In this document: positions 1 through 11,098 of the stretch, in pieces
How the letters are laid out: each line of letters opens with the position of its first letter
How positions within the stretch are numbered: the stretch's first letter is position 1
DNA from: a virus
Reading direction: 5' to 3' (one strand)
Length of the DNA stretch: 11,098 nt
Virus genome (UHGV): UHGV-0320970
Program-made: the position numbers and the translations under genes
Notes under the pieces: generated by a model
Seen by the model: the letters and a program-made list of their open reading frames with translations, nothing else
Told to the model about the DNA's origin: nothing
Database searches by the model: none

Positions 1-54
1 TGGGTACCTCCGTAAACTGACCCTGTAGAATCAGTTGTGCCAGTTGTTCATCTG

Positions 55-362
55 TTAGATTGAGTACGTGAGGAGCCCCTTCCGAAATGCACTTTCCTCA
101 GTAGCGGTTATATTTTCACGTTCATTTTTTGCGTATGCATATACGAAAAAGGCCCTTGTGCCGACGCGATAGAAAATGATTGTGCGATAACCGCCAGATT
201 TGCCGCCACCGACTCGTGGCAGACGTTGCTTGATAACGCCGTTACCCAGGTTTGCTGAGATAAGCCCGTTATCAGCCTGTTTAACAATTTCGCGCAGTGA
301 TTGGTCGGATATTTTGTTTTGCGTGCAAGTCGCTCAAACCAGGCGTTTTTAAAAATGCGCAT
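55..362 (-). pseudogene. RelE/ParE-superfamily (HigB-like) type II toxin, disrupted by a single-nucleotide frameshift in an A-run
   Basis: Minus-strand ATG at 360-362 gives MRIFKNAWFERLARK; after the A-run (plus coords ~312-320) the reading continues in another frame as ISDQSLREIVKQADNGLISANLGNGVIKQRLPRVGGGKSGGYRTIIFYRVGTRAFFVYAYAKNERENI... to TAA (55-57). The GKSGGYR ... FFxYAxAKNE pattern is typical of this toxin family. No single frame spans the gene; the track ORF 108..425 is the wrong-frame continuation. Confidence 0.5.
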
Positions 363-384
363 TTTTTGTTCCGTTATTAATGTA

Positions 385-399
385 TAACACATAGTGTTA
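385..399. promoter_or_regulatory. Perfect 6-3-6 inverted repeat TAACAC-ATA-GTGTTA just upstream of the toxin start; candidate operator
   Basis: Palindrome read directly from the sequence, 23 bp upstream of the minus-strand toxin ATG. TA operons are commonly autoregulated at such palindromes. Confidence 0.3.
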
Positions 400-428
400 C
401 ATTGCGTAGGGATCTGCAATGCCATCAG

Positions 429-459
429 TTTGACAACGTCGCGTGTTCGGGGCTATATT
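429..459 (+). promoter_or_regulatory. Candidate sigma70 promoter (TTGACA, ~19 bp spacer, TATATT) facing the nin-type operon
   Basis: Consensus -35 hexamer at 429-434 and -10-like hexamer at 454-459; the spacer is longer than optimal. Motif match only. Confidence 0.2.
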
Positions 460-704
460 CCTCACGCGCCAGCAAAACCTGGCGTCGGGATTAGCACCCC
501 GGATATCGAAACGGTGCATAACCGCGCTGGCGGTTTTTTTATGCGCTAAGCACAGTCACATTCGCGATTTATGGCGGGCTGTGTGGGGGAGCCGAAAGGC
601 TCGCCGGATGTTTCGACCGGTAGTGCTAACCCCGCACAGTTCGCCACCACGATGATTAGCACCTGACGGTGGCGAGGTAAAAATTATCGAAACGCGAGGT
701 CATT

Positions 705-1370
705 ATGGCTGTTCAAATTTCTGTCGAAAACCTTTCCCCTGTTACCTATAACCAGATCCCCGTAATTACTACTGAACTGTTGGCTCACCTTTACGGAACA
801 AAAATCAAAAACATTTCTGATAACTTTCTGAACAACACGACGCGATTCATGCCCGGAAAGCATTACTTTAAAATTGAAAAAAACGAATTACGCGAGTTTA
901 AGAACAGACCCGAAACAATCGGGTTAGTTGGTAAAAATGCCCGCTCCCTCATCCTCTGGACAGAACGCGGCGCAGCCCGTCACGCAAAAATGCTCGAAAC
1001 CGATCGGGCGTGGGAGGTATTCGAAAAACTGGAAGACTGCTATTTCAGCCAGGGAAAAACAGCACCAACCGAACAGCAGCCGCAGATTCAGCCACAATTC
1101 ACAGCCGAAGAAATCATCCTCCTTTGCTACATGCAGCTCTGGATGGAAAAAGCCCAGGACCTCAGCAAACACCTGTATCCCATTATGAAAGAGCTGAACT
1201 CCTCATACACGAACAAGCTGTATGACATTGCGTTTGAGACCATCTACATGGTGACGAAGAACAGAGACGCGCTACTAAGGGAGGTAACACGTCTCGACAT
1301 GTCAAGTTCCGTTATCCAGCGGGCCATGCCAATGCTGAAAAGCCTGCGGGCAAGACAATTTGAATTCTGA
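705..1370 (+). CDS. Phage antirepressor/regulatory-like protein (ORF6N / KilA-N / Roi-like N-terminal DNA-binding domain), 221 aa
   Basis: Long ORF with SD GAGGT 5 nt upstream of the ATG. The N-terminal ~110 aa (VITTELLAHLYGTKIKNISDNFLNN...KNELREF) resembles the N-domain of phage antirepressor-type proteins. It sits immediately upstream of ninB, as in lambdoid nin regions. Family assignment is from recall. Confidence 0.75.
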   Translation: MAVQISVENLSPVTYNQIPVITTELLAHLYGTKIKNISDNFLNNTTRFMPGKHYFKIEKNELREFKNRPETIGLVGKNARSLILWTERGAARHAKMLETDRAWEVFEKLEDCYFSQGKTAPTEQQPQIQPQFTAEEIILLCYMQLWMEKAQDLSKHLYPIMKELNSSYTNKLYDIAFETIYMVTKNRDALLREVTRLDMSSSVIQRAMPMLKSLRARQFEF

Positions 1371-1375
1371 AACTA

Positions 1376-1397
1376 AAGGAGCTTCGGCTCCTTTTTT
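1376..1397 (+). terminator. Intrinsic terminator (AAGGAGC-TTCG-GCTCCTT followed by a T-run), tR2-like position upstream of ninB
   Basis: 7-bp GC-containing stem, 4-nt loop and T6 tail, starting 6 nt after the stop codon of the preceding gene. Confidence 0.6.
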
Positions 1398-1424
1398 GTT
1401 GGGAAAATCCAGTGAGAGGGAATA

Positions 1425-1835
1425 ATGAACCAGACTATCTTCCTCCGAAGTAAACAGCAGCAACAATTCGCCATTAACGCCATCCTTGCAACAACTCTCG
1501 ATAAAGACAAACCCGTTACGATCCGCATCACCGATTACAAGCGGAATCTCGATCAAAATGCCAAATTTCACGCGATGGTCGCTGATATCTCCCGACAGGT
1601 TCAGTGGTGCGGCAGATGGCTAAAACCAGAACAGTGGAAAGTTTTGTTAATCAGCGGTCATGCCGTGGCTACAAAACAGGAAGCTGATGTTTTGCCAGGT
1701 CTTGAAGGTGAATACGTCAATATCCGCGAAAGCAGTGCGCAGATGAGCGTGAAGCGTATGGCAAGCCTGATTGAGTACACAACTTCCTGGGCTGTGGAGC
1801 AGGGTGTCAGATTTACCGACAGGAGGTATGAATGA
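1425..1835 (+). CDS. ninB: NinB-like recombination protein (136 aa)
   Basis: Translation ...[38 protein letters not shown]... aligns by eye with lambda NinB (...RNRSLDQNRKLWACLGDVSRQVEWHGRWL...). SD GAGGG upstream; the stop overlaps the next start. Confidence 0.9.
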
Positions 1836-2023
1836 GACGACAGCGACGAAGCATTACCGATATAGTCTGTGAAAACTGCAATTACCTTCCAACGAAACGC
1901 TCCCGAAATAAACCCAGGCCAATCCCCAACGAATCTGATGTAAAAACCTTCAATTATACGTCTCACCTGTGGGATGTCCGGTGGCTCAGACGTCGTGCAA
2001 GATTTAATAGTCACTCCGGATAG
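1832..2023 (+). CDS. ninE: NinE-like protein (63 aa)
   Basis: [56 protein letters not shown] matches the lambdoid NinE family. The start overlaps the ninB stop (ATGA), the canonical gene order. Confidence 0.85.
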
Positions 2024-2043
2024 TTCAATGTACGAGGAATAAG

Positions 2044-2337
2044 ATGATGGCAAACCTACGCAAAGAAGCGCGTGGCAGAGAATGTCAGGTACGGATTTAC
2101 GGCGTATGCAATGGCAATCCTGAAACTACAGTTTTGGCGCATTACCGAATAGCTGGAATTTGCGGAACGGGAATGAAGCCAGATGACCTGTTGGCTGCAT
2201 GGGCCTGTAGTGACTGCCATAATGAAATCGATCGCCGTACTCGCATTCTCGACAACAACGACGCCAGACTTTACCACCTGGAAGGCGTGATCAGGACGCA
2301 GGCGATATTGCTGAAGGAGGGGAAGATTAAGTCATGA
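2044..2337 (+). CDS. ybcO: YbcO-like DUF1364 protein (Cys/His-rich putative nuclease), 97 aa
   Basis: ARGRECQVRIYGVCNGNPETTVLAH...CSDCHNEIDRR pattern matches the DLP12 YbcO family. Tandem ATGs at 2044 and 2047; the stop overlaps the rusA start. Confidence 0.8.
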   Translation: MMANLRKEARGRECQVRIYGVCNGNPETTVLAHYRIAGICGTGMKPDDLLAAWACSDCHNEIDRRTRILDNNDARLYHLEGVIRTQAILLKEGKIKS

Positions 2338-2696
2338 ATGAATATGAGTTTGTGCTTCCCTGGCCGCCGACGGTGAATACCTACTGGCGAAGACGGGGAA
2401 GCCAGTACTACATCAGCGATAAAGTCCAGAAATACCGAAAAGACGTACAGCAAATCATCCGGCAACTCAGATTAGACATTTTCACTAAATCACGACTTCG
2501 CATCACAATTATTGCTGAACCACCAGACTCCCGCCGTCGCGACCTCGATAACATCCTGAAAGGTTTACTCGACTCTCTTATCCACGCCGGATTTGCGGAA
2601 GACGACGAGCAATTCGATGACATTCGCGTAATTCGCGGCGTGAAAGTGCCTGGCGGTAGAGTGGGGATAAAAATCACCGAACTGGAGAACATTTGA
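2334..2696 (+). CDS. rusA: RusA Holliday-junction resolvase (120 aa)
   Basis: MNEYEFVLPWPPTVNTYW...RRRDLDNILKGLLDSL...DDEQFDDIRV closely parallels E. coli RusA, including the acidic catalytic region. Start overlaps the ybcO stop (ATGA). Confidence 0.92.
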   Translation: MNEYEFVLPWPPTVNTYWRRRGSQYYISDKVQKYRKDVQQIIRQLRLDIFTKSRLRITIIAEPPDSRRRDLDNILKGLLDSLIHAGFAEDDEQFDDIRVIRGVKVPGGRVGIKITELENI

Positions 2697-2890
2697 TGAA
2701 TGCTAAAATTCAAACGATACCTGAATTACTGATCTGCACCAGGGGAAATCAGACAGAAGTCGCCAGAATACTGAACTGCAATCGTGCTACAGTCAGAAAA
2801 TACATTGATGATAAAGATGCGAAAAAGCACGCCGTCGTCAATGGCGTCCTTATGGTTCATCGCGGATGGGGTAAAGATACTGATGCGTGA
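2696..2890 (+). CDS. ninH: NinH-like protein (64 aa)
   Basis: ...[52 protein letters not shown] resembles lambda NinH (HTH-like). The ATG at 2696 overlaps the rusA stop; the track start at 2693 is a TTG three nt upstream. Confidence 0.85.
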
Positions 2891-3263
2891 TATCCGGCAG
2901 GTTCTTGAGCGCTGGGGGGCATGGGCGGTAAATAACTATGAGGATGTTACATGGTCGCCCATTGCTGCCGGATTTAAGGGACTGATCCCCGAAAAAGTAA
3001 AATCACGTCCACAGTGCTGTGACGATGATGCGATGGTGATATGCGGGTGCATAGCCCGCCTTTACCGGAACAATCGCGATCTGCATGACTTGCTGGTTGA
3101 TTACTACGTGTTGGGGGAGACGTTCATGGCGCTGGCACGTAAGCATGGATGCTCTGATGGAACTATCGGTAAAAAATTACAGAAAGCGGAGGGCGTGGTT
3201 GAAGGGATGTTAATGTTACTTGGTGTCAGACTGGAAATGGACCGATATGCGCAACGCCTCTGA
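2883..3263 (+). CDS. Q: Late-gene antiterminator Q, short phage-82 / QuuD-like type (126 aa)
   Basis: The track ORF starts at 2784, but that portion overlaps ninH out of frame. The ATG at 2883 overlaps the ninH stop (ATGCGTGA) and gives [24 protein letters not shown]...[12 protein letters not shown]...[10 protein letters not shown], which matches short Q antiterminators. Last gene of the nin operon, as expected. Confidence 0.85.
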
Positions 3264-3302
3264 CAGGAGGCGTTTGCCGTTCACTATGTGAAGTGTGTCA
3301 AT

Positions 3303-3332
3303 TTGTGAGCGTTATGCTGTTTACTTTATAGT
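3303..3332 (+). promoter_or_regulatory. Candidate late promoter pR' / qut region (TTGTGA, 18 bp, TATAGT)
   Basis: Sits in the 131-bp gap directly downstream of Q, where lambdoid phages carry pR' and the Q-utilisation site. Hexamer match only; the exact promoter is not certain. Confidence 0.3.
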
Positions 3333-3394
3333 ACAGGGACGTAAGAGTTATCTACCTGTTAATAACATATATACAACAATGAACAGGGGGCAAA

Positions 3395-3988
3395 ATGGAC
3401 ATTGAAGATTTTCTGGAGGCGGAAGACAATGATCTGTCTCTGTGGAATGATGATATTTTAAGCATTGACTGGTTCGTTATCCTCAAAGAGCTTTTGAAAT
3501 ACCAGAACAGGTTAAAGTTAAACTATTCAGAATTACTTCTGCTGGCTAATTTTGTTTCATTTCACCAGGACGTAGATTCGCAAACATTACCATCAATATC
3601 TCTTTTTGCCACCAGAATGCGTGCATCTCGTGCCATTATAGAAGAAGGCTTTCAACGCCTGGAGGAGAAAGGGATGTTGCAGAAGATAAGTTATGCTCAA
3701 ATCGGTCATGATTATGATTTGCGGAACGTTTATGACATCAAGCCATTAATTCGTAAGTTAATTGAGGTGCTGAAAACCGAGTATGATAAAAAGCACACTT
3801 GCCCCCTCTGCGGCAAAATAGCTGTCTCTGATGAGGAAATTGAGAAAAAATTCGGATTCAGAATTTGCGGGAATAAGAAAAGGCCGCAAAGCTGGTGCCG
3901 TTCATGCAGAAGCACGAAACAACGCAGACTGAATTCATCGCTAATTGGCAAAAAAAAGCCCCGAAAATCTCCGCCCGAGGTGGTGTGA
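3395..3988 (+). CDS. Moron-like hypothetical protein, 197 aa: acidic N-terminus, winged-helix-like core, C-terminal zinc-ribbon-like motif and basic tail
   Basis: Strong SD AGGGGG 6 nt before the ATG. Visibly more AT-rich than the nin genes. Core ...RASRAIIEEGFQRLEEKGMLQKI... resembles a winged-helix recognition region. C-terminus has CPLCG ... CRSCR and a Lys/Arg-rich tail. I recognise no family. Confidence 0.7.
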   Translation: MDIEDFLEAEDNDLSLWNDDILSIDWFVILKELLKYQNRLKLNYSELLLLANFVSFHQDVDSQTLPSISLFATRMRASRAIIEEGFQRLEEKGMLQKISYAQIGHDYDLRNVYDIKPLIRKLIEVLKTEYDKKHTCPLCGKIAVSDEEIEKKFGFRICGNKKRPQSWCRSCRSTKQRRLNSSLIGKKKPRKSPPEVV

Positions 3989-4101
3989 AGCGTCGCGGAA
4001 CCCCGGATTCCACTCACGATTGAACGAGGTGCTAAAAAGTATTTTACGTACGTAAAAATCTGCATATCATGATAAGAGTGGTTACATTGCCACGCTGCTT
4101 A

Positions 4102-4126
4102 ACCCGCCGATGCGCGGGTTTTTTTG
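4102..4126 (+). terminator. Intrinsic terminator (ACCCGC-CGATGC-GCGGGT followed by a T-run)
   Basis: GC-rich 6-bp stem followed by T7, about 110 nt downstream of the moron gene stop. Candidate tR'-equivalent or moron terminator. Confidence 0.6.
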
Positions 4127-4305
4127 TACCCAGAATCCTGTGAGCTATACGGAAAGTACACAGAAAGGAAGGTACGACCGCAATTAATAACAAAATCTTA
4201 AAAATCTCATATGGCACTATTAGTTTTCTAAATATTGTATATTTTAAGTATTGCAGGATAACCCTGTAACGAAGTTTGCGTAACAGCATTTTGCTCTACG
4301 AGTTT

Positions 4306-4336
4306 GCCAGCCTCCCCTGGTGGCTGGCTTTTTTTG
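4306..4336 (+). terminator. Intrinsic terminator (GCCAGCC-TCCCCTGGT-GGCTGGC followed by a T-run)
   Basis: Perfect 7-bp GC-rich stem, 9-nt loop and T7 tail. Confidence 0.65.
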
Positions 4337-4421
4337 TATCCGTTCAACGGGAATGTTACATACCTCACAATTAAGTCAGTTGAATGTTGTCTGCCCGGAT
4401 GAGAATTTGTTAGAAAAAACT

Positions 4422-4450
4422 GCATGGTGAATCCCCCTGAGCGGAGGGGC
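4422..4450. repeat. Outer inverted repeat P1 (29 bp), left copy
   Basis: GCATGGTGAATCCCCCTGAGCGGAGGGGC; its reverse complement recurs at 4817-4845 with one mismatch. Confidence 0.85.
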
Positions 4451-4520
4451 GACTGGTGACGGTATAATCTCTGATTATCAAAACGAGAATGACGCGGGTT
4501 TAGTGGCACCGGGCTGAACT

Positions 4521-4575
4521 CACCGGGAGGCACCCGGCACCATGCAATGGCACATAGCGCCACTCTCCAGCCCCT
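4521..4575. repeat. Repeat unit 'a' (55 bp), left arm of a perfect inverted repeat
   Basis: CACCGGGAGGCACCCGGCACCATGCAATGGCACATAGCGCCACTCTCCAGCCCCT; exact reverse complement at 4708-4762 (55/55). Confidence 0.95.
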
Positions 4576-4707
4576 CTCCGGAGGGGCTTTCTTATGGACA
4601 AAAAAGCCCGCGCTGGGAGACGCGGGCGGCAAGGAATAAACAATAAAACGTGAAGTAATATTTCAGCTGGCGAATAATACCCCATAGTAATCACTCTGCG
4701 CAACTGC
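4576..4707. repeat. Spacer S (132 bp) enclosed by the 'a' inverted repeat; contains convergent terminator-like hairpins
   Basis: Plus-strand hairpin GCCCCTC-TCCG-GAGGGGC followed by TTTCTT at the a/S boundary. Minus-strand hairpin GCCCGCG...CGCGGGC followed by a T-run (plus coords ~4600-4627). A near-identical copy of S lies at 10917-11049. Confidence 0.85.
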
Positions 4708-4762
4708 AGGGGCTGGAGAGTGGCGCTATGTGCCATTGCATGGTGCCGGGTGCCTCCCGGTG
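4708..4762. repeat. Repeat unit a' (inverted copy of 'a')
   Basis: Exact reverse complement of 4521-4575. Confidence 0.95.
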
Positions 4763-4816
4763 AATTCAGTACCAGCACCTGAATCCGCGATTATCCCATA
4801 TACCTACTCGCTGATT

Positions 4817-4845
4817 GCCCCTCCGCACAGGGGGATTCACCATGC
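4817..4845. repeat. Outer inverted repeat P1', right copy
   Basis: Reverse complement of 4422-4450 with a single mismatch. Confidence 0.85.
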
Positions 4846-4891
4846 CAGTTTCTTTTAACAAACTCCCCGCAAACCAGACAACAGTCAACCG

Positions 4892-4946
4892 CCGGCACCA
4901 TGCAATGGCACATAGCGCCACTCTCCAGCCCCTCTCCGGAGGGGCT
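4892..4946. repeat. Third copy of the 'a' unit, direct orientation
   Basis: 55/55 identical to 4534-4588 (CCGGCACCATGCAATGGCACATAGCGCCACTCTCCAGCCCCTCTCCGGAGGGGCT); flanks differ. Confidence 0.9.
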
Positions 4947-4981
4947 GTTTATATTGATTTTGTCAGATGTGAGTAAACTCC

Positions 4982-5317
4982 TTATGGACTTTGTTGTTTT
5001 AGCCCATAAGGACATATTTGCAGAGTGCAACGGTTATTAAAGCATTCATTCAATACGTTATCTGTATTTGTAGGGCATTCCTGGCTGTTTTTGATTAAAT
5101 TCCAGAATGTTTTATTGAATGGTACTACGTTGTAAATGGTTACAGGTAGCACTTTGTTATTGAGCATGATGCCTGTGTGAGTCAGTGTAAATATACTTTC
5201 AGGAGGTAAGAAAGCATCCGATTGATACCAGATTATTAATTTTATTTTACTCCATATGACTGAAAAAGATATTCCGCATGATGGCTGGATAACTGTATCA
5301 ATCACAATCCACTTCAT
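4982..5317 (-). CDS. Hypothetical protein (111 aa) in an AT-rich island, orientation opposite to neighbours
   Basis: ORF with plausible SD AAGGAA 6 nt upstream of the ATG on the minus strand. Very AT-rich and similar to nothing I recognise; could be a spurious ORF. Confidence 0.3.
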
Positions 5318-5577
5318 TTAGTTTCCTTGTTTATGCCTTGCTGGTGATGTTCTGAAAAGTATAAATGATATTTTTGATTGTAAACCATAGAGCAGAATTA
5401 TTTTTCTGATGTTGTTTATTGTTTATTTAAATGCAGGGTGGTTTATATCTCGTCTTGTAGTTTATCCATGCATATCTGCTTGATGATGAGGTTTTTATTT
5501 AAGGTATGGTTTTGTGTTTTTTCTGTATTACATGTCAGGTATTTTAAAGAATCATTTTTCAGATGGTGGAAAGAACC

Positions 5578-7521
5578 ATGGCATTTAAACACTATGATGT
5601 TGTCAGGGCGGCGTCGCCGTCAGATCTTGCGGAAAAGCTGACACATAAACTGAAAGAGGGCTGGCAGCCGTTTGGCAGTCCTGTGGCTATCACGCCTTAT
5701 ACACTGATGCAGGCCATTGCCGCAGAGGGTGATGTGACCACGCCTGTGGTTGTGCCCGACACAGGGGCTGGTGGCTCTCCGGGAGTGGCTACCACTGAAC
5801 CGGAGTATTACTACGTTATTCCCCTGGCCGGGCAGTCGAACGGTATGGCCTATGGTGAGGGGCTTCCTCTGCCGGAGACCTATGATCGCCCTGACTCCCG
5901 TATTAAGCAGCTGGCCCGTCGCAGCACTGTGACGCCGGGTGGTGATACCTGTGCATACAATGACGTTATTCCGGCAGACCACTGTCTGCATGATGTTCAG
6001 GACATGAGCGCACTTAACCATCCTCATGCAGACCTGAGTAAGGGCCAGTACGGGACTGTCGGTCAGGGGCTGCATATTGCCAAAAAACTGCTGCCTTATA
6101 TCCCGCAGAATGCCGGGATTCTTCTGGTGCCCTGTTGCCGTGGCGGGTCTGGTTTAACCGTGGGTAATGACGGCACGTTCAGCGAAACGTCTGGTGCATC
6201 GGCAAATTCAGCCCGCTGGGGAGTGGGTAAACCGCTGTATCAGGATTTTCTCTTCCGTACAAAAGCGGCGCTGTCGAAGAACCCGAAAAACAGGCTTCTG
6301 GCCGTGGTATGGATGCAGGGGGAAAATGATCTTGCGGACGGCAGTCAGCAGCACAGCGGCCTGTTTACCACTATGGTGCAGCAGTTCAGGGCTGATATGG
6401 CTGCATATTCTGCACAGTGTGTTGGCGGAAGTGCTGGCTCGGTGCCGTGGATTTGTGGTGACACCACGTATTACTGGAAGAATCTTAACGCCGATAAATA
6501 TGAGGCGGTATATGGCGGTTACAAGGGCAGGGAAGCACAGAATATTTTCTTTGTACCGTTCCTGACGGATGAGAATGGACAGAGCACGCCAACGAATGCT
6601 CCGGCGGAAGACCCGGATATTGTGGCTGTCGGGTATTACGGTGCAGCATCCCGAACCCAGGGCAGTTTTGTTTCGACACAGCGTGACAGCCATTTCAGCT
6701 CATGGGCACGCAGGGGCGTCATTTCAGACCGTCTGGCCTCAGCTATTATGCTCCATGCAGGGCGCACGGCTGAATTGATGCGCGGGCAGACCGTGACACC
6801 ACCGGATGAGAAGCCGTCACCTGATACACCATCAAAACCGTCCACGCCACCCGCAGACACCACGACGATGAGTACGCTATTTGCTTACCGGGCATCTGAG
6901 TCTGAAGGACGGTTGACACCACAGGGTTGGGCTGCTGGAGGTGGCAAGGCTCAAATCGTGGATGATGCCGGAGCCAGCGGGGGTAAGGCAATGAAACTGA
7001 CCAAGGAAACAGGAAGAGCCCCCTGGTACCTTGAGCATGATGCTGGTAATGGTGCGGACCTGCTGGGTAAAGGTGGTCTTGTCAGTTGTCGTTTTAAACT
7101 CGATGGCGCGCTTACGGCTAATCAGTACGCACTGGCGCTGTACTGGCCGGTTTCTTCATTGCCTCAGGGTGTCACACTGGAAGGTAATGCCGGTAACAAT
7201 CTGCTGGCGTCGTTTTACGTACAGAGCGATGCCACAGACCTCAACGTGATGTACCACAAGGGTAACGCTGACCAGAACACGAAGCTGGGGTCATTCGGCG
7301 CATTTGACAACGAATGGCATACGCTGGGTTTCCGTTTTGCCGGTAATAACAGCATTCAGGTGACGCCGGTGATTGATGGTCAGGATGGTGCACCGTTCAT
7401 GCTGTCGCAGTCTCCGGTAGGTTCTTTTGCGGCAGACAAATTACGTGTAACGGATATCACAAAAGCGGCGACGTATACGGTGCTGATTGAAAGTATAACA
7501 GTGGAAGTGAATAACCCGTAA
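5578..7521 (+). CDS. nanS-p: Prophage NanS-p-type sialate O-acetylesterase (N-terminal DUF1737-like domain, SGNH/SASA esterase core, C-terminal putative carbohydrate-binding domain), 647 aa
   Basis: The paralogue starts MAFKHYDVV, so the ATG at 5578 is preferred over the track start at 5563. Core contains YYYVIPLAGQSNGMAYGEG (GQSN nucleophile motif) and CGDTTYYW. Located in the post-Q slot where lambdoid and Stx prophages carry nanS-p. Confidence 0.88.
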   Translation: MAFKHYDVVRAASPSDLAEKLTHKLKEGWQPFGSPVAITPYTLMQAIAAEGDVTTPVVVPDTGAGGSPGVATTEPEYYYVIPLAGQSNGMAYGEGLPLPETYDRPDSRIKQLARRSTVTPGGDTCAYNDVIPADHCLHDVQDMSALNHPHADLSKGQYGTVGQGLHIAKKLLPYIPQNAGILLVPCCRGGSGLTVGNDGTFSETSGASANSARWGVGKPLYQDFLFRTKAALSKNPKNRLLAVVWMQGENDLADGSQQHSGLFTTMVQQFRADMAAYSAQCVGGSAGSVPWICGDTTYYWKNLNADKYEAVYGGYKGREAQNIFFVPFLTDENGQSTPTNAPAEDPDIVAVGYYGAASRTQGSFVSTQRDSHFSSWARRGVISDRLASAIMLHAGRTAELMRGQTVTPPDEKPSPDTPSKPSTPPADTTTMSTLFAYRASESEGRLTPQGWAAGGGKAQIVDDAGASGGKAMKLTKETGRAPWYLEHDAGNGADLLGKGGLVSCRFKLDGALTANQYALALYWPVSSLPQGVTLEGNAGNNLLASFYVQSDATDLNVMYHKGNADQNTKLGSFGAFDNEWHTLGFRFAGNNSIQVTPVIDGQDGAPFMLSQSPVGSFAADKLRVTDITKAATYTVLIESITVEVNNP

Positions 7522-7669
7522 GCAGGAAAAAAAGACCGCCGTGGCAGGGAAAACAAGGAGCCAGAACCGGCGGCAGAAGTCGCTACATCCTTAGCAAAAA
7601 TATGCTGAGCAAAAAATGCAGGAGTTTTTTACTGGCAGGCATTGACCATGTCAATAATGGAGATGAATA

Positions 7670-7852
7670 ATGACATTTTTACAGCTGATTATGTTGTATT
7701 TCTGTACAGCAGTTTGTGTGCTGTATCTTCTTTCTGGTGGGTACAGAGTCGTGAGAGATTTCTGGCGCAGACAGATTGACAAAAGGGCCGCTGAGAAAAT
7801 CAGTGCCAGTCAGTCAGCCGGAACAAAACCCGAAGAGCCTCTCATTCCGTAG
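7670..7852 (+). CDS. Small single-pass membrane protein (60 aa), paralogue of 8424..8606
   Basis: MTFLQLIMLYFCTAVCVLYLLSGGY is a hydrophobic helix, followed by a charged tail. SD GGAG upstream. A diverged copy is conserved on the opposite arm. Confidence 0.6.
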   Translation: MTFLQLIMLYFCTAVCVLYLLSGGYRVVRDFWRRQIDKRAAEKISASQSAGTKPEEPLIP

Positions 7853-7889
7853 CAACTTTCTTAACAACACCTTTCAACGAGAAAATACC

Positions 7890-8414
7890 ATGTCAGAAAT
7901 AAAATCGCTGGTCACTGCTGAAGCAGTGAAGGAAGTCCTGCGCTCTGAAGAAGTCAGAAGCGCACTGAAACAGCAACTTCGGCAGAACCTTGAGGCGCGT
8001 CTTGATGCAGAAGTGGATGCCATTCTGGATGAACTGCTGGGCGCACCGACTGTTCCGGAGCCGGAAGGCATTGCGTACCCCGTCTCCCGCAATCCGGAAG
8101 CTCACAACAATATAAAGACCACCGGCACACACCGATGGTCCCTTGCGCATGCTTACATCATCATGTCGCTGTCAGGTGTAGGTTCACCGCCATCTGAAGC
8201 ACTCCCGTCACCCGCGATACCTTCCGGCTCAGGAACCGCTGCTACGCCCAGCAGCTCATCCAGAATGGCATCCACTTCTGCATCAAGACGCGACTCAAGA
8301 TTCTGGCGAAGTTTCTGTTTCAGTGCGCTCCGGACCTCTTCAGAGCGCAGGACTTCCTTCACTGCCTCTGCAGTGACCAGGGATGTGATTTCTGACATGG
8401 GATTTTCTCGCTGA
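7890..8414 (+). CDS. 81-aa-family acidic helical protein, plus-arm copy; homology ends near 8078 and the ORF then reads through the palindrome centre antisense to the other copy (possibly truncated or fused)
   Basis: MSEIKSLVTAEAVKEVLRSEEVRSALKQQLRQNLEARLDAEVDAILDELLG...PEPEGIA matches the minus-arm copy for 63 aa, then diverges with no nearby stop. Confidence 0.45.
   Translation: MSEIKSLVTAEAVKEVLRSEEVRSALKQQLRQNLEARLDAEVDAILDELLGAPTVPEPEGIAYPVSRNPEAHNNIKTTGTHRWSLAHAYIIMSLSGVGSPPSEALPSPAIPSGSGTAATPSSSSRMASTSASRRDSRFWRSFCFSALRTSSERRTSFTASAVTRDVISDMGFSR
8153..8398 (-). CDS. 81-aa acidic helical protein, minus-arm copy (apparently intact)
   Basis: MSEITSLVTAEAVKEVLRSEEVRSALKQKLRQNLESRLDAEVDAILDELLG...PEPEGIAGDGSASDGGEPTPDSDMMM with its own stop at 8153-8155. 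Confidence 0.6.
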   Translation of the reverse strand: MSEITSLVTAEAVKEVLRSEEVRSALKQKLRQNLESRLDAEVDAILDELLGVAAVPEPEGIAGDGSASDGGEPTPDSDMMM

Positions 8415-8423
8415 AAGGGGTTG

Positions 8424-8606
8424 TTAAGGAGTAACGGGTTCTTCGGGTTTGCTTCCGGCTGACTGACTGGCGCTGATTTTCTCAGCGGCCCTTTTATCAA
8501 TCTGCCTGCACCAGAAATCGCGCACAGCCCTGTACCCACCCGAAAGAAGATACAGCACACAGACCGCCGTACAGAAGTACAGCATCACCTGATGAATAAA
8601 TGTCAT
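8424..8606 (-). CDS. Small single-pass membrane protein (60 aa), paralogue of 7670..7852
   Basis: MTFIHQVMLYFCTAVCVLYLLSGGYRAVRDFWCRQIDKRAAEKISASQSAGSKPEEPVTP; diverged from the plus-arm copy at several positions, so not a recent exact duplicate. Confidence 0.6.
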   Translation of the reverse strand: MTFIHQVMLYFCTAVCVLYLLSGGYRAVRDFWCRQIDKRAAEKISASQSAGSKPEEPVTP

Positions 8607-8745
8607 AATTTCTTACCGTTATGGTTGACAATGAGAATTGTTTTCATTTAAAAAACCAATGTACGAAAGCATCTTTTCTTTACATTCTCCATTGGGATTA
8701 CCTCCGCCAGCTTCCATTCCTGCCGCTGGCGGCTTTTTTTAGCAA

Positions 8746-10656
8746 TTATGCGGCTGCTCCAGCTTTGTTTGCTTTAACTTCCACCGTATCAATAAGTACA
8801 GGGTAGGTTTCTGCACTACCTGTAATATCCGTAATGACAAACCTGTTGAGTCCATTAGCAGTATTGGCCCATTTCACCAGGTCAAACGCCTGTCCATCCA
8901 CACCATCGAGCACCGGAGTAACATTAATGCTGTTACTGCCCTTAAATTTAAATGCAAGCGTATGCCAGTCATGGTCGAATGCGCCAAACGTGCCAAGTTC
9001 TTTTTGTTGATTAACTGTATGATGGTATGCAACATTAATACTGGCTTTATCTGTCTGGACAAAGAAAGAACTCAGATGGCCTTCACCACCCTCACCCGGC
9101 CATTCCGCTATTCGCCAGTACAAACCAAAGGCATACTTGTTTCTGGTTGTCTCAAGATTGACGTTTTCGGGGATTTTAAACCGGACAGCAATTTCCCCGC
9201 CTTTTTCCAGTAAAAGTTTTGCCTTGTCTGCAGCAATATCACAGTACATTGACCAGGATTTCGCGCTGTTATTTTTCTCAATTCGCAGAGCTTTATTGCC
9301 GCTGTCATCAACCAGTGTGCGTCTGCCATACATACCGTCCCAGCCATAAGGTTTCAGCTGATTGTCTGTAGCTTTTTTGGCATCGTAAAAAATTACAGAC
9401 TCTGAGGTGGTAACCGGCCTGTCTGGAACAACCACCCCGGCAGTACCATTAACAAACGCAGAAGACTTACCCGCGCAGCTCAGAATCGCCGTTGCCAGAC
9501 GGTCGGAAATAATCCCACGGCGAGCCCATGAACTGAAATGGCTCGCCCTGTCCTGTGACGTCCAGGTGGCTGAGCTGTCACGCCATTTCGAACCGTAATA
9601 ACCGATACCCGGAATGTCCGGGTCTTCTTCCGGTTTGTTCGTCGGCACATTCACCCCGTTCTCATCGGTCATGAACGGTACGAAATGGATATTCTTTTCC
9701 GTTTTATTTTTATAGCTGCCGTACACCGTCTGGTACGTGGATTCGTTCTTCTGCTTCCAGAAATACGTCGTGTCCCCGCATATCCAGGGAACACCGCCAG
9801 CAGAGCCACCGACGCACTGGCCTGCCATATCCGCCAGGTCTGCACGGAATTTATCAACCAGCGCACCAAACTGTGCGGCATGATTTGCCGGCGTACCGCC
9901 AAAATCAAATTCCCCCTGCATCCACACCACGGCAAACAGCACATTTTTCGGGTTCTTCTCCAGTGCCGCTTTTGTTCGACCGATAAGGTCCTTATACAGC
10001 GGCTTGTCCACACCCCAGCGGGTTGAATTCTCCGAGGCACCACTCGCGTCACTGTATGTGCCATCAGCTCCGGTGGTGAACGCTGAACCACCACGACAGC
10101 ACGGAACCAGCAGAATGCCCGCATTCGCCGGTATAAACGGCAGCAGTTTTTTGGCGATATGCAGCCCCTGCCCCACGGTTCCGTACTGCCCCTTTGACAG
10201 GTCCGCTTTCGGATGGTTAAGACGGCTCATGTCCTGCACATCATGCAGACAATGGTCCGCCGGAATGATGTCGTTATATTTGCATGCTGCACCGCCCGGT
10301 GTCACCGTACTGCGACGCGCTAACTGTTTAATACGTGGATCAGGGCTGTCGAATGTATCCGGTAATGGCAGTCCCTCACCGTATGACATACCATTGGACT
10401 GACCAGCAAGCGCGATCACATAGTAATATTCTGGCGCAACAGAAGGCGCTGAGGTCGTCGGACGGTTGCCTGGCTCCTCTGGTGATGAGATGCTCCCCTC
10501 ACTCACAACTGGCTGGATGAACTCCGCACCATAACCAGCTGTCGAAATCAGCGCACTACCATAAGGCTGCCACCCTTCCTTCAGTTTTTGAGTTATTCGT
10601 TTCGCAAGGTCTGACGGCGACGCCGCCCTGACAACATCATAGTGTTTAAATGCCAT
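8746..10656 (-). CDS. nanS-p: Second, diverged NanS-p-type sialate O-acetylesterase (636 aa)
   Basis: MAFKHYDVVRAASPSDLA..., YYYVIALAGQSNGMSYGEG, CGDTTYFW. Strong SD GGGAGG 5 nt upstream on the minus strand. Same three-domain layout as 5578..7521 but with many substitutions, especially in the linker and C-terminal domain. Confidence 0.9.
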   Translation of the reverse strand: MAFKHYDVVRAASPSDLAKRITQKLKEGWQPYGSALISTAGYGAEFIQPVVSEGSISSPEEPGNRPTTSAPSVAPEYYYVIALAGQSNGMSYGEGLPLPDTFDSPDPRIKQLARRSTVTPGGAACKYNDIIPADHCLHDVQDMSRLNHPKADLSKGQYGTVGQGLHIAKKLLPFIPANAGILLVPCCRGGSAFTTGADGTYSDASGASENSTRWGVDKPLYKDLIGRTKAALEKNPKNVLFAVVWMQGEFDFGGTPANHAAQFGALVDKFRADLADMAGQCVGGSAGGVPWICGDTTYFWKQKNESTYQTVYGSYKNKTEKNIHFVPFMTDENGVNVPTNKPEEDPDIPGIGYYGSKWRDSSATWTSQDRASHFSSWARRGIISDRLATAILSCAGKSSAFVNGTAGVVVPDRPVTTSESVIFYDAKKATDNQLKPYGWDGMYGRRTLVDDSGNKALRIEKNNSAKSWSMYCDIAADKAKLLLEKGGEIAVRFKIPENVNLETTRNKYAFGLYWRIAEWPGEGGEGHLSSFFVQTDKASINVAYHHTVNQQKELGTFGAFDHDWHTLAFKFKGSNSINVTPVLDGVDGQAFDLVKWANTANGLNRFVITDITGSAETYPVLIDTVEVKANKAGAAA

Positions 10657-10720
10657 GAATCCTCCCGGCCGGGATAATATTGTGAGTAAAATAAGGAGCG
10701 GGCTGAAGTCCGGAAGTTAC

Positions 10721-10838
10721 AGGACAATGGCAGAAGGGAGACTACAGCCCGCAATTCGAAAAAGGTCGCGCAGTTGCGCAGAGTGATTACTATGGGGTAT
10801 TATTCGCCAGCTGAAATATTACTTCACGTTTTATTGTT
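10721..10838. repeat. Left arm of the terminal palindrome (118 bp)
   Basis: Reverse complement of 10981-11098, checked by eye over both ends. Its inner ~70 bp is the reverse complement of the right part of spacer S. Confidence 0.85.
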
Positions 10839-10916
10839 GATTCAGGTGCTGGTACTGAATTCACCGGGAGGCACCCGGCACCATGCAATGGCACATAGCG
10901 CCACTCTCCAGCCCCT
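10839..10916. repeat. 78-bp block identical to the reverse complement of 4708-4785 (flank R0 plus unit 'a')
   Basis: GATTCAGGTGCTGGTACTGAATT followed by the 55-bp 'a' unit; exact match to the reverse complement of the locus-1 a'+flank. Confidence 0.9.
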
Positions 10917-11049
10917 CTCCGGAGGGGCTTTCTTGTGGGCAAAAAAAGCCCGCGCTGGGAGACGCGGGCGGCAAGGAATAAACAATAAAACGTGAAGTAA
11001 TATTTCAGCTGGCGAATAATACCCCATAGTAATCACTCTGCGCAACTGC
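10917..11049. repeat. Second copy of spacer S, same plus-strand orientation as 4576-4707
   Basis: Near-identical to 4576-4707 apart from an extra A in the A-run and two substitutions (CTTATGGACA vs CTTGTGGGCA). Confidence 0.9.
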
Positions 11050-11098
11050 GCGACCTTTTTCGAATTGCGGGCTGTAGTCTCCCTTCTGCCATTGTCCT
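10981..11098. repeat. Right arm of the terminal palindrome, running to the window edge
   Basis: Reverse complement of 10721-10838; the palindrome may continue beyond the window. Confidence 0.85.

What the first reader, a model, noticed from the sequence alone, without database searches (positions are those of the whole stretch)
55..399. Frameshifted RelE/ParE-like toxin gene with an operator-like palindrome at the window's left edge
The toxin's N-terminus (MRIFKNAWFERLARK) and its conserved core (...GGGKSGGYRTIIFYR...FFVYAYAKNERENI...) lie in different frames, switching inside a short A-run, consistent with a single-base indel. This may be a genuinely inactivated toxin, perhaps tolerated after loss of the antitoxin, or a homopolymer sequencing error. 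A perfect TAACAC-ATA-GTGTTA palindrome sits just upstream, as expected for an autoregulated TA promoter. Any partner antitoxin would lie beyond coordinate 1.
Basis: partly seen in the sequence, partly recalled or inferred. Interest (0 to 1): 0.5.

Follow-up and report, generated by a model that had tools for sequence, protein, structure and literature searches.

The report
Decayed prophage HigB2-type toxin gene
This is the dead remnant of a prophage toxin gene from a HigB2/HigA2-type toxin-antitoxin pair, broken by two real one-base deletions, with its conserved operator still in place and its antitoxin starting just past the window edge in every relative; it is an ordinary case of toxin decay.

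Summary
On the minus strand, a PF06296 (HigB2-type RelE/ParE) toxin gene starts at 362, and its N-terminus and core lie in different frames. The second deletion creates the false stop at 55-57; the ancestral gene ran 8 nt past the window's left edge. Both deletions recur in many independent complete E. coli genomes, so they are mutations, not sequencing errors. Only 6 of 38 E. coli genomes with this locus keep an intact toxin, and at least four kinds of lesion occur. The antitoxin (HigA2-like XRE-HTH) is not lost: it is full length in all 12 relatives examined and starts at the base just left of window position 1. The palindrome alone is not statistically significant. It is, however, the core of a 19-bp dyad (383-401) found at the same distance upstream of the toxin start in 44 of 44 divergent loci, against 1 background hit in 106 kb, and it matches the architecture of the mapped V. 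cholerae HigA2 operator. Verdict: a known kind of system in a decayed state; low interest.

The parts
1..362 (-). Remnant of a HigB2-family (PF06296) toxin gene. The native ATG is at 362-360, and the ancestral 372-bp CDS would end 8 nt beyond the window's left edge.
   Evidence: Pfam hits; alignment to intact alleles L003, L004, L006 and L011.
317..320 (-). Deletion 1: an A5 run shortened to A4 (TTTT on the + strand), at nt 43-47 of the reference gene. It shifts the frame after codon 15.
   Evidence: Shared by AST198, the FORC_069 type, the O104:H4 type, PS2C, LZHX12 and phage PhiR12_3.
77..78 (-). Deletion 2: loss of the C in GGAAGG[C]GGCTCC (reference nt 287; on the + strand GGAGCC[G]CCTTCC becomes CCCC at 76-79). 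It shifts the frame again and removes the C-terminal 28 residues (A96 to E123).
   Evidence: Absent from the FORC_069 type; present in the window, AST198, the O104:H4 type, 23CRST047 and NMBU.
327..329 (-). Codon 12 is CTT (Leu) instead of TTT (Phe), at a residue that is Phe in 44 of the 45 divergent loci printed (Tyr in L037).
108..110 (-). Stop codon reached by ribosomes starting at the native ATG. The product is 84 aa, of which only the first 15 are in the native frame.
   Evidence: (ORF 108..425).
55..57 (-). Stop codon of the core frame, created by deletion 2.
   Evidence: PGAP fragment CDS at window-equivalent 55-261.
383..401 (-). 19-bp dyad TGTAACAC-TAT-GTGTTATA (7 of 8 symmetric, with the perfect 6+3+6 core at 385-399). 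Inferred to be the operator of the HigA2-like antitoxin.
   Evidence: Family-wide conservation in position and sequence; same architecture as the footprinted V. cholerae HigA2 operator (PMC11006873).
381..389 (-). Extended -10-like box TG-T-TATACA overlapping the right arm of the dyad. Inferred to be the toxin-antitoxin promoter.
   Evidence: Sequence reading. TGnTAYAnn recurs in the right arm of the aligned loci. The consensus scan found no full -35/-10 promoter on this strand.
7..11 (-). GGAGG ribosome-binding site of the downstream antitoxin. Its ATG is the three bases just left of window position 1.
   Evidence...ACGGAGGTACCCA|ATGAGTAAA....

Best explanation
The region is a pseudogene of a prophage-borne HigB2-type toxin (Pfam PF06296, RelE/ParE superfamily), the first gene of a toxin-then-antitoxin operon. 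In intact alleles the operon encodes a 123-aa toxin. By homology to V. cholerae HigB2 this is a ribosome-dependent mRNA endonuclease. Its stop codon overlaps by 8 nt the start of a 105-aa HigA2-like antitoxin, which has a C-terminal XRE helix-turn-helix domain. By homology, the antitoxin dimer binds a single 19-bp dyad that overlaps the -10 region and represses the operon. In this window two genuine 1-bp deletions have destroyed the toxin. The first (A5->A4, 317-320) leaves only 15 native-frame residues before an out-of-frame tail that stops at 108-110. The second (77/78) removes the C-terminal 28 residues even if the first were repaired. No ATG, GTG or TTG start gives access to the core frame. 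The promoter/operator, the 3' end of the toxin gene and the antitoxin's own ribosome-binding site are all intact. The locus therefore most likely now expresses only the self-repressing antitoxin. What is shown: the gene identity, the two lesions, their recurrence in independent genomes, the intact antitoxin in relatives, and the conservation of the dyad. What is inferred: mRNase activity, antitoxin binding to the dyad, the promoter position, and presence of the antitoxin in this particular genome.
For: Family: the repaired window protein hits PF06296 at E 1.4e-36. The intact allele covers the profile 1-120 of 120 at E 1.7e-46. The closest solved structures are V. cholerae HigB-2 for the toxin (E 0.003) and HigA-2 for the antitoxin (E 8e-8). 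In the alignment, R60 and Y77 align with the catalytically important Arg64 and Tyr82 of VcHigB2 (PMC5416850). Lesions: alignments place the deletions at reference nt 43-47 and nt 287. The product from the native ATG is 84 aa, with 15 in the native frame. No canonical-start ORF of 20 aa or more exists in the core frame. The lesions are real: 17 complete genomes are 100% identical to window 1-440, at least 9 of them named O104:H4. AST198 and cM8a are 99.8% identical at the same length, and 10 further genomes plus phage PhiR12_3 carry deletion 1 only. Decay pattern: only 6 of 38 E. coli genomes with the locus keep an intact toxin. The lesions include deletion 1, deletion 2, a third 1-bp deletion (23CRST047) and an IS66 insertion (NMBU). 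Antitoxin: it is full length in 12 of 12 relatives. It lies immediately downstream in all 39 divergent loci whose contig extends far enough, starting 364-367 nt after the toxin start in most of them. Operator: AYAC-N3-GTRT lies 33-46 nt upstream of the toxin start in 33 of 46 loci (including the window), against 1 hit in 105,773 nt of flanks. All 44 scored loci match with 2 or fewer mismatches, and the flanks extend the symmetry to 8+3+8. The footprinted V. cholerae HigA2 operator is also a single 19-bp dyad, TGTACGC-N5-GCGTACA, spanning the -10.
Against: The antitoxin gene itself is outside the window, so its presence here is inferred from relatives. No -35/-10 promoter on the minus strand passed the consensus scan. 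The conserved dyad could be conserved partly because it is the promoter rather than a repressor site. The perfect 6+6 palindrome occurs only in the broken alleles; the four intact E. coli alleles examined read TAATAC-TAT-GTGTTA. Similarity to VcHigB2 itself is weak (E 0.003). Fold and activity were not tested.
Confidence: 0.88

Rival explanations
1. The frame breaks are sequencing or assembly errors, and the gene is intact in the organism.
For: Deletion 1 lies in a short homopolymer (A5), a context where long-read errors can occur.
Against: The identical double-deletion allele occurs in 19 complete genomes from different laboratories, and deletion 1 alone occurs in 10 more and in a phage genome. 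Deletion 2 removes a C flanked by G's, not a base from a homopolymer run. An F12L change at a residue that is Phe in 44 of the 45 divergent loci printed fits relaxed constraint.
Confidence: 0.03
2. The A-run is a programmed ribosomal frameshift site or a phase-variable on/off switch that still allows toxin production.
For: The frame change sits in an A-rich slippery-looking stretch, AAAACAAAA.
Against: Intact homologues in E. coli, and nearly all of the 46 divergent loci, read through as one frame with A5 or other codons there, so the shift is not a conserved feature. A4/A5 is far shorter than known slippage tracts (my own knowledge, not tested here). A second deletion downstream would still truncate the protein. 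Other alleles are broken at unrelated positions.
Confidence: 0.03
3. A shorter toxin fragment is still made from an internal non-canonical start, as RefSeq annotates, and keeps some activity.
For: PGAP annotates a 68-aa CDS (window-equivalent 55-261) in AST198 and O104:H4, and a 112-aa CDS in FORC_069. The fragment contains the R60 and Y77 equivalents.
Against: Read from the sequence, those CDSs start at ATC and ATT codons with no visible ribosome-binding site, and no ATG, GTG or TTG ORF exists in that frame. The 68-aa fragment lacks the first 33 residues and the C-terminal 28 residues. By the VcHigB2 structure, in which two N-terminal helices and the long C-terminal helix flank the beta-sheet, these correspond to those helices.
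Confidence: 0.05
4. Toxin loss is selected rather than neutral. The orphan antitoxin is kept as an anti-addiction factor or regulator, and the broken toxin now serves only as its leader.
For: There are at least four kinds of toxin lesion and none in the antitoxin across 12 E. coli loci. Four further loci in other taxa have a degraded toxin and a full-length antitoxin. The operator and the antitoxin's ribosome-binding site are retained.
Against: The first lesion must hit the toxin, because losing the antitoxin first is lethal. Only about 3-4 secondary lesions are therefore informative. By my rough estimate, with target sizes of 372 and 318 bp, all of them falling in the toxin has a probability of about 0.1-0.15. 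The antitoxin sequences are too similar for a selection test, and many of the genomes are clonal.
Confidence: 0.15

Closest known systems
Vibrio cholerae HigB2/HigA2 (VCA0468/0469; PDB 5JA8, 5JA9, 5JAA, 8A0W, 8A0X)
   Same: The toxin belongs to the same Pfam family (PF06296). The gene order is toxin first. The antitoxin has a C-terminal XRE-HTH domain that aligns to HigA2 residues 39-93 (E 8e-8). A single 19-bp dyad operator overlaps the -10. The Arg64 and Tyr82 equivalents are conserved as R60 and Y77.
   Different: The toxins are only distantly similar (E 0.003). The operator half-sites differ (TGTAACAC against TGTACGC). The location is a lambdoid prophage rather than a chromosomal superintegron. 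Here the toxin is a pseudogene.
Intact E. coli prophage alleles of the same module (toxins WP_077168034.1, WP_106894428.1, WP_148711987.1 and WP_033805720.1, with antitoxin WP_000042397.1 or WP_033805719.1)
   Same: About 96-99% DNA identity over window 1-440, the same flanks, and the same neighbouring isrK/C4/antirepressor module.
   Different: They have A5 and the C at reference nt 287, giving a 123-aa ORF. Their dyad core reads TAATAC rather than TAACAC.
Plasmid Rts1 HigB/HigA and E. coli K-12 RelE/RelB
   Same: The same RelE/ParE superfamily and the same autoregulated type II logic (PMC11980606).
   Different: They belong to different Pfam families (PF05015 or PF09907 for HigB; PF05016 for K-12 RelE). 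RelBE has antitoxin-first gene order. No Pfam hit to those families was obtained here.

Membership tests
PF06296 / HigB2-type toxin (RelE/ParE superfamily) | Sequence matches the family profile above the curated cut-off | tested here: met
   The repaired window protein scores 125.7 bits against a cut-off of 27. The intact allele scores 157.8 bits and covers profile positions 1-120 of 120.
PF06296 / HigB2-type toxin (RelE/ParE superfamily) | One uninterrupted ORF encoding the whole domain (a functional gene) | tested here: not met
   There are two 1-bp deletions. The product from the native ATG has 15 native-frame residues, and no canonical start exists in the core frame. The window copy is a pseudogene of the family.
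PF06296 / HigB2-type toxin (RelE/ParE superfamily) | Active-site residues equivalent to VcHigB2 Arg64 and Tyr82 | tested here: met
   R60 and Y77 align with them in the alignment; their roles are taken from PMC5416850. This is sequence-level evidence only, and in the window they lie in the unreachable frame.
PF06296 / HigB2-type toxin (RelE/ParE superfamily) | RelE/BECR fold: a four-stranded sheet with two N-terminal helices and one C-terminal helix | not tested
   No structure prediction was run. The Pfam match was judged sufficient.
PF06296 / HigB2-type toxin (RelE/ParE superfamily) | Ribosome-dependent mRNA cleavage | not testable with these tools
   This needs biochemistry or in vivo toxicity assays on an intact allele.
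HigBA2-type operon | Toxin gene upstream of, and overlapping, an XRE-HTH antitoxin gene | tested here: met
   An 8-nt overlap in the intact and FORC_069-type E. coli alleles. The antitoxin starts 364-367 nt after the toxin start in most of the 39 divergent loci that reach that far. It carries HTH_3 and hits HigA-2 structures. In the window only the antitoxin's ribosome-binding site is visible.
Autoregulated type II TA operator | Inverted repeat overlapping the operon's core promoter, conserved among orthologues | tested here: met
   A 19-bp dyad at -35 to -46 in 44 of 44 scored loci (31 exact, 12 with one mismatch, 1 with two), against 1 background hit in 105,773 nt. An extended -10-like TGnTAYAnn lies in the right arm.
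Autoregulated type II TA operator | The antitoxin binds the repeat and represses transcription | not testable with these tools
   Inferred from the V. cholerae HigA2 footprint and crystal structure (PMC11006873).
Programmed frameshift gene | The frameshift is conserved among homologues | tested here: not met
   Intact single-frame genes occur in 6 E. coli genomes and in nearly all divergent loci.

The most novel reading that the evidence does not exclude
Recurrent toxin inactivation with retention of the self-repressing HigA2-like antitoxin is adaptive. On this reading, the orphan antitoxin protects the lysogen against HigB2-type toxins brought in by other phages or plasmids. Alternatively, it has been recruited as a regulator next to the divergent isrK/C4/antirepressor immunity module. 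The T->C change that perfects the palindrome in broken alleles would then retune its autorepression.
Probability: 0.12. Interest if true: 0.4.

Novelty: new member of a known kind. Interest (0 to 1): 0.15.

Why it matters
It matters little in itself. Toxin genes of type II modules often decay while the antitoxin persists, and the family, gene order and regulation match the well-studied V. cholerae HigBA2 system.

There are three practical points:
- RefSeq annotates these broken toxins as protein-coding fragments with ATT or ATC starts rather than as pseudogenes. This inflates TA counts in strains such as O104:H4.
- The 19-bp dyad TRTMAYAC-TWW-GTGTKAYA is a ready-made operator prediction for a whole subfamily spanning gamma-, beta- and alpha-proteobacteria and cyanobacteria.
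- The mix of lesions across prophages offers a small natural series for asking whether orphan antitoxins are kept by selection.

Tried and rejected
- **Palindrome significance from the window alone.** It is not significant: 5 comparable palindromes in the window, and P of about 0.13 in a shuffled intergenic region. The operator claim therefore rests on comparative data instead.
- **Consensus promoter scan.** It found only the divergent + strand promoter at 430-459 that drives the c4-a1b1/isrK RNAs, and none on the minus strand. The -10 assignment is therefore only an inference.
- **Assuming FORC_069 (one base longer) was the intact allele.** This was wrong. It still carries the A-run deletion and differs only at the second site. 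Truly intact alleles had to be found among more divergent hits.
- **Locating the source genome.** No complete E. coli genome covers more than 50% of the window in one place.
- **Sequencing error and programmed frameshifting.** Both were considered and rejected; see the rival explanations.
- **Selection test on the antitoxin.** Not feasible, because the sequences are nearly identical and many genomes are clonal.
- **Searches not run.** Structure prediction and the large protein-database searches were not run, because the full-length Pfam match at E 1e-46 left no doubt about the family.
- **A failed script.** The first Python run for palindrome statistics timed out and was rerun.

Full report
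**1. What is in the sequence.**

The feature is on the minus strand. From the ATG at 362-360 the sequence reads MRIFKNAWFERLARK and then continues out of frame. The recognisable core (...GNGVIKQRLPRVGGGKSGGYRTIIFYRVGTRAFFVYAYAKNERENITATEES...) is in a different frame and stops at 55-57. The palindrome TAACAC-ATA-GTGTTA is at 385-399, and its near end is 23 nt upstream of the ATG. Joining the two frames gives a protein that hits Pfam PF06296 ('RelE') at 125.7 bits against a curated cut-off of 27, E 1.4e-36. Only profile positions 1-95 of 120 were covered, which was the first sign that the C-terminus is also damaged.

**2. Locating the lesions.**

The same DNA occurs in lambdoid prophages of E. 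coli.

- **FORC_069 is not intact.** It is one base longer than the window, but the extra base is a C near the 3' end of the gene (GGAAGG[C]GGCTCC, window 77/78). It is not in the A-run, and FORC_069 carries the same A-run sequence as the window.
- **Truly intact alleles.** HCP4S3_I4, 2013C-3033, SCU-104 and JNEC-KY203 carry a 372-bp, 123-aa gene that covers the whole PF06296 profile (1-120 of 120, E 1.7e-46). Its stop overlaps the start of a downstream helix-turn-helix gene by 8 nt.
- **The window's lesions.** Against these alleles the window has two 1-bp deletions. Deletion 1 is A5->A4 at 317-320 (reference nt 43-47). Deletion 2 is the loss of the C at reference nt 287, between window 77 and 78.
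- **A further substitution.** The window also has F12L, in the WFERF motif. Residue 12 is Phe in 44 of the 45 divergent homologues whose N-termini were printed, and Tyr in L037.
- **Consequences.** Translation from the native ATG gives 84 residues, of which only 15 are in the native frame, and stops at 108-110. No ATG, GTG or TTG ORF of 20 aa or more exists in the core frame. Even if deletion 1 were repaired, the last 28 residues would be replaced by GLLTYSI and a stop. The ancestral gene ran 8 nt past the left edge of the window.

**3. Real mutation or error?**

Thirty-eight complete E. coli genomes carry the locus.

| Allele state | Genomes | Notes |
|---|---|---|
| Both deletions, as in the window | 19 | 17 are 100% identical to window 1-440, at least 9 of them named O104:H4; AST198 and cM8a are 99.8% identical at the same length |
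| Deletion 1 only | 10 | FORC_069 type (8), PS2Canimalfeces12, LZHX12 |
| Deletion 2 plus a different 1-bp deletion at reference nt 269 | 2 | 23CRST047 and 23CRST049; A5 run intact |
| IS66 element inserted in the toxin, plus deletion 2 | 1 | NMBU-W12E19 |
| Intact toxin | 6 | H60 and H63-H67 |

Alleles that were not fetched individually were assigned from identical match length and identity. The phage genome record PhiR12_3 (host ECOR13) also has deletion 1. Deletion 2 removes a C flanked by G's, so it is not a homopolymer length change. Sequencing error is therefore excluded for practical purposes. The different combinations of lesions fit either recombination among mosaic prophages or recurrent events, and I could not separate these.

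**4. The antitoxin is not lost.**

In all 12 near-identical loci the gene immediately downstream is a full-length ORF of 105 or 106 aa. It carries a Pfam HTH_3 domain at residues 50-94. Its best solved relative is V. cholerae HigA-2 (E 8e-8, residues 45-99 aligned to 39-93). Its ATG is the three bases immediately left of window position 1. Its GGAGG ribosome-binding site is inside the window at 7-11, so it does not depend on translational coupling to the broken toxin. In the 39 divergent loci whose contigs extend far enough, an antitoxin homologue lies immediately downstream. In most of them it starts 364-367 nt after the toxin start. Presence of the antitoxin in this particular genome is an inference, because the window ends there.

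**5. Family and mechanism.**

PF06296 is the HigB2 family. [quoted passage not shown] The closest solved toxin is V. cholerae HigB-2, although the similarity is weak (E 0.003). In that alignment R60 and Y77 of the intact E. coli protein match Arg64 and Tyr82, which are catalytically important in VcHigB2 (PMC5416850). VcHigA2 neutralises the toxin through a disordered N-terminal segment and binds DNA through its C-terminal HTH dimer. The E. coli antitoxin has the same layout at the sequence level. Activity and fold were not tested here.

**6. The palindrome.**

Taken alone it is weak evidence. The comparative test is strong.

- **Sample.** 46 loci encoding toxins 41-69% identical to the intact E. 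coli toxin by tblastn, 47-67% among the 36 matched over the full length. They come from Chromatiaceae, Halomonas, Marinobacter, Brucella, Herbaspirillum, cyanobacteria and others.
- **Motif frequency.** AYAC-N3-GTRT lies 33-46 nt upstream of the toxin start in 33 of the 46 sequences tested (44 of these loci plus the window and HCP4S3_I4). There is 1 hit in 105,773 nt of flanking DNA.
- **Near-matches.** All 44 scored loci match with 2 or fewer mismatches at that position: 31 exact, 12 with one mismatch, 1 with two.
- **Extended symmetry.** Position-specific counts extend the symmetry to 8+3+8, TRTMAYAC-TWW-GTGTKAYA. In the window this is TGTAACAC-TAT-GTGTTATA (383-401), with 7 of 8 positions symmetric.
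- **Promoter overlap.** The right arm contains an extended -10-like TGnTAYAnn box (TGTTATACA at 389-381 in the window).
- **Known parallel.** The footprinted and crystallised V. cholerae HigA2 operator is likewise a single 19-bp dyad, TGTACGC-N5-GCGTACA, running from just after the -35 over the -10 (PMC11006873).

The operator reading is therefore well supported by analogy and conservation, though binding has not been shown. One oddity remains. The perfect 6+6 core is found only in the broken E. coli alleles, and the four intact ones read TAATAC. This may be simple linkage.

**7. Interpretation.**

This is a HigBA2-type addiction or defence module of a lambdoid prophage whose toxin has decayed. 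The order of events fits ordinary pseudogene decay. One inactivating deletion came first (deletion 1 is the most widespread lesion), followed by further damage (deletion 2 and F12L). The operator, promoter and antitoxin persist. The same pattern appears in other taxa: L049 and L052 are frameshifted, L054 is truncated, and L058 has an internal deletion, all with full-length antitoxin hits.

Whether antitoxin retention is selected cannot be decided. The first lesion must be in the toxin, and the few informative secondary lesions all falling in the toxin has a probability of roughly 0.1-0.15 by my rough estimate from target sizes.

**8. Novelty and score.**

This is a known family, a known architecture and a common fate. 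RefSeq already names the fragments 'type II toxin-antitoxin system RelE/ParE family toxin', although it treats them as CDSs with ATT or ATC starts rather than as pseudogenes. The family-wide operator consensus is a modest by-product. Interest is low.

Noticed in passing
window 430-1370 (+): Back to back with the TA promoter lies a strong promoter, TTGACA-18-TATATT (430-459). It drives Rfam c4-a1b1 (453-505), isrK (466-540, with a terminator at 512-545) and the C4 antisense RNA (567-651). These are followed by an ORF6N/P22AR antirepressor gene (705-1370). Together they form a P1/P7 ImmI-like, Gifsy-1 isrK-type antirepressor control module.
   Followed up: partly
L001 1584-3000 and equivalents (left of the window in relatives): In relatives the HigBA2-like pair sits in a cluster of addiction modules: hokD, a 59-aa ORF followed by a Doc/Fic-family toxin, then the HTH antitoxin. 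SCU-104 and KY203 instead carry an extra HigA-family antitoxin gene.
   Followed up: partly
L001 3055-3261, L002 2993-3331, L005 1555-1761: RefSeq/PGAP annotates the broken toxin as protein-coding fragments (WP_228355587.1, 68 aa; WP_226867305.1, 112 aa). Read from the sequence, these begin at non-canonical ATC and ATT codons, and they are not flagged as pseudogenes.
   Followed up: yes
window 5563-7521 (+) and 8746-10656 (-): Two DUF1737-SASA-DUF6645 (NanS-p-like esterase) genes face each other and are only about 76-83% alike. Between them a DUF826 gene (7776-8414) lies inside an imperfect inverted repeat (7654-8075 against 8213-8622). This looks like a head-to-head junction of two prophage late regions, or an inversion.
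   Followed up: partly
window 4394-4599 (+), 4698-4874 (-), 10751-10940 (+): There are three copies of the Rfam sRNA family STnc100. Two of them are close together in opposite orientation, downstream of the Q antiterminator gene.
   Followed up: no
window 10721-10843 and 10976-11098: A 123-nt inverted repeat, 99% complementary, with 132 nt between the arms. It runs up to the right edge of the window and overlaps the third STnc100 copy.
   Followed up: no
L049, L052, L054, L058: Outside E. coli, four homologous loci have a frameshifted, truncated or internally deleted toxin next to a full-length antitoxin. They come from a Lamprobacter MAG, Herbaspirillum sp. ASV7, Brucella pecoris and a Methylococcaceae MAG. 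Some of the MAG cases could be assembly errors.
   Followed up: partly
window 1-11098: No complete E. coli genome in the collection covers more than 50% of the window in one place, so the prophage is a mosaic not represented as such. Window 1-440 is 100% identical to O104:H4-type genomes, but 1-675 is only 92% identical to them. There is therefore a recombination breakpoint near 440-450, between the TA promoter and the isrK module.
   Followed up: partly

Follow-up and report, generated by a model that had tools for sequence, protein, structure and literature searches.

We found that the 197-aa open reading frame (ORF) lying between the antiterminator gene Q and the late promoter PR' of UHGV virus genome UHGV-0320970 (11,098 nucleotides, hereafter the window) is a real, conserved gene under purifying selection. 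We tentatively take its product, which combines a winged helix with a zinc ribbon, to be a site-specific DNA-binding regulator made together with Q during lytic growth, a reading about which we remain in some doubt. The features on which the analysis turns are collected in Table 1.

Table 1. Features of the window around the ORF
Feature	Position	Strand	Remarks
Q antiterminator gene, 126-aa allele, Q82/Q933 family	2883-3263	+	Pfam Phage_antitermQ 2.4e-50; RefSeq annotation in CP042892 (100% match)
G+C-rich hairpin over the Q stop codon, AACGCCTC-tgacag-GAGGCGTT	3253-3274	+	-19.9 kcal/mol, z -3.6
Sigma-70 promoter-like site TTGTGA-18-TATAGT	3303-3332	+	Matches 9/12 positions; weak candidate for the ORF's own promoter
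Shine-Dalgarno-like AGGGGG	3385-3390	+	4 nt 5' of the ATG; from reading the sequence
197-aa ORF	3395-3988 (stop codon included)	+	ATG start
Protein layout, N- to C-terminus	3395-3988	+	Acidic N-terminus, winged helix, linker helix, C4 zinc ribbon, basic tail
DnaD-N/HTH_36-type winged-helix domain	3467-3754	+	Residues ~25-120; putative recognition helix 79-91
C4 zinc ribbon	3794-3910	+	Residues 134-172, H-x-CPxCGK...FGFR...QSWCRSCR
Perfect 16-bp palindrome TTTTACGTACGTAAAA	4042-4057		Overlaps the PR' -35 hexamer; from reading the sequence
True late promoter PR', TTTACG-16-TATCAT	4043-4070	+	Start near 4077; identical block directly 3' of Q in Sakai Sp5 and Sp15
PR' leader, homologue of the StxS small RNA precursor	4077-4335	+	95.7% identical over 258 nt to the leader of Sakai Sp15
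Intrinsic-terminator-like hairpin AACCCGCC..GCGGGTT + T7	4101-4126	+	-11.5 kcal/mol; +25 to +50 of the PR' transcript
tR' terminator ending the StxS-type leader	4306-4335	+	-20.5 kcal/mol, z -5.3

The gene between Q and PR'

As an earlier note on this DNA had stated, the ORF opens with an ATG at 3395 behind a strong Shine-Dalgarno sequence, and the block around the latter is kept across all relatives. Pairwise comparison of the three main alleles gave a dN/dS of 0.23-0.34 at a dS of 0.29-0.51, and it is therefore no chance ORF; the prospect, entertained in the same note, that it might not be conserved in related prophages did not materialise. The ORF itself is mosaic among the alleles. Its first 22 codons are invariant, synonymous sites included, and variation peaks in the predicted recognition helix (residues 78-92; pN/pS 0.5-1.1), as would be expected under diverging DNA specificity. 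Copies that are frameshifted or truncated also occur (L009, P0002, P0006 and P0014), so that the gene is dispensable for prophage maintenance.

The G+C content falls from 0.46-0.52 over positions 1500-3300, the nin and Q region to the left, to 0.36-0.38 over 3301-3750, which bears out the compositional shift previously described relative to the nin genes. Aligned to the E2865 Stx1a phage, which encodes a 144-aa Q, the ORF appears as an insertion with respect to an otherwise collinear standard Stx1 phage. Alignments of the window with this standard prophage and with the ORF-bearing Stx1a prophage of E. coli O157:H7 PV15-279 located the difference more closely: in the ORF-bearing type the 3' third of Q has diverged and the ORF is present in addition, and homology to the standard type restarts at about position 4031, a point equivalent to the final codons of the 144-aa Q and the sequence immediately 3' of them. 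The best explanation is that the ORF is a horizontally acquired, AT-rich accessory gene wedged between Q and the true PR'. To its left, Pfam matches identified an ORF6N/antirepressor gene, ninB, ninE, ybcO, rusA, ninH and the Q82-family Q. On its right are three copies of the STnc100 sRNA and two SASA-type esterase genes in opposite orientation; we found no tRNA genes in the window.

The Q allele next to the ORF shares 89% amino acid identity over 125 residues with the 144-aa Q of Stx phages, whose C-terminal tail it is missing, and 80% with QuuD; its dN/dS is 0.03-0.2. Of 5,426 complete E. coli genomes, 19 contained the whole region 3264-4126, and the sole complete genome with a 100% match was that of E. 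coli O10:H32 NMBU-W12E19, where Q is annotated with 126 aa. The 19 genomes with the full region have the 3' end of the window's Q and the Q-ORF spacer as well, each of these searches returning 19 genomes. In all 11 relatives' loci inspected the ORF lies directly 3' of the 126-aa Q, and one degraded remnant beside a transposase preserves the ORF between a fragment of Q and the beginning of PR'. The order in the relatives is Q, ORF, PR', leader and then stx1 or tRNAs, so that the ORF is not located in the tRNA and stx slot to which the earlier note had assigned it. The flanks vary on both sides, with RusA or NinG modules or a helicase/primase module upstream, and stx1, tRNAs plus TerB, or nothing downstream. 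Judged by these loci, Q, the ORF and PR' travel as one unit. Such linkage may reflect a functional tie to the late switch, with which it is compatible; plain adjacency would give the same pattern.

Among deposited phages, the ORF is carried by the Shigella Stx1 phages POCJ13, 75/02 and 7888, the record of the last naming it 'ORF1, hypothetical protein', and ORF-bearing prophages include those of E. coli O157:H7 PV15-279 and E. coli O111:H8. Phages with the ORF module are functional, since phi POC-J13 can be induced with mitomycin, in a recA-dependent manner, and is plaque-forming (PMC4193171). A search of 5.8 billion proteins returned 16 clusters, all with at least 74% identity and all from E. 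coli. In the collection searched, no genome covered more than half of the window. A profile-based search for related loci had too few conserved stretches to work with and gave no result, and a scan of viral contigs with a plasmid-borne relative (P0018, described below) found no match.

The late promoter and expression of the gene

In the Stx1 and Stx2a phages of strain Sakai, dRNA-seq placed the PR' start immediately 3' of the 144-aa Q, with tR' following after 258 nt, and the leader between these two points is the precursor of the small RNA StxS (Sy et al., PMC7547250). Both Sakai phages carry TTTACG-16-TATCAT followed by GATAAGAG, and in both exactly 258 nt separate the A equivalent to window position 4077 from the end of the tR' T-run. 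Because only a start near 4077 yields the published distance, we place the true PR' at 4043-4070. In agreement with this location, positions 4077-4334 are 95.7% identical to the StxS1 leader of Sakai Sp15, and across eight ORF-bearing loci no segment of the Q-to-tR' region is better conserved than the block 4030-4088. The gap between the end of the ORF and PR' is 55 bp, and the ORF stop codon lies 89 nt upstream of the PR' start. Compared with the StxS/PR' leader described for Stx phages (PMC7547250), it is thus the counterpart at 4077-4335 that fills the constitutive leader, and the ORF ends before it.

This arrangement differs from that of the earlier note, which had taken the site at 3303-3332 for pR' and the hairpin at 4101-4126 for its terminator, so that the gene would lie in the constitutive late leader and be expressed in lysogens as conversion or defence cargo. 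Such a layout would account for a promoter-like site upstream that matches 9/12 positions, for a good terminator hairpin downstream, and for a gene that is AT-rich and inserted relative to other phages. It conflicts with the dRNA-seq data, in which the TATCAT promoter was mapped as PR' in phages that share this Q family, and which is the sole fit to 258 nt; this block is intact at 4043-4070 and is the best conserved here. The same PR' would also be expected from the similarity of the 126-aa Q to the 144-aa Q. Moreover, the -10 hexamer of the 3303-3332 site is lost in two of the relatives (L006 and L007), promoter-like sites of 9/12 quality occur at chance frequency in the region (7 against 6.5 expected from shuffled sequence), and the protein has no PADLOC match. 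On the 258-nt distance, the similarity of the Q proteins and the loss of the -10 hexamer, we rejected 3303-3332 as pR', and we regard the leader layout as a whole as scarcely tenable. The ORF ends at 3988, outside a leader that begins at about 4077. A second candidate, a late promoter imported within 3264-3394 together with a QuuD-like 3' end of Q, was rejected as well, as the DNA downstream of DLP12 quuD is dissimilar and the Q proteins are alike end to end. A comparative paper on pR' (PMC6266700) does not mention the ORF.

The stem of the hairpin at 4101-4126 is kept in the relatives although both of its arms have changed, and in one of them (L006) tRNA genes follow it directly. This hairpin, with its run of seven T, is the intrinsic terminator that had been noticed after the ORF. 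The structure is there, but the first terminator 3' of the ORF is part of the PR' leader, and we found none on the + strand between the ORF stop codon (3988) and PR'. The moron layout proposed on these grounds holds in part. Like lambda bor and lom and the stx genes, the ORF is an AT-rich insertion, absent from most related phages and dispensable. In contrast to these lambdoid morons, it is situated upstream of PR' and not in the late operon, and no terminator of its own precedes PR'. As a promoter of its own there is the weak candidate at 3303-3332, whose quality is met at chance frequency and whose -10 hexamer is not conserved.

The Q stop codon lies within a strong, G+C-rich hairpin. Two paired, compensatory changes in its arms were observed in L007 and L009, and in L006 it is followed by TTTTTTGTT, giving the canonical shape of a terminator with a full T-run. 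It is probably a weak terminator or an RNA-end structure that separates Q from the ORF. Being downstream of Q on the same strand and behind this weak hairpin only, the ORF would be a delayed-early gene along with Q. From the layout, it is most likely the gene that closes the N-dependent pR transcript: in lytic growth, N-modified polymerase from pR would read through nin, Q and the weak hairpin into the ORF, and unmodified transcripts would stop at the terminators of the PR' leader. A constitutive promoter of its own is possible, and conservation gives no support to it. Expression in lysogens does not follow from the layout, since the ORF is upstream of PR' and would need the weak site at 3303-3332.

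The encoded protein and its distant relatives

Profile searches and structure prediction bore out the domain order that had been read from the sequence, from the acidic N-terminus through the winged helix and the CxxC...CxxC zinc ribbon to the basic tail. Residues 31-131 match the Pfam family DnaD_N (PF21984) with 34.8 bits, above the gathering cut-off of 27, and the fold agrees, which makes this part of the protein a DnaD_N domain; the match to HTH_36 was below threshold. A profile comparison with PDB sequences likewise retrieved the N-terminal domain of Geobacillus DnaD (E 2e-8). In PHROGs, the protein belongs to a family of its own (phrog_34160), whose annotation gives no function, with further weak matches to DnaD-like, replication-initiator and O-like families, and the zinc ribbon matches phrog_19700 (2.3e-8). 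An AF2 model built with a deeper alignment reached a mean pLDDT of 73, with 77-90 in the winged helix and 86-88 in the zinc ribbon. Cysteines C136 and C139 are invariant, and C168 and C171 are nearly so, being absent solely from one truncated copy (P0014). Distant relatives keep all four within the motif H-x-CPxCGK...FGFR...QSWCxxCR.

Other searches with the protein returned little. An NCBIfam scan gave no match, a PADLOC scan gave 0 families at E <= 1, and none of the three Pfam families of Q-type antiterminators (lambda Q, Q21 and Q82) was matched. Foldseek against the PDB with a first, low-confidence model had no match below E 0.3, and a structure search of BFVD for a full-length analogue produced generic HTH proteins only. 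The protein has no helicase- or loader-interaction domain and no enzymatic or effector domain. Altogether, the data support a small two-domain protein of the DNA-binding type that belongs to no characterised family, in line with the earlier view that no family could be assigned. That view had also left the choice between a nucleic-acid-binding regulator and a defence protein; the nucleic-acid-binding type is upheld, and the defence part is not, in that PADLOC has no match.

Relative to DnaD (PDB 2vn2, 8ojj), the protein lacks the C-terminal DnaB_2-type DNA-binding domain and carries the C4 zinc ribbon in its place. Its host is a Gram-negative bacterium without the DnaD pathway, and its gene is found in the gap between Q and PR' and not in a replication module. 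The N-terminal domain of DnaD is chiefly an oligomerisation scaffold, and the DnaD-N/Rep-type winged-helix fold also mediates dimer and tetramer formation, so that contact of this domain with DNA is not guaranteed.

Word-indexed homologue searches found close relatives only, and the distant ones required an exhaustive HMMER search, which gave 364 matches at E below 1e-3. Among these, the zinc-ribbon module occurs alone (50-100 aa), as tandem copies or joined to unrelated domains, and the winged helix also occurs alone. Two sets of relatives have both domains in common with the window protein. The first, the P0018 group, which includes the plasmid relative WP_123906182, is 42% identical to it and resides on plasmids of 2.7-5 kb in Escherichia, Shigella, Salmonella, Citrobacter, Providencia and Edwardsiella. 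No other gene is annotated on one of these, the 2,959-bp E. coli plasmid p3_005237. A perfect palindrome of 46-50 bp (46 bp in p3_005237) was present just upstream of every plasmid or plasmid-like copy searched for repeats, and two copies, that of p3_005237 included, were followed at about 400 bp by 11-bp-phased repeat arrays. Four plasmid or plasmid-like loci were examined for a ColE1-type RNAI and three had it; these plasmids need no Rep protein, as their replication is of the ColE1 type, whereas a 2.7-kb Providencia plasmid with a relative showed no RNAI. The second set, P0031 (from Cedecea), P0027 and P0166, is 24-28% identical to the window protein. Each of the three genes is directly 5' of a chaperone-usher fimbrial operon on the same strand and is preceded by a divergent NlpC/P60 gene, and the contig of one of them also carries an IncFII repA. 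PefI/PapI-type fimbrial regulators resemble the ORF protein in fold and context only, with 9% identity, and PefI is without a zinc ribbon.

These relatives bear on whether the protein could be an orphan of the replication-initiator kind, which would recruit no helicase but would bind iterons or palindromes as origin-type DNA, on small plasmids or in other phages, and would serve incompatibility, exclusion or the phage's own replication. The winged helix is of the initiator type (DnaD_N and HTH_36, with weak RepC and lambda-O matches in a plasmid relative), placing it in the same broad class as the HTH_36, RepC N-terminal and lambda O N-terminal domains, to which the profile matches are weak. 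As with plasmid and phage initiators, relatives sit on very small plasmids, where they may be the only annotated gene on about 3 kb in the same hosts, and the phased arrays and the one plasmid without detectable RNAI also fit. Unlike initiators, the ORF has no iterons nearby and its product no domain that would recruit or contact a helicase or loader. Most of the plasmid hosts examined use ColE1 RNAI/RNAII, one fimbrial-operon relative is on a replicon with its own IncFII RepA, the window holds no iterons or arrays, and the gene lies outside the phage replication module. We consider the initiator-like explanation unlikely, including the three roles named for it. A Rep role may nevertheless apply to part of the family, given the initiator-type winged helix and the 2.7-kb plasmid on which RNAI was not detected.

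A role in anti-phage defence or anti-defence, as prophage cargo, appears very improbable. In its favour, the zinc ribbon is fused elsewhere to large uncharacterised domains (P0029 and P0091), and at one plasmid-like locus the module is beside an AbiEii-like AAA ATPase and a YafO toxin. This is the only locus with defence genes in the neighbourhood, and the protein itself has neither a PADLOC match nor a domain with enzymatic or effector function.

A possible regulator and its target

The contexts of the plasmid and fimbrial relatives are more in keeping with a DNA-binding regulator that is operon-proximal and autoregulated than with a replication initiator. The mechanism that we favour, tentatively as said above, draws by analogy on the relatives that stand in front of fimbrial operons or follow perfect palindromes on ColE1-type plasmids. 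The protein would oligomerise via its winged helix, bind a specific DNA site and act as a transcriptional regulator, and its closest candidate target would be the adjacent control region of PR' and the late operon.

A search of the window for such a site yielded, upstream of the ORF, no counterpart of the long palindrome that precedes the plasmid genes, and no iterons and no tandem or phased repeats near the ORF. Three short motifs were tried as operators common to phage and plasmid relatives, and all were discarded. TAAGAGT has two copies against 0.84 expected, which is insignificant. The sequence TTAATAACA recurs, but other ORF-bearing phages do not conserve the copy that precedes the ORF. 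TAATAAC also recurs and is enriched in the window, with six copies against about one expected, and these copies are scattered.

The palindrome over the PR' -35 hexamer may be a protein-binding element, for Q or for another protein. Where the window has TTTTACGTACGTAAAA, phages without the ORF carry TTTACGATCGTAAA, with GATC at the centre instead of GTAC. The protein could accordingly be imagined as a dedicated partner of the Q/PR' switch that binds at or near PR', for instance at this palindrome, and tunes late transcription, StxS or Stx1. Its strict co-inheritance with one Q allele and the PR' block, its distance of 55 bp from PR', the change at the palindrome's centre and the regulator position held by relatives ahead of fimbrial operons would all be in keeping with such a function. 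We nonetheless judge it improbable, since the GATC form of the palindrome is also present in phages lacking the gene, which makes it more likely to serve Q, and since adjacency alone explains the co-inheritance.

If the ORF encodes merely another dispensable accessory regulator, the finding is an ordinary one. Its interest comes from the position of the gene at the switch for toxin and late genes of Stx1 phages, and from the unexpected spread of its family to ColE1 plasmids and fimbrial operons. At its most far-reaching, and as a long shot, the protein would be a new component of the late switch in a subset of Stx1 and related lambdoid phages, binding the PR' control region and setting late, StxS and Stx1 transcription; it would then stand for a wider family of operon-leading regulators that control fimbrial operons and regulate themselves on tiny ColE1 plasmids. 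The gene is found at this control point in clinically relevant Stx1 phages (POCJ13, 75/02 and 7888, and the prophages of O157:H7 PV15-279 and O111:H8), and it has been annotated as 'hypothetical' since its deposit as ORF1 of phage 7888. Its placement upstream of the real PR' shifts the question away from expression in lysogens from a leader, towards whether it is expressed in lytic growth and how it affects PR', Q and the output of Stx1, and the link to single-gene ColE1 plasmids and fimbrial operons offers three tractable systems in which to find the DNA target of the family.

The late promoter, its leader and the flanking hairpins

The palindrome at the -35 hexamer of the late promoter PR' differs by phage type. 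Phages that lack the 197-aa winged-helix/zinc-ribbon gene (the ORF) and encode a 144-aa Q antiterminator carry TTTACGATCGTAAA in place of TTTTACGTACGTAAAA, which creates a Dam GATC site, so that the central dinucleotide co-varies with the Q/ORF allele. The palindrome may represent the Q-binding element. Downstream, the leader is homologous to the precursor of the StxS small RNA despite the absence of stx genes from the window; StxS is also known from non-toxigenic phages (PMC7547250). An intrinsic-terminator-like hairpin lies in this leader, far ahead of tR', the terminator at which the 258-nt StxS precursor ends. This early hairpin is kept in the relatives and in the Sakai phages (Stx1 and Stx2a references), and in L006, a relative's locus carrying the ORF, its equivalent is the sole terminator ahead of tRNA genes.

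Features of the window and of the plasmid or plasmid-like loci (L010, L013-L015) that carry relatives of the ORF
Feature	Position	Strand	Remarks
isrK, C4 antisense RNA and C4 a1/b1 target matches	453-651		74, 75 and 47 bits, respectively
ORF6N/P22-AR antirepressor gene	705-1370		immediately downstream of the isrK/C4 matches
Strong hairpin	3253-3274		over the Q stop codon
Terminator-like hairpin with T8 run	3959-3980	-	within the ORF 3' end; CCTCGGGCGGAGATTTTCGGGG, then CTTTTTTTTG
Perfect 16-bp palindrome	4042-4057		TTTTACGTACGTAAAA; overlaps the PR' -35 hexamer
StxS precursor homologue (PR' leader)	4077-4335		95.7% identity to Sakai StxS1
Intrinsic-terminator-like hairpin with T7 run	4101-4126		25-50 nt past the PR' start
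STnc100 sRNA (Rfam RF02076), copy 1	4394-4599	+	165 bits
STnc100 sRNA, copy 2	4698-4874	-	106 bits
STnc100 sRNA, copy 3	10751-10940	+	61 bits
DUF1737-SASA-DUF6645 esterase gene (nanS-p type)	5563-7521	+
DUF1737-SASA-DUF6645 esterase gene (nanS-p type)	8746-10656	-
Palindromes/repeat arrays at plasmid relatives	L013 718-763 and 1768-1932; L014 1146-1195; L010 5022-5070; L015 3529-3645

Two further hairpins flank the ORF coding region or fall within it. The one over the Q stop codon shows two compensatory arm changes in two relatives (L007 and L009) and gains a full T-run in L006, and is probably a terminator closing the early operon. The minus-strand hairpin in the ORF 3' end could halt leftward transcription, or it may be a chance occurrence. 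At the other end of the gene, four alleles were compared over codons 1-22 (3395-3460): one of them, L007, has a single substitution there and the other three have none, against a dS of ~0.3 over the rest of the same alleles; this near-invariance suggests either recent recombination or an additional constraint acting on the DNA or RNA.

Repeated and possibly rearranged elements

The heptamer TAATAAC occurs six times in the whole window against about one copy expected, a count reached in 0 of 200 shuffles. The copies are dispersed and include one in the PR' leader (4185) and one upstream of the ORF (3360), the latter not conserved in the relatives. Right behind tR', two of the three STnc100 copies are inverted with 100 bp between them. 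The two SASA esterase genes point towards one another from either side of a DUF826 gene. At most 50% of the window was covered by any one complete E. coli genome in the collection. The right half could have arisen by rearrangement, or it may be where two prophage late regions join. Near the left end, the isrK/C4 matches and the ORF6N/P22-AR gene resemble a P1/P7/Gifsy-type antirepressor module under antisense control.

Plasmid and fimbrial relatives of the ORF

Plasmid relatives of the ORF sit behind perfect palindromes of 46-50 bp, and on two plasmids the relative lies upstream of 11-bp-phased repeat arrays, with TAGCAAACAGA or a 33-bp version as the unit. These palindromes and arrays are likely to be bound by proteins of the ORF family. 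At further loci (L016-L021, from Cedecea and metagenomic Enterobacterales contigs), a divergent NlpC/P60 gene, a winged-helix/zinc-ribbon gene and a chaperone-usher fimbrial operon follow one another in conserved order, in one case on the same contig as an IncFII repA. The winged-helix/zinc-ribbon gene ahead of the operon may represent an undescribed fimbrial regulator.

Follow-up and report, generated by a model that had tools for sequence, protein, structure and literature searches.

Tree et al. (2014; PMC4104026) reported that eight prophages of the Sakai strain carry convergent pairs of Hfq-bound sRNAs in the moron slot, 3' of PR', and a later review (PMC7873438) called such pairs dyads of unknown purpose. 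According to Tree et al., EcOnc05 on the plus strand of the prophage Sp4 is followed on the minus strand by EcOnc08 and EcOnc21 (about 271 nt on northern blots). The plus-strand members are known under several names of the STnc100 family, such as EcOnc27 or sRNA103 (Stx2 phage Sp5 / 933W) and EcOnc05 and EcOnc06 (Sakai Sp4 and Sp17). RNA-seq of EDL933 showed 11 expressed STnc100 copies, one of which was confirmed by northern blot, and the expression and Hfq association of the Sakai homologues were shown by Hfq-CRAC and northern blots. These close homologues are expressed, Hfq-bound and Hfq-stabilised, act in trans by base pairing and have many mRNA interactions; the proposed STnc100 targets fimZ, espA and stxB are indirect or in silico. 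The AsxR/AgvB family consists of anti-sRNAs of 51-60 nt with a conserved 3' segment of about 42 nt. PasD1 and PasD2 of EPEC E2348/69 are Hfq-dependent and multicopy via repeated prophage acquisition (Pearl Mizrahi 2021; Zhu, Shabalina and Storz 2026 preprint). Zhu et al. described PasD as structurally homologous to STnc100, with a shared Q and esterase neighbourhood, and stated that the two are not linked by BLAST and have different seeds.

The window, which is the whole stretch of 11,098 nt of the viral genome UHGV-0320970 analysed in this study, contains a nested set of inverted and direct repeats, and we consider it very probable that this feature is a cluster of sRNA genes in the moron slot of a lambdoid prophage and not one unit. 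The first-pass annotation, made from the letters alone, had recognised no named repeat family in it and had proposed folding and a covariance-model search. When the window was scanned against Rfam, the unit was found to belong to RF02076 (STnc100), with scores of 165.1, 105.7 and 60.7 bits against a curated gathering score of 47 bits (Table 1; the limits of these matches are the Rfam model boundaries). The best of them covers what reads as an intact STnc100-family sRNA gene, here called the A-type copy, which is 99.9% identical to the single-copy locus in the public prophage locus L001. The Q-to-nanS position given in the earlier annotation was borne out by Pfam, since Q (PF06530) and a nanS-like esterase flank the region. 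The cluster lies 3' of Q and of a moron coding sequence and upstream of the nanS-like ORF, and this layout agrees with those of L001, 933W and Sakai Sp4. ARAGORN found no tRNA or tmRNA in the window, and a tRNA or tmRNA origin of the units was dropped.

Table 1. Features of the window and the segments of which it is composed; RNA genes and RNA parts are predictions.
Feature	Position	Strand	Basis
Antiterminator Q, left slot landmark	2784-3263	+	PF06530, E 2e-50
DnaD_N-like ORF	3395-3988		Pfam
Predicted STnc100 gene, A-type, intact	4394-4599	+	RF02076 165.1 bits, E 5e-38, full model 1-206
Outer repeat, STnc100 5' conserved block	4422-4450	+	Upper-case consensus in Rfam alignment
Unit 'a', STnc100 conserved 3' half	4521-4575	+	Exact 55-mer across loci; fold
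A-copy intrinsic terminator	4569-4597	+	Stem 4569-4588, U-rich tail; matches Rfam terminal hairpin
Most of spacer S, putative 3' part of convergent RNA, EcOnc08/21/42 type	4598-4707	-	Terminator scan, Sp4 identity, probe
STnc100 inverted copy, Rfam match	4874-4698	-	RF02076 105.7 bits, terminal hairpin replaced by unrelated sequence
Inverted B-type (EcOnc05-type) STnc100 body, 5' part and 42-nt core	4708-4893	-	Rfam 105.7 bits
STnc100 weak match	4782-4958	+	RF02076 20.7 bits, below gathering score
B-type 3' fragment, direct, 42-nt core and terminator 4926-4947	4892-4958	+	100% to L014, terminator scan, Rfam 20.7 bits
iraM / PmrD-like, 111 aa	4982-5317	-	RefSeq 'anti-adapter protein IraM'; PF11183 PmrD
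nanS-like esterase, B-type, right slot landmark	5563-7521	+	DUF1737 + SASA + DUF6645
STnc100 half-copy, Rfam match	10751-10940	+	RF02076 60.7 bits
STnc100 3' half-copy (B-type 3' part, core, terminator)	10839-10940	+	Self-comparison; L014 7279-7369 at 100%; Rfam 60.7 bits over 10751-10940
Segment of L001 850-5328, lineage A	229-4707	+	99.93%
Segment of L014 7171-7356, lineage B	4708-4893	Reverse complement	100%
Segment of L014 7315-10498, lineage B	4892-8075	+	100%
Segment of L001 5255-8022, lineage A	8076-10843	Reverse complement	99.86%
Sp4-like segment: B-type 3' part, core, terminator, S, nanS leader	10839-11098	+	Separate identities, see text

The A copy folds with a minimum free energy of -77.7 kcal/mol (z -2.9) and has a closing helix, internal hairpins and, at its end, an intrinsic terminator, whose plus-strand stem carries a TTCTTATGG tail in the terminator scan; the inverted copy has no terminator hairpin. 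In the long-range closing helix, the 5' strand is GCAUGGUG (4422-4429), the 8 nt with which the outer repeat begins, and the 3' strand is CACCAUGC (4537-4544), a part of unit 'a'. The remainder of the outer repeat is a CCCCC...GGGGG hairpin, and 'a' also contains a CCGGG-AGGCA-CCCGG hairpin, a linker and the beginning of the terminator stem. In a consensus fold of seven STnc100 variants from unrelated loci, the closing helix (columns 31-38 with 150-157) was kept in 7/7 variants and the hairpin at columns 43-47 / 54-58 was conserved, while compensatory changes on both sides were seen in 6 of 38 pairs, the variable-centre helix among them. In this model both repeat tiers are thus predicted to be the two conserved blocks of STnc100, base-paired with each other around a variable centre, and the tiers match while the stretch between them differs because that stretch is the STnc100 variable region. 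The region 4394-4599 would give a structured RNA of about 200-250 nt ending at its own intrinsic terminator. Its true 5' end is probably some 20-40 nt upstream of 4394, because the EcOnc27 and EcOnc05 analogues are about 222-247 nt long; the sigma-70 promoter scan upstream of 4394 gave nothing convincing, only a conserved TTGAC(A/T) motif without a good -10 partner. By analogy with these homologues we infer the transcription, 5' ends and Hfq binding of the A copy, whose RNA would be an Hfq-bound, trans-acting base-pairing sRNA.

The repeat geometry described before was recovered in most respects. The outer inverted repeat (4422-4450 / 4817-4845) is 29 nt long with one mismatch, at the same coordinates and with the same mismatch count, and the inner one (4521-4575 / 4708-4762) is perfect over 55 nt, extendable to 62 nt with one mismatch (4514-4575 / 4708-4769), and encloses the 132-nt spacer S (4576-4707). 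The reported divergence of the stretches between the two tiers was also supported (alignment A1). On the other hand, the unit at 4892-4946, taken for a third direct copy of 'a' with 55/55 identity, is register-shifted: it equals 4534-4588, with the final 42 nt of 'a' followed by 13 nt of the terminator, and only the 42-nt core is shared. This core occurs in every copy, at 4534-4575, in reverse complement at 4708-4749 and at 4892-4933, and a fourth time at 10875-10916, beyond the range of the earlier note. Self-comparison of the window found S-right again, inverted at 10770-10843 and direct at 10976-11049, so the half-copy at 10839-10940 is preceded by an inverted S-right (minus strand) and followed by a full direct S (10930-11049). 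The repeats are far above chance expectation, because they are copies of a gene.

The perfect conservation of 'a' had been attributed to constraint on a recombination site, a protein-binding site or a structured RNA, or else to ongoing gene conversion. The structured RNA held, as 'a' is the conserved 3' half of STnc100; recombination site and gene conversion did not. The exact 55-mer was found as a single copy per locus in 30 of the 34 public loci fetched, always on the strand of Q and nanS. These loci (L001, L002 and L004-L022 among them) include both parental lineages of the window and an Stx2a phage. The core copies at 4708-4749 and 4892-4933 derive from one parental gene. The identity of 'a' everywhere in the window follows from these two facts, the near invariance of the 55-mer across the family and the common parent of two of the copies. 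Since 'a' is nearly invariant across unrelated prophage loci, local gene conversion is unnecessary, and a recombination-site function is not needed to explain the identity either.

The hairpins in spacer S were rightly described as convergent terminators, with the plus-strand stem at 4569-4588 and, 18 nt away, a minus-strand intrinsic terminator with its stem at 4627-4606, a T-run to about 4598 and a TTTTTTGT tail. An RNA gene on the opposite strand, whose terminator adjoins that of STnc100, is thus found here as in other convergent pairs, and the convergent hairpins just end two convergent sRNA genes. Window 4514-4703 is 96% identical to Sakai Sp4 1179850-1180040, the published EcOnc08/21/42 northern probe maps to the S-right equivalent, and the EcOnc05 probe (AATCCGCGATTATCCCATATACCTACTCGCTGATT) matches window 4782-4816 exactly. 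On account of this identity and these probe matches, S would consist of the STnc100 terminator and the 3' part and terminator of an EcOnc08/21-type convergent RNA, an assignment made from the Sp4 identity and the probe sequence and not from a curated family. This minus-strand RNA is interrupted at 4707 by junction J1. In 933W, STnc100 (1778-1983, 207.7 bits) directly abuts the convergent AsxR (2037-1985, 88.1 bits) with the same flank into nanS, and S occupies the same slot as AsxR there. An identity of S with AsxR or AgvB was rejected, because no covariance-model match to RF02703 or RF02702 was found in 4540-4760 at E <= 10, despite clear scores of 88.1 and 40.9 bits in the 933W positive control. 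OmrA/B was rejected as well for the minus strand of S, because its scores of 21.8 and 25.2 bits lie below the gathering score of 40, and we take it as a terminator-driven chance match.

The first-pass annotation had compared the layout to a MITE or an invertible switch, in which 'a' would be the recombination site and S or the inter-repeat segment would flip to control expression. Inverted repeats of 55-62 nt, perfect over 55 nt, do flank S, and perfect 42-nt repeats flank 4750-4891, whose flipping would on paper restore an intact plus-strand B-type gene; repeats of 42-62 nt are long enough for RecA-dependent inversion. But 'a' is part of a transcribed RNA gene family, and the survey of S orientation that had been suggested gave a single answer. 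Of 5,426 complete E. coli genomes, 1,066 carried the native a-S junction (scored at at least 80% coverage) and none the flipped junction, a synthetic query, and the order STnc100, S terminator, S-right and nanS start was identical, with fixed orientation, in 14/14 fetched S-bearing loci. The search with the complete a-S-a' unit, likewise suggested, found no place covering at least 80% of 4380-4960 or 4640-4960 in the E. coli genomes or phages, which argues against a multicopy mobile element. Pfam identified only antirepressor, NinB, YbcO, RusA, Q, DnaD_N, esterases and DUF826 in the 10 main ORFs of the window, with no site-specific recombinase among them, and no invertase, integrase or other site-specific recombinase was found within 8 kb of the parental-type loci. 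The inverted arm, moreover, is accounted for by a private rearrangement. A known family and a single fixed orientation had been named beforehand as the observations that would speak against the proposal, and both were found. The switch reading is already refuted at population level, and an invertible switch or MITE at this locus is hardly credible.

The sequence comparisons trace the inverted copy to a private, five-segment and alternately oriented mosaic of two prophage lineages (Table 1). Lineage A has the gene order Q, DnaD_N-like ORF, STnc100-A, S and nanS, and lineage B has tRNAs, STnc100-B, iraM on the minus strand, nanS, DUF1378 and DUF826. For the last segment, window 10839-10929 is 100% identical to L014 and window 10855-11098 is 97.95% identical to L001. 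The inverted body at 4708-4893 is also the reverse complement of Sakai Sp4 1179726-1179911 at 100%; it has neither its own terminator nor any DNA upstream of the parental L014 position 7171. The 3' fragment at 4892-4958 is contiguous with the B-type iraM-nanS region, and iraM is the usual convergent neighbour of B-type STnc100 (STnc100-B, iraM on the minus strand and nanS in 10/10 places shown). Judged from these matches, 4708-4893 and 4892-4946 would be the body and the 3' end of one lineage-B STnc100 gene. Look-ups of the iraM-like protein, nanS-1 and a 197-aa protein returned collinear parental prophages only, and the 647-aa nanS-like product of 5563-7521 was found in collinear B-type prophages. 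Two diverged nanS paralogues lie tail to tail in the region.

The four junctions (4707/4708, about 4892, 8075/8076 and about 10840) have overlaps of 0, 2, 0 and 4-5 nt, and J3 truncates a DUF826 gene. Six of the eight breakpoint ends fall within the hairpin-rich STnc100/S module of about 340 bp, and by our reading five of the eight, among them ends in the STnc100 terminator and in two internal hairpins, fall in hairpin or quasi-palindromic sequence. Non-homologous joins would have produced the inverted copy, and the positions of the breakpoints would fit hairpin-provoked breakage or template switching, whether in the cell or in vitro. A single homologous inversion between two prophages was rejected, because the junctions are without homology and the cores are truncated or duplicated, while such an inversion predicts collinear chimeric genes. 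The presence of four illegitimate junctions within 6.4 kb, between parental segments of near-100% identity, is unusual for a natural genome, and therefore raises the possibility of an artefact.

If the joins arose during library preparation, amplification or assembly, for example as chimeric molecules by polymerase template switching at hairpins, the inverted copy and the nested repeat would not be present in the source genome. The overlaps of only 0-5 nt, the breakpoint ends in hairpins and the segments 99.9-100% identical to intact collinear parents are all consistent with this. Exact scans showed that the J1 and J2 sequences are absent from the genome, metagenome and viral contig collections, no place spanning any junction was found among 50,697 phage records and 5,426 E. 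coli genomes, DUF826 is cut at J3, and the junction-spanning ORFs (7890-8414, 7776-8414 and 4500-4778) gave no record on look-up. However, De Bruijn-graph misjoins require shared k-mers, which are absent at the junctions, so misassembly of this kind was rejected, and the joined segments come from two prophage lineages, which simple local snap-back does not explain. We give an artefact somewhat less than an even chance; even if true, it would alter only the origin of the inverted copy and not the identity of the units. It is also conceivable, but distinctly unlikely, that the STnc100/S module is a preferred breakpoint for fold-back or inversion between co-resident lambdoid prophages, and that the resulting inverted repeats of 42-62 nt could support RecA-dependent flipping, which would toggle the strand with an intact EcOnc05-type gene or make an antisense sponge against the A copy.

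A functional antisense RNA from the mosaic has also been considered. The inverted B copy could be transcribed, for instance by read-through from iraM, through S to the minus-strand terminator, and the chimeric RNA could titrate or destroy the A-copy sRNA. On the minus strand from 5317 to 4598, the first strong terminator is the one at 4627-4606, the B terminator read in reverse complement has no U-tail, the complementarity to the A copy extends over 62 nt (one mismatch in the 62-nt repeat, 55 nt perfect), and AsxR and AgvB are known precedents in this slot for a sponge or anti-sRNA logic. Yet the arrangement is unique to the window sequence and so has no evolutionary support, the predicted fold of the chimeric minus-strand RNA of the inverted copy and S is no better than that of shuffled sequence (z = -0.36), the B copy has lost its native upstream DNA and the adjacent junctions are clearly destructive. 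An antisense function is, in our view, very unlikely. With neither a terminator of its own nor its native upstream sequence, the inverted B copy is most likely a by-product of the rearrangement that has no function.

The units and the convergent layout of the sRNA gene cluster are already known, and only the added inverted fragment, private to the window sequence, is new. Descriptions of the STnc100 family, of its structure and multicopy occurrence in prophages and of its convergent pairing with a second sRNA date from 2008 to 2026, and the discovery value of the locus is small. It does illustrate that sRNA genes carried in several copies by prophages, when they lie in opposite orientation, can mimic MITEs or invertible switches. 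In RefSeq such loci are unannotated or lie under spurious 'hypothetical protein' ORFs, and a half-gene fragment such as the match at 10751-10940 passes the Rfam gathering score. If the mosaic is real, it would be a minor case of illegitimate rearrangement between prophages, with a structured-RNA module at its centre.

As compared to the known systems, the locus resembles the fimS and hin/gin/cin/pin switches and MITEs in the inverted repeats that bracket a short segment, but here no recombinase was found, the population has a single orientation and there is no target-site duplication; unlike MITEs, there is no multicopy complete element, and the 'repeat' is the body of an RNA gene. The likeness of PasD1 and PasD2 to STnc100 is taken from the descriptions of their authors. 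The minus-strand RNA of S is a positional analogue of the anti-sRNAs AsxR and AgvB. The moron-slot dyads (EcOnc27/AsxR and EcOnc05/EcOnc08-21) are alike in the abutting terminators of a plus-strand STnc100 and a minus-strand RNA, and share the slot and the flanks (the nanS leader and the sequence ...CTGCGCAACTGCGCG...). A difference from the EcOnc27/AsxR dyad is the minus-strand partner, here of the EcOnc08/21 type and without a match to RF02702 or RF02703, and in the first S copy the upstream part of this partner is replaced by the inverted STnc100 body. The closest relatives are STnc100, EcOnc27 and EcOnc05 themselves, with which the locus agrees in sequence, structure (165 and 106 bits), slot, multicopy prophage distribution and U-tailed intrinsic terminator. 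The inverted copy and the 55-nt third copy are fragments of such genes and not genes, and the A copy shows no difference from STnc100.

The stretch at 10751-10940 of the window clears the Rfam gathering score of the sRNA STnc100 (60.7 bits vs 47), and only 10839-10940 is derived from STnc100. The leading 88 nt are an inverted nanS leader together with S-right, the nanS-side portion of the spacer S, and annotation pipelines would over-call the whole as an STnc100 gene. In RefSeq/PGAP, STnc100 copies are covered by 'hypothetical protein' ORFs or by nothing, with no ncRNA feature (public locus L002, 4058-4183; database matches H56-H70), so the family is invisible in standard annotation. In some E. 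coli genomes a single locus contains a pair of STnc100 copies arranged in tandem on the same strand, as in L006, and in matches H106-H110 paired copies of the 55-nt unit 'a', the conserved 3' half of STnc100, lie on one strand about 445 nt apart. The gene is therefore multiplied locally in nature, though in direct orientation.

The minus strand of S gave two weak OmrA-B-like matches, scoring 21.8 and 25.2 bits where the gathering score is 40; the terminator, along with a short similarity on the 5' side, probably accounts for them. On our reading of the sequences, a -35-like hexamer, TTGCGC, is common to this strand (4698-4703, -) and to AsxR of phage 933W (L023, ~2040-2075, -), followed at a distance of 18 nt by a -10-like hexamer, TATTAT in the window and TAAAAT in 933W. 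The northern size of EcOnc08/21 in Sakai, ~271 nt (PMC4104026), implies a start farther upstream than these candidate hexamers.

The DnaD N-terminal-like ORF occupies the moron position immediately 3' of Q in lineage A, and in Stx1a phages stx1AB is situated between the region of this ORF and the STnc100 copy (matches H32-H34). The 111-aa iraM/PmrD-like cargo gene (4982-5317, -) is extremely widespread, its exact protein occurring in 34,862 blocks of the searched collection, and in every context shown (10/10) the gene is flanked by B-type STnc100 and nanS and runs on the opposite strand to them; in lineage B, STnc100 thus converges on a protein gene, not an sRNA. The nanS-1 (5563-7521, +) and nanS-2 genes are paralogues with 76-86% identity. 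At 7666-8610, two late-region arms are joined tail to tail at the junction 8075|8076, with DUF1378 and DUF826 (+) opposed to DUF826 and DUF1378 (-) at 85% identity between arms; the plus-strand DUF826 is broken off after ...PEPEGIA and continues into the reverse complement of holin-upstream DNA.

Features located in the window and in locus L006
Feature	Location	Strand	Score or domain
isrK	within window 453-651		74.3 bits
C4 antisense RNA	within window 453-651		75.1 bits
c4 a1/b1 target	within window 453-651		47.4 bits
Antirepressor gene	window 705-1370		ORF6N/P22_AR_C domains
197-aa ORF	window 3395-3988		DnaD N-terminal-like domain (PF21984, E 2e-08)
OmrA-B-like weak matches	window 4599-4687 and 10941-11029	-
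nanS-2 (nanS-1 paralogue)	window 8746-10656	-
Tandem STnc100 copies	L006 6362-6550 and 6826-7019	same strand

At the left end, the ORF6N/P22_AR_C antirepressor gene lies directly downstream of the isrK/C4/c4-target cluster, and the module was also found in L001, the parental-type locus of lineage A. Together these elements are an antirepressor control module of the P1-c4 / Gifsy-1 IsrK type.

Follow-up and report, generated by a model that had tools for sequence, protein, structure and literature searches.

A probable STnc100-family small RNA gene in the late-regulatory region of a lambdoid prophage

Identification of an STnc100 copy

The plus-strand segment at 4451–4594 of UHGV virus genome UHGV-0320970, flagged in an initial annotation as a candidate small RNA, belongs to a copy of the previously described STnc100/EcOnc05, a small RNA (sRNA) that binds Hfq and is encoded by lambdoid prophages. 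In the window, as the whole analysed stretch of 11,098 nucleotides is called here, the sequence from about 4366 or 4422 to about 4596 (+) is, judged by comparison with known members, very probably the gene for an Hfq-associated sRNA of the STnc100 family. This family comprises Rfam RF02076, EcOnc05 and EcOnc27 (alias sRNA103) of EHEC and the EPEC relatives PasD1 and PasD2.

Positions 4394–4599(+) matched RF02076 (STnc100) over the full model (1–206) with 165.1 bits (E = 5e-38), above the gathering score of 47 bits. Further matches were found at 4698–4874(−) with 105.7 bits and at 10751–10940(+) with 60.7 bits, together with a sub-threshold fragment at 4782–4958. The RNA was proposed earlier as a candidate; the element is RF02076, and the same 3′ module, called ‘a’ in that proposal, is part of EcOnc05. 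Standard Infernal/Rfam annotation would label the locus STnc100, so nothing new hinges on it: we take it for a genuine sRNA gene belonging to a known family, whose promoter, length and boundaries had been set wrongly.

[quoted passage not shown] The model starts at 4394, 28 nt 5′ of the conserved scaffold, whereas the likely 5′ end of the transcript lies at 4366 (about 28 nt further upstream) or at 4422. The boundaries of model and transcript probably do not match, the 5′ end of STnc100-type copies being placed about 57 nt 5′ of the scaffold.

Anatomy and modularity of the gene

The following elements were distinguished in and around the main copy.

4354–4362 (+): distal element resembling a −10 (TGTTACATA); TTGTAT at 4333–4338 may be its −35
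4366–4597 (+): predicted long sRNA form, about 230 nt, counterpart of EcOnc05 and EcOnc27
4406–4416 (+): proximal A-rich motif TTTGTTAGAAA
4422–4545 (+): conserved scaffold
4422–4429 with 4538–4545 (+): P1, long-range closing helix
4434–4438 with 4445–4449 (+): P2
4450–4495 (+): variable cassette 1
4463–4468 (+): TATAAT hexamer, inside variable cassette 1
4496–4503 with 4514–4521 (+): P3
4523–4527 with 4533–4537 (+): P4
4514–4599 (+): ‘a’ unit (repeat family D1), made up of the P3 3′ arm, P4, the P1 3′ strand, the seed cassette and the terminator
4546–4568 (+): seed cassette AAUGGCACAUAGCGCCACUCUCC, predicted to be largely unpaired
4569–4596 (+): intrinsic terminator with an 8-bp stem, UCCG tetraloop and UUUCUU tail

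The modules follow one another in the order conserved block led by TCACAATTCAG, scaffold, variable cassette with P3, P4 with the P1 3′ strand, seed cassette and terminator. The scaffold opens with GCATGGTGAATCCCCC...GGGG, which provides the P1 5′ strand and P2, and CACCGGGAGGCACCCGGCACCATGC corresponds to P4 and the P1 3′ strand. At the 3′ end, the hairpin AGCCCCTCTCCGGAGGGGCT (4569–4588) is followed by TTCTTATGG, with an interrupted U-tail (UUUCUU); the GC-rich hairpin and TTTCTT noted earlier at the end of ‘a’ were confirmed as an intrinsic terminator. The notion of a small RNA with ‘a’ as its body held in so far as there is an sRNA gene and ‘a’ ends in its terminator, but ‘a’ accounts only for the 3′ third.

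For comparison, 126 copies of the family (92 distinct 300-mers, 46 distinct scaffolds) were collected from IMG/VR and reference loci. These copies were gathered with a fixed 5′ anchor and are mutually related, so that shuffle statistics overstate their independence. Variable cassette 1 is exchanged for unrelated sequence in 40 of the 46 distinct scaffolds, and the seed cassette at 4546–4568 is one among at least ten unrelated alternatives at that position. Because the PasD seed occupies the equivalent position, this cassette would be the target-pairing region of the RNA. The ‘a’ unit was the commonest 3′ module in the viral-contig sample (49 of 126 copies) and occurs with many kinds of scaffold and flank. 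Of the 5,426 complete E. coli genomes, about 2,750 had matches to a query of 121 nt, one half of it being the ‘a’ module.

A search of 596 Gb of contigs with the pattern GCATGGTGAATCCNCC returned random matches only, in unrelated phyla, the pattern being too short; loci L008–L127 were left out for this reason. A seed duplex scan across the 11-kb window yielded only the trivial perfect antisense copies of ‘a’; the background obtained with shuffled seeds (−27.7 ± 1.9 kcal/mol) was too high for target calls. Four tandem STnc100 copies (77–132 bits) lie 3′ of tRNA genes at 2265–3380 (−) of IMGVR_UViG_2861053794_000003 (L132) and among them are the P1 and P3 variants that diverge furthest. Several copies per intergenic region occur there too, in direct rather than inverted order.

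Secondary structure and covariation

The minimum free energy fold of 4422–4599 contains P1 to P4 and the terminator and leaves most of the seed region unpaired (z = −2.9); RNAalifold on 37 distinct scaffolds returned the same helices. Across these scaffolds 98% of the cells were paired, compared with 39–51% when the partners were slid. In P3, four pairs showed double (compensatory) changes in 25 cells, against at most five in the slid controls. The 5′ strand of P1 was fixed by the search pattern, and variants of this helix come from copies found via the P4 core. The variant GCATGATG/CATCATGC of Sakai Sp9 was paired at eight of eight positions, as were GCGTGGTG/CACCACGC and ATATGGCG/CGCCATAT, and G-U intermediates were also present among the copies. 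One L132 copy has a wholly different P3 sequence in which pairing is kept. Two basal pairs of the terminator stem covary among members, and the loop is UCCG or UUCG (UNCG tetraloop).

The comparative structure prediction recommended in the initial annotation thus revealed compensatory changes in P1, P3 and the terminator stem. Most copies have almost the same P1, and P2 and P4 show very little variation and are uninformative on covariation; support comes mostly from P3 and a few divergent copies. The structural support is genuine and rests on a limited number of independent events. The long form, starting at 4366, folds only modestly better than shuffled sequences (z = −1.6, against −2.9 for 4422–4599).

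Transcription start

The most likely transcription start lies some 100 bases 5′ of the TATAAT hexamer that had been put forward as the promoter. Starts near 4366 and/or 4422 are proposed because of conserved upstream motifs and the published sizes of homologous RNAs.

The distal −10-like element lies 4–5 nt ahead of a conserved block, TCACAATT(A/C)AG. Among 63 distinct upstream contexts, 48 share the motif T(T/G)TTAAAT-N4-TCACAATTCAG, whose CACAATT has its C at −57 ± 1 from GCATGG; beyond the motif, these contexts are unrelated, being a tRNA terminator, the 3′ end of stx2B or tR′. Such conservation suggests that the distal motif is a promoter, of which the window carries a weak version. If transcription begins at the CA of TCACAATT, EcOnc05 in Sakai Sp4 should be 218 nt long (about 222 nt on northern blots) and EcOnc27 in Sp5 about 230 nt (235/247 nt). 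For the window, a long form of about 230 nt starting at about 4366 is predicted in the same way. Alternatively, a conserved processing site may be located at about −57.

The proximal motif brings TTTGTTAAAA 7–8 nt ahead of GCATGG. Its positions −17, −16, −13 and −11 to −8 are 89–98% conserved among 44 distinct upstream sequences, and it is absent from the divergent L132 copies. It may be an extended −10 for a start at 4422, giving an RNA of about 175 nt, or an A-rich element within the long RNA. A start at 4422 fits because the 5′ ends of PasD1 and PasD2 map to the G of GCATGG. Both candidates in the window are weak matches to the consensus and were not called by the consensus promoter scan.

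Relatives in EHEC and EPEC

The closest systems are EcOnc05 (Sp4), EcOnc27/sRNA103 (Sp5, 3′ of stx2B) and EcOnc04, described by Tree et al. 2014 (PMC4104026), who reported convergent sRNA pairs at the ‘moron’ site 3′ of pR′ in EHEC. EcOnc27 is the plus-strand member in Sp5, with AsxR as its partner; it was detected on northern blots at 235/247 nt, and loss of Hfq makes the 247-nt form less stable (PMC4104026). Table S2 of that paper lists EcOnc05 at 1179806–1179914(+) as an Hfq-CRAC cluster with a northern signal of about 222 nt, and EcOnc08/21, of about 271 nt, for the S-type partner in Sp4.

The ‘a’ unit of the window (4514–4599) is identical at 85 of 86 positions to Sakai Sp4 1179849–1179934, a segment of EcOnc05 that overlaps its Hfq cluster. 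In Sp4 this 3′ module is followed by the same convergent S-type partner as in the window (EcOnc08/21/42), and both copies are positioned 5′ of an esterase gene. The main window copy (copy 1) differs from Sp4 in variable cassette 1 and in the 5′ arm of P3. In Sp5 of NC_002695.2, Rfam STnc100 covers 1268422–1268627 and AsxR 1268629–1268681. After correction by +135, the EcOnc27 Hfq cluster coincides with the 3′ 80 nt of STnc100, the homologue of ‘a’, so that EcOnc05 and EcOnc27 have Hfq crosslinks in the homologous 3′ region. EcOnc27 differs from the window copy in its seed cassette and terminator and in having AsxR instead of S as partner. Published work thus documents discrete transcripts and Hfq crosslinking at the 3′ region for homologues, one of which carries the same ‘a’; by analogy, both would be expected of the window copy. 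Its expression in this host, its exact 5′ end and its targets are likewise proposed from these relatives.

The coordinates of Tree et al. 2014 were found to be shifted by +135 relative to NC_002695.2 at Sp5 (1.268 Mb), with no such offset at Sp4 (1.18 Mb). When EcOnc27 was overlaid on STnc100 in a paper of 2025, no more than ‘partial overlap’ was reported, behind which this shift may lie. For strain EDL933, 11 transcribed STnc100 copies have been reported, one of them confirmed by northern blot; the published coordinates of this copy, STnc100_4, did not match CP008957.

PasD1 and PasD2 of EPEC E2348/69 (EcOnc13 in EHEC) are 172–173 nt long, with 5′ ends derived from RNA-seq coverage (Pearl Mizrahi 2021; Zhu, Shabalina and Storz 2026 preprint). 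Both begin with GCATGGTGAATCC, which in the window starts at 4422, and share with the window copy the P1/P2/P3 architecture, a seed between scaffold and terminator, and the position 3′ of Q and 5′ of esterase or lysis genes. Shared ancestry of PasD and STnc100 is described in the 2026 preprint of the Storz laboratory, and PasD forms RIL-seq chimeras with many mRNAs via the cassette at the same position. PasD differs in lacking P4 and in having its own seed (CCUUGUGAGU region), terminator and promoter (TTGACT-18-TAAAAA). BLAST aligned only the first ~40 nt (81%, with the second window copy), and the upstream type is different. On this comparison the window copies are regarded as having a scaffold related to PasD and not as PasD itself.

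No function or target of STnc100 members is established in the literature, where overexpression of EcOnc27/sRNA103 has been found to raise fimZ and espA transcript levels. In prophage PP6 of E. coli E2348/69 (L007, ~1150–1160) a copy bearing ‘a’ lacks the 5′ end (GCATGGTGAATCCCC) and stands beside an ISEc13 insertion. Because this 5′ end is missing, the ‘a’ variant is probably not expressed from its own promoter in E2348/69, the strain used for RIL-seq.

Genomic context

Its gene content and Pfam domains identify the window as late-regulatory sequence of a lambdoid prophage, with the following landmarks.

705–1370: ORF6N/P22 antirepressor (P22AR)-like gene
Also present: ninB (NinB), ybcO and rusA (RusA) genes
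2784–3263: Q antiterminator, 159 aa as ORF
3395–3988: DnaD_N-domain ORF of 197 aa, after Q
3989–5562: long non-coding stretch holding one minus-strand ORF
After this stretch: two convergent DUF1737/SASA/DUF6645 (nanS-p-type) esterase genes, 652 and 636 aa

The STnc100 gene is located in the ‘moron’ region of this lambdoid prophage, 3′ of Q and a StxS-like pR′-tR′ unit and 5′ of a nanS-p-type esterase gene, and converges, from the plus strand, on a second, S-type sRNA gene. E. coli O10:H32 NMBU-W12E19 has a prophage that is 99.9% identical over positions 3950–4707, and in it the order Q, hypothetical gene, STnc100 region and esterase reproduces the layout of the window; PGAP gives no annotation over the STnc100 region there. 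Terminator-like sites are enriched in 3950–5600 (9 against 1.8 ± 1.3 expected).

A promoter-like TTTACG-16-TATCAT is present at 4043–4070 (+), and the tR′ terminator at 4304–4336. Positions 4031–4337 (+) are 94.5% identical to the Q-end/pR′/tR′ segment of Stx2 phage Nil3 and thus represent a homologue of StxS, a 258-nt pR′-tR′ transcript with a 74-nt processed form (Sy et al. 2020). StxS is an Hfq sRNA neighbouring STnc100 in the same intergenic region, but the two RNAs are separate, StxS ending at tR′ (about 4336), 5′ of the STnc100 gene. A second terminator-like hairpin was seen at 4101–4120, only about 25–45 nt past the predicted pR′ start. The Q protein accompanying StxS has 144 aa, compared with 159 aa for the ORF in the window; because the window Q is not of this StxS type, pR′ may be an orphan or the specificity of Q may be mismatched.

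The convergent partner and the repeat copies

Besides the main copy, the window contains the following STnc100 and S-type elements.

4600–4703 (−): S-type sRNA, 3′ 104 nt (EcOnc08/21/42-like), with terminator 4627→4606 + TTTTTT and seed CCUUGCC at 4635→4629
4708–4893 (−): second STnc100 copy, fused to S (Rfam match 4698–4874(−), 105.7 bits)
4892–4958 (+): ‘a’ fragment, from the P4 3′ half through the terminator, with tail TGTTTATATTG
10697–10940 (+): chimera of the S-type 5′ 147 nt (10697–10843) and P3-P4-‘a’-terminator (10839–10940), 60.7 bits
4514–4605, 4708–4785 (inverted), 4892–4963 and 10855–10946: repeats of ‘a’

The S sequence at 4703→4600 is 95% identical over 104 nt to the EPEC RIL-seq candidate E2348C_1409.E2348C_1408.IGR, and that at 11098→10941 is 92% identical over 158 nt; the seed CCUUGCC and the terminator are included in this identity, and the targets of the EPEC candidate carry GGCAAGG. 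The left copy of S lacks the 5′ 77 nt. The S-type copies and parts, 10697–10843 included, also resemble EHEC EcOnc08/21/42 at 92–95% identity. On the opposite strand, a strong hairpin and T-run had been noted after the inverted ‘a’ and the reverse-complemented S; these correspond to the terminator at 4627→4606 with its TTTTTT.

A convergent partner was found after 52 of the 126 copies, of S type in 35 and of AsxR/AgvB type in 17, the remainder having none. The anti-sRNAs AsxR and AgvB (RF02703, RF02702) occupy the same slot after the STnc100 terminator, but the partner in the window is of the unrelated S type, and the window has no AsxR/AgvB match. Identification of S with AsxR/AgvB was rejected for want of an Rfam match, S being of the EcOnc08/21/42 type. 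The S-type RNA has no Rfam family, and its matches in the window (OmrA-B, Qrr and others) were at chance level only. A candidate S promoter, TTGCGC...TATTAT, was also rejected: the northern probe for EcOnc08/21/42 covers this sequence and detects an RNA of about 271 nt.

The scaffold of the second STnc100 copy (4893→4708) is 100% identical to phage Nil3. Its terminator is halved at 4708, from where the copy runs into the 3′ 104 nt of S, and the distal upstream motif and block are missing. At the right end of the window, the chimera converges on a complete S gene (11098→10941). Junctions at 4707/4708, 4891/4892 and 10843/10844 join STnc100 and S modules in inverted order, with a-S-a′ on the left and S′-a-S on the right. 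None of 5,426 complete E. coli genomes contains the left or the right junction, although each half is common in them, and all three are missing from the viral and reference loci that were fetched. Either a rare rearrangement or an assembly chimera accounts for them.

Expression as RNA had been offered to explain the perfect conservation of ‘a’ against drifting flanks. The identity within the window comes partly from recent duplication and rearrangement; reflecting a recent rearrangement or an assembly chimera, it is by itself no evidence of selection. That the inverted a-S-a′ (4514–4785) and S′-a-S (10721–11098) are real, expressed chimeras and not assembly errors appears doubtful. If they were, an STnc100 scaffold and seed would run into the S-type 3′ half (4845→4600, about 246 nt), and an S-type promoter and 5′ part would be fused to the STnc100 P3-P4-seed-terminator module (10697–10940). 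A module swap between two unrelated Hfq sRNA families would then have been caught in the act, which would fit the STnc100 scaffold as a fixed platform onto which recombination grafts differing seed-terminator cassettes.

Alternative explanations

An independent sRNA of about 120 nt, starting about 7 nt past TATAAT, with ‘a’ as its body and ending at 4594, is very improbable. The hexamer at 4463–4468 (+) is indeed present as a perfect −10, with the terminator at 4569–4588, and could act as a minor internal start; the related TATGAT occupies the site in four other scaffolds. However, TATAAT occurs three times in the window against 4.18 ± 2.25 expected, and is thus at chance frequency. It was observed at this site in only two of the 46 distinct scaffolds, within a cassette swapped for unrelated sequence in most of them. 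The promoter scan does not report it and, in agreement with the earlier remark that no convincing −35 exists, neither a −35 nor a TG extension was found. A transcript started here would lack the 5′ strand of P1, because the closing helix begins at 4422; this strand covaries with its partner. Nor does any homologue have a reported RNA of about 120 nt, the published sizes being 173, about 187, about 222 and 235/247 nt.

It is also improbable that ‘a’ and S act merely as DNA or in cis, as a bidirectional terminator or insulator and a patch of homology for recombination, with no role as RNA in trans. The back-to-back terminators at 4569–4627, the site between pR′ and the late genes, the three rearrangement junctions in or beside ‘a’ and S, and the joining of identical ‘a’ to many scaffolds and flanks would all suit such a role. 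Neither a terminator nor a homology patch, however, needs a structured scaffold of 120 nt with compensatory changes; the homologues are discrete, abundant, Hfq-bound RNAs, and PasD forms its mRNA chimeras via the cassette at this position. The two roles could coexist. A protein encoded on the opposite strand is scarcely credible. Minus-strand ORFs of 134 and 92 aa do exist (4228–4632 and 4500–4778), and a ‘hypothetical protein’ is annotated over ‘a’ in several RefSeq genomes and also antisense to PasD1. Yet neither ORF has a Pfam match, both cross two terminators, the promoter region and swapped cassettes, which leaves no conserved frame, and nothing is annotated by PGAP in the 99.9% identical prophage. 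Small sense ORFs were rejected together with these, having no Pfam matches and frames that cross terminators.

Proposed mode of action

As pR′ transcripts should stop at tR′ (4304–4336), the proposed STnc100-family sRNA would depend on its own promoter for its production in the lysogen. Hfq would bind the 3′ module, while the variable cassette would pair in trans with host or prophage mRNAs. Recombination would move the 3′ modules among scaffolds and prophages. The combination of a fixed scaffold with at least ten seed cassettes bears on how prophage sRNAs diversify. The ‘a’ cassette is a sensible first choice for target mapping in STnc100, because it is the commonest variant and no target of the family is known in the literature.

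Other features of the window

A minus-strand ORF of 111 aa at 4982–5317, which has no Pfam match, corresponds to a gene of phage vB_EcoS-733R4 annotated as an IraM-like anti-adapter. No tRNA genes were found in the window. A large imperfect palindrome extends over ~5563–10656, with its centre near 8144. Its arms hold the esterase genes (72–83% identical) and inverted repeats of the DUF826 region (7654–8075 versus 8213–8622, 82–89%). It looks like two different prophage late regions joined head to head, with no holin or lysis genes between them.

Rfam matches to c4-a1b1 (453–505), isrK (466–540) and C4 antisense RNA (567–651), all on the plus strand, lie directly 5′ of the antirepressor-like gene at 705–1370. 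The segment 453–651 is a P1/P7-type C4 immunity module within the lambdoid prophage.

Follow-up and report, generated by a model that had tools for sequence, protein, structure and literature searches.

A strand-alternating mosaic of Escherichia coli prophage late regions, probably a zig-zag chimera

Introduction

Homologous exchange between prophages produces chromosomal inversions and colinear hybrid prophages in E. coli, with the crossover lying inside shared sequence. Tandem inversion duplications (TIDs) of Salmonella have reportedly been described by Kugelberg, Roth and colleagues, and this work is the basis of the TID comparison made below. In Stx-type and other lambdoid prophages, the late region from Q to S normally runs Q, late leader, (stx), nanS-p, DUF1378, DUF826 and holin S (PMC10462455). 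More than 85% of the chimeras formed during multiple displacement amplification (MDA) are inverted; they are intramolecular and join sequences a few hundred nucleotides apart, and more than 70% of the chimeric junctions carry 2-21 nt of microhomology with a peak near 6 nt (Lasken & Stockwell 2007, PMC1855051; Tu et al. 2015, PMC4595205). These chimeras give rise to inverted mis-assemblies, where a node turns round and runs the wrong way (bioRxiv 10.64898/2026.06.11.730069).

Here, the window (the whole 11,098-nt stretch of virus genome UHGV-0320970) is compared with these systems. It probably represents a zig-zag chimera, either an MDA-type inverted chimera or a mis-assembly, and no structure of a bacterial chromosome.

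Architecture of the window

The window is composed of five segments on alternating strands (+/-/+/-/+), which derive from A-, B- and C-type E. coli prophages (Table 1). Every segment is 98.5-100% identical to some natural prophage of normal organization. Natural counterparts of the parental prophages, which the preliminary description had proposed to seek among related genomes, are L008 and L001 for the A type, L002 and L017 for the B type and, for example, E. coli 55989 for the C type. Seg1 matches L008 5181-9887 with 99.96% identity (2 mismatches in 4707 nt) and L001 with 99.93% identity. Seg4 matches L008 from 12581 back to 9819, also with 99.96% identity (1 mismatch in 2763 nt). These two pieces of L008 overlap by 69 nt, so that Seg1 and reverse-complemented Seg4 together make up an uninterrupted 7.4-kb stretch of a single natural prophage (L008 5181-12581), with 3 mismatches in all. 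Similarly, reverse-complemented Seg2 and Seg3 are contiguous in both L002 and L017. Seg2 is 100% identical to these two contigs in reverse orientation, while the 3184 nt of Seg3 are 100% identical to 2927-6110 of the JGI contig L002 and differ from L017 by 2 mismatches. Beyond the stretch matching Seg3, L002 continues with holin, lysozyme and Rz in normal order. E. coli 55989 covers 100% of Seg5 at 98.5% identity. The copies repeated inside the window, three of loop_A and four of the S core, are identical, which indicates that no time has passed since the joins.

Table 1. Segments, strand-switch junctions, and genes and elements of the window
Feature	Coordinates	Strand	Details
Seg1	1-4707	+	A-type lambdoid/P22-like prophage, forward
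Seg2	4708-4891	-	B/C-type late-leader element reversed (STnc100 copy, L002 2968 to 2785), aimed back at Q
Seg3 (left arm)	4892-8075	+	B-type late module, forward
Seg4 (right arm)	8076-10838	-	A-type late module, inverted
Seg5	10839-11098	+	C-type late leader, forward
J1	4707/4708		A(+) L001 13472 to S core (-) L002 2968; 132-nt spacer; 0 nt microhomology
J2	4891-4894		B(-) 2785 to B(+) 2927; intramolecular fold-back; 142-nt spacer; 2 nt (CC) microhomology
J3 (central)	8075/8076		B(+) 6110 to A(-) 16166 (= B 6270); spacer 137 nt in A coordinates, 160 nt in B coordinates; 0 nt microhomology
J4	10838/10839		A(-) 13399 to B/C-like S element (+) L002 2891; 136-142-nt spacer; 0 nt microhomology
RelE-like toxin	108-425	-	Seg1
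C4/isrK RNAs	453-651		Seg1; Rfam
ORF6N antirepressor-like gene	705-1370		Seg1
ninB	1425-1835		Seg1
ninE	1832-2023		Seg1
DUF1364/YbcO	2044-2337		Seg1
rusA	2334-2696		Seg1
ninH	2693-2890		Seg1
Q	2883-3263		Seg1
197-aa DnaD_N protein	3395-3988		Seg1
STnc100 late leader S_A	4394-4599		Seg1; Rfam
loop_A spacer	up to 4707		Seg1
STnc100	4698-4874	-	Seg2; Rfam
tR' hairpin	4926-4947		Seg3
IraM/PmrD-like gene	4982-5317	-	Seg3
nanS-p, 652 aa	5563-7521	+	Seg3
DUF1378, 60 aa	7670-7852	+	Seg3
DUF826, cut after codon 62	7890-8075	+	Seg3
1 nt of holin ATG and 76-nt intergenic region	8076-8152		Seg4
DUF826, 81 aa	8153-8398	-	Seg4
DUF1378, 60 aa	8424-8606	-	Seg4
nanS-p, 636 aa	8746-10656	-	Seg4

Seg5 comprises a B-like 5' part, the conserved core, a variant 3' end, loop_A and the region upstream of nanS-p, and it leads toward another forward nanS-p. 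Together with 10721-10838 it forms a perfect 118-nt inverted repeat that reaches the end of the window, and the fold of this hairpin has z = -28. In the collection records, the exact 652-aa and 636-aa NanS-p proteins carry the DUF1737, SASA and DUF6645 Pfam families. The collection has the exact 636-aa protein in 413 blocks and, among the matches listed, DUF1378, DUF826 and holin come next in 10 of the 10 loci that extend past the gene.

Strand-switch junctions

The four junctions were placed by base-by-base extension of the parent matches. All of them are local fold-backs in homologous coordinates, so that neighbouring segments represent the same locus on opposite strands at a distance of 132-160 nt. 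Spacers this similar at four junctions are not expected from independent chromosomal rearrangements. At J1, one side lies in a small hairpin, TGCGCAACTGCGCG, and the other in the 5' stem of the tR' hairpin. The right side of J3 begins at the first base of the holin ATG, and the first 34 nt past this junction (8076-8109) are the same in A and B. The switches of parent can be placed in exact shared repeats, namely the 69-nt leader core, the 108-nt loop_A and a block of at least 89 nt starting 34 nt upstream of the holin ATG; thus, each fold-back can itself be intramolecular.

Four queries, spanning J1, J2, J3 and J4 respectively, were compared with 5,426 complete E. coli genomes, and for none of them did any single place reach 80% coverage. 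The junction flanks, taken one at a time, each recur in about 2,800 complete genomes of E. coli, in most cases with an identity of 99% or higher. The natural contiguous arrangement of Seg5, used as a control, is at least 80% covered in 983 complete genomes. Beyond complete genomes, the search extended to phage, plasmid, viral, metagenome and species-representative collections, J3 being sought in several of these and J1, J2 and J4 in one each. The J3 region was not found in the phage or plasmid collections, nor was its 30-mer in genome_contigs, viral_contigs or metagenome_contigs. Similarly, the 30-mers of J1, J2 and J4 were not found in metagenome_contigs, viral_contigs and genome_contigs respectively.

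The two inverted arms and their centre

The preliminary description had pointed to an inverted pair of nanS-p/membrane-protein/81-aa modules. This pair is present: nanS-p, DUF1378 and DUF826 on the + strand (5563-8075) face a diverged copy on the - strand (8153-10656). Three blocks align between the arms, 5577-6750 with 10657-9481 (69% nucleotide identity over 1191 nt), 7294-7388 with 8988-8894 (74%) and 7666-8075 with 8610-8213 (84% over 410 nt). When 7660-8615 was folded as single-stranded DNA, an energy of -384 kcal/mol was obtained (z = -55). The inverted homology of the arms is real in the sequence and far beyond chance. The two NanS-p proteins (652 and 636 aa) are 54% identical, the DUF1378 proteins (60 aa each) 85% and the DUF826 proteins 90% over the first 62 residues; the arms are diverged paralogues, as had been concluded, and no recent exact duplication. 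Nor is the window a simple mirror assembly, again in agreement with the preliminary description.

Other parts of that description need to be amended. A centre exists, but it occupies 8076-8212 (137 nt) instead of about 130 bp at 8079-8209, and it is no separate element, being made up of the final 19 codons and the stop codon of DUF826 on the right arm, the 76-nt intergenic region and the first base of the holin ATG. The 81-aa gene, thought to lie on both arms, is intact on the right, but the left copy, which has 89 aa in its parent, stops matching after residue 62 (..PEPEGIA). It then runs on through 112 antisense codons to form a 174-aa fusion ORF (7890-8414), of which no record was found in the collections searched. 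At its two outer ends (4521-4785 and 10839-10916), the span 4521-10916 consists of STnc100 late-leader copies in direct and inverted repeat, and besides the central join it contains three further strand-switch junctions that had been missed.

The absence of holin, endolysin, Rz and morphogenesis genes, also noticed earlier, applies to the entire window. The same-strand holin and lysis genes expected after the module are found on neither arm, and the right arm keeps 1 nt of the holin gene. Upstream of the left arm are Q and S_A, with the inverted leader copy 4708-4891 in between. On the right arm, native sequence extends just 182 nt upstream of nanS-p (113 nt plus 69 nt of loop_A), and a leader reading into this arm is absent.

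Origin of the mosaic

A chimeric assembly had been raised at first as a caveat, and it is now the leading explanation. The sample would have held at least three ordinary lambdoid prophages, of the A, B and C types, with a common layout of late leader (STnc100), nanS-p, DUF1378, DUF826 and holin. The path would run forward along this layout and reverse onto the opposite strand at four points, all of them local fold-backs with spacers of 132-160 nt. After a U-turn, the path could leave a short exact shared repeat on the branch of another prophage. Strand-displacing amplification yields inverted chimeras of such geometry, which could become a contig if they are locally dominant, or if the assembler follows them where the true paths branch at repeats. 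We infer a cause in vitro or in computation, rather than in vivo. The alternation of strands within one locus over short distances is consistent with this origin, as are the absence of the junctions from independent assemblies of the same elements in the collections searched, the contiguity of Seg1 with Seg4 and of Seg2 with Seg3 in natural prophages, and the identity of the copies repeated inside the window. Against it stands the microhomology of 0, 2, 0 and 0 nt at J1-J4, which is below typical MDA values, re-priming being expected to leave a few nucleotides or more.

The assembly itself offers further observations that weigh against a chimera. For one consensus to carry four joins, either chimeric molecules must locally outnumber the natural ones or the assembler must be permissive. 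The contig also passes through repeats as long as 108 nt, which means that long reads, a large k or read threading were involved, and random chimeras would normally be dropped from a long-read assembly of good coverage.

It is unlikely, on the evidence below, that the window instead records a real and very recent complex rearrangement in one strain, through replication-based multi-template switching (MMBIR/FoSTeS-like) or a remodelled TID. Switching across the late regions of co-resident prophages would have left the quasi-palindromic nanS-p pair and deleted or separated the lysis genes. Somewhat less probable still is the specific version in which a single replication event in one strain made four switches, each about 140 nt back, across three co-resident lambdoid prophages, and in which the product is a diverged nanS-p pair under one Q-dependent promoter with no lysis genes. 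A real rearrangement would account for a sequence that is internally clean, with segments 98.5-100% identical to natural alleles and identical duplicated stretches, and strains carrying both A- and B-type prophages do exist, for example 23CRST047. Also, the forward-inverted-forward order of A-like sequence resembles a TID or DUP-TRP/INV-DUP, two junction sides lie in small hairpins able to stall a polymerase, and the crossing of repeats that usually break short-read graphs would fit long-read support. However, such an event requires that four joins, all illegitimate and with 0-2 nt of microhomology, fall within 6.4 kb, with switches among three prophages that are normally hundreds of kb apart, and no junction was found in the 5,426 complete genomes or the other collections searched. 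A TID triplicates one sequence, whereas the copies here are different alleles (54-90% protein identity). In addition, an A-type continuation past 11098 would give a kilobase-long perfect inverted repeat with a 142-nt spacer. Long perfect inverted repeats are poorly tolerated in E. coli, owing to SbcCD-dependent palindrome instability.

The preliminary description favoured two lambdoid late regions fused tail to tail. In its full form, two complete opposed prophages, each with its own Q and late promoter, would have been fused by one deletion or recombination; this is very improbable and conflicts with the segment map. Two diverged nanS-p/DUF1378/DUF826 modules do converge on 8075/8076, and lysis genes are missing on both, but the right arm ends at J4 after 2.76 kb and is followed by forward late-leader DNA, so that no second Q or late promoter reads into it. 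Moreover, the left flank (Q, the 197-aa gene and the late leader) belongs to the same prophage (L008) as the right arm, each being one half of it, the left arm is cut off from the A-type Q region by two strand switches (4707/4708 and 4891/4892), and the central junction is without shared homology.

Least probable of all is a programmed invertible segment or transposon-like insertion comprising 4708-10916: this block is bounded by perfect 78-nt inverted repeats (4708-4785 and 10839-10916) and has a flanking 195-nt direct repeat (4514-4707 and 10855-11049), but the repeats are the ubiquitous late-leader core and no element-specific ends, neither an invertase nor a transposase or integrase is encoded in the window (every large ORF corresponds to an annotated phage gene), flipping the block would leave all four junctions in place, and no second instance was found in the collections searched.

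Homologous recombination between prophages is excluded as the maker of the junctions because none of them lies in shared homology. A hybrid prophage or inversion of this kind was rejected on the 0-2 nt shared at the junctions, all four of which are strand switches and not colinear. A tandem inversion duplication or inverted triplication was also rejected, only loop_A (69-108 nt) and the leader core being present in identical copies, while the gene modules are different alleles.

Significance

If the window is an artefact, it shows how repeat-rich prophage late regions can give clean-looking 'palindromic remnants'. Such remnants could be unmasked by mapping the segments to natural relatives, checking the geometry of the strand switches and testing every junction in a large set of genomes alongside a natural control. 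A real structure would instead be evidence of replication-based multi-template switching between co-resident E. coli prophages, a route to prophage decay and paralogue juxtaposition not known to have been described for these elements. Two different sialate O-acetylesterase alleles would then share a locus that lacks a lysis cassette. Such a structure would also be a bacterial, prophage-to-prophage case of the multi-switch inverted rearrangements of human genomic disorders and Salmonella TIDs.

Comparison with known systems

Several co-resident lambdoid prophages with shared blocks are common to this locus and to prophage-prophage recombination, but the joins here are strand switches outside homology. 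Each arm, taken singly, is an ordinary and widely distributed allele of the module in the normal Q-to-S region. In contrast, the natural contexts examined have same-strand holin and lysis genes and never a facing second copy. The locus resembles TIDs and DUP-TRP/INV-DUP in its forward-inverted-forward order, in the joining of opposite strands at nearby positions and in its identical duplicated stretches. It differs from them in that the three 'copies' are different alleles (A, B and C), in having four junctions instead of two and in essentially lacking quasi-palindromic homology at the junctions.

In geometry, the locus resembles MDA inverted chimeras, which present one locus in alternating orientation, joined intramolecularly over short distances (here 132-160 nt) and with several turns per molecule (PMC1855051, PMC4595205). 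As in MDA mis-assemblies, a piece matches its neighbours in both senses, one overlap being direct and the other by reverse complement (bioRxiv 10.64898/2026.06.11.730069). Unlike typical MDA chimeras with 2-21 nt, the junctions here have 0-2 nt of microhomology, and the alleles in the segments come from more than one prophage, so that additional switches within shared repeats are needed.

Two facing modules

ORF listing and repeat finding placed two convergent modules in the window, each carrying nanS-p, DUF1378 and DUF826 genes. The DNA arms are 69% identical for 5577-6750 against 10657-9481 and 84% identical for 7666-8075 against 8610-8213, and protein identity between them is 54% (NanS-p), 85% (DUF1378) and 90% (DUF826). 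Folded as one strand, the DNA forms a long hairpin (z = -55). Because of these identities and the hairpin, the inverted duplication named in the preliminary description is accepted as present beyond chance, with corrected coordinates. The "non-palindromic centre" claimed between the arms exists as 8076-8212, but comparison with natural prophages reveals no separate piece there. The right-arm unit simply extends further at its 3' end, by the final 19 codons and stop codon of its DUF826, a 76-nt intergenic region and the initial base of the holin ATG. The left-arm DUF826 protein has 89 aa in the parent; in the window it is severed after residue 62 and followed by 112 antisense codons. Protein look-up under two alternative starts returned no record of this fusion ORF. 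The two NanS-p alleles are unequal in abundance: in a large collection, the exact 652-aa form occurs on only four other contigs, all four in normal context, and the exact 636-aa form in 413 blocks.

Segments, strand-switch joins and genes of the window (A, B and C are three natural kinds of lambdoid prophage; L008 and L002 are related A-type and B-type loci)
Feature	Position	Strand	Source or remark
Seg1	1-4707	+	A-type prophage; L008 5181-9887, 2 mismatches
Seg2	4708-4891	-	B-type late leader; L002 2968 to 2785, 100%
Seg3 (left arm)	4892-8075	+	B-type; L002 2927-6110, 100% over 3184 nt
Seg4 (right arm)	8076-10838	-	A-type; L008 12581 to 9819, 1 mismatch
Seg5	10839-11098	+	C-type late leader; E. 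coli 55989, 98.5%, single piece
J1	4707/4708		A(+) 13472 to core(-) 13340; spacer 132 nt; microhomology 0 nt
J2	4891/4892		B(-) 2785 to B(+) 2927; spacer 142 nt; microhomology 2 nt
J3 (central)	8075/8076		B(+) 6110 to (-) B 6270 = A 16166; spacer 160 nt (B coordinates) or 137 nt (A coordinates); microhomology 0 nt
J4	10838/10839		A(-) 13399 to (+) about 13263; spacer 136-142 nt; microhomology 0 nt
RelE/ParE-family toxin ORF	108-425	-	left edge of the window
C4 antisense RNA, its a1/b1 targets, isrK	453-651		Rfam matches
ORF6N/P22_AR_C antirepressor-like gene	705-1370
DnaD_N protein, 197 aa	3395-3988		C-terminal CxxC...CxxC motifs
STnc100 copy 1	4394-4599
STnc100 copy 2	4698-4874	-
STnc100 copy 3	10751-10940
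IraM/PmrD-like anti-adapter gene, 111 aa	4982-5317	-
nanS-p, 652 aa	5563-7521	+
DUF1378 membrane protein, 60 aa	7670-7852	+
DUF826, left arm	start 7890	+
DUF826, 81 aa	8153-8398	-
DUF1378	8424-8606	-
nanS-p, 636 aa	8746-10656	-

A mosaic of five pieces

BLAST against relatives, followed by base-by-base extension, divided the window into five segments, with four strand switches rather than one. Seg1 and the flipped Seg4 form a contiguous stretch of one natural prophage (L008 5181-12581); therefore, left flank and right arm come from a single phage, as its two halves, and not from two phages. The proposed tail-to-tail fusion of two prophages is thus unsupported, and the right arm stops at J4 after 2.76 kb, retains no more than 182 nt of its native upstream DNA, and is followed by forward leader DNA.

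By their gene order, the parents of the mosaic are ordinary prophages. The A type (L001, L007, L008) reads Q, the 197-aa DnaD_N protein, late leader, nanS-p 636, DUF1378, DUF826, holin, lysozyme, Rz and P22-like morphogenesis genes. The B type (L002, L017) reads Q(DUF1133), methylase, tRNAs, late leader, IraM-like gene, nanS-p 652, DUF1378, DUF826, holin and lysis genes. The IraM-like gene lies directly upstream of nanS-p 652 on the opposite strand and is conserved in B-type prophages; in A-type prophages, the DnaD_N protein gene separates Q from the late leader. Genes for tRNA Ile/Arg/Arg stand immediately upstream of the corresponding region in B- and C-type relatives, and no tRNA gene was found within the window, repeat regions considered. 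Both A- and B-type prophages reside at separate loci in strain 23CRST047.

Near the left end, the Rfam matches lie immediately 5' of the antirepressor-like gene; to judge by this arrangement, a P1/P7-style antisense immunity cassette is present within a lambdoid prophage. The HTH antitoxin partner of the RelE/ParE toxin is present in L001 and in the related loci L006-L015, and falls just outside the window start. In E. coli NMBU-W12E19 (L001), the closest complete-genome relative, an IS66 element (L001 6237-8993) inserted at the point matching window 229-236 cuts short the toxin gene, which is uninterrupted in the window. An 8-bp overlap between two alignment pieces suggests an IS66 target duplication.

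The three STnc100 sRNA-family copies stand exactly where a Q-dependent late promoter, leader and terminator (pR'/tR') are expected. All three carry a TTGACT-like box at the 5' end and finish, at the 3' end, in a strong terminator hairpin (AGCCCCTCTCCGGAGGGGCT). The STnc100 family probably represents the transcript of the lambdoid prophage late leader. J2 falls at the point where the conserved leader core (CCGGCACCATGC...) begins on its 5' side. Position 1 of L004, an independent short-read metagenome contig, is window 4892, exactly this site; thus, assemblies naturally break at this repeat boundary.

Geometry and recurrence of the junctions

When A and B coordinates were set on a common alignment, all four junctions proved to be fold-backs, each landing on the other strand close to the homologous position. 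Every change of parent can be placed within an exact shared repeat: the 69-nt leader core, the 108-nt loop_A (the spacer after the A-type late leader, common to A and C types), or a block of at least 89 nt that is identical in A and B. This last block starts 34 nt before the holin ATG, so that the 34 nt directly following J3 are equally assignable to B. The path can be read as a zig-zag across one generic locus, running forward, back 184 nt, forward 3.2 kb, back 2.8 kb and forward again.

Four queries of 181-401 nt, one per junction, were compared with 5,426 complete E. coli genomes. About 2,800 genomes contained each individual junction flank, in most cases with at least 99% identity, and the naturally contiguous Seg5, a positive control, was found whole in 983. 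None of the 5,426 carried both sides of any junction in one place. The J3 30-mer was absent from genome_contigs, viral_contigs and metagenome_contigs, those of J1, J2 and J4 were absent from the one collection in which each was scanned, and the J3 region had no match in phage or plasmid collections.

Origin of the arrangement

The window is probably made of inverted chimeras that arose in vitro or that an assembler traced incorrectly, and would then represent no real genomic feature. This reading is favoured because four fold-backs fall within 6.4 kb, spacers span a narrow range, the duplicated stretches are identical, allele changes are restricted to shared repeats, and no recurrence appeared in the searched collections. 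The earlier caution about a chimeric assembly is supported. Against the chimera reading, four chimeric joins in one consensus would require locally dominant chimeric molecules.

Several specific routes to an artefact were rejected. A de Bruijn-graph mis-join at shared k-mers fails as the sole cause, since the junctions share only 0-2 nt and junction-spanning k-mers must therefore have been present among the input. A k-1 signature (k = 119) in the 118-nt terminal inverted repeat is suggestive only, because the window end sets the arm length. A hairpin walk via a natural inverted repeat needs loop_A followed by reversed core, an adjacency that none of the complete E. coli genomes has. Faulty concatenation of read pairs (R1 with un-flipped R2) would account for the zero microhomology and tight spacer distribution; it yields one junction polarity only, and the window has both.

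A real rearrangement by multiple template switches, MMBIR- or TID-like, is unlikely. In its favour are the clean sequence, the small hairpins at some junction sides, and the forward-inverted-forward order of A-like DNA, which resembles inverted triplications. However, there are four junctions, not two, and the copies are different alleles, which also dismisses TID within one prophage. Moreover, if the sequence ran on past 11098 as it does in A-type phages, the result would be a perfect inverted repeat of kilobase length around a 142-nt spacer, of which the visible portion is already a 118-nt perfect hairpin. E. coli tolerates such structures poorly. J1 and J4 can be paired formally as the staggered breaks of a single inversion (74- and 78-nt inverted duplications), yet J2 and J3 are still needed. 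A single deletion between convergent prophages fails as the right arm halts at J4 before forward-oriented leader DNA, homologous recombination between prophages is excluded because the strand switches fall outside homology, and a programmed invertible segment or transposon is excluded by the lack of a recombinase and by ends that are generic leader core.

Were the structure real, Q-modified transcription from the A-type late promoter would traverse the leader copies, cover nanS-p 652, DUF1378 and the fused DUF826, and continue antisense through the inverted A-type module. Within the window, genes for lysis or morphogenesis are missing downstream, and the inverted nanS-p 636 lacks its own late promoter.

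Over 85% of MDA chimeras are inverted, and they are intramolecular with partners a few hundred nt apart (PMC1855051, PMC4595205); they turn assembly paths back in the wrong direction (bioRxiv 10.64898/2026.06.11.730069). Chimeras between similar molecules also arise in library preparation (PMC10908179). In contrast to MDA chimeras, the window's junctions have near-zero microhomology, which is atypical for MDA and counts against the artefact reading.

Follow-up and report, generated by a model that had tools for sequence, protein, structure and literature searches.

The closest described relative of the gene considered here is IraL of the uropathogenic Escherichia coli strain CFT073, a paralogue of IraM with which it shares 58.9% identity (PMC4045071). 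[quoted passage not shown] The gene is transcribed in log phase in CFT073 from a sigma-70-type promoter, whose predicted -10 and -35 elements resemble the sigma-70 consensus (PMC4045071), and it has been reported as enriched in uropathogenic E. coli and Shigella. For the K-12 relative, the study of the IraM-RssB structure describes the IraM core as an unusual beta-barrel which resembles only PmrD and which remodels the RssB linker.

These systems help to interpret a locus in a stretch of viral DNA of 11,098 nucleotides (UHGV virus genome UHGV-0320970; hereafter the window), in which an earlier note, made from the letters of the DNA, had singled out an AT-rich island with an oppositely oriented ORF upstream of the first of two nanS-p copies. 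The comparisons presented below argue that this ORF is iraL, a prophage-borne anti-adaptor gene carried as cargo (a "moron") of lambdoid prophages, a reading to which we assign a probability of roughly 0.93. As iraL is an already characterised gene, the finding is already known and in that sense ordinary; it settles the annotation question posed by the block. The features of the locus are as follows:

4880..4956, plus strand: 3' fragment of an STnc100-family sRNA (Rfam RF02076, model positions 119-206, E=0.002)
4947..5576, no strand: iraL cassette, 630 bp with about 33% GC, standing in place of a 232-bp spacer
4982..5317, minus strand: iraL coding sequence, 111 aa, predicted RssB anti-adaptor of the IraM/IraL family
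5318..5350, minus strand: iraL 5' UTR, 33 nt, with the transcription start site (TSS) at 5350 and the Shine-Dalgarno sequence AAGGAA at 5323-5328
5358..5384, minus strand: iraL promoter of sigma-70 type, with -10 TATACT at 5358-5363 and -35 TTTACA at 5379-5384, as read from the sequence relative to the TSS
5393..5437, minus strand: conserved upstream block shared by the iraL cassette and the Stx2c-phage cassette, a candidate regulatory site
5578..7521, plus strand: nanS-p copy 1, with DUF1737, SASA esterase and DUF6645 domains (Pfam), divergent from iraL and forming the right edge of the cassette

Identity of the minus-strand gene

The block at 4947-5577 is indeed the AT-rich island that the earlier note had taken it for, with a GC content of 32.8% as against 48.8% across the whole window; the ORF at 4982..5317 has 34.8% and the spacer at 5318-5577 30.4%, while the two nanS-p copies stand at 54.6% and 50.9%. 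The 111-aa minus-strand ORF is likewise confirmed as intact and opening with ATG, and the ribosome-binding site which had been judged reasonable is found as AAGGAA (5323-5328, minus strand), 5 nt ahead of the ATG.

The search for homologues proposed in the same note returned an identical IraL, a score above the cut-off of the IraM family model and a match to the solved IraM core. Specifically, the ORF product is 100% identical to CFT073 IraL (c1429), the two being the same RefSeq protein, WP_000871291.1. NCBIfam model NF007393 (IraM) covers residues 1-110 of 111 with 162 bits against a cut-off of 121 (E=4.7e-48), and phmmer against the PDB recovers 8twd_A, "Anti-adapter protein IraM" (E=9.1e-32), with residues 1-78 aligned gap-free; identity to K-12 IraM is 62% over 107 aa. 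Among the PHROGs the product matches phrog_4407 (E=3e-73), a phage protein family of unknown function. The Pfam scan of the ORF returned no family, which reflects a gap in the library and does not count against the gene, since Pfam has no model for this family. Further, the subtype IraL, as opposed to IraM, has been assigned where the whole coding region is 95% or more identical to iraL of CFT073 (PMC4045071); the window copy deviates at 1 of 336 nt, with no change in the protein (100% identity). The promoter and 5' UTR specific to iraL are present as well, in that the published mRNA end maps to the locus and the upstream DNA aligns with that of CFT073 and not with that of K-12.

The earlier note had granted equal standing to the view that the ORF is spurious, i.e., an open frame arisen by chance in non-coding, AT-rich filler from which no protein is made. 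Some properties of the ORF would sit well with this. At least 111 open codons occurred in 48 of 5000 mononucleotide shuffles of the block and in 111 of 5000 first-order Markov shuffles, making the ORF length only modestly significant (p about 0.01-0.02); length cannot alone settle the status of the ORF as a gene. Additionally, GC content is flat at the three codon positions (34.8% each), and Pfam is without a match. However, a chance frame would not yield a product identical to an experimentally characterised protein, exceeding the cut-off of a curated HMM and matching a solved homologue structure, nor the observed pattern of substitution. Over its 336 bp the coding sequence differs from that of CFT073 at one position, which is synonymous, as against about 3 differences per 100 bp in the adjoining non-coding DNA. 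The Nei-Gojobori dN/dS ratio is 0.17 relative to K-12 iraM and 0.13 relative to the paralogue in phage 2851, and lies between 0.10 and 0.17 over all diverged pairs, with synonymous sites near saturation. Hence, iraL is under purifying selection, and because the lone coding difference is synonymous and the ratios are this low, the view of the ORF as spurious is rejected; homology and selection have already refuted it, and its probability is negligible. A second ORF, on the plus strand at 5438..5641 (67 aa), was rejected as a gene as it has no PHROG match and merely runs into the nanS-p start.

The cassette and its surroundings

The limits of the block emerge from a BLAST comparison with an iraL-free prophage, that of O157:H7 strain OK1. 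Window positions 4892-4946 pair with 2645-2699 of the OK1 locus (L004) and 5577-5714 with 2932-3069, the DNA between the two pairs being unrelated; the OK1 spacer between the shared flanks measures 232 bp and has 49% GC. Since the OK1 prophage shares both flanks with an unrelated spacer between them, the block represents a replacement of 232 bp by 630 bp. The earlier note had regarded it as an indel of about 630 bp relative to the paralogous arm of the window: the 630-bp AT-rich block is real, but it is not a plain insertion. The canonical 232-bp spacer is of the same type as the DNA 5' of nanS-p copy 2 in the window, and the segment of about 64 bp (10657-10720) that had been taken as the whole counterpart on that arm represents just that portion of the canonical spacer which lies outside a local inverted repeat. 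Upstream of copy 2 there is nothing similar to the block, in agreement with the claim that it is confined to copy 1.

The cassette ends exactly at the STnc100 terminator stem (4946) and at the nanS-p ATG, and the two arms are homologous from the start codon of nanS-p onward, with 5577 pairing with 10657. A synthetic query for the empty site, in which the STnc100 end was joined to the nanS-p start, recovered no exact empty site; its matches led to O157 prophages with the canonical spacer of 232 bp. Relative to CFT073, window 4892-5736 is collinear at 97.75% identity with no gaps. The exact limits, i.e., the exchange of 232 for 630 bp from the terminator of an sRNA up to the start codon of nanS-p, are a new if modest detail. 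As regards the right edge, the list of ORFs starts nanS-p copy 1 at ATG 5563 (652 aa), whereas the RefSeq-annotated equivalent in DA33133 starts at the position of 5578; the annotation of this identical locus and the onset of homology to copy 2 both indicate the latter as the real start.

The left edge is marked by an intrinsic-terminator hairpin, CAGCCCCTCTCCGGAGGGGCTG (4926-4947), followed by TTTATATTGA, which a terminator scan detected on the plus strand and which faces the 3' end of iraL, 34 nt past its stop codon. Positions 4892-4946 are 100% identical to the 3' end of STnc100 in both CFT073 and O157 OK1, and the RF02076 match falls below the gathering score because this copy is truncated. 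The Rfam E-value search of 4880-5620 found nothing within the block except this 3' fragment, and the tRNA scan of the whole window found no tRNA genes. This GC-rich hairpin may also terminate the convergent iraL transcript. A reading of this hairpin (4926-4947) as the tR' terminator of the phage was dropped, as STnc100 lies 3' of tRNA genes and far from Q in CFT073 and O157.

The window contains further copies of the STnc100 family besides the plus-strand fragment at 4880-4956, namely at 4394-4599 (plus), 4698-4874 (minus) and 10751-10940 (plus). These are set in nested inverted repeats (4514-4575 with 4708-4769, and 10721-10843 with 10976-11098), the members of each pair being 132 nt apart. 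In CFT073, DA33133, E. albertii, ECMA0423 and O157 OK1 the segment corresponding to 4708-4893 has the opposite orientation, and none of the 5,426 complete E. coli genomes contains the junctions found in the window at 4707/4708 and 4891-4893.

The equivalent region of CFT073 runs in the order Q, IS200, tRNA Ile/Arg/Arg, DUF3927, STnc100, iraL (minus strand), nanS-p remnant, holin and lysozyme; that of DA33133 is similar, with a DNA methyltransferase replacing IS200. In both prophages the block thus occupies the late region, 3' of the tRNA genes and 5' of nanS-p and the holin and lysozyme genes. It is a discrete AT-rich cassette of the late region of lambdoid prophages with its own promoter, and it displays the properties by which a moron is recognised: a discrete block, absence from related phages, a TSS of its own and a deviating base composition.

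Several observations concern the remainder of the window. From 5578 to 10656 it is quasi-palindromic, with a centre at about 8075-8150, where one arm, with nanS-p copy 1 (plus strand) and a truncated DUF826 ORF, runs tail to tail into the other, made up of a DUF826 gene, a 5' holin fragment and, on the minus strand, nanS-p copy 2; inverted repeats pair 7860-8075 with 8213-8428 (89%) and 7654-7856 with 8420-8622 (82%). The central junction occurs in no complete E. coli genome, homology of the second arm stopping at 8076, and the structure may be either the genuine remnant of a rearranged prophage or a chimera of the assembly. A megablast of the entire window reached a coverage of no more than 50% in any complete E. 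coli genome. At 453-651 (plus strand) Rfam identifies isrK as well as C4 antisense RNA and its a1/b1 target, just 5' of an ORF6N/P22AR antirepressor gene (705-1370); together they correspond to an antirepressor control module of the P1/P7 or Gifsy type, set within an early-right region of lambdoid kind. A 197-aa plus-strand ORF (3395-3988) with DnaD N-terminal-like and HTH_36 domains separates the Q antiterminator gene (2784-3263) from the STnc100 elements, a position which in other prophages is held by a DNA methyltransferase or IS200 plus tRNA genes.

Promoter, putative regulation and the question of silence

The 5'-RACE end published for CFT073, ACATCACCAGCAAGGCATAAACAAGGAAACCA (PMC4045071), maps to 5350..5319 on the minus strand with 31 of 32 bases matching, a level of agreement at which chance would give no match; the TSS accordingly lies at 5350, and the 5' UTR measures 33 nt. 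The "-100 to +33" designation of the complementing iraL fragment in the CFT073 work agrees with a UTR of this length (PMC4045071). The -10 hexamer is retained in the phage 2851 paralogue, where it reads TATAAT. With a spacer of 15 nt, the iraL promoter escaped a simple promoter scan; the promoters which the scan did report, at 5425-5397 and 5266-5239, are no more than chance expectation and were set aside. Relative to CFT073 the promoter and UTR carry substitutions at -28 (5378), -1 (5351) and +31 (5320), with both hexamers unchanged. Some strains carry an iraL allele with a variant -35 element, of unknown activity (PMC4045071).

Further upstream, the segment shared with the Stx2c-phage cassette offers, together with the exact cassette limits and that second cassette itself, a handle for studying the regulation of iraL, a matter left open by the 2014 paper. 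A search with the PhoP box pattern, (T/G)GTTTA-N5-(T/G)GTTTA, recovered the direct repeat TGTTTA-TTGTT-TATTTA at 5413-5429 (plus strand), at -63 to -79 from the TSS and with 1 mismatch. This was the 1 match in the window where 0.14 were expected, and at least one match arose in 26 of 200 shuffles (13%). The PhoP-box-like repeat, TGTTTATTGTTTATTTA, is hence best viewed as a candidate regulatory site, a lead and not a result; the upstream block may, by way of this repeat, link the stabilisation of RpoS with signalling through PhoPQ. A search of the region of iraM in K-12 found no PhoP box at up to 1 mismatch, and the pattern could therefore not be used as a positive control.

A stronger version of this lead would hold that the present copy acts like K-12 IraM, being induced through PhoP/PhoQ at low Mg2+ and not constitutive in log phase. 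The repeat at 5413-5429 is the sole one of its kind in the window, the 73%-identical cassette of phage 2851 retains the 11-bp register (CGTTTA-TTCTT-TGTTTA), and iraM has been described as induced under magnesium starvation, all of which would favour such a behaviour. However, the repeat has one mismatch in AT-rich DNA, where 13% of whole-window shuffles produce a match, and the site is inverted and lies at a long distance upstream of the TSS (-63 to -79). Moreover, the upstream regions of iraL and K-12 iraM are not alignable, and the published phenotype of iraL is log-phase activity without added stress. Induction after the manner of K-12 IraM is thus unlikely.

An AT-rich composition also raises the question of silencing, in the sense of an intact iraL that is transcriptionally silent in this host, whether coated by H-NS or through a weak promoter allele, and has no effect on RpoS in ordinary growth. 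The block has 33% GC and the promoter region 30%, and the three promoter and UTR substitutions relative to CFT073 could be seen in the same light. Regulation by H-NS of the K-12 homologue iraM is reportedly the subject of a study by Battesti from 2012. As is typical of H-NS targets, CFT073 has less iraL mRNA at 23 C than at 37 C, the shift from the lower to the higher temperature raising it by 1.6 log2 (PMC12890032). This rise is, however, compatible with partial thermoregulation of the H-NS type and does not amount to silence. Indeed, CFT073 iraL shows activity in log-phase cultures in LB, the window has the same -10 and -35 hexamers, the coding sequence is strictly conserved, and the best E. 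coli matches to the present allele agree with it at every position of the 721-bp query, with 814 records at 99% or above. A silent copy is accordingly quite improbable, more so than one under PhoP control. The earlier note had suggested silenced, horizontally acquired cargo: the cargo part is supported by the discrete AT-rich late-region cassette with its own promoter, whereas silencing finds no support in the published data on the identical gene, which is transcribed in log phase. We infer that iraL is expressed in this particular strain. In CFT073 itself, IraL levels are additionally raised in a fur mutant (PMC7157518).

Relatives and comparison with described anti-adaptors

The cassette is widespread. 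At least 80% of a 721-bp query (4900-5620) was recovered by megablast in 1,428 of the 5,426 complete E. coli genomes, many matches being 100% identical and annotated as "anti-adapter protein IraM" beside a "SASA family carbohydrate esterase"; nanS-p adjoins the block in every locus and listed match examined. A scan of species-representative genomes detected an identical IraL in E. albertii NBRC 107761, and iraL is also present in E. coli ECMA0423. In phage records, tblastn recovered a near-identical IraL (98.2%) in four temperate coliphages and a 73.6%-identical paralogue in about 40 Stx2/Stx2c phages. The latter is mostly unannotated among the matches listed, with one record naming it iraM. 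In phage 2851 the paralogue (FM180578 24233-24562; L005 5001-5324) lies between stx2cB and nanS-p, antisense to both. The phage 2851 cassette is 73% identical to the block over 915 nt, comprising the gene, the upstream spacer and the 5' end of nanS-p, the flanking hairpin is 96% identical to that of the window, and stx2c lies within the same stretch from the tRNA genes to nanS-p. No functional study of the IraM/IraL-like ORF of the Stx2c phages was found among the sources searched here. The presence of a homologous, mostly unannotated cassette beside stx2c is a new detail, as is the conserved upstream block common to both cassettes.

With respect to function, both RssB binding and RpoS stabilisation are carried over from the literature on the identical CFT073 protein. 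By this analogy, IraL of the present locus would bind the N-terminal receiver domain of the adaptor RssB, and RssB so bound would no longer hand the general-stress sigma factor RpoS to ClpXP; with RssB blocked, lysogens would hold more RpoS in exponential growth. The gene has a sigma-70-type promoter of its own in the AT-rich spacer, divergent from nanS-p, and lies antisense to the late-operon strand that carries nanS-p. In lambdoid phages, Q-modified RNA polymerase reads through terminators. On prophage induction the late transcript could shut iraL off by transcriptional interference, this being possible because of the antisense placement of iraL. Further, the iraL cassette may represent one allele of a set of exchangeable anti-adaptor morons in a fixed slot upstream of nanS-p, a family that would include the largely unannotated third paralogue directly 3' of stx2c in the Stx2c phages. 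These three readings, i.e., the exchangeable anti-adaptor slot, the tie to PhoPQ and the interference by the late transcript, are of low probability and are offered as tentative proposals.

Among known systems, PmrD is a relative of IraM in fold. It is like IraM in binding the receiver domain of a response regulator, but its target is PmrA and no sequence match to IraL was seen. K-12 IraM (YcgW/ElbA, b1160; PDB 8TWD) belongs to the same NCBIfam family and has the same target, RssB. Unlike iraL, K-12 iraM is sited beside the end of the e14 prophage, and the DNA upstream of it is unrelated; IraM contacts both domains of RssB whereas IraL contacts only the N-terminal one, the inducing conditions differ, and IraL has four extra C-terminal residues. 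The ORF of the Stx2c phages occupies the same slot as the window gene, immediately 5' of nanS-p and antisense to it, with a homologous promoter region and hairpin; it differs from the window iraL in lying directly 3' of stx2cB, in its length of 107 aa and in the -10 element TATAAT. The closest system is IraL of CFT073 (YcgW, c1429), from the potB prophage island (Hryckowian et al. 2014, mBio, PMC4045071), with a protein 100% identical to that of the window. There the UTR matches at 31 of 32 positions of the mRNA end, the -10 and -35 elements are the same and the coding sequences differ by one synonymous change. The neighbours are likewise the same, with the STnc100 terminator 3' of iraL and nanS-p 5' of it. 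However, the STnc100 element of CFT073 is intact and convergent, whereas its 5' part in the window (4708-4893) is inverted, and nanS-p of CFT073 is cut down to a DUF1737 fragment, whereas the copy in the window is full length.

Follow-up and report, generated by a model that had tools for sequence, protein, structure and literature searches.

Two convergent nanS-p genes in one viral contig match alleles of two different prophages and probably owe their adjacency to a one-off event or an artefact

The window analysed here, the whole 11,098-nucleotide stretch of UHGV virus genome UHGV-0320970, carries two NanS-p sialate O-acetylesterase genes. Our results make it likely that these are ordinary alleles of two prophages and that the convergent pair is a by-product of a one-off rearrangement or of a chimeric library or assembly template, not a selected locus. 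Each copy is ∼99.9% identical to a different prophage's gene, yet only 54% identical to the copy beside it; the DNA identity to separate prophages, together with exact protein matches in databases (164 database blocks for copy 1 and 413 for copy 2), argues that the two did not diverge in place. A sequence-only reading of this DNA had described paralogues encoded back to back and sub-specialised for different substrates or binding partners. The genes are indeed an adjacent pair, but they are convergent (tail to tail), with two DUF1378 and two DUF826 genes in the 1.2 kb between their 3′ ends. The sub-specialisation drawn from the two-copy locus is unsupported, because the pair is neither conserved nor duplicated and is a unique inverted join, abrupt, non-homologous and gene-truncating, of modules ∼99.9% identical to stand-alone prophages. 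That reading had itself named the juxtaposition of copies from two known separate prophages as grounds for abandoning it, and this is in substance what we found.

Both genes are full length. Copy 1 (5578–7521, plus strand, 647 aa) encodes a DUF1737 domain (3–50), a SASA/SGNH esterase core and a DUF6645 lectin-like C-terminal domain, and copy 2 (8746–10656, minus strand, 636 aa) encodes DUF1737, SASA and DUF6645 with divergent linkers and C-terminal domain. For copy 1 the methionine at 5578 is preferred, since RefSeq starts the identical gene of record L001 there; the mechanical open reading frame begins five codons upstream, at 5563. The proteins share 354 of 656 aligned positions (54%, BLASTP E = 0), and Pfam finds three domains in each, including DUF1737 (PF08410; E = 1.9e-15 for copy 1 and 4.9e-18 for copy 2) and DUF6645 (PF20350; E = 7e-69 and 1.6e-28, respectively). 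The divergence noted earlier in the linkers and C-terminus is confirmed by alignment, identity being 59% in DUF1737, 19% in linker 1, 71% in the esterase core, 15% in linker 2 and 38% in the C-terminal domain. So is the shared N-terminus with its SGNH motifs: GQSNG and CGDTTY[YF]W are found in both copies, GQSN, CCRGGS and WMQGE start at residues 85, 186 and 245 in both, and SHFSS starts at residue 371 in copy 1 and 372 in copy 2.

The esterase core of both copies aligns end to end with chromosomal NanS (YjhS, 3PT5; E = 2e-113 for copy 1 and 3.5e-118 for copy 2), a non-prophage gene product that, unlike them, lacks the DUF1737 capsid-binding and C-terminal lectin-like domains. The catalytic residues of NanS are Ser19 and His301 (PMC9063846), and the Gln-Ser of GQSN and the His of SHFSS correspond to its Gln18/Ser19/His301 site, which has no catalytic Asp. 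Loss of catalytic residues from one copy had been suggested as a possible counter-finding; both copies retain the Ser of GQSN and the His of R-x-S-H. Their SGNH blocks are of the NanS-like variants, as in prophage NanS-p proteins, although block IV reads RDSH in copy 1, in contrast to the reported RSSH or RASH. The architecture of DUF1737, SASA and a jelly-roll C-terminal domain is that of 933W L0105/z1466 and phi24B vb_24B_21 (gp84), and both lengths fall inside the range reported for NanS-p (636–657 aa). The DUF1737 domain of phi24B gp84 is capsid-binding and anchors the enzyme (bioRxiv preprint 10.64898/2026.04.10.717836). The C-terminal domain of copy 1 is very close to the crystallised NanS-p domain 6YP6 (E = 1.4e-98), whereas that of copy 2 falls into a divergent group (E = 4.9e-42 to 6YP6). 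Alignments place all four proposed aromatic sugar-binding residues (PMC10462455) in copy 1 and Y, Y, F and N in copy 2, where two of the four are changed (F for Y540 and N for F611). Judged by domains and motifs, both proteins are three-domain NanS-p enzymes with their catalytic residues intact, and they are probably ordinary alleles.

In relatives, NanS-p proteins take 9-O-acetyl groups off Neu5,9Ac2 and the glycans of mucin, and such esterase activity has been reported for EDL933 and O104:H4 alleles (PMC8065619). Whether alleles differ in substrate or binding has already been asked at the genome level (PMC10462455). Seven heterogeneous, active NanS-p occur in EDL933 and five in O104:H4 C227-11phi-cu (PMC8065619). 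In those multi-allele sets each nanS-p lies in its own prophage, whereas the window holds two alleles 1.2 kb apart and convergent. Enzyme biology gains little from the window: the same two proteins, residue for residue, are widespread elsewhere, and the question of allele specificity has already been put.

The window is a mosaic of two prophage types, here called X and Y. Positions 1–4707 are the early and Q region of the X type (NMBU-W12E19, FORC_069 and O104:H4), 229–4707 being 99.93% identical, in forward orientation, to the X prophage of NMBU-W12E19. Copy 1 and its flanks (4892–8075) match a prophage of E. coli 23CRST047 at 99.94% identity, and copy 2 and its flanks (8076–10843) are 99.9% identical, inverted, to the same NMBU-W12E19 prophage and that of FORC_069; the copy 2 region shares 99.5% DNA identity with an O104:H4 prophage. 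The native order in Y is an iraM-like gene, nanS-p, DUF1378, DUF826 and holin, and in X it is Q, a DnaD_N-like ORF, the late leader, nanS-p, DUF1378, DUF826 and holin. NMBU-W12E19 itself holds alleles near copy 1 (region ∼99.5%) and copy 2 (region ∼99.9%) in two separate prophages that lie ∼1.7 Mb from each other and are oppositely oriented. The window runs from X up to its late leader (1–4707) through a Y fragment (4708–8075) into the X nanS-p module in inverted orientation (8076–10838), and all four joins are non-homologous and strand-inverting. In the explanation we propose, it would have arisen either in a single recent event that involved several breakpoints and two co-resident prophages, or from a template that became chimeric during library preparation or assembly.

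Four strand-inverting junctions (4707|4708, 4891|4892, 8075|8076 and 10838|10839) with microhomology of about 0–2 nt delimit the segments, and are bordered by inverted duplications of 69–74, 78 and 42 nt. At 4891|4892 and at 10838|10839 the sequence makes a local U-turn of ∼140 nt within a single repeat element. Of the features expected of a template-switch or fold-back chimera or rearrangement, strand inversion and minimal microhomology are present at all four junctions and the U-turns at two. At the central junction, 8075|8076, Y in forward orientation is joined to the reverse complement of X without microhomology; the X side stops at the A of the holin ATG, and the DUF826 gene of the copy 1 module is truncated. 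That gene (7890–8075, plus strand) is cut after codon 62, ending in PEPEGIA, and its reading frame continues to 8414, antisense to the DUF826 gene of the copy 2 module; its native form has 89 aa (L001 9035–9304). The remaining genes between the esterases are the DUF1378 gene of the copy 1 module (7670–7852, plus strand; PF07125, E = 1e-37), which also follows nanS-p in the native prophage, and, for the copy 2 module, an intact DUF826 gene (8153–8398, minus strand, 81 aa) and a DUF1378 gene (8424–8606, minus strand). No holin or lysis cassette follows either nanS-p in the window, where just the A of the holin ATG is left. Four blunt junctions are unusual for natural recombination.

Two simpler accounts of the mosaic were rejected. 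Homologous inversion between the prophages predicts collinear hybrids, not a tail-to-tail join, and the junctions lack homology. For a single misoriented assembly unit with k-mer overlaps, flipping 4708–10838 does bring X and the late leader back into their native adjacency (inverted overlaps of 69–74 and 78 nt), but two non-native junctions then remain, and the overlaps are incompatible with one k value.

We searched for the arrangement in 5,426 complete E. coli genomes, GTDB representatives, IMG/VR, JGI metagenomes, INPHARED and PLSDB, using exact junction searches for GTDB representatives, IMG/VR and JGI metagenomes and BLAST for complete E. coli genomes, phages and plasmids. In no collection was any of the junctions tried there found, no record spanned a junction by BLAST in the complete E. 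coli genomes, phages and plasmids, and none of the four junction-spanning ORFs that were looked up is on record, while the native junction, searched for as a positive control, returned 20 contigs. Among the other genomes and contigs searched none carried the pair, which gives no sign of paralogues paired in situ. Context was read in the 24 longest contigs for each of three queries (copy 1, copy 2 and the DnaD_N ORF) and in 20 IMG/VR contigs. Consistent with the earlier statement that lambdoid prophages carry one nanS-p each, in every other context read each prophage had a single nanS-p, and the genes ran Q, nanS-p, DUF1378, DUF826 and holin. The late-operon position, downstream of Q and leader and upstream of the holin and lysis genes, is common to all relatives; the window differs in having no lysis cassette and in the inversion of copy 2 relative to Q. 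A rare lineage with the same arrangement could exist, for example among draft E. coli assemblies.

How the modules came together has two main answers, to neither of which we would give an even chance. The juxtaposition may exist in no cell, having been made from a strain with both prophages by chimeric templates or reads (strand-switch or fold-back) or by a misoriented segment, a reading that falls only a little short of even. All four junctions flip strand with next to no microhomology, the window ends exactly where an inverted-repeat arm ends, and the junctions are absent from the collections while a related strain carries both prophages separately. Local U-turns within one repeat are a pattern of template-switch chimeras, which the two ∼140-nt U-turns resemble. 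The 99.9–100% identity of the segments to native copies points the same way, implying zero divergence since the event. Against this, an assembler consensus is drawn from many reads, and it would be unusual for a single contig to take up four chimeric junctions in the space of 6 kb; the sizes of the inverted duplications do not fit a single k-mer length; and repeat-driven mis-assembly alone could hardly make four blunt junctions, as no shared k-mers span them. Alternatively, the join could be physically real, a recent replication-based serial template switch or break repair between inversely oriented co-resident prophages in which lysis genes were lost and two esterases kept; this we hold possible, if somewhat doubtful. 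The mosaic map and junction structure are consistent with it, a close relative carries both prophage types in opposite orientation, truncated or IS-disrupted remnants of the X module occur naturally (L021 and L020), and assembler repeat collapse cannot yield blunt junctions. On the other hand, the arrangement is in no other genome or contig searched, four breakpoints at once are rare, signs of age or inheritance are absent, and the position of one break, right on the A of the holin ATG, looks coincidental. In its most specific form, in which a natural series of strand switches made four inverted junctions within 6.1 kb and left a lysis-less remnant with two esterases, one of them still Q-controlled, the proposal is unlikely. 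Three of the four junctions lie inside or beside the STnc100 late-promoter/terminator repeat common to lambdoid prophages.

An evolved dual-esterase locus, its paralogues adapted to distinct O-acetylated sialoglycans or to distinct binding partners, is by comparison highly improbable. In its favour, both enzymes are intact, their lectin-like domains have diverged, and copy 2 has changed aromatic residues; but comparable allelic divergence is general between prophages, the genes and exact proteins occur separately elsewhere, a gene is truncated at the central junction, and copy 2 would be cut off from its promoter. That the arrangement is conserved nowhere among the sequences searched largely refutes this idea. 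The wider caution is that adjacent 'paralogues' in a prophage-rich E. coli region do not amount to functional linkage unless the arrangement is recurrent and read-supported. A real join would exemplify strand-switch rearrangement at several breakpoints around the late-leader repeat that lambdoid prophages share, documenting a complex replication-type rearrangement between prophages and possibly a step to esterase domestication without lysis.

The by-product explanation also bears on the upstream contexts, in which the earlier reading had seen a difference between the copies. The AT-rich island before copy 1 (GC 0.31–0.34 at 5001–5600), the Shine-Dalgarno sequence GGAGG that precedes copy 2 and the terminal inverted repeat (10721–10843 and 10976–11098; 99% complementary with a 132-nt spacer) are all real; the contexts are simply those native to the two donor prophages. 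The island contains an iraM/PmrD-like gene (4982–5317, minus strand), which also adjoins copy 1 in its native setting, prophage Y. ARAGORN detected no tRNA genes upstream of the esterases, and the repeats there are Rfam STnc100 copies. One, the STnc100-type element of prophage X (4394–4599, plus strand; RF02076, 165 bits), is read as a late-promoter leader with a terminator hairpin at 4569–4588 (terminator scan). The other, the inverted prophage Y element (4708–4891, minus strand), is the reverse complement of L001 5893–6078 at 100% identity and is flanked by the novel junctions 4707|4708 and 4891|4892. The antiterminator Q gene of prophage X (2883–3263, plus strand) matches L013 6951–7331; copy 1 lies downstream of it in the same orientation, while copy 2, the one natively paired with this Q, has been turned round relative to it. 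From this geometry, Q-modified late transcription from the X leader could still reach copy 1. A third late-leader segment (10839–11098, plus strand), Y-type at first (100% to L001 6001–6091) and then X-like, has its left edge at 10838|10839, and its right part forms one arm of the terminal inverted repeat. Because this leader is directed rightwards, away from copy 2, copy 2 would have lost its promoter, and it would be subject to antisense read-through from copy 1.

The window holds two long open reading frames of the SASA esterase family, 5563/5578–7521 (+) (copy 1) and 8746–10656 (−) (copy 2), which share DUF1737, SASA and DUF6645 by Pfam and match both the solved NanS core, 3PT5 (E = 2e-113 for copy 1 and 3.5e-118 for copy 2), and the known structure of the NanS-p C-terminal domain, 6YP6 (E = 1.4e-98 and 4.9e-42). 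The identification of two NanS-p enzymes in the sequence-only reading is borne out by these matches, as is the divergence it noted in the linkers and the C-terminal domain: full-length identity is 54% (BLASTP), with 59% in DUF1737, 19% in linker 1, 71% in the core, 15% in linker 2 and 38% in the C-terminal domain. The motifs GQSN, CCRGGS, WMQGE and GDTTY start at the same residues in both copies (85, 186, 245 and 294, respectively), and SHFSS starts at residues 371 and 372 in the two. Catalysis by NanS relies on Ser19 and His301 without a catalytic Asp (PMC9063846). Equivalent residues are present in both proteins and, because Ser and His are kept in each, the idea that one copy might lack its catalytic residues falls away. 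For vb_24B_21, four sugar-binding aromatics have been proposed (Y510, Y515, Y540 and F611; PMC10462455). In the alignments to the solved structures, copy 1 keeps all four, and the corresponding residues of copy 2 are Y, Y, F and N.

At the sequence level both proteins thus show every feature looked for in a NanS-p; only the operon context departs, owing to the rearrangement described below. Given the conserved active site, copy 1 and copy 2 should each be a competent sialate 9-O-acetylesterase. NanS-p alleles from EDL933 and from O104:H4 have been shown to be active, and single genomes with multiple heterogeneous active alleles have been described (PMC8065619). In the phi24B homologue the DUF1737 domain decorates the capsid and the protein is processed (2026 bioRxiv preprint, 10.64898/2026.04.10.717836). 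NanS-p enzymes of this kind and their multi-allelic sets are already known, and whether alleles differ in specificity is an explicit question in the literature, independent of this locus.

The two genes are convergent. Copy 1 is followed by a DUF1378 gene (7670–7852, +) and a DUF826 gene (7890 onward, +), and copy 2 by a DUF1378 gene (8424–8606, −) and a DUF826 gene (8153–8398, −); this layout makes the locus one large, imperfect inverted repeat. Compared by BLAST with three reference loci, the window splits into five segments, A–E. Segment A (1–4707) runs forward and is of the type of prophage X, 99.93–100% identical to E. coli NMBU-W12E19 with the exception of an IS66 element found in that strain alone, and carries genes for a RelE-like toxin, ORF6N, NinB, NinE, DUF1364, RusA, NinH, Q and a DnaD_N-like ORF, followed by an STnc100 element. 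Segment B (4708–4891) corresponds, in reverse complement, to the STnc100 element of a second type, prophage Y (100% identical to 5893–6078 of its reference locus, L001), and segment C (4892–8075) is prophage Y forward (L001 6037–9220, 99.94% identical), with an iraM-like gene, nanS-p copy 1, DUF1378 and a DUF826 gene cut after codon 62. Segment D (8076–10838) is prophage X in reverse complement, from 11469 down to 8707 of the NMBU-W12E19 locus L013 (99.86% identical), and comprises the A of the holin ATG, DUF826, DUF1378, nanS-p copy 2 with a 113-nt leader, and 69 nt of the native spacer between the late leader and this gene. Segment E (10839–11098) runs forward, its first 91 nt being 100% Y-type and the remainder X-like, and heads toward an expected nanS-p start ∼65 nt beyond the window end. 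On this five-segment map, copy 2 is the native esterase of the prophage whose Q gene fills the left of the window, turned around, and copy 1 is an import from the second prophage type.

Three features pointed out earlier were all found: an AT-rich island upstream of copy 1 (GC ∼0.32), a Shine-Dalgarno sequence and a terminal inverted repeat. The island encodes a 111-aa protein (4982–5317, −), named anti-adapter IraM in RefSeq and placed in the PmrD family by precomputed matches; a Pfam scan gave no match for it at E ≤ 0.01. Its gene is a constant neighbour of the copy-1 allele in all contexts read.

Four junctions, 4707/4708, 4891/4892, 8075/8076 and 10838/10839, separate the segments, with microhomology of ∼0–2 nt and a switch of strand at every one. 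The B/C and D/E junctions are local U-turns of ∼140 nt inside the late-leader repeat, and inverted duplications of 42, 69–74 and 78 nt were made at the U-turn junctions. At the central junction (8075/8076), the DUF826 gene of the copy-1 module, ending ...GGCATTGCG, is fused directly to TACCCCGTC..., a stretch complementary to the ribosome-binding region of the holin gene and the A of its ATG. The fusion leaves a chimeric ORF of 174 aa (7890–8414). In the copy-2 module, a 13-pair terminator-like hairpin at 8114–8143 (−) separates the stop codon of DUF826 from the start of the holin gene; it lies within the native prophage X match and is now ∼40 nt from this junction.

Three of the four breakpoints fall in or beside copies of STnc100, an Rfam 'sRNA' family with matches at 4394–4599 (+), 4698–4874 (−) and 10751–10940 (+). 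At the end of each copy checked stand the hairpin AGCCCCTCTCCGGAGGGGCT and, after it, a T-rich tail. Because the element lies downstream of Q, we think that it is the late-promoter leader of the prophage together with its terminator, and not an sRNA gene in its own right. A segment of ∼74 nt occurs three times, at 4634–4707, 10770–10843 (reverse complement) and 10976–11049, and all three copies have an A where every aligned native X-type locus has a G (CAATAAAACG versus CAATGAAACG), which suggests that they derive from one template.

The exact copy 1 and copy 2 proteins are on record in 164 and 413 database blocks, respectively. All contexts read, 24 contigs apiece for copy 1, copy 2 and the DnaD_N-like ORF, have one esterase per prophage and the gene order Q, nanS-p, DUF1378, DUF826, holin; lysozyme adjoins the holin or comes one small gene later. 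In BLAST searches of 5,426 complete E. coli genomes, coverage of every junction-spanning query stayed below 80% in each genome, and no junction-spanning record was found among INPHARED phages and PLSDB plasmids. The exact junction strings were likewise not found in GTDB species representatives, IMG/VR or JGI metagenome contigs, nor in the reference and relative loci examined. As a control, the native junction string was searched for and matched 20 IMG/VR contigs; in all of these, A leads directly into reverse-complemented D, as in a normal prophage. The sequence-only reading was right about the genes; the specialisation it drew from their linkage is not supported.

The chance that the arrangement is an artefact rather than a physical structure is roughly even. 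Its uniqueness among the sequences searched favours an artefact, as do the U-turn geometry of the four inverting junctions, the lack of divergence in the segments since the event, and a window that stops exactly where the inverted-repeat arm ends. However, repeat collapse cannot produce blunt junctions, and four chimeric joins are rare in one consensus assembly. Segment A has its closest relative in NMBU-W12E19, which carries the two alleles in different prophages, ∼1.7 Mb from each other and oppositely oriented; such a strain could be the source of both parts of the window. The best-supported account is that two ordinary NanS-p alleles were joined either in one recent event between two prophages, with several breakpoints and inversion of strands, or by a chimeric template. 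If the rearrangement is physical, the gain is modest.

Copy 1 still lies downstream of Q and the prophage X late leader and, judging from the geometry, antiterminated late transcription that crosses the inverted Y leader and the iraM-like gene could reach it. What copy 2 retains is its short leader and part of the upstream segment, with the late leader in E, at the right, pointing away, and transcription past copy 1 would run antisense to copy 2. Lysis genes follow neither copy within the window.

Natural decay of the copy-2 module is seen in two other genomes. In L021 (9427–9822) the esterase ends after the DUF1737 domain (131 aa) and adjoins a molybdopterin oxidoreductase and other non-phage genes, and in L020 (11045–12651) the gene is split by an IS (rve transposase), leaving a DUF6645 fragment. 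The IS66 element of NMBU-W12E19 (L013 1622–4264) sits at the point matching window 229–236, where two BLAST pieces overlap by 8 nt in what looks like a target-site duplication; the window itself has no IS there. The DnaD_N-like ORF (197 aa, 3395–3988, +), between Q and the late leader, has a DnaD_N match and a weak HTH_36 match, an odd site for a replication-type domain, and its exact protein is on record in 565 database blocks. At 453–651 (+), Rfam gathering-score matches to c4-a1b1 targets, isrK Hfq-binding RNA and C4 antisense RNA are found immediately 5′ of an ORF6N/P22_AR_C antirepressor-type gene (705–1370), and we read the RNAs and this gene as a P1/P7-style antisense-RNA immunity module in this lambdoid prophage.

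Follow-up and report, generated by a model that had tools for sequence, protein, structure and literature searches.

A truncated DUF826 gene with an accidental open extension at an inverted joint between two lambdoid prophage late regions of Escherichia coli, probably on a chimeric assembly path

Prophage–prophage inversions are familiar from E. coli O157 and its relatives, where they involve two lambdoid prophages of one genome and a change of orientation. Homologous inversion of this kind yields collinear hybrids, in which the crossover lies inside shared sequence. The late regions of Stx2a phages carry ORFs for DUF826 and DUF1378 between nanS-p and S, and the function of both is unknown (PMC10462455). 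Inverted joints of another sort are described for chimeras formed in MDA: more than 85% of these are both inverted and intramolecular; the distances bridged range from 0 to more than 5,000 nt and peak at 250–300 nt, and the joints usually show complementarity of 2–21 nt with a peak at ∼6 nt (PMC1855051, PMC4595205).

The stretch of DNA analysed here, called the window throughout (11,098 nt of UHGV virus genome UHGV-0320970), is late-region DNA of lambdoid E. coli prophages. It holds two copies of DUF826 on opposite strands, both belonging to the same family as the genes of lambdoid and Stx-converting prophages and both occupying the same place, after a NanS-p-type esterase gene and DUF1378 (Table 1). 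One copy opens a 174-codon reading frame that crosses an inverted joint (J3) and runs on into the DNA carrying the other copy. We explain this frame by a truncated DUF826 gene, an accidental open frame behind it and a chimeric assembly path, an account to which we assign a probability of about 0.7. Two lambdoid prophages of one genome and a change of orientation are involved, as in the O157 inversions; here, however, the late regions stand head to head and meet bluntly, with 0 shared bases, and the homologous mechanism is inapplicable.

Table 1. Features, joints and segments of the window
Feature	Position	Strand	Remarks
c4-a1b1 targets	453–505	+	Rfam match
isrK	466–540	+	Rfam match
C4 antisense RNA	567–651	+	Rfam match
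ORF6N/P22_AR_C antirepressor	705–1370	+	
NinB, NinE, DUF1364, RusA, NinH, Q		+	
DnaD_N-like protein	3395–3988	+	197 aa; DnaD_N E = 2e-8, weak HTH_36 match
STnc100 (RF02076)	4394–4599	+	Rfam, 165 bits
STnc100 (RF02076)	4698–4874	-	Rfam, 106 bits
STnc100 (RF02076)	10751–10940	+	Rfam, 61 bits
Segment	1–4707		B-type early region and leader
Segment	4708–4893		Reverse complement, 186 nt of A-type leader
Segment	4892–8075		A-type leader and late genes
Segment	8076–10838		Reverse complement of B-type late genes
Segment	10839–11098		Third leader type ("C"), also in E. coli 55989
Joint J1	4707..4708		B leader to reverse complement of leader core; loop 132 nt, overlap 0 nt
Joint J2	4891..4894 (∼4893)		Within A-type leader; loop 142 nt, overlap 2 nt (CC)
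Joint J3	8075..8076		A-type DUF826 codon 62 to reverse strand at first base of class II holin ATG; single-copy loop 160 nt, overlap 0 nt
Joint J4	10838..10839		Within C-type leader; loop 142 nt, overlap 0 nt
111-aa ORF	4982–5317	-	Antisense to late operon, upstream of 652-aa esterase
SASA/NanS-p-type carbohydrate esterase, A-type	5563..7521	+	652 aa; exact protein on 4 public contigs
DUF1378, A-type arm	7670..7852	+	Pfam PF07125, 128.6 bits
DUF826 5' fragment, A-type	7890..8075	+	Codons 1–62 of 89; native ribosome-binding site and start codon kept
Non-genic ORF extension	8076..8414	+	112 codons; no Pfam match; no homologue spans it
A/B-identical stretch	8076..8110	-	35 nt just upstream of holin ATG; allele turns from A to B here
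B-type DUF826–holin spacer	8076..8152	-	99.9% identity to native B loci L001 and L003, where class II holin follows
DUF826, intact, B-type	8153..8398	-	81 aa; Pfam positions 1–75 of 75, 149 bits
DUF1378, B-type arm	8424..8606	-	ORF; annotated DUF1378 in native loci
SASA/NanS-p-type carbohydrate esterase, B-type	8746..10656	-	636 aa; exact protein in 413 collection blocks

The RNA matches at 453–651 (+) lie directly upstream of the antirepressor gene, and this region looks like an antirepressor control module of the P1/P7 immI or Gifsy isrK kind. At the position equivalent to ∼228|229, NMBU-W12E19 (L003) has an insertion of an IS66-family element; in the window this site is empty, and the DNA runs on uninterrupted as in IS-free loci such as L009 (99.9%). 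The DnaD_N protein is encoded between the gene for the antiterminator Q and the late leader, an unusual location for a replication-type domain, and its gene may be a moron. The three STnc100 matches fall in the leader between Q and esterase and share a core of ∼60 nt ending in a terminator-like hairpin (AGCCCCTC-TCCG-GAGGGGCT); copies two and three have been cut or rearranged at joints. STnc100 has been related to the PasD sRNAs of Stx phages (2026 preprint). For the 111-aa ORF, hmmscan at E ≤ 0.01 gave no match, while a precomputed table assigns PF11183 (PmrD) to the identical gene in L004–L007. The two esterases have diverged, with ∼69–76% nucleotide identity, and the 636-aa allele is the very common one. 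Of the four contigs with the exact 652-aa protein only L004 is long enough to display the native order SASA–DUF1378–DUF826–holin; among the 10 places listed of the 413 with the 636-aa protein there are 0 inverted joints, and the native order is found wherever the extent suffices.

The reading frame and the DUF826 family

The plus-strand frame is open throughout from the ATG at 7890 to the TGA at 8412–8414, that is, for 174 codons and a stop. The initial annotation had seen no stop until 8414, which is borne out, and had given a product of 175 aa, which is one residue too long. It had also let homology end after PEPEGIA, correctly, and placed this near 8078, whereas the exact breakpoint is 8075|8076. 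Only codons 1–62 are a real gene, the DUF826 of a lambdoid E. coli prophage. The left arm, and with it 7890–8075, is 100% identical to native A-type DNA on a JGI metagenome contig (L004) and in prophage A of NMBU-W12E19 (L002, at 1.71 Mb), and this identity ends at 8075.

Searches at the protein level stop at the same place. Pfam family PF05696 (gathering cut-off 25 bits) matches the 174-aa product over residues 1–63 only, at profile positions 1–63 of 75 and with 114.5 bits, and no Pfam match was found beyond residue 63; the cut-off is exceeded by both DUF826 copies, since the minus-arm copy scores 149.4 bits. When the 174-aa product was used as a query against 5.8 billion protein clusters, 33 matches were returned, each covering at most 47% of the ORF and all of them with PF05696. 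Neither Pfam nor these 5.8 billion clusters provided a family or a homologue for the 112-codon extension, and an exact look-up of the products of ORFs spanning J3 (174, 212, 85 and 72 aa) found none of them recorded as a called gene. A gene of this length should have an extension that is conserved in homologues or belongs to a known family, and the 174-codon ORF has neither; as a whole it is not a gene, whether the joint is real or an artefact. The extension itself is very probably non-functional. It should be noted that the ribosome-binding site and start codon are kept, and with a real joint late transcription could lead to a 174-aa product.

The native length of the truncated gene is known from its parent. 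The A-type allele that is 100% identical up to 8075 encodes 89 aa (...PEPEGIADDSAVSDGVGSQPDGSEWPQPDGEMMM*); after the breakpoint it goes on as ...DDSAVSDGVGSQPDGSEWPQPDGEMMM*, with an acidic tail and the end ...GEMMM*. The plus-arm gene, described before as having 81 aa, is therefore an 89-aa gene that has lost its last 27 codons, the acidic tail and MMM included. In a survey of the family, 97 fetched loci gave 93 DUF826 genes, and every one of the 93 is 81 or 89 aa long and closes with an acidic tail and MMM*. No family member has an equivalent of the 112-codon tail of the plus copy, and no homologue carries it. Native proteins that end like the minus-arm copy, and an extension without conservation, are what the initial annotation had itself named as counting against its reading.

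The minus-arm DUF826 is identical to WP_001290235-type genes in native loci and has everything expected of a full-length member (profile positions 1–75, acidic tail, MMM, a length within 81–89 aa), which the plus-arm copy lacks. Of the two, the minus-arm gene is an ordinary DUF826 and the plus-arm gene a fragment. As to context, the holin gene follows DUF826 on the same strand, 74–77 nt downstream, in all native loci with enough sequence. The order esterase–DUF1378–DUF826–holin on one strand is found for neither copy in the window: the plus copy is followed by inverted DNA from 8076, and the holin of the minus copy is cut to its first base.

Openness of the antisense frame

By origin, the 112 codons of the extension fall into three parts: the first ∼26 (8076–8152) derive from the intergenic spacer that separates DUF826 from holin in the B-type prophage, ∼82 read the antisense strand of the minus-arm DUF826 (8153–8398) and the last ∼4 come from the 16 nt upstream of the start codon of that gene. 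The earlier view that the C-terminal ∼110 residues are translated antisense to the minus-arm copy is right for ∼82 of the 112 and wrong for the remaining ∼26 and ∼4.

A stop in this antisense register requires a sense codon that begins with TA or CA (Tyr, His, Gln) and follows a codon ending in T or, in the case of TA, also in C. The DUF826 protein has no Tyr, no His and two Gln, and the frame of the extension is open because of this amino-acid composition. Among synonymous recodings of the protein, 76–83% leave the antisense frame open, and in natural DNA it is free of stops in 28 of 30 unique alleles and in both copies of the window. The ORF is therefore no longer than its underlying sequence accounts for, and its length calls for no further cause. 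When sequence of this composition was shuffled, an open frame of 113 codons arose in ∼2% of trials.

The same 28 alleles and two window copies could be cited in favour of a genuine overlapping gene antisense to DUF826, which the extension would tap. Openness of the frame is, however, just what the random recodings lead one to expect, and the divergence of the two arms follows the sense frame: they differ at 21 of 186 nt, 14 of these 21 differences being at sense third-codon positions, and the result is 6 amino-acid changes of 62 in the sense frame against 10–19 in the antisense frames (10 of 61 in one of them). The antisense product, moreover, has no match in Pfam and none among database proteins. 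On the recodings, the arm differences and the protein search we reject such a gene, whose chance of existing we regard as minute.

Accidental ORFs that mirror this one lie on the minus strand across the same joint, at 7874–8092 (72 aa) and 7893–8150 (85 aa), and the former reads the same stop-free antisense frame of DUF826. Neither the 72-aa nor the 85-aa product has a Pfam match or a database record.

Strand switches in the window

The right arm, from 8076 on, shares 99.9% identity with the native B-type loci of FORC_069 (L001) and NMBU-W12E19 (L003, at 5.16 Mb). The two arms share 89% identity across DUF826 and 76–83% elsewhere; they are two different prophage late regions and not a recent duplication. 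Both parental arms exist in native form at separate chromosomal sites of NMBU-W12E19, and both are also present in 23CRST047/049. The initial annotation had spoken of a palindrome of paralogues, which is misleading for arms that come from different prophages; its suggestion that the junction of the inversion had truncated or fused a gene was sound, the cut falling after codon 62 of 89 at a blunt joint to inverted DNA of the other prophage.

In an alignment of the window with both native types, A (L002) and B (L003), 0 bases are shared at J3. Since no base is shared, homologous recombination is excluded as the origin of this joint, and neither a crossover in shared sequence nor a collinear product, as expected of homologous inversion, is found. 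Exactly 35 nt from 8076 onward also equal native A in reverse complement (up to the holin A), after which the sequence follows B. Short motifs do occur around the joint: ATTGCG at 8070–8075 is complementary to CGCAAT at 8088–8093, and TCCGGA is present on both sides. Priming on these motifs would give a direct deletion and not an inverted joint, and the centre has no exceptional fold (z = –1.2 to –1.8), so we also reject an origin of J3 by microhomology or hairpin priming. A separate hairpin with a 13-bp stem (8114–8143) lies between the stop of the B-type DUF826 and the start of the holin and has a weak T-run on the minus strand only. It is kept in native B loci and could be a modulator of holin expression.

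J3 is not the only joint of its kind. When mapped to native loci, the window resolves into five segments on alternating strands, and four joints lie within 6 kb, each readable as a single allele that folds back on its complementary strand. Around J1, J3 and J4, both flanks agree with one allele up to the point where it gives way to another. After J1 the window continues as the reverse complement of its own B leader for 56 nt and then turns A-type; the sequences on either side of J4 are compatible with one C-type leader of the kind found in E. coli 55989. With an overlap of 74 nt, the two B pieces jointly rebuild one ordinary native B prophage, and the A pieces behave likewise. All four joints thus have what a fold-back should have: a strand switch within the same allele, a short and similar distance and little overlap.

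The leaders contain inverted repeats at 4708–4749 / 4892–4933 and at 10721–10843 / 10976–11098. Native hairpins with flipped spacers were considered as their source and rejected: the native A and B leaders show no such repeats on self-comparison, and therefore the former pair was made by J2 and the latter by J4. Stretches of 108–118 nt are used two or three times within the window, and on this ground a plain de Bruijn unitig was rejected as its source.

Origin of the joints and their significance

None of J1, J2, J3 and J4 was found by BLAST in 5,426 E. coli genomes, all of them complete (for J3 the queries were 7600–8700, 7400–8120 and 1–8075). The segments between the joints are all present in complete E. 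coli genomes at 98.5–100% identity. J3 was not found by BLAST in phage and plasmid collections either (query 7900–8260), nor by exact 28-mer scans in GTDB representatives, JGI metagenomes and IMG/VR. The joint is thus absent from independent genomes while its flanks are common in native form, as a fold-back artefact predicts. Absence from the searched collections does not prove absence from all E. coli.

Four blunt fold-backs with near-equal offsets, followed by a change of allele through short identity, make a chimeric assembly path the simplest account. J3 shares an artefact-like signature with three other fold-back joints, all of them unique, and its existence in a cell is doubtful for that reason; judged by sequence pattern, it is probably an assembly artefact. 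An assembler would have followed fold-back chimeric reads and then taken the wrong branch where co-resident prophages share at least 35 nt (56 nt after J1, 35 nt after J3). A possible source of such reads is the concatenation of read pairs without reverse-complementing the second read, in which case the offset would be insert length minus read length and the overlap random; blunt library chimeras are another. The reuse of 108–118 nt means, however, that the window is not a simple unitig.

Among the inverted chimeras that arise in amplification, library preparation or read handling and are carried on by assemblers, those of MDA resemble the window in being short-range strand switches on the same molecule, several per few kb (Lasken & Stockwell 2007, PMC1855051; PMC4595205). 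In contrast to them, the window has overlaps of 0, 2, 0 and 0 nt and distances held tightly to 132–160 nt. Orientation and short distance fit MDA and the missing overlap and tight spacing fit it poorly, so it was set aside as the specific artefact; the joints seem better suited to blunt concatenation, for example of unsplit read pairs.

Real rearrangement of DNA could, in principle, produce the same sequence. J3 would then stem from a complex rearrangement between co-resident lambdoid prophages, by serial template switching of the MMBIR/FoSTeS type in replication or repair or by illegitimate deletion or inversion; the late operons would stand head to head, both without holin, endolysin and structural genes, and the DUF826 fragment would be a fusion pseudogene. 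Authentic prophage DNA accounts for the whole window at the identity given above, NMBU-W12E19 and 23CRST047/049 show that both parental arms can reside in one genome, and replication-based template switching could give several inverted joints with little microhomology; from MMBIR, several close inverted joints with 0–5 nt of microhomology are expected. However, four independent illegitimate strand switches would be needed in 6 kb, all with loops of 132–160 nt, together with allele exchanges over merely 35 and 56 nt of identity, and 0 of the 4 joints occur in the complete genomes. Three of the four joints have zero overlap, yet E. coli is not known to have efficient blunt end-joining. We consider a real rearrangement at J3 unlikely. 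Still less probable, in our view, is that all four joints come from one in vivo episode of serial strand switching between replicating co-resident lambdoid prophages. If that were true, the constant offset of ∼130–160 nt would reflect replication-fork geometry, the head-to-head late operons would send colliding Q-dependent transcripts into each other and the DUF826 fusion product would be made.

The initial annotation had also proposed convergent transcription with antisense interference between the two copies. Here a plus-arm transcript would run antisense through the minus-arm DUF826, DUF1378 and esterase genes and interfere with their expression. If the joint were real, such a transcript would meet no strong plus-strand terminator in 7890–8414, the T-run of the 8114–8143 hairpin being on the minus strand, and in lambdoid phages Q-modified late transcription resists terminators anyway. 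Against it, the arrangement is unique to the window, and therefore nothing suggests selection for it. The STnc100-like leader next to the right arm (10751–10940, +) points away from the right-arm genes, which leaves this arm without a correctly oriented late leader within the window, and the folding across the centre offers nothing unusual. With a unique arrangement, a misdirected leader and a doubtful joint that it presupposes, functional interference is without support and very improbable.

We therefore return to a truncated DUF826 gene on a probably chimeric path. No new biology is involved: a truncated member of a known family and accidental sequence joined to it make up the ORF, whose biological weight is therefore small. 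The practical value of the result is a warning. Since the window holds four unique fold-back joints and owes its "palindrome" to them, findings that build on the latter are suspect, be they inverted paralogues, antisense pairs or hairpins around STnc100-like leaders. Should the joints nevertheless be real, the window would show in a natural setting how prophages lose lysis through template switching between them in several steps, and would be relevant to prophage decay and genome rearrangement.
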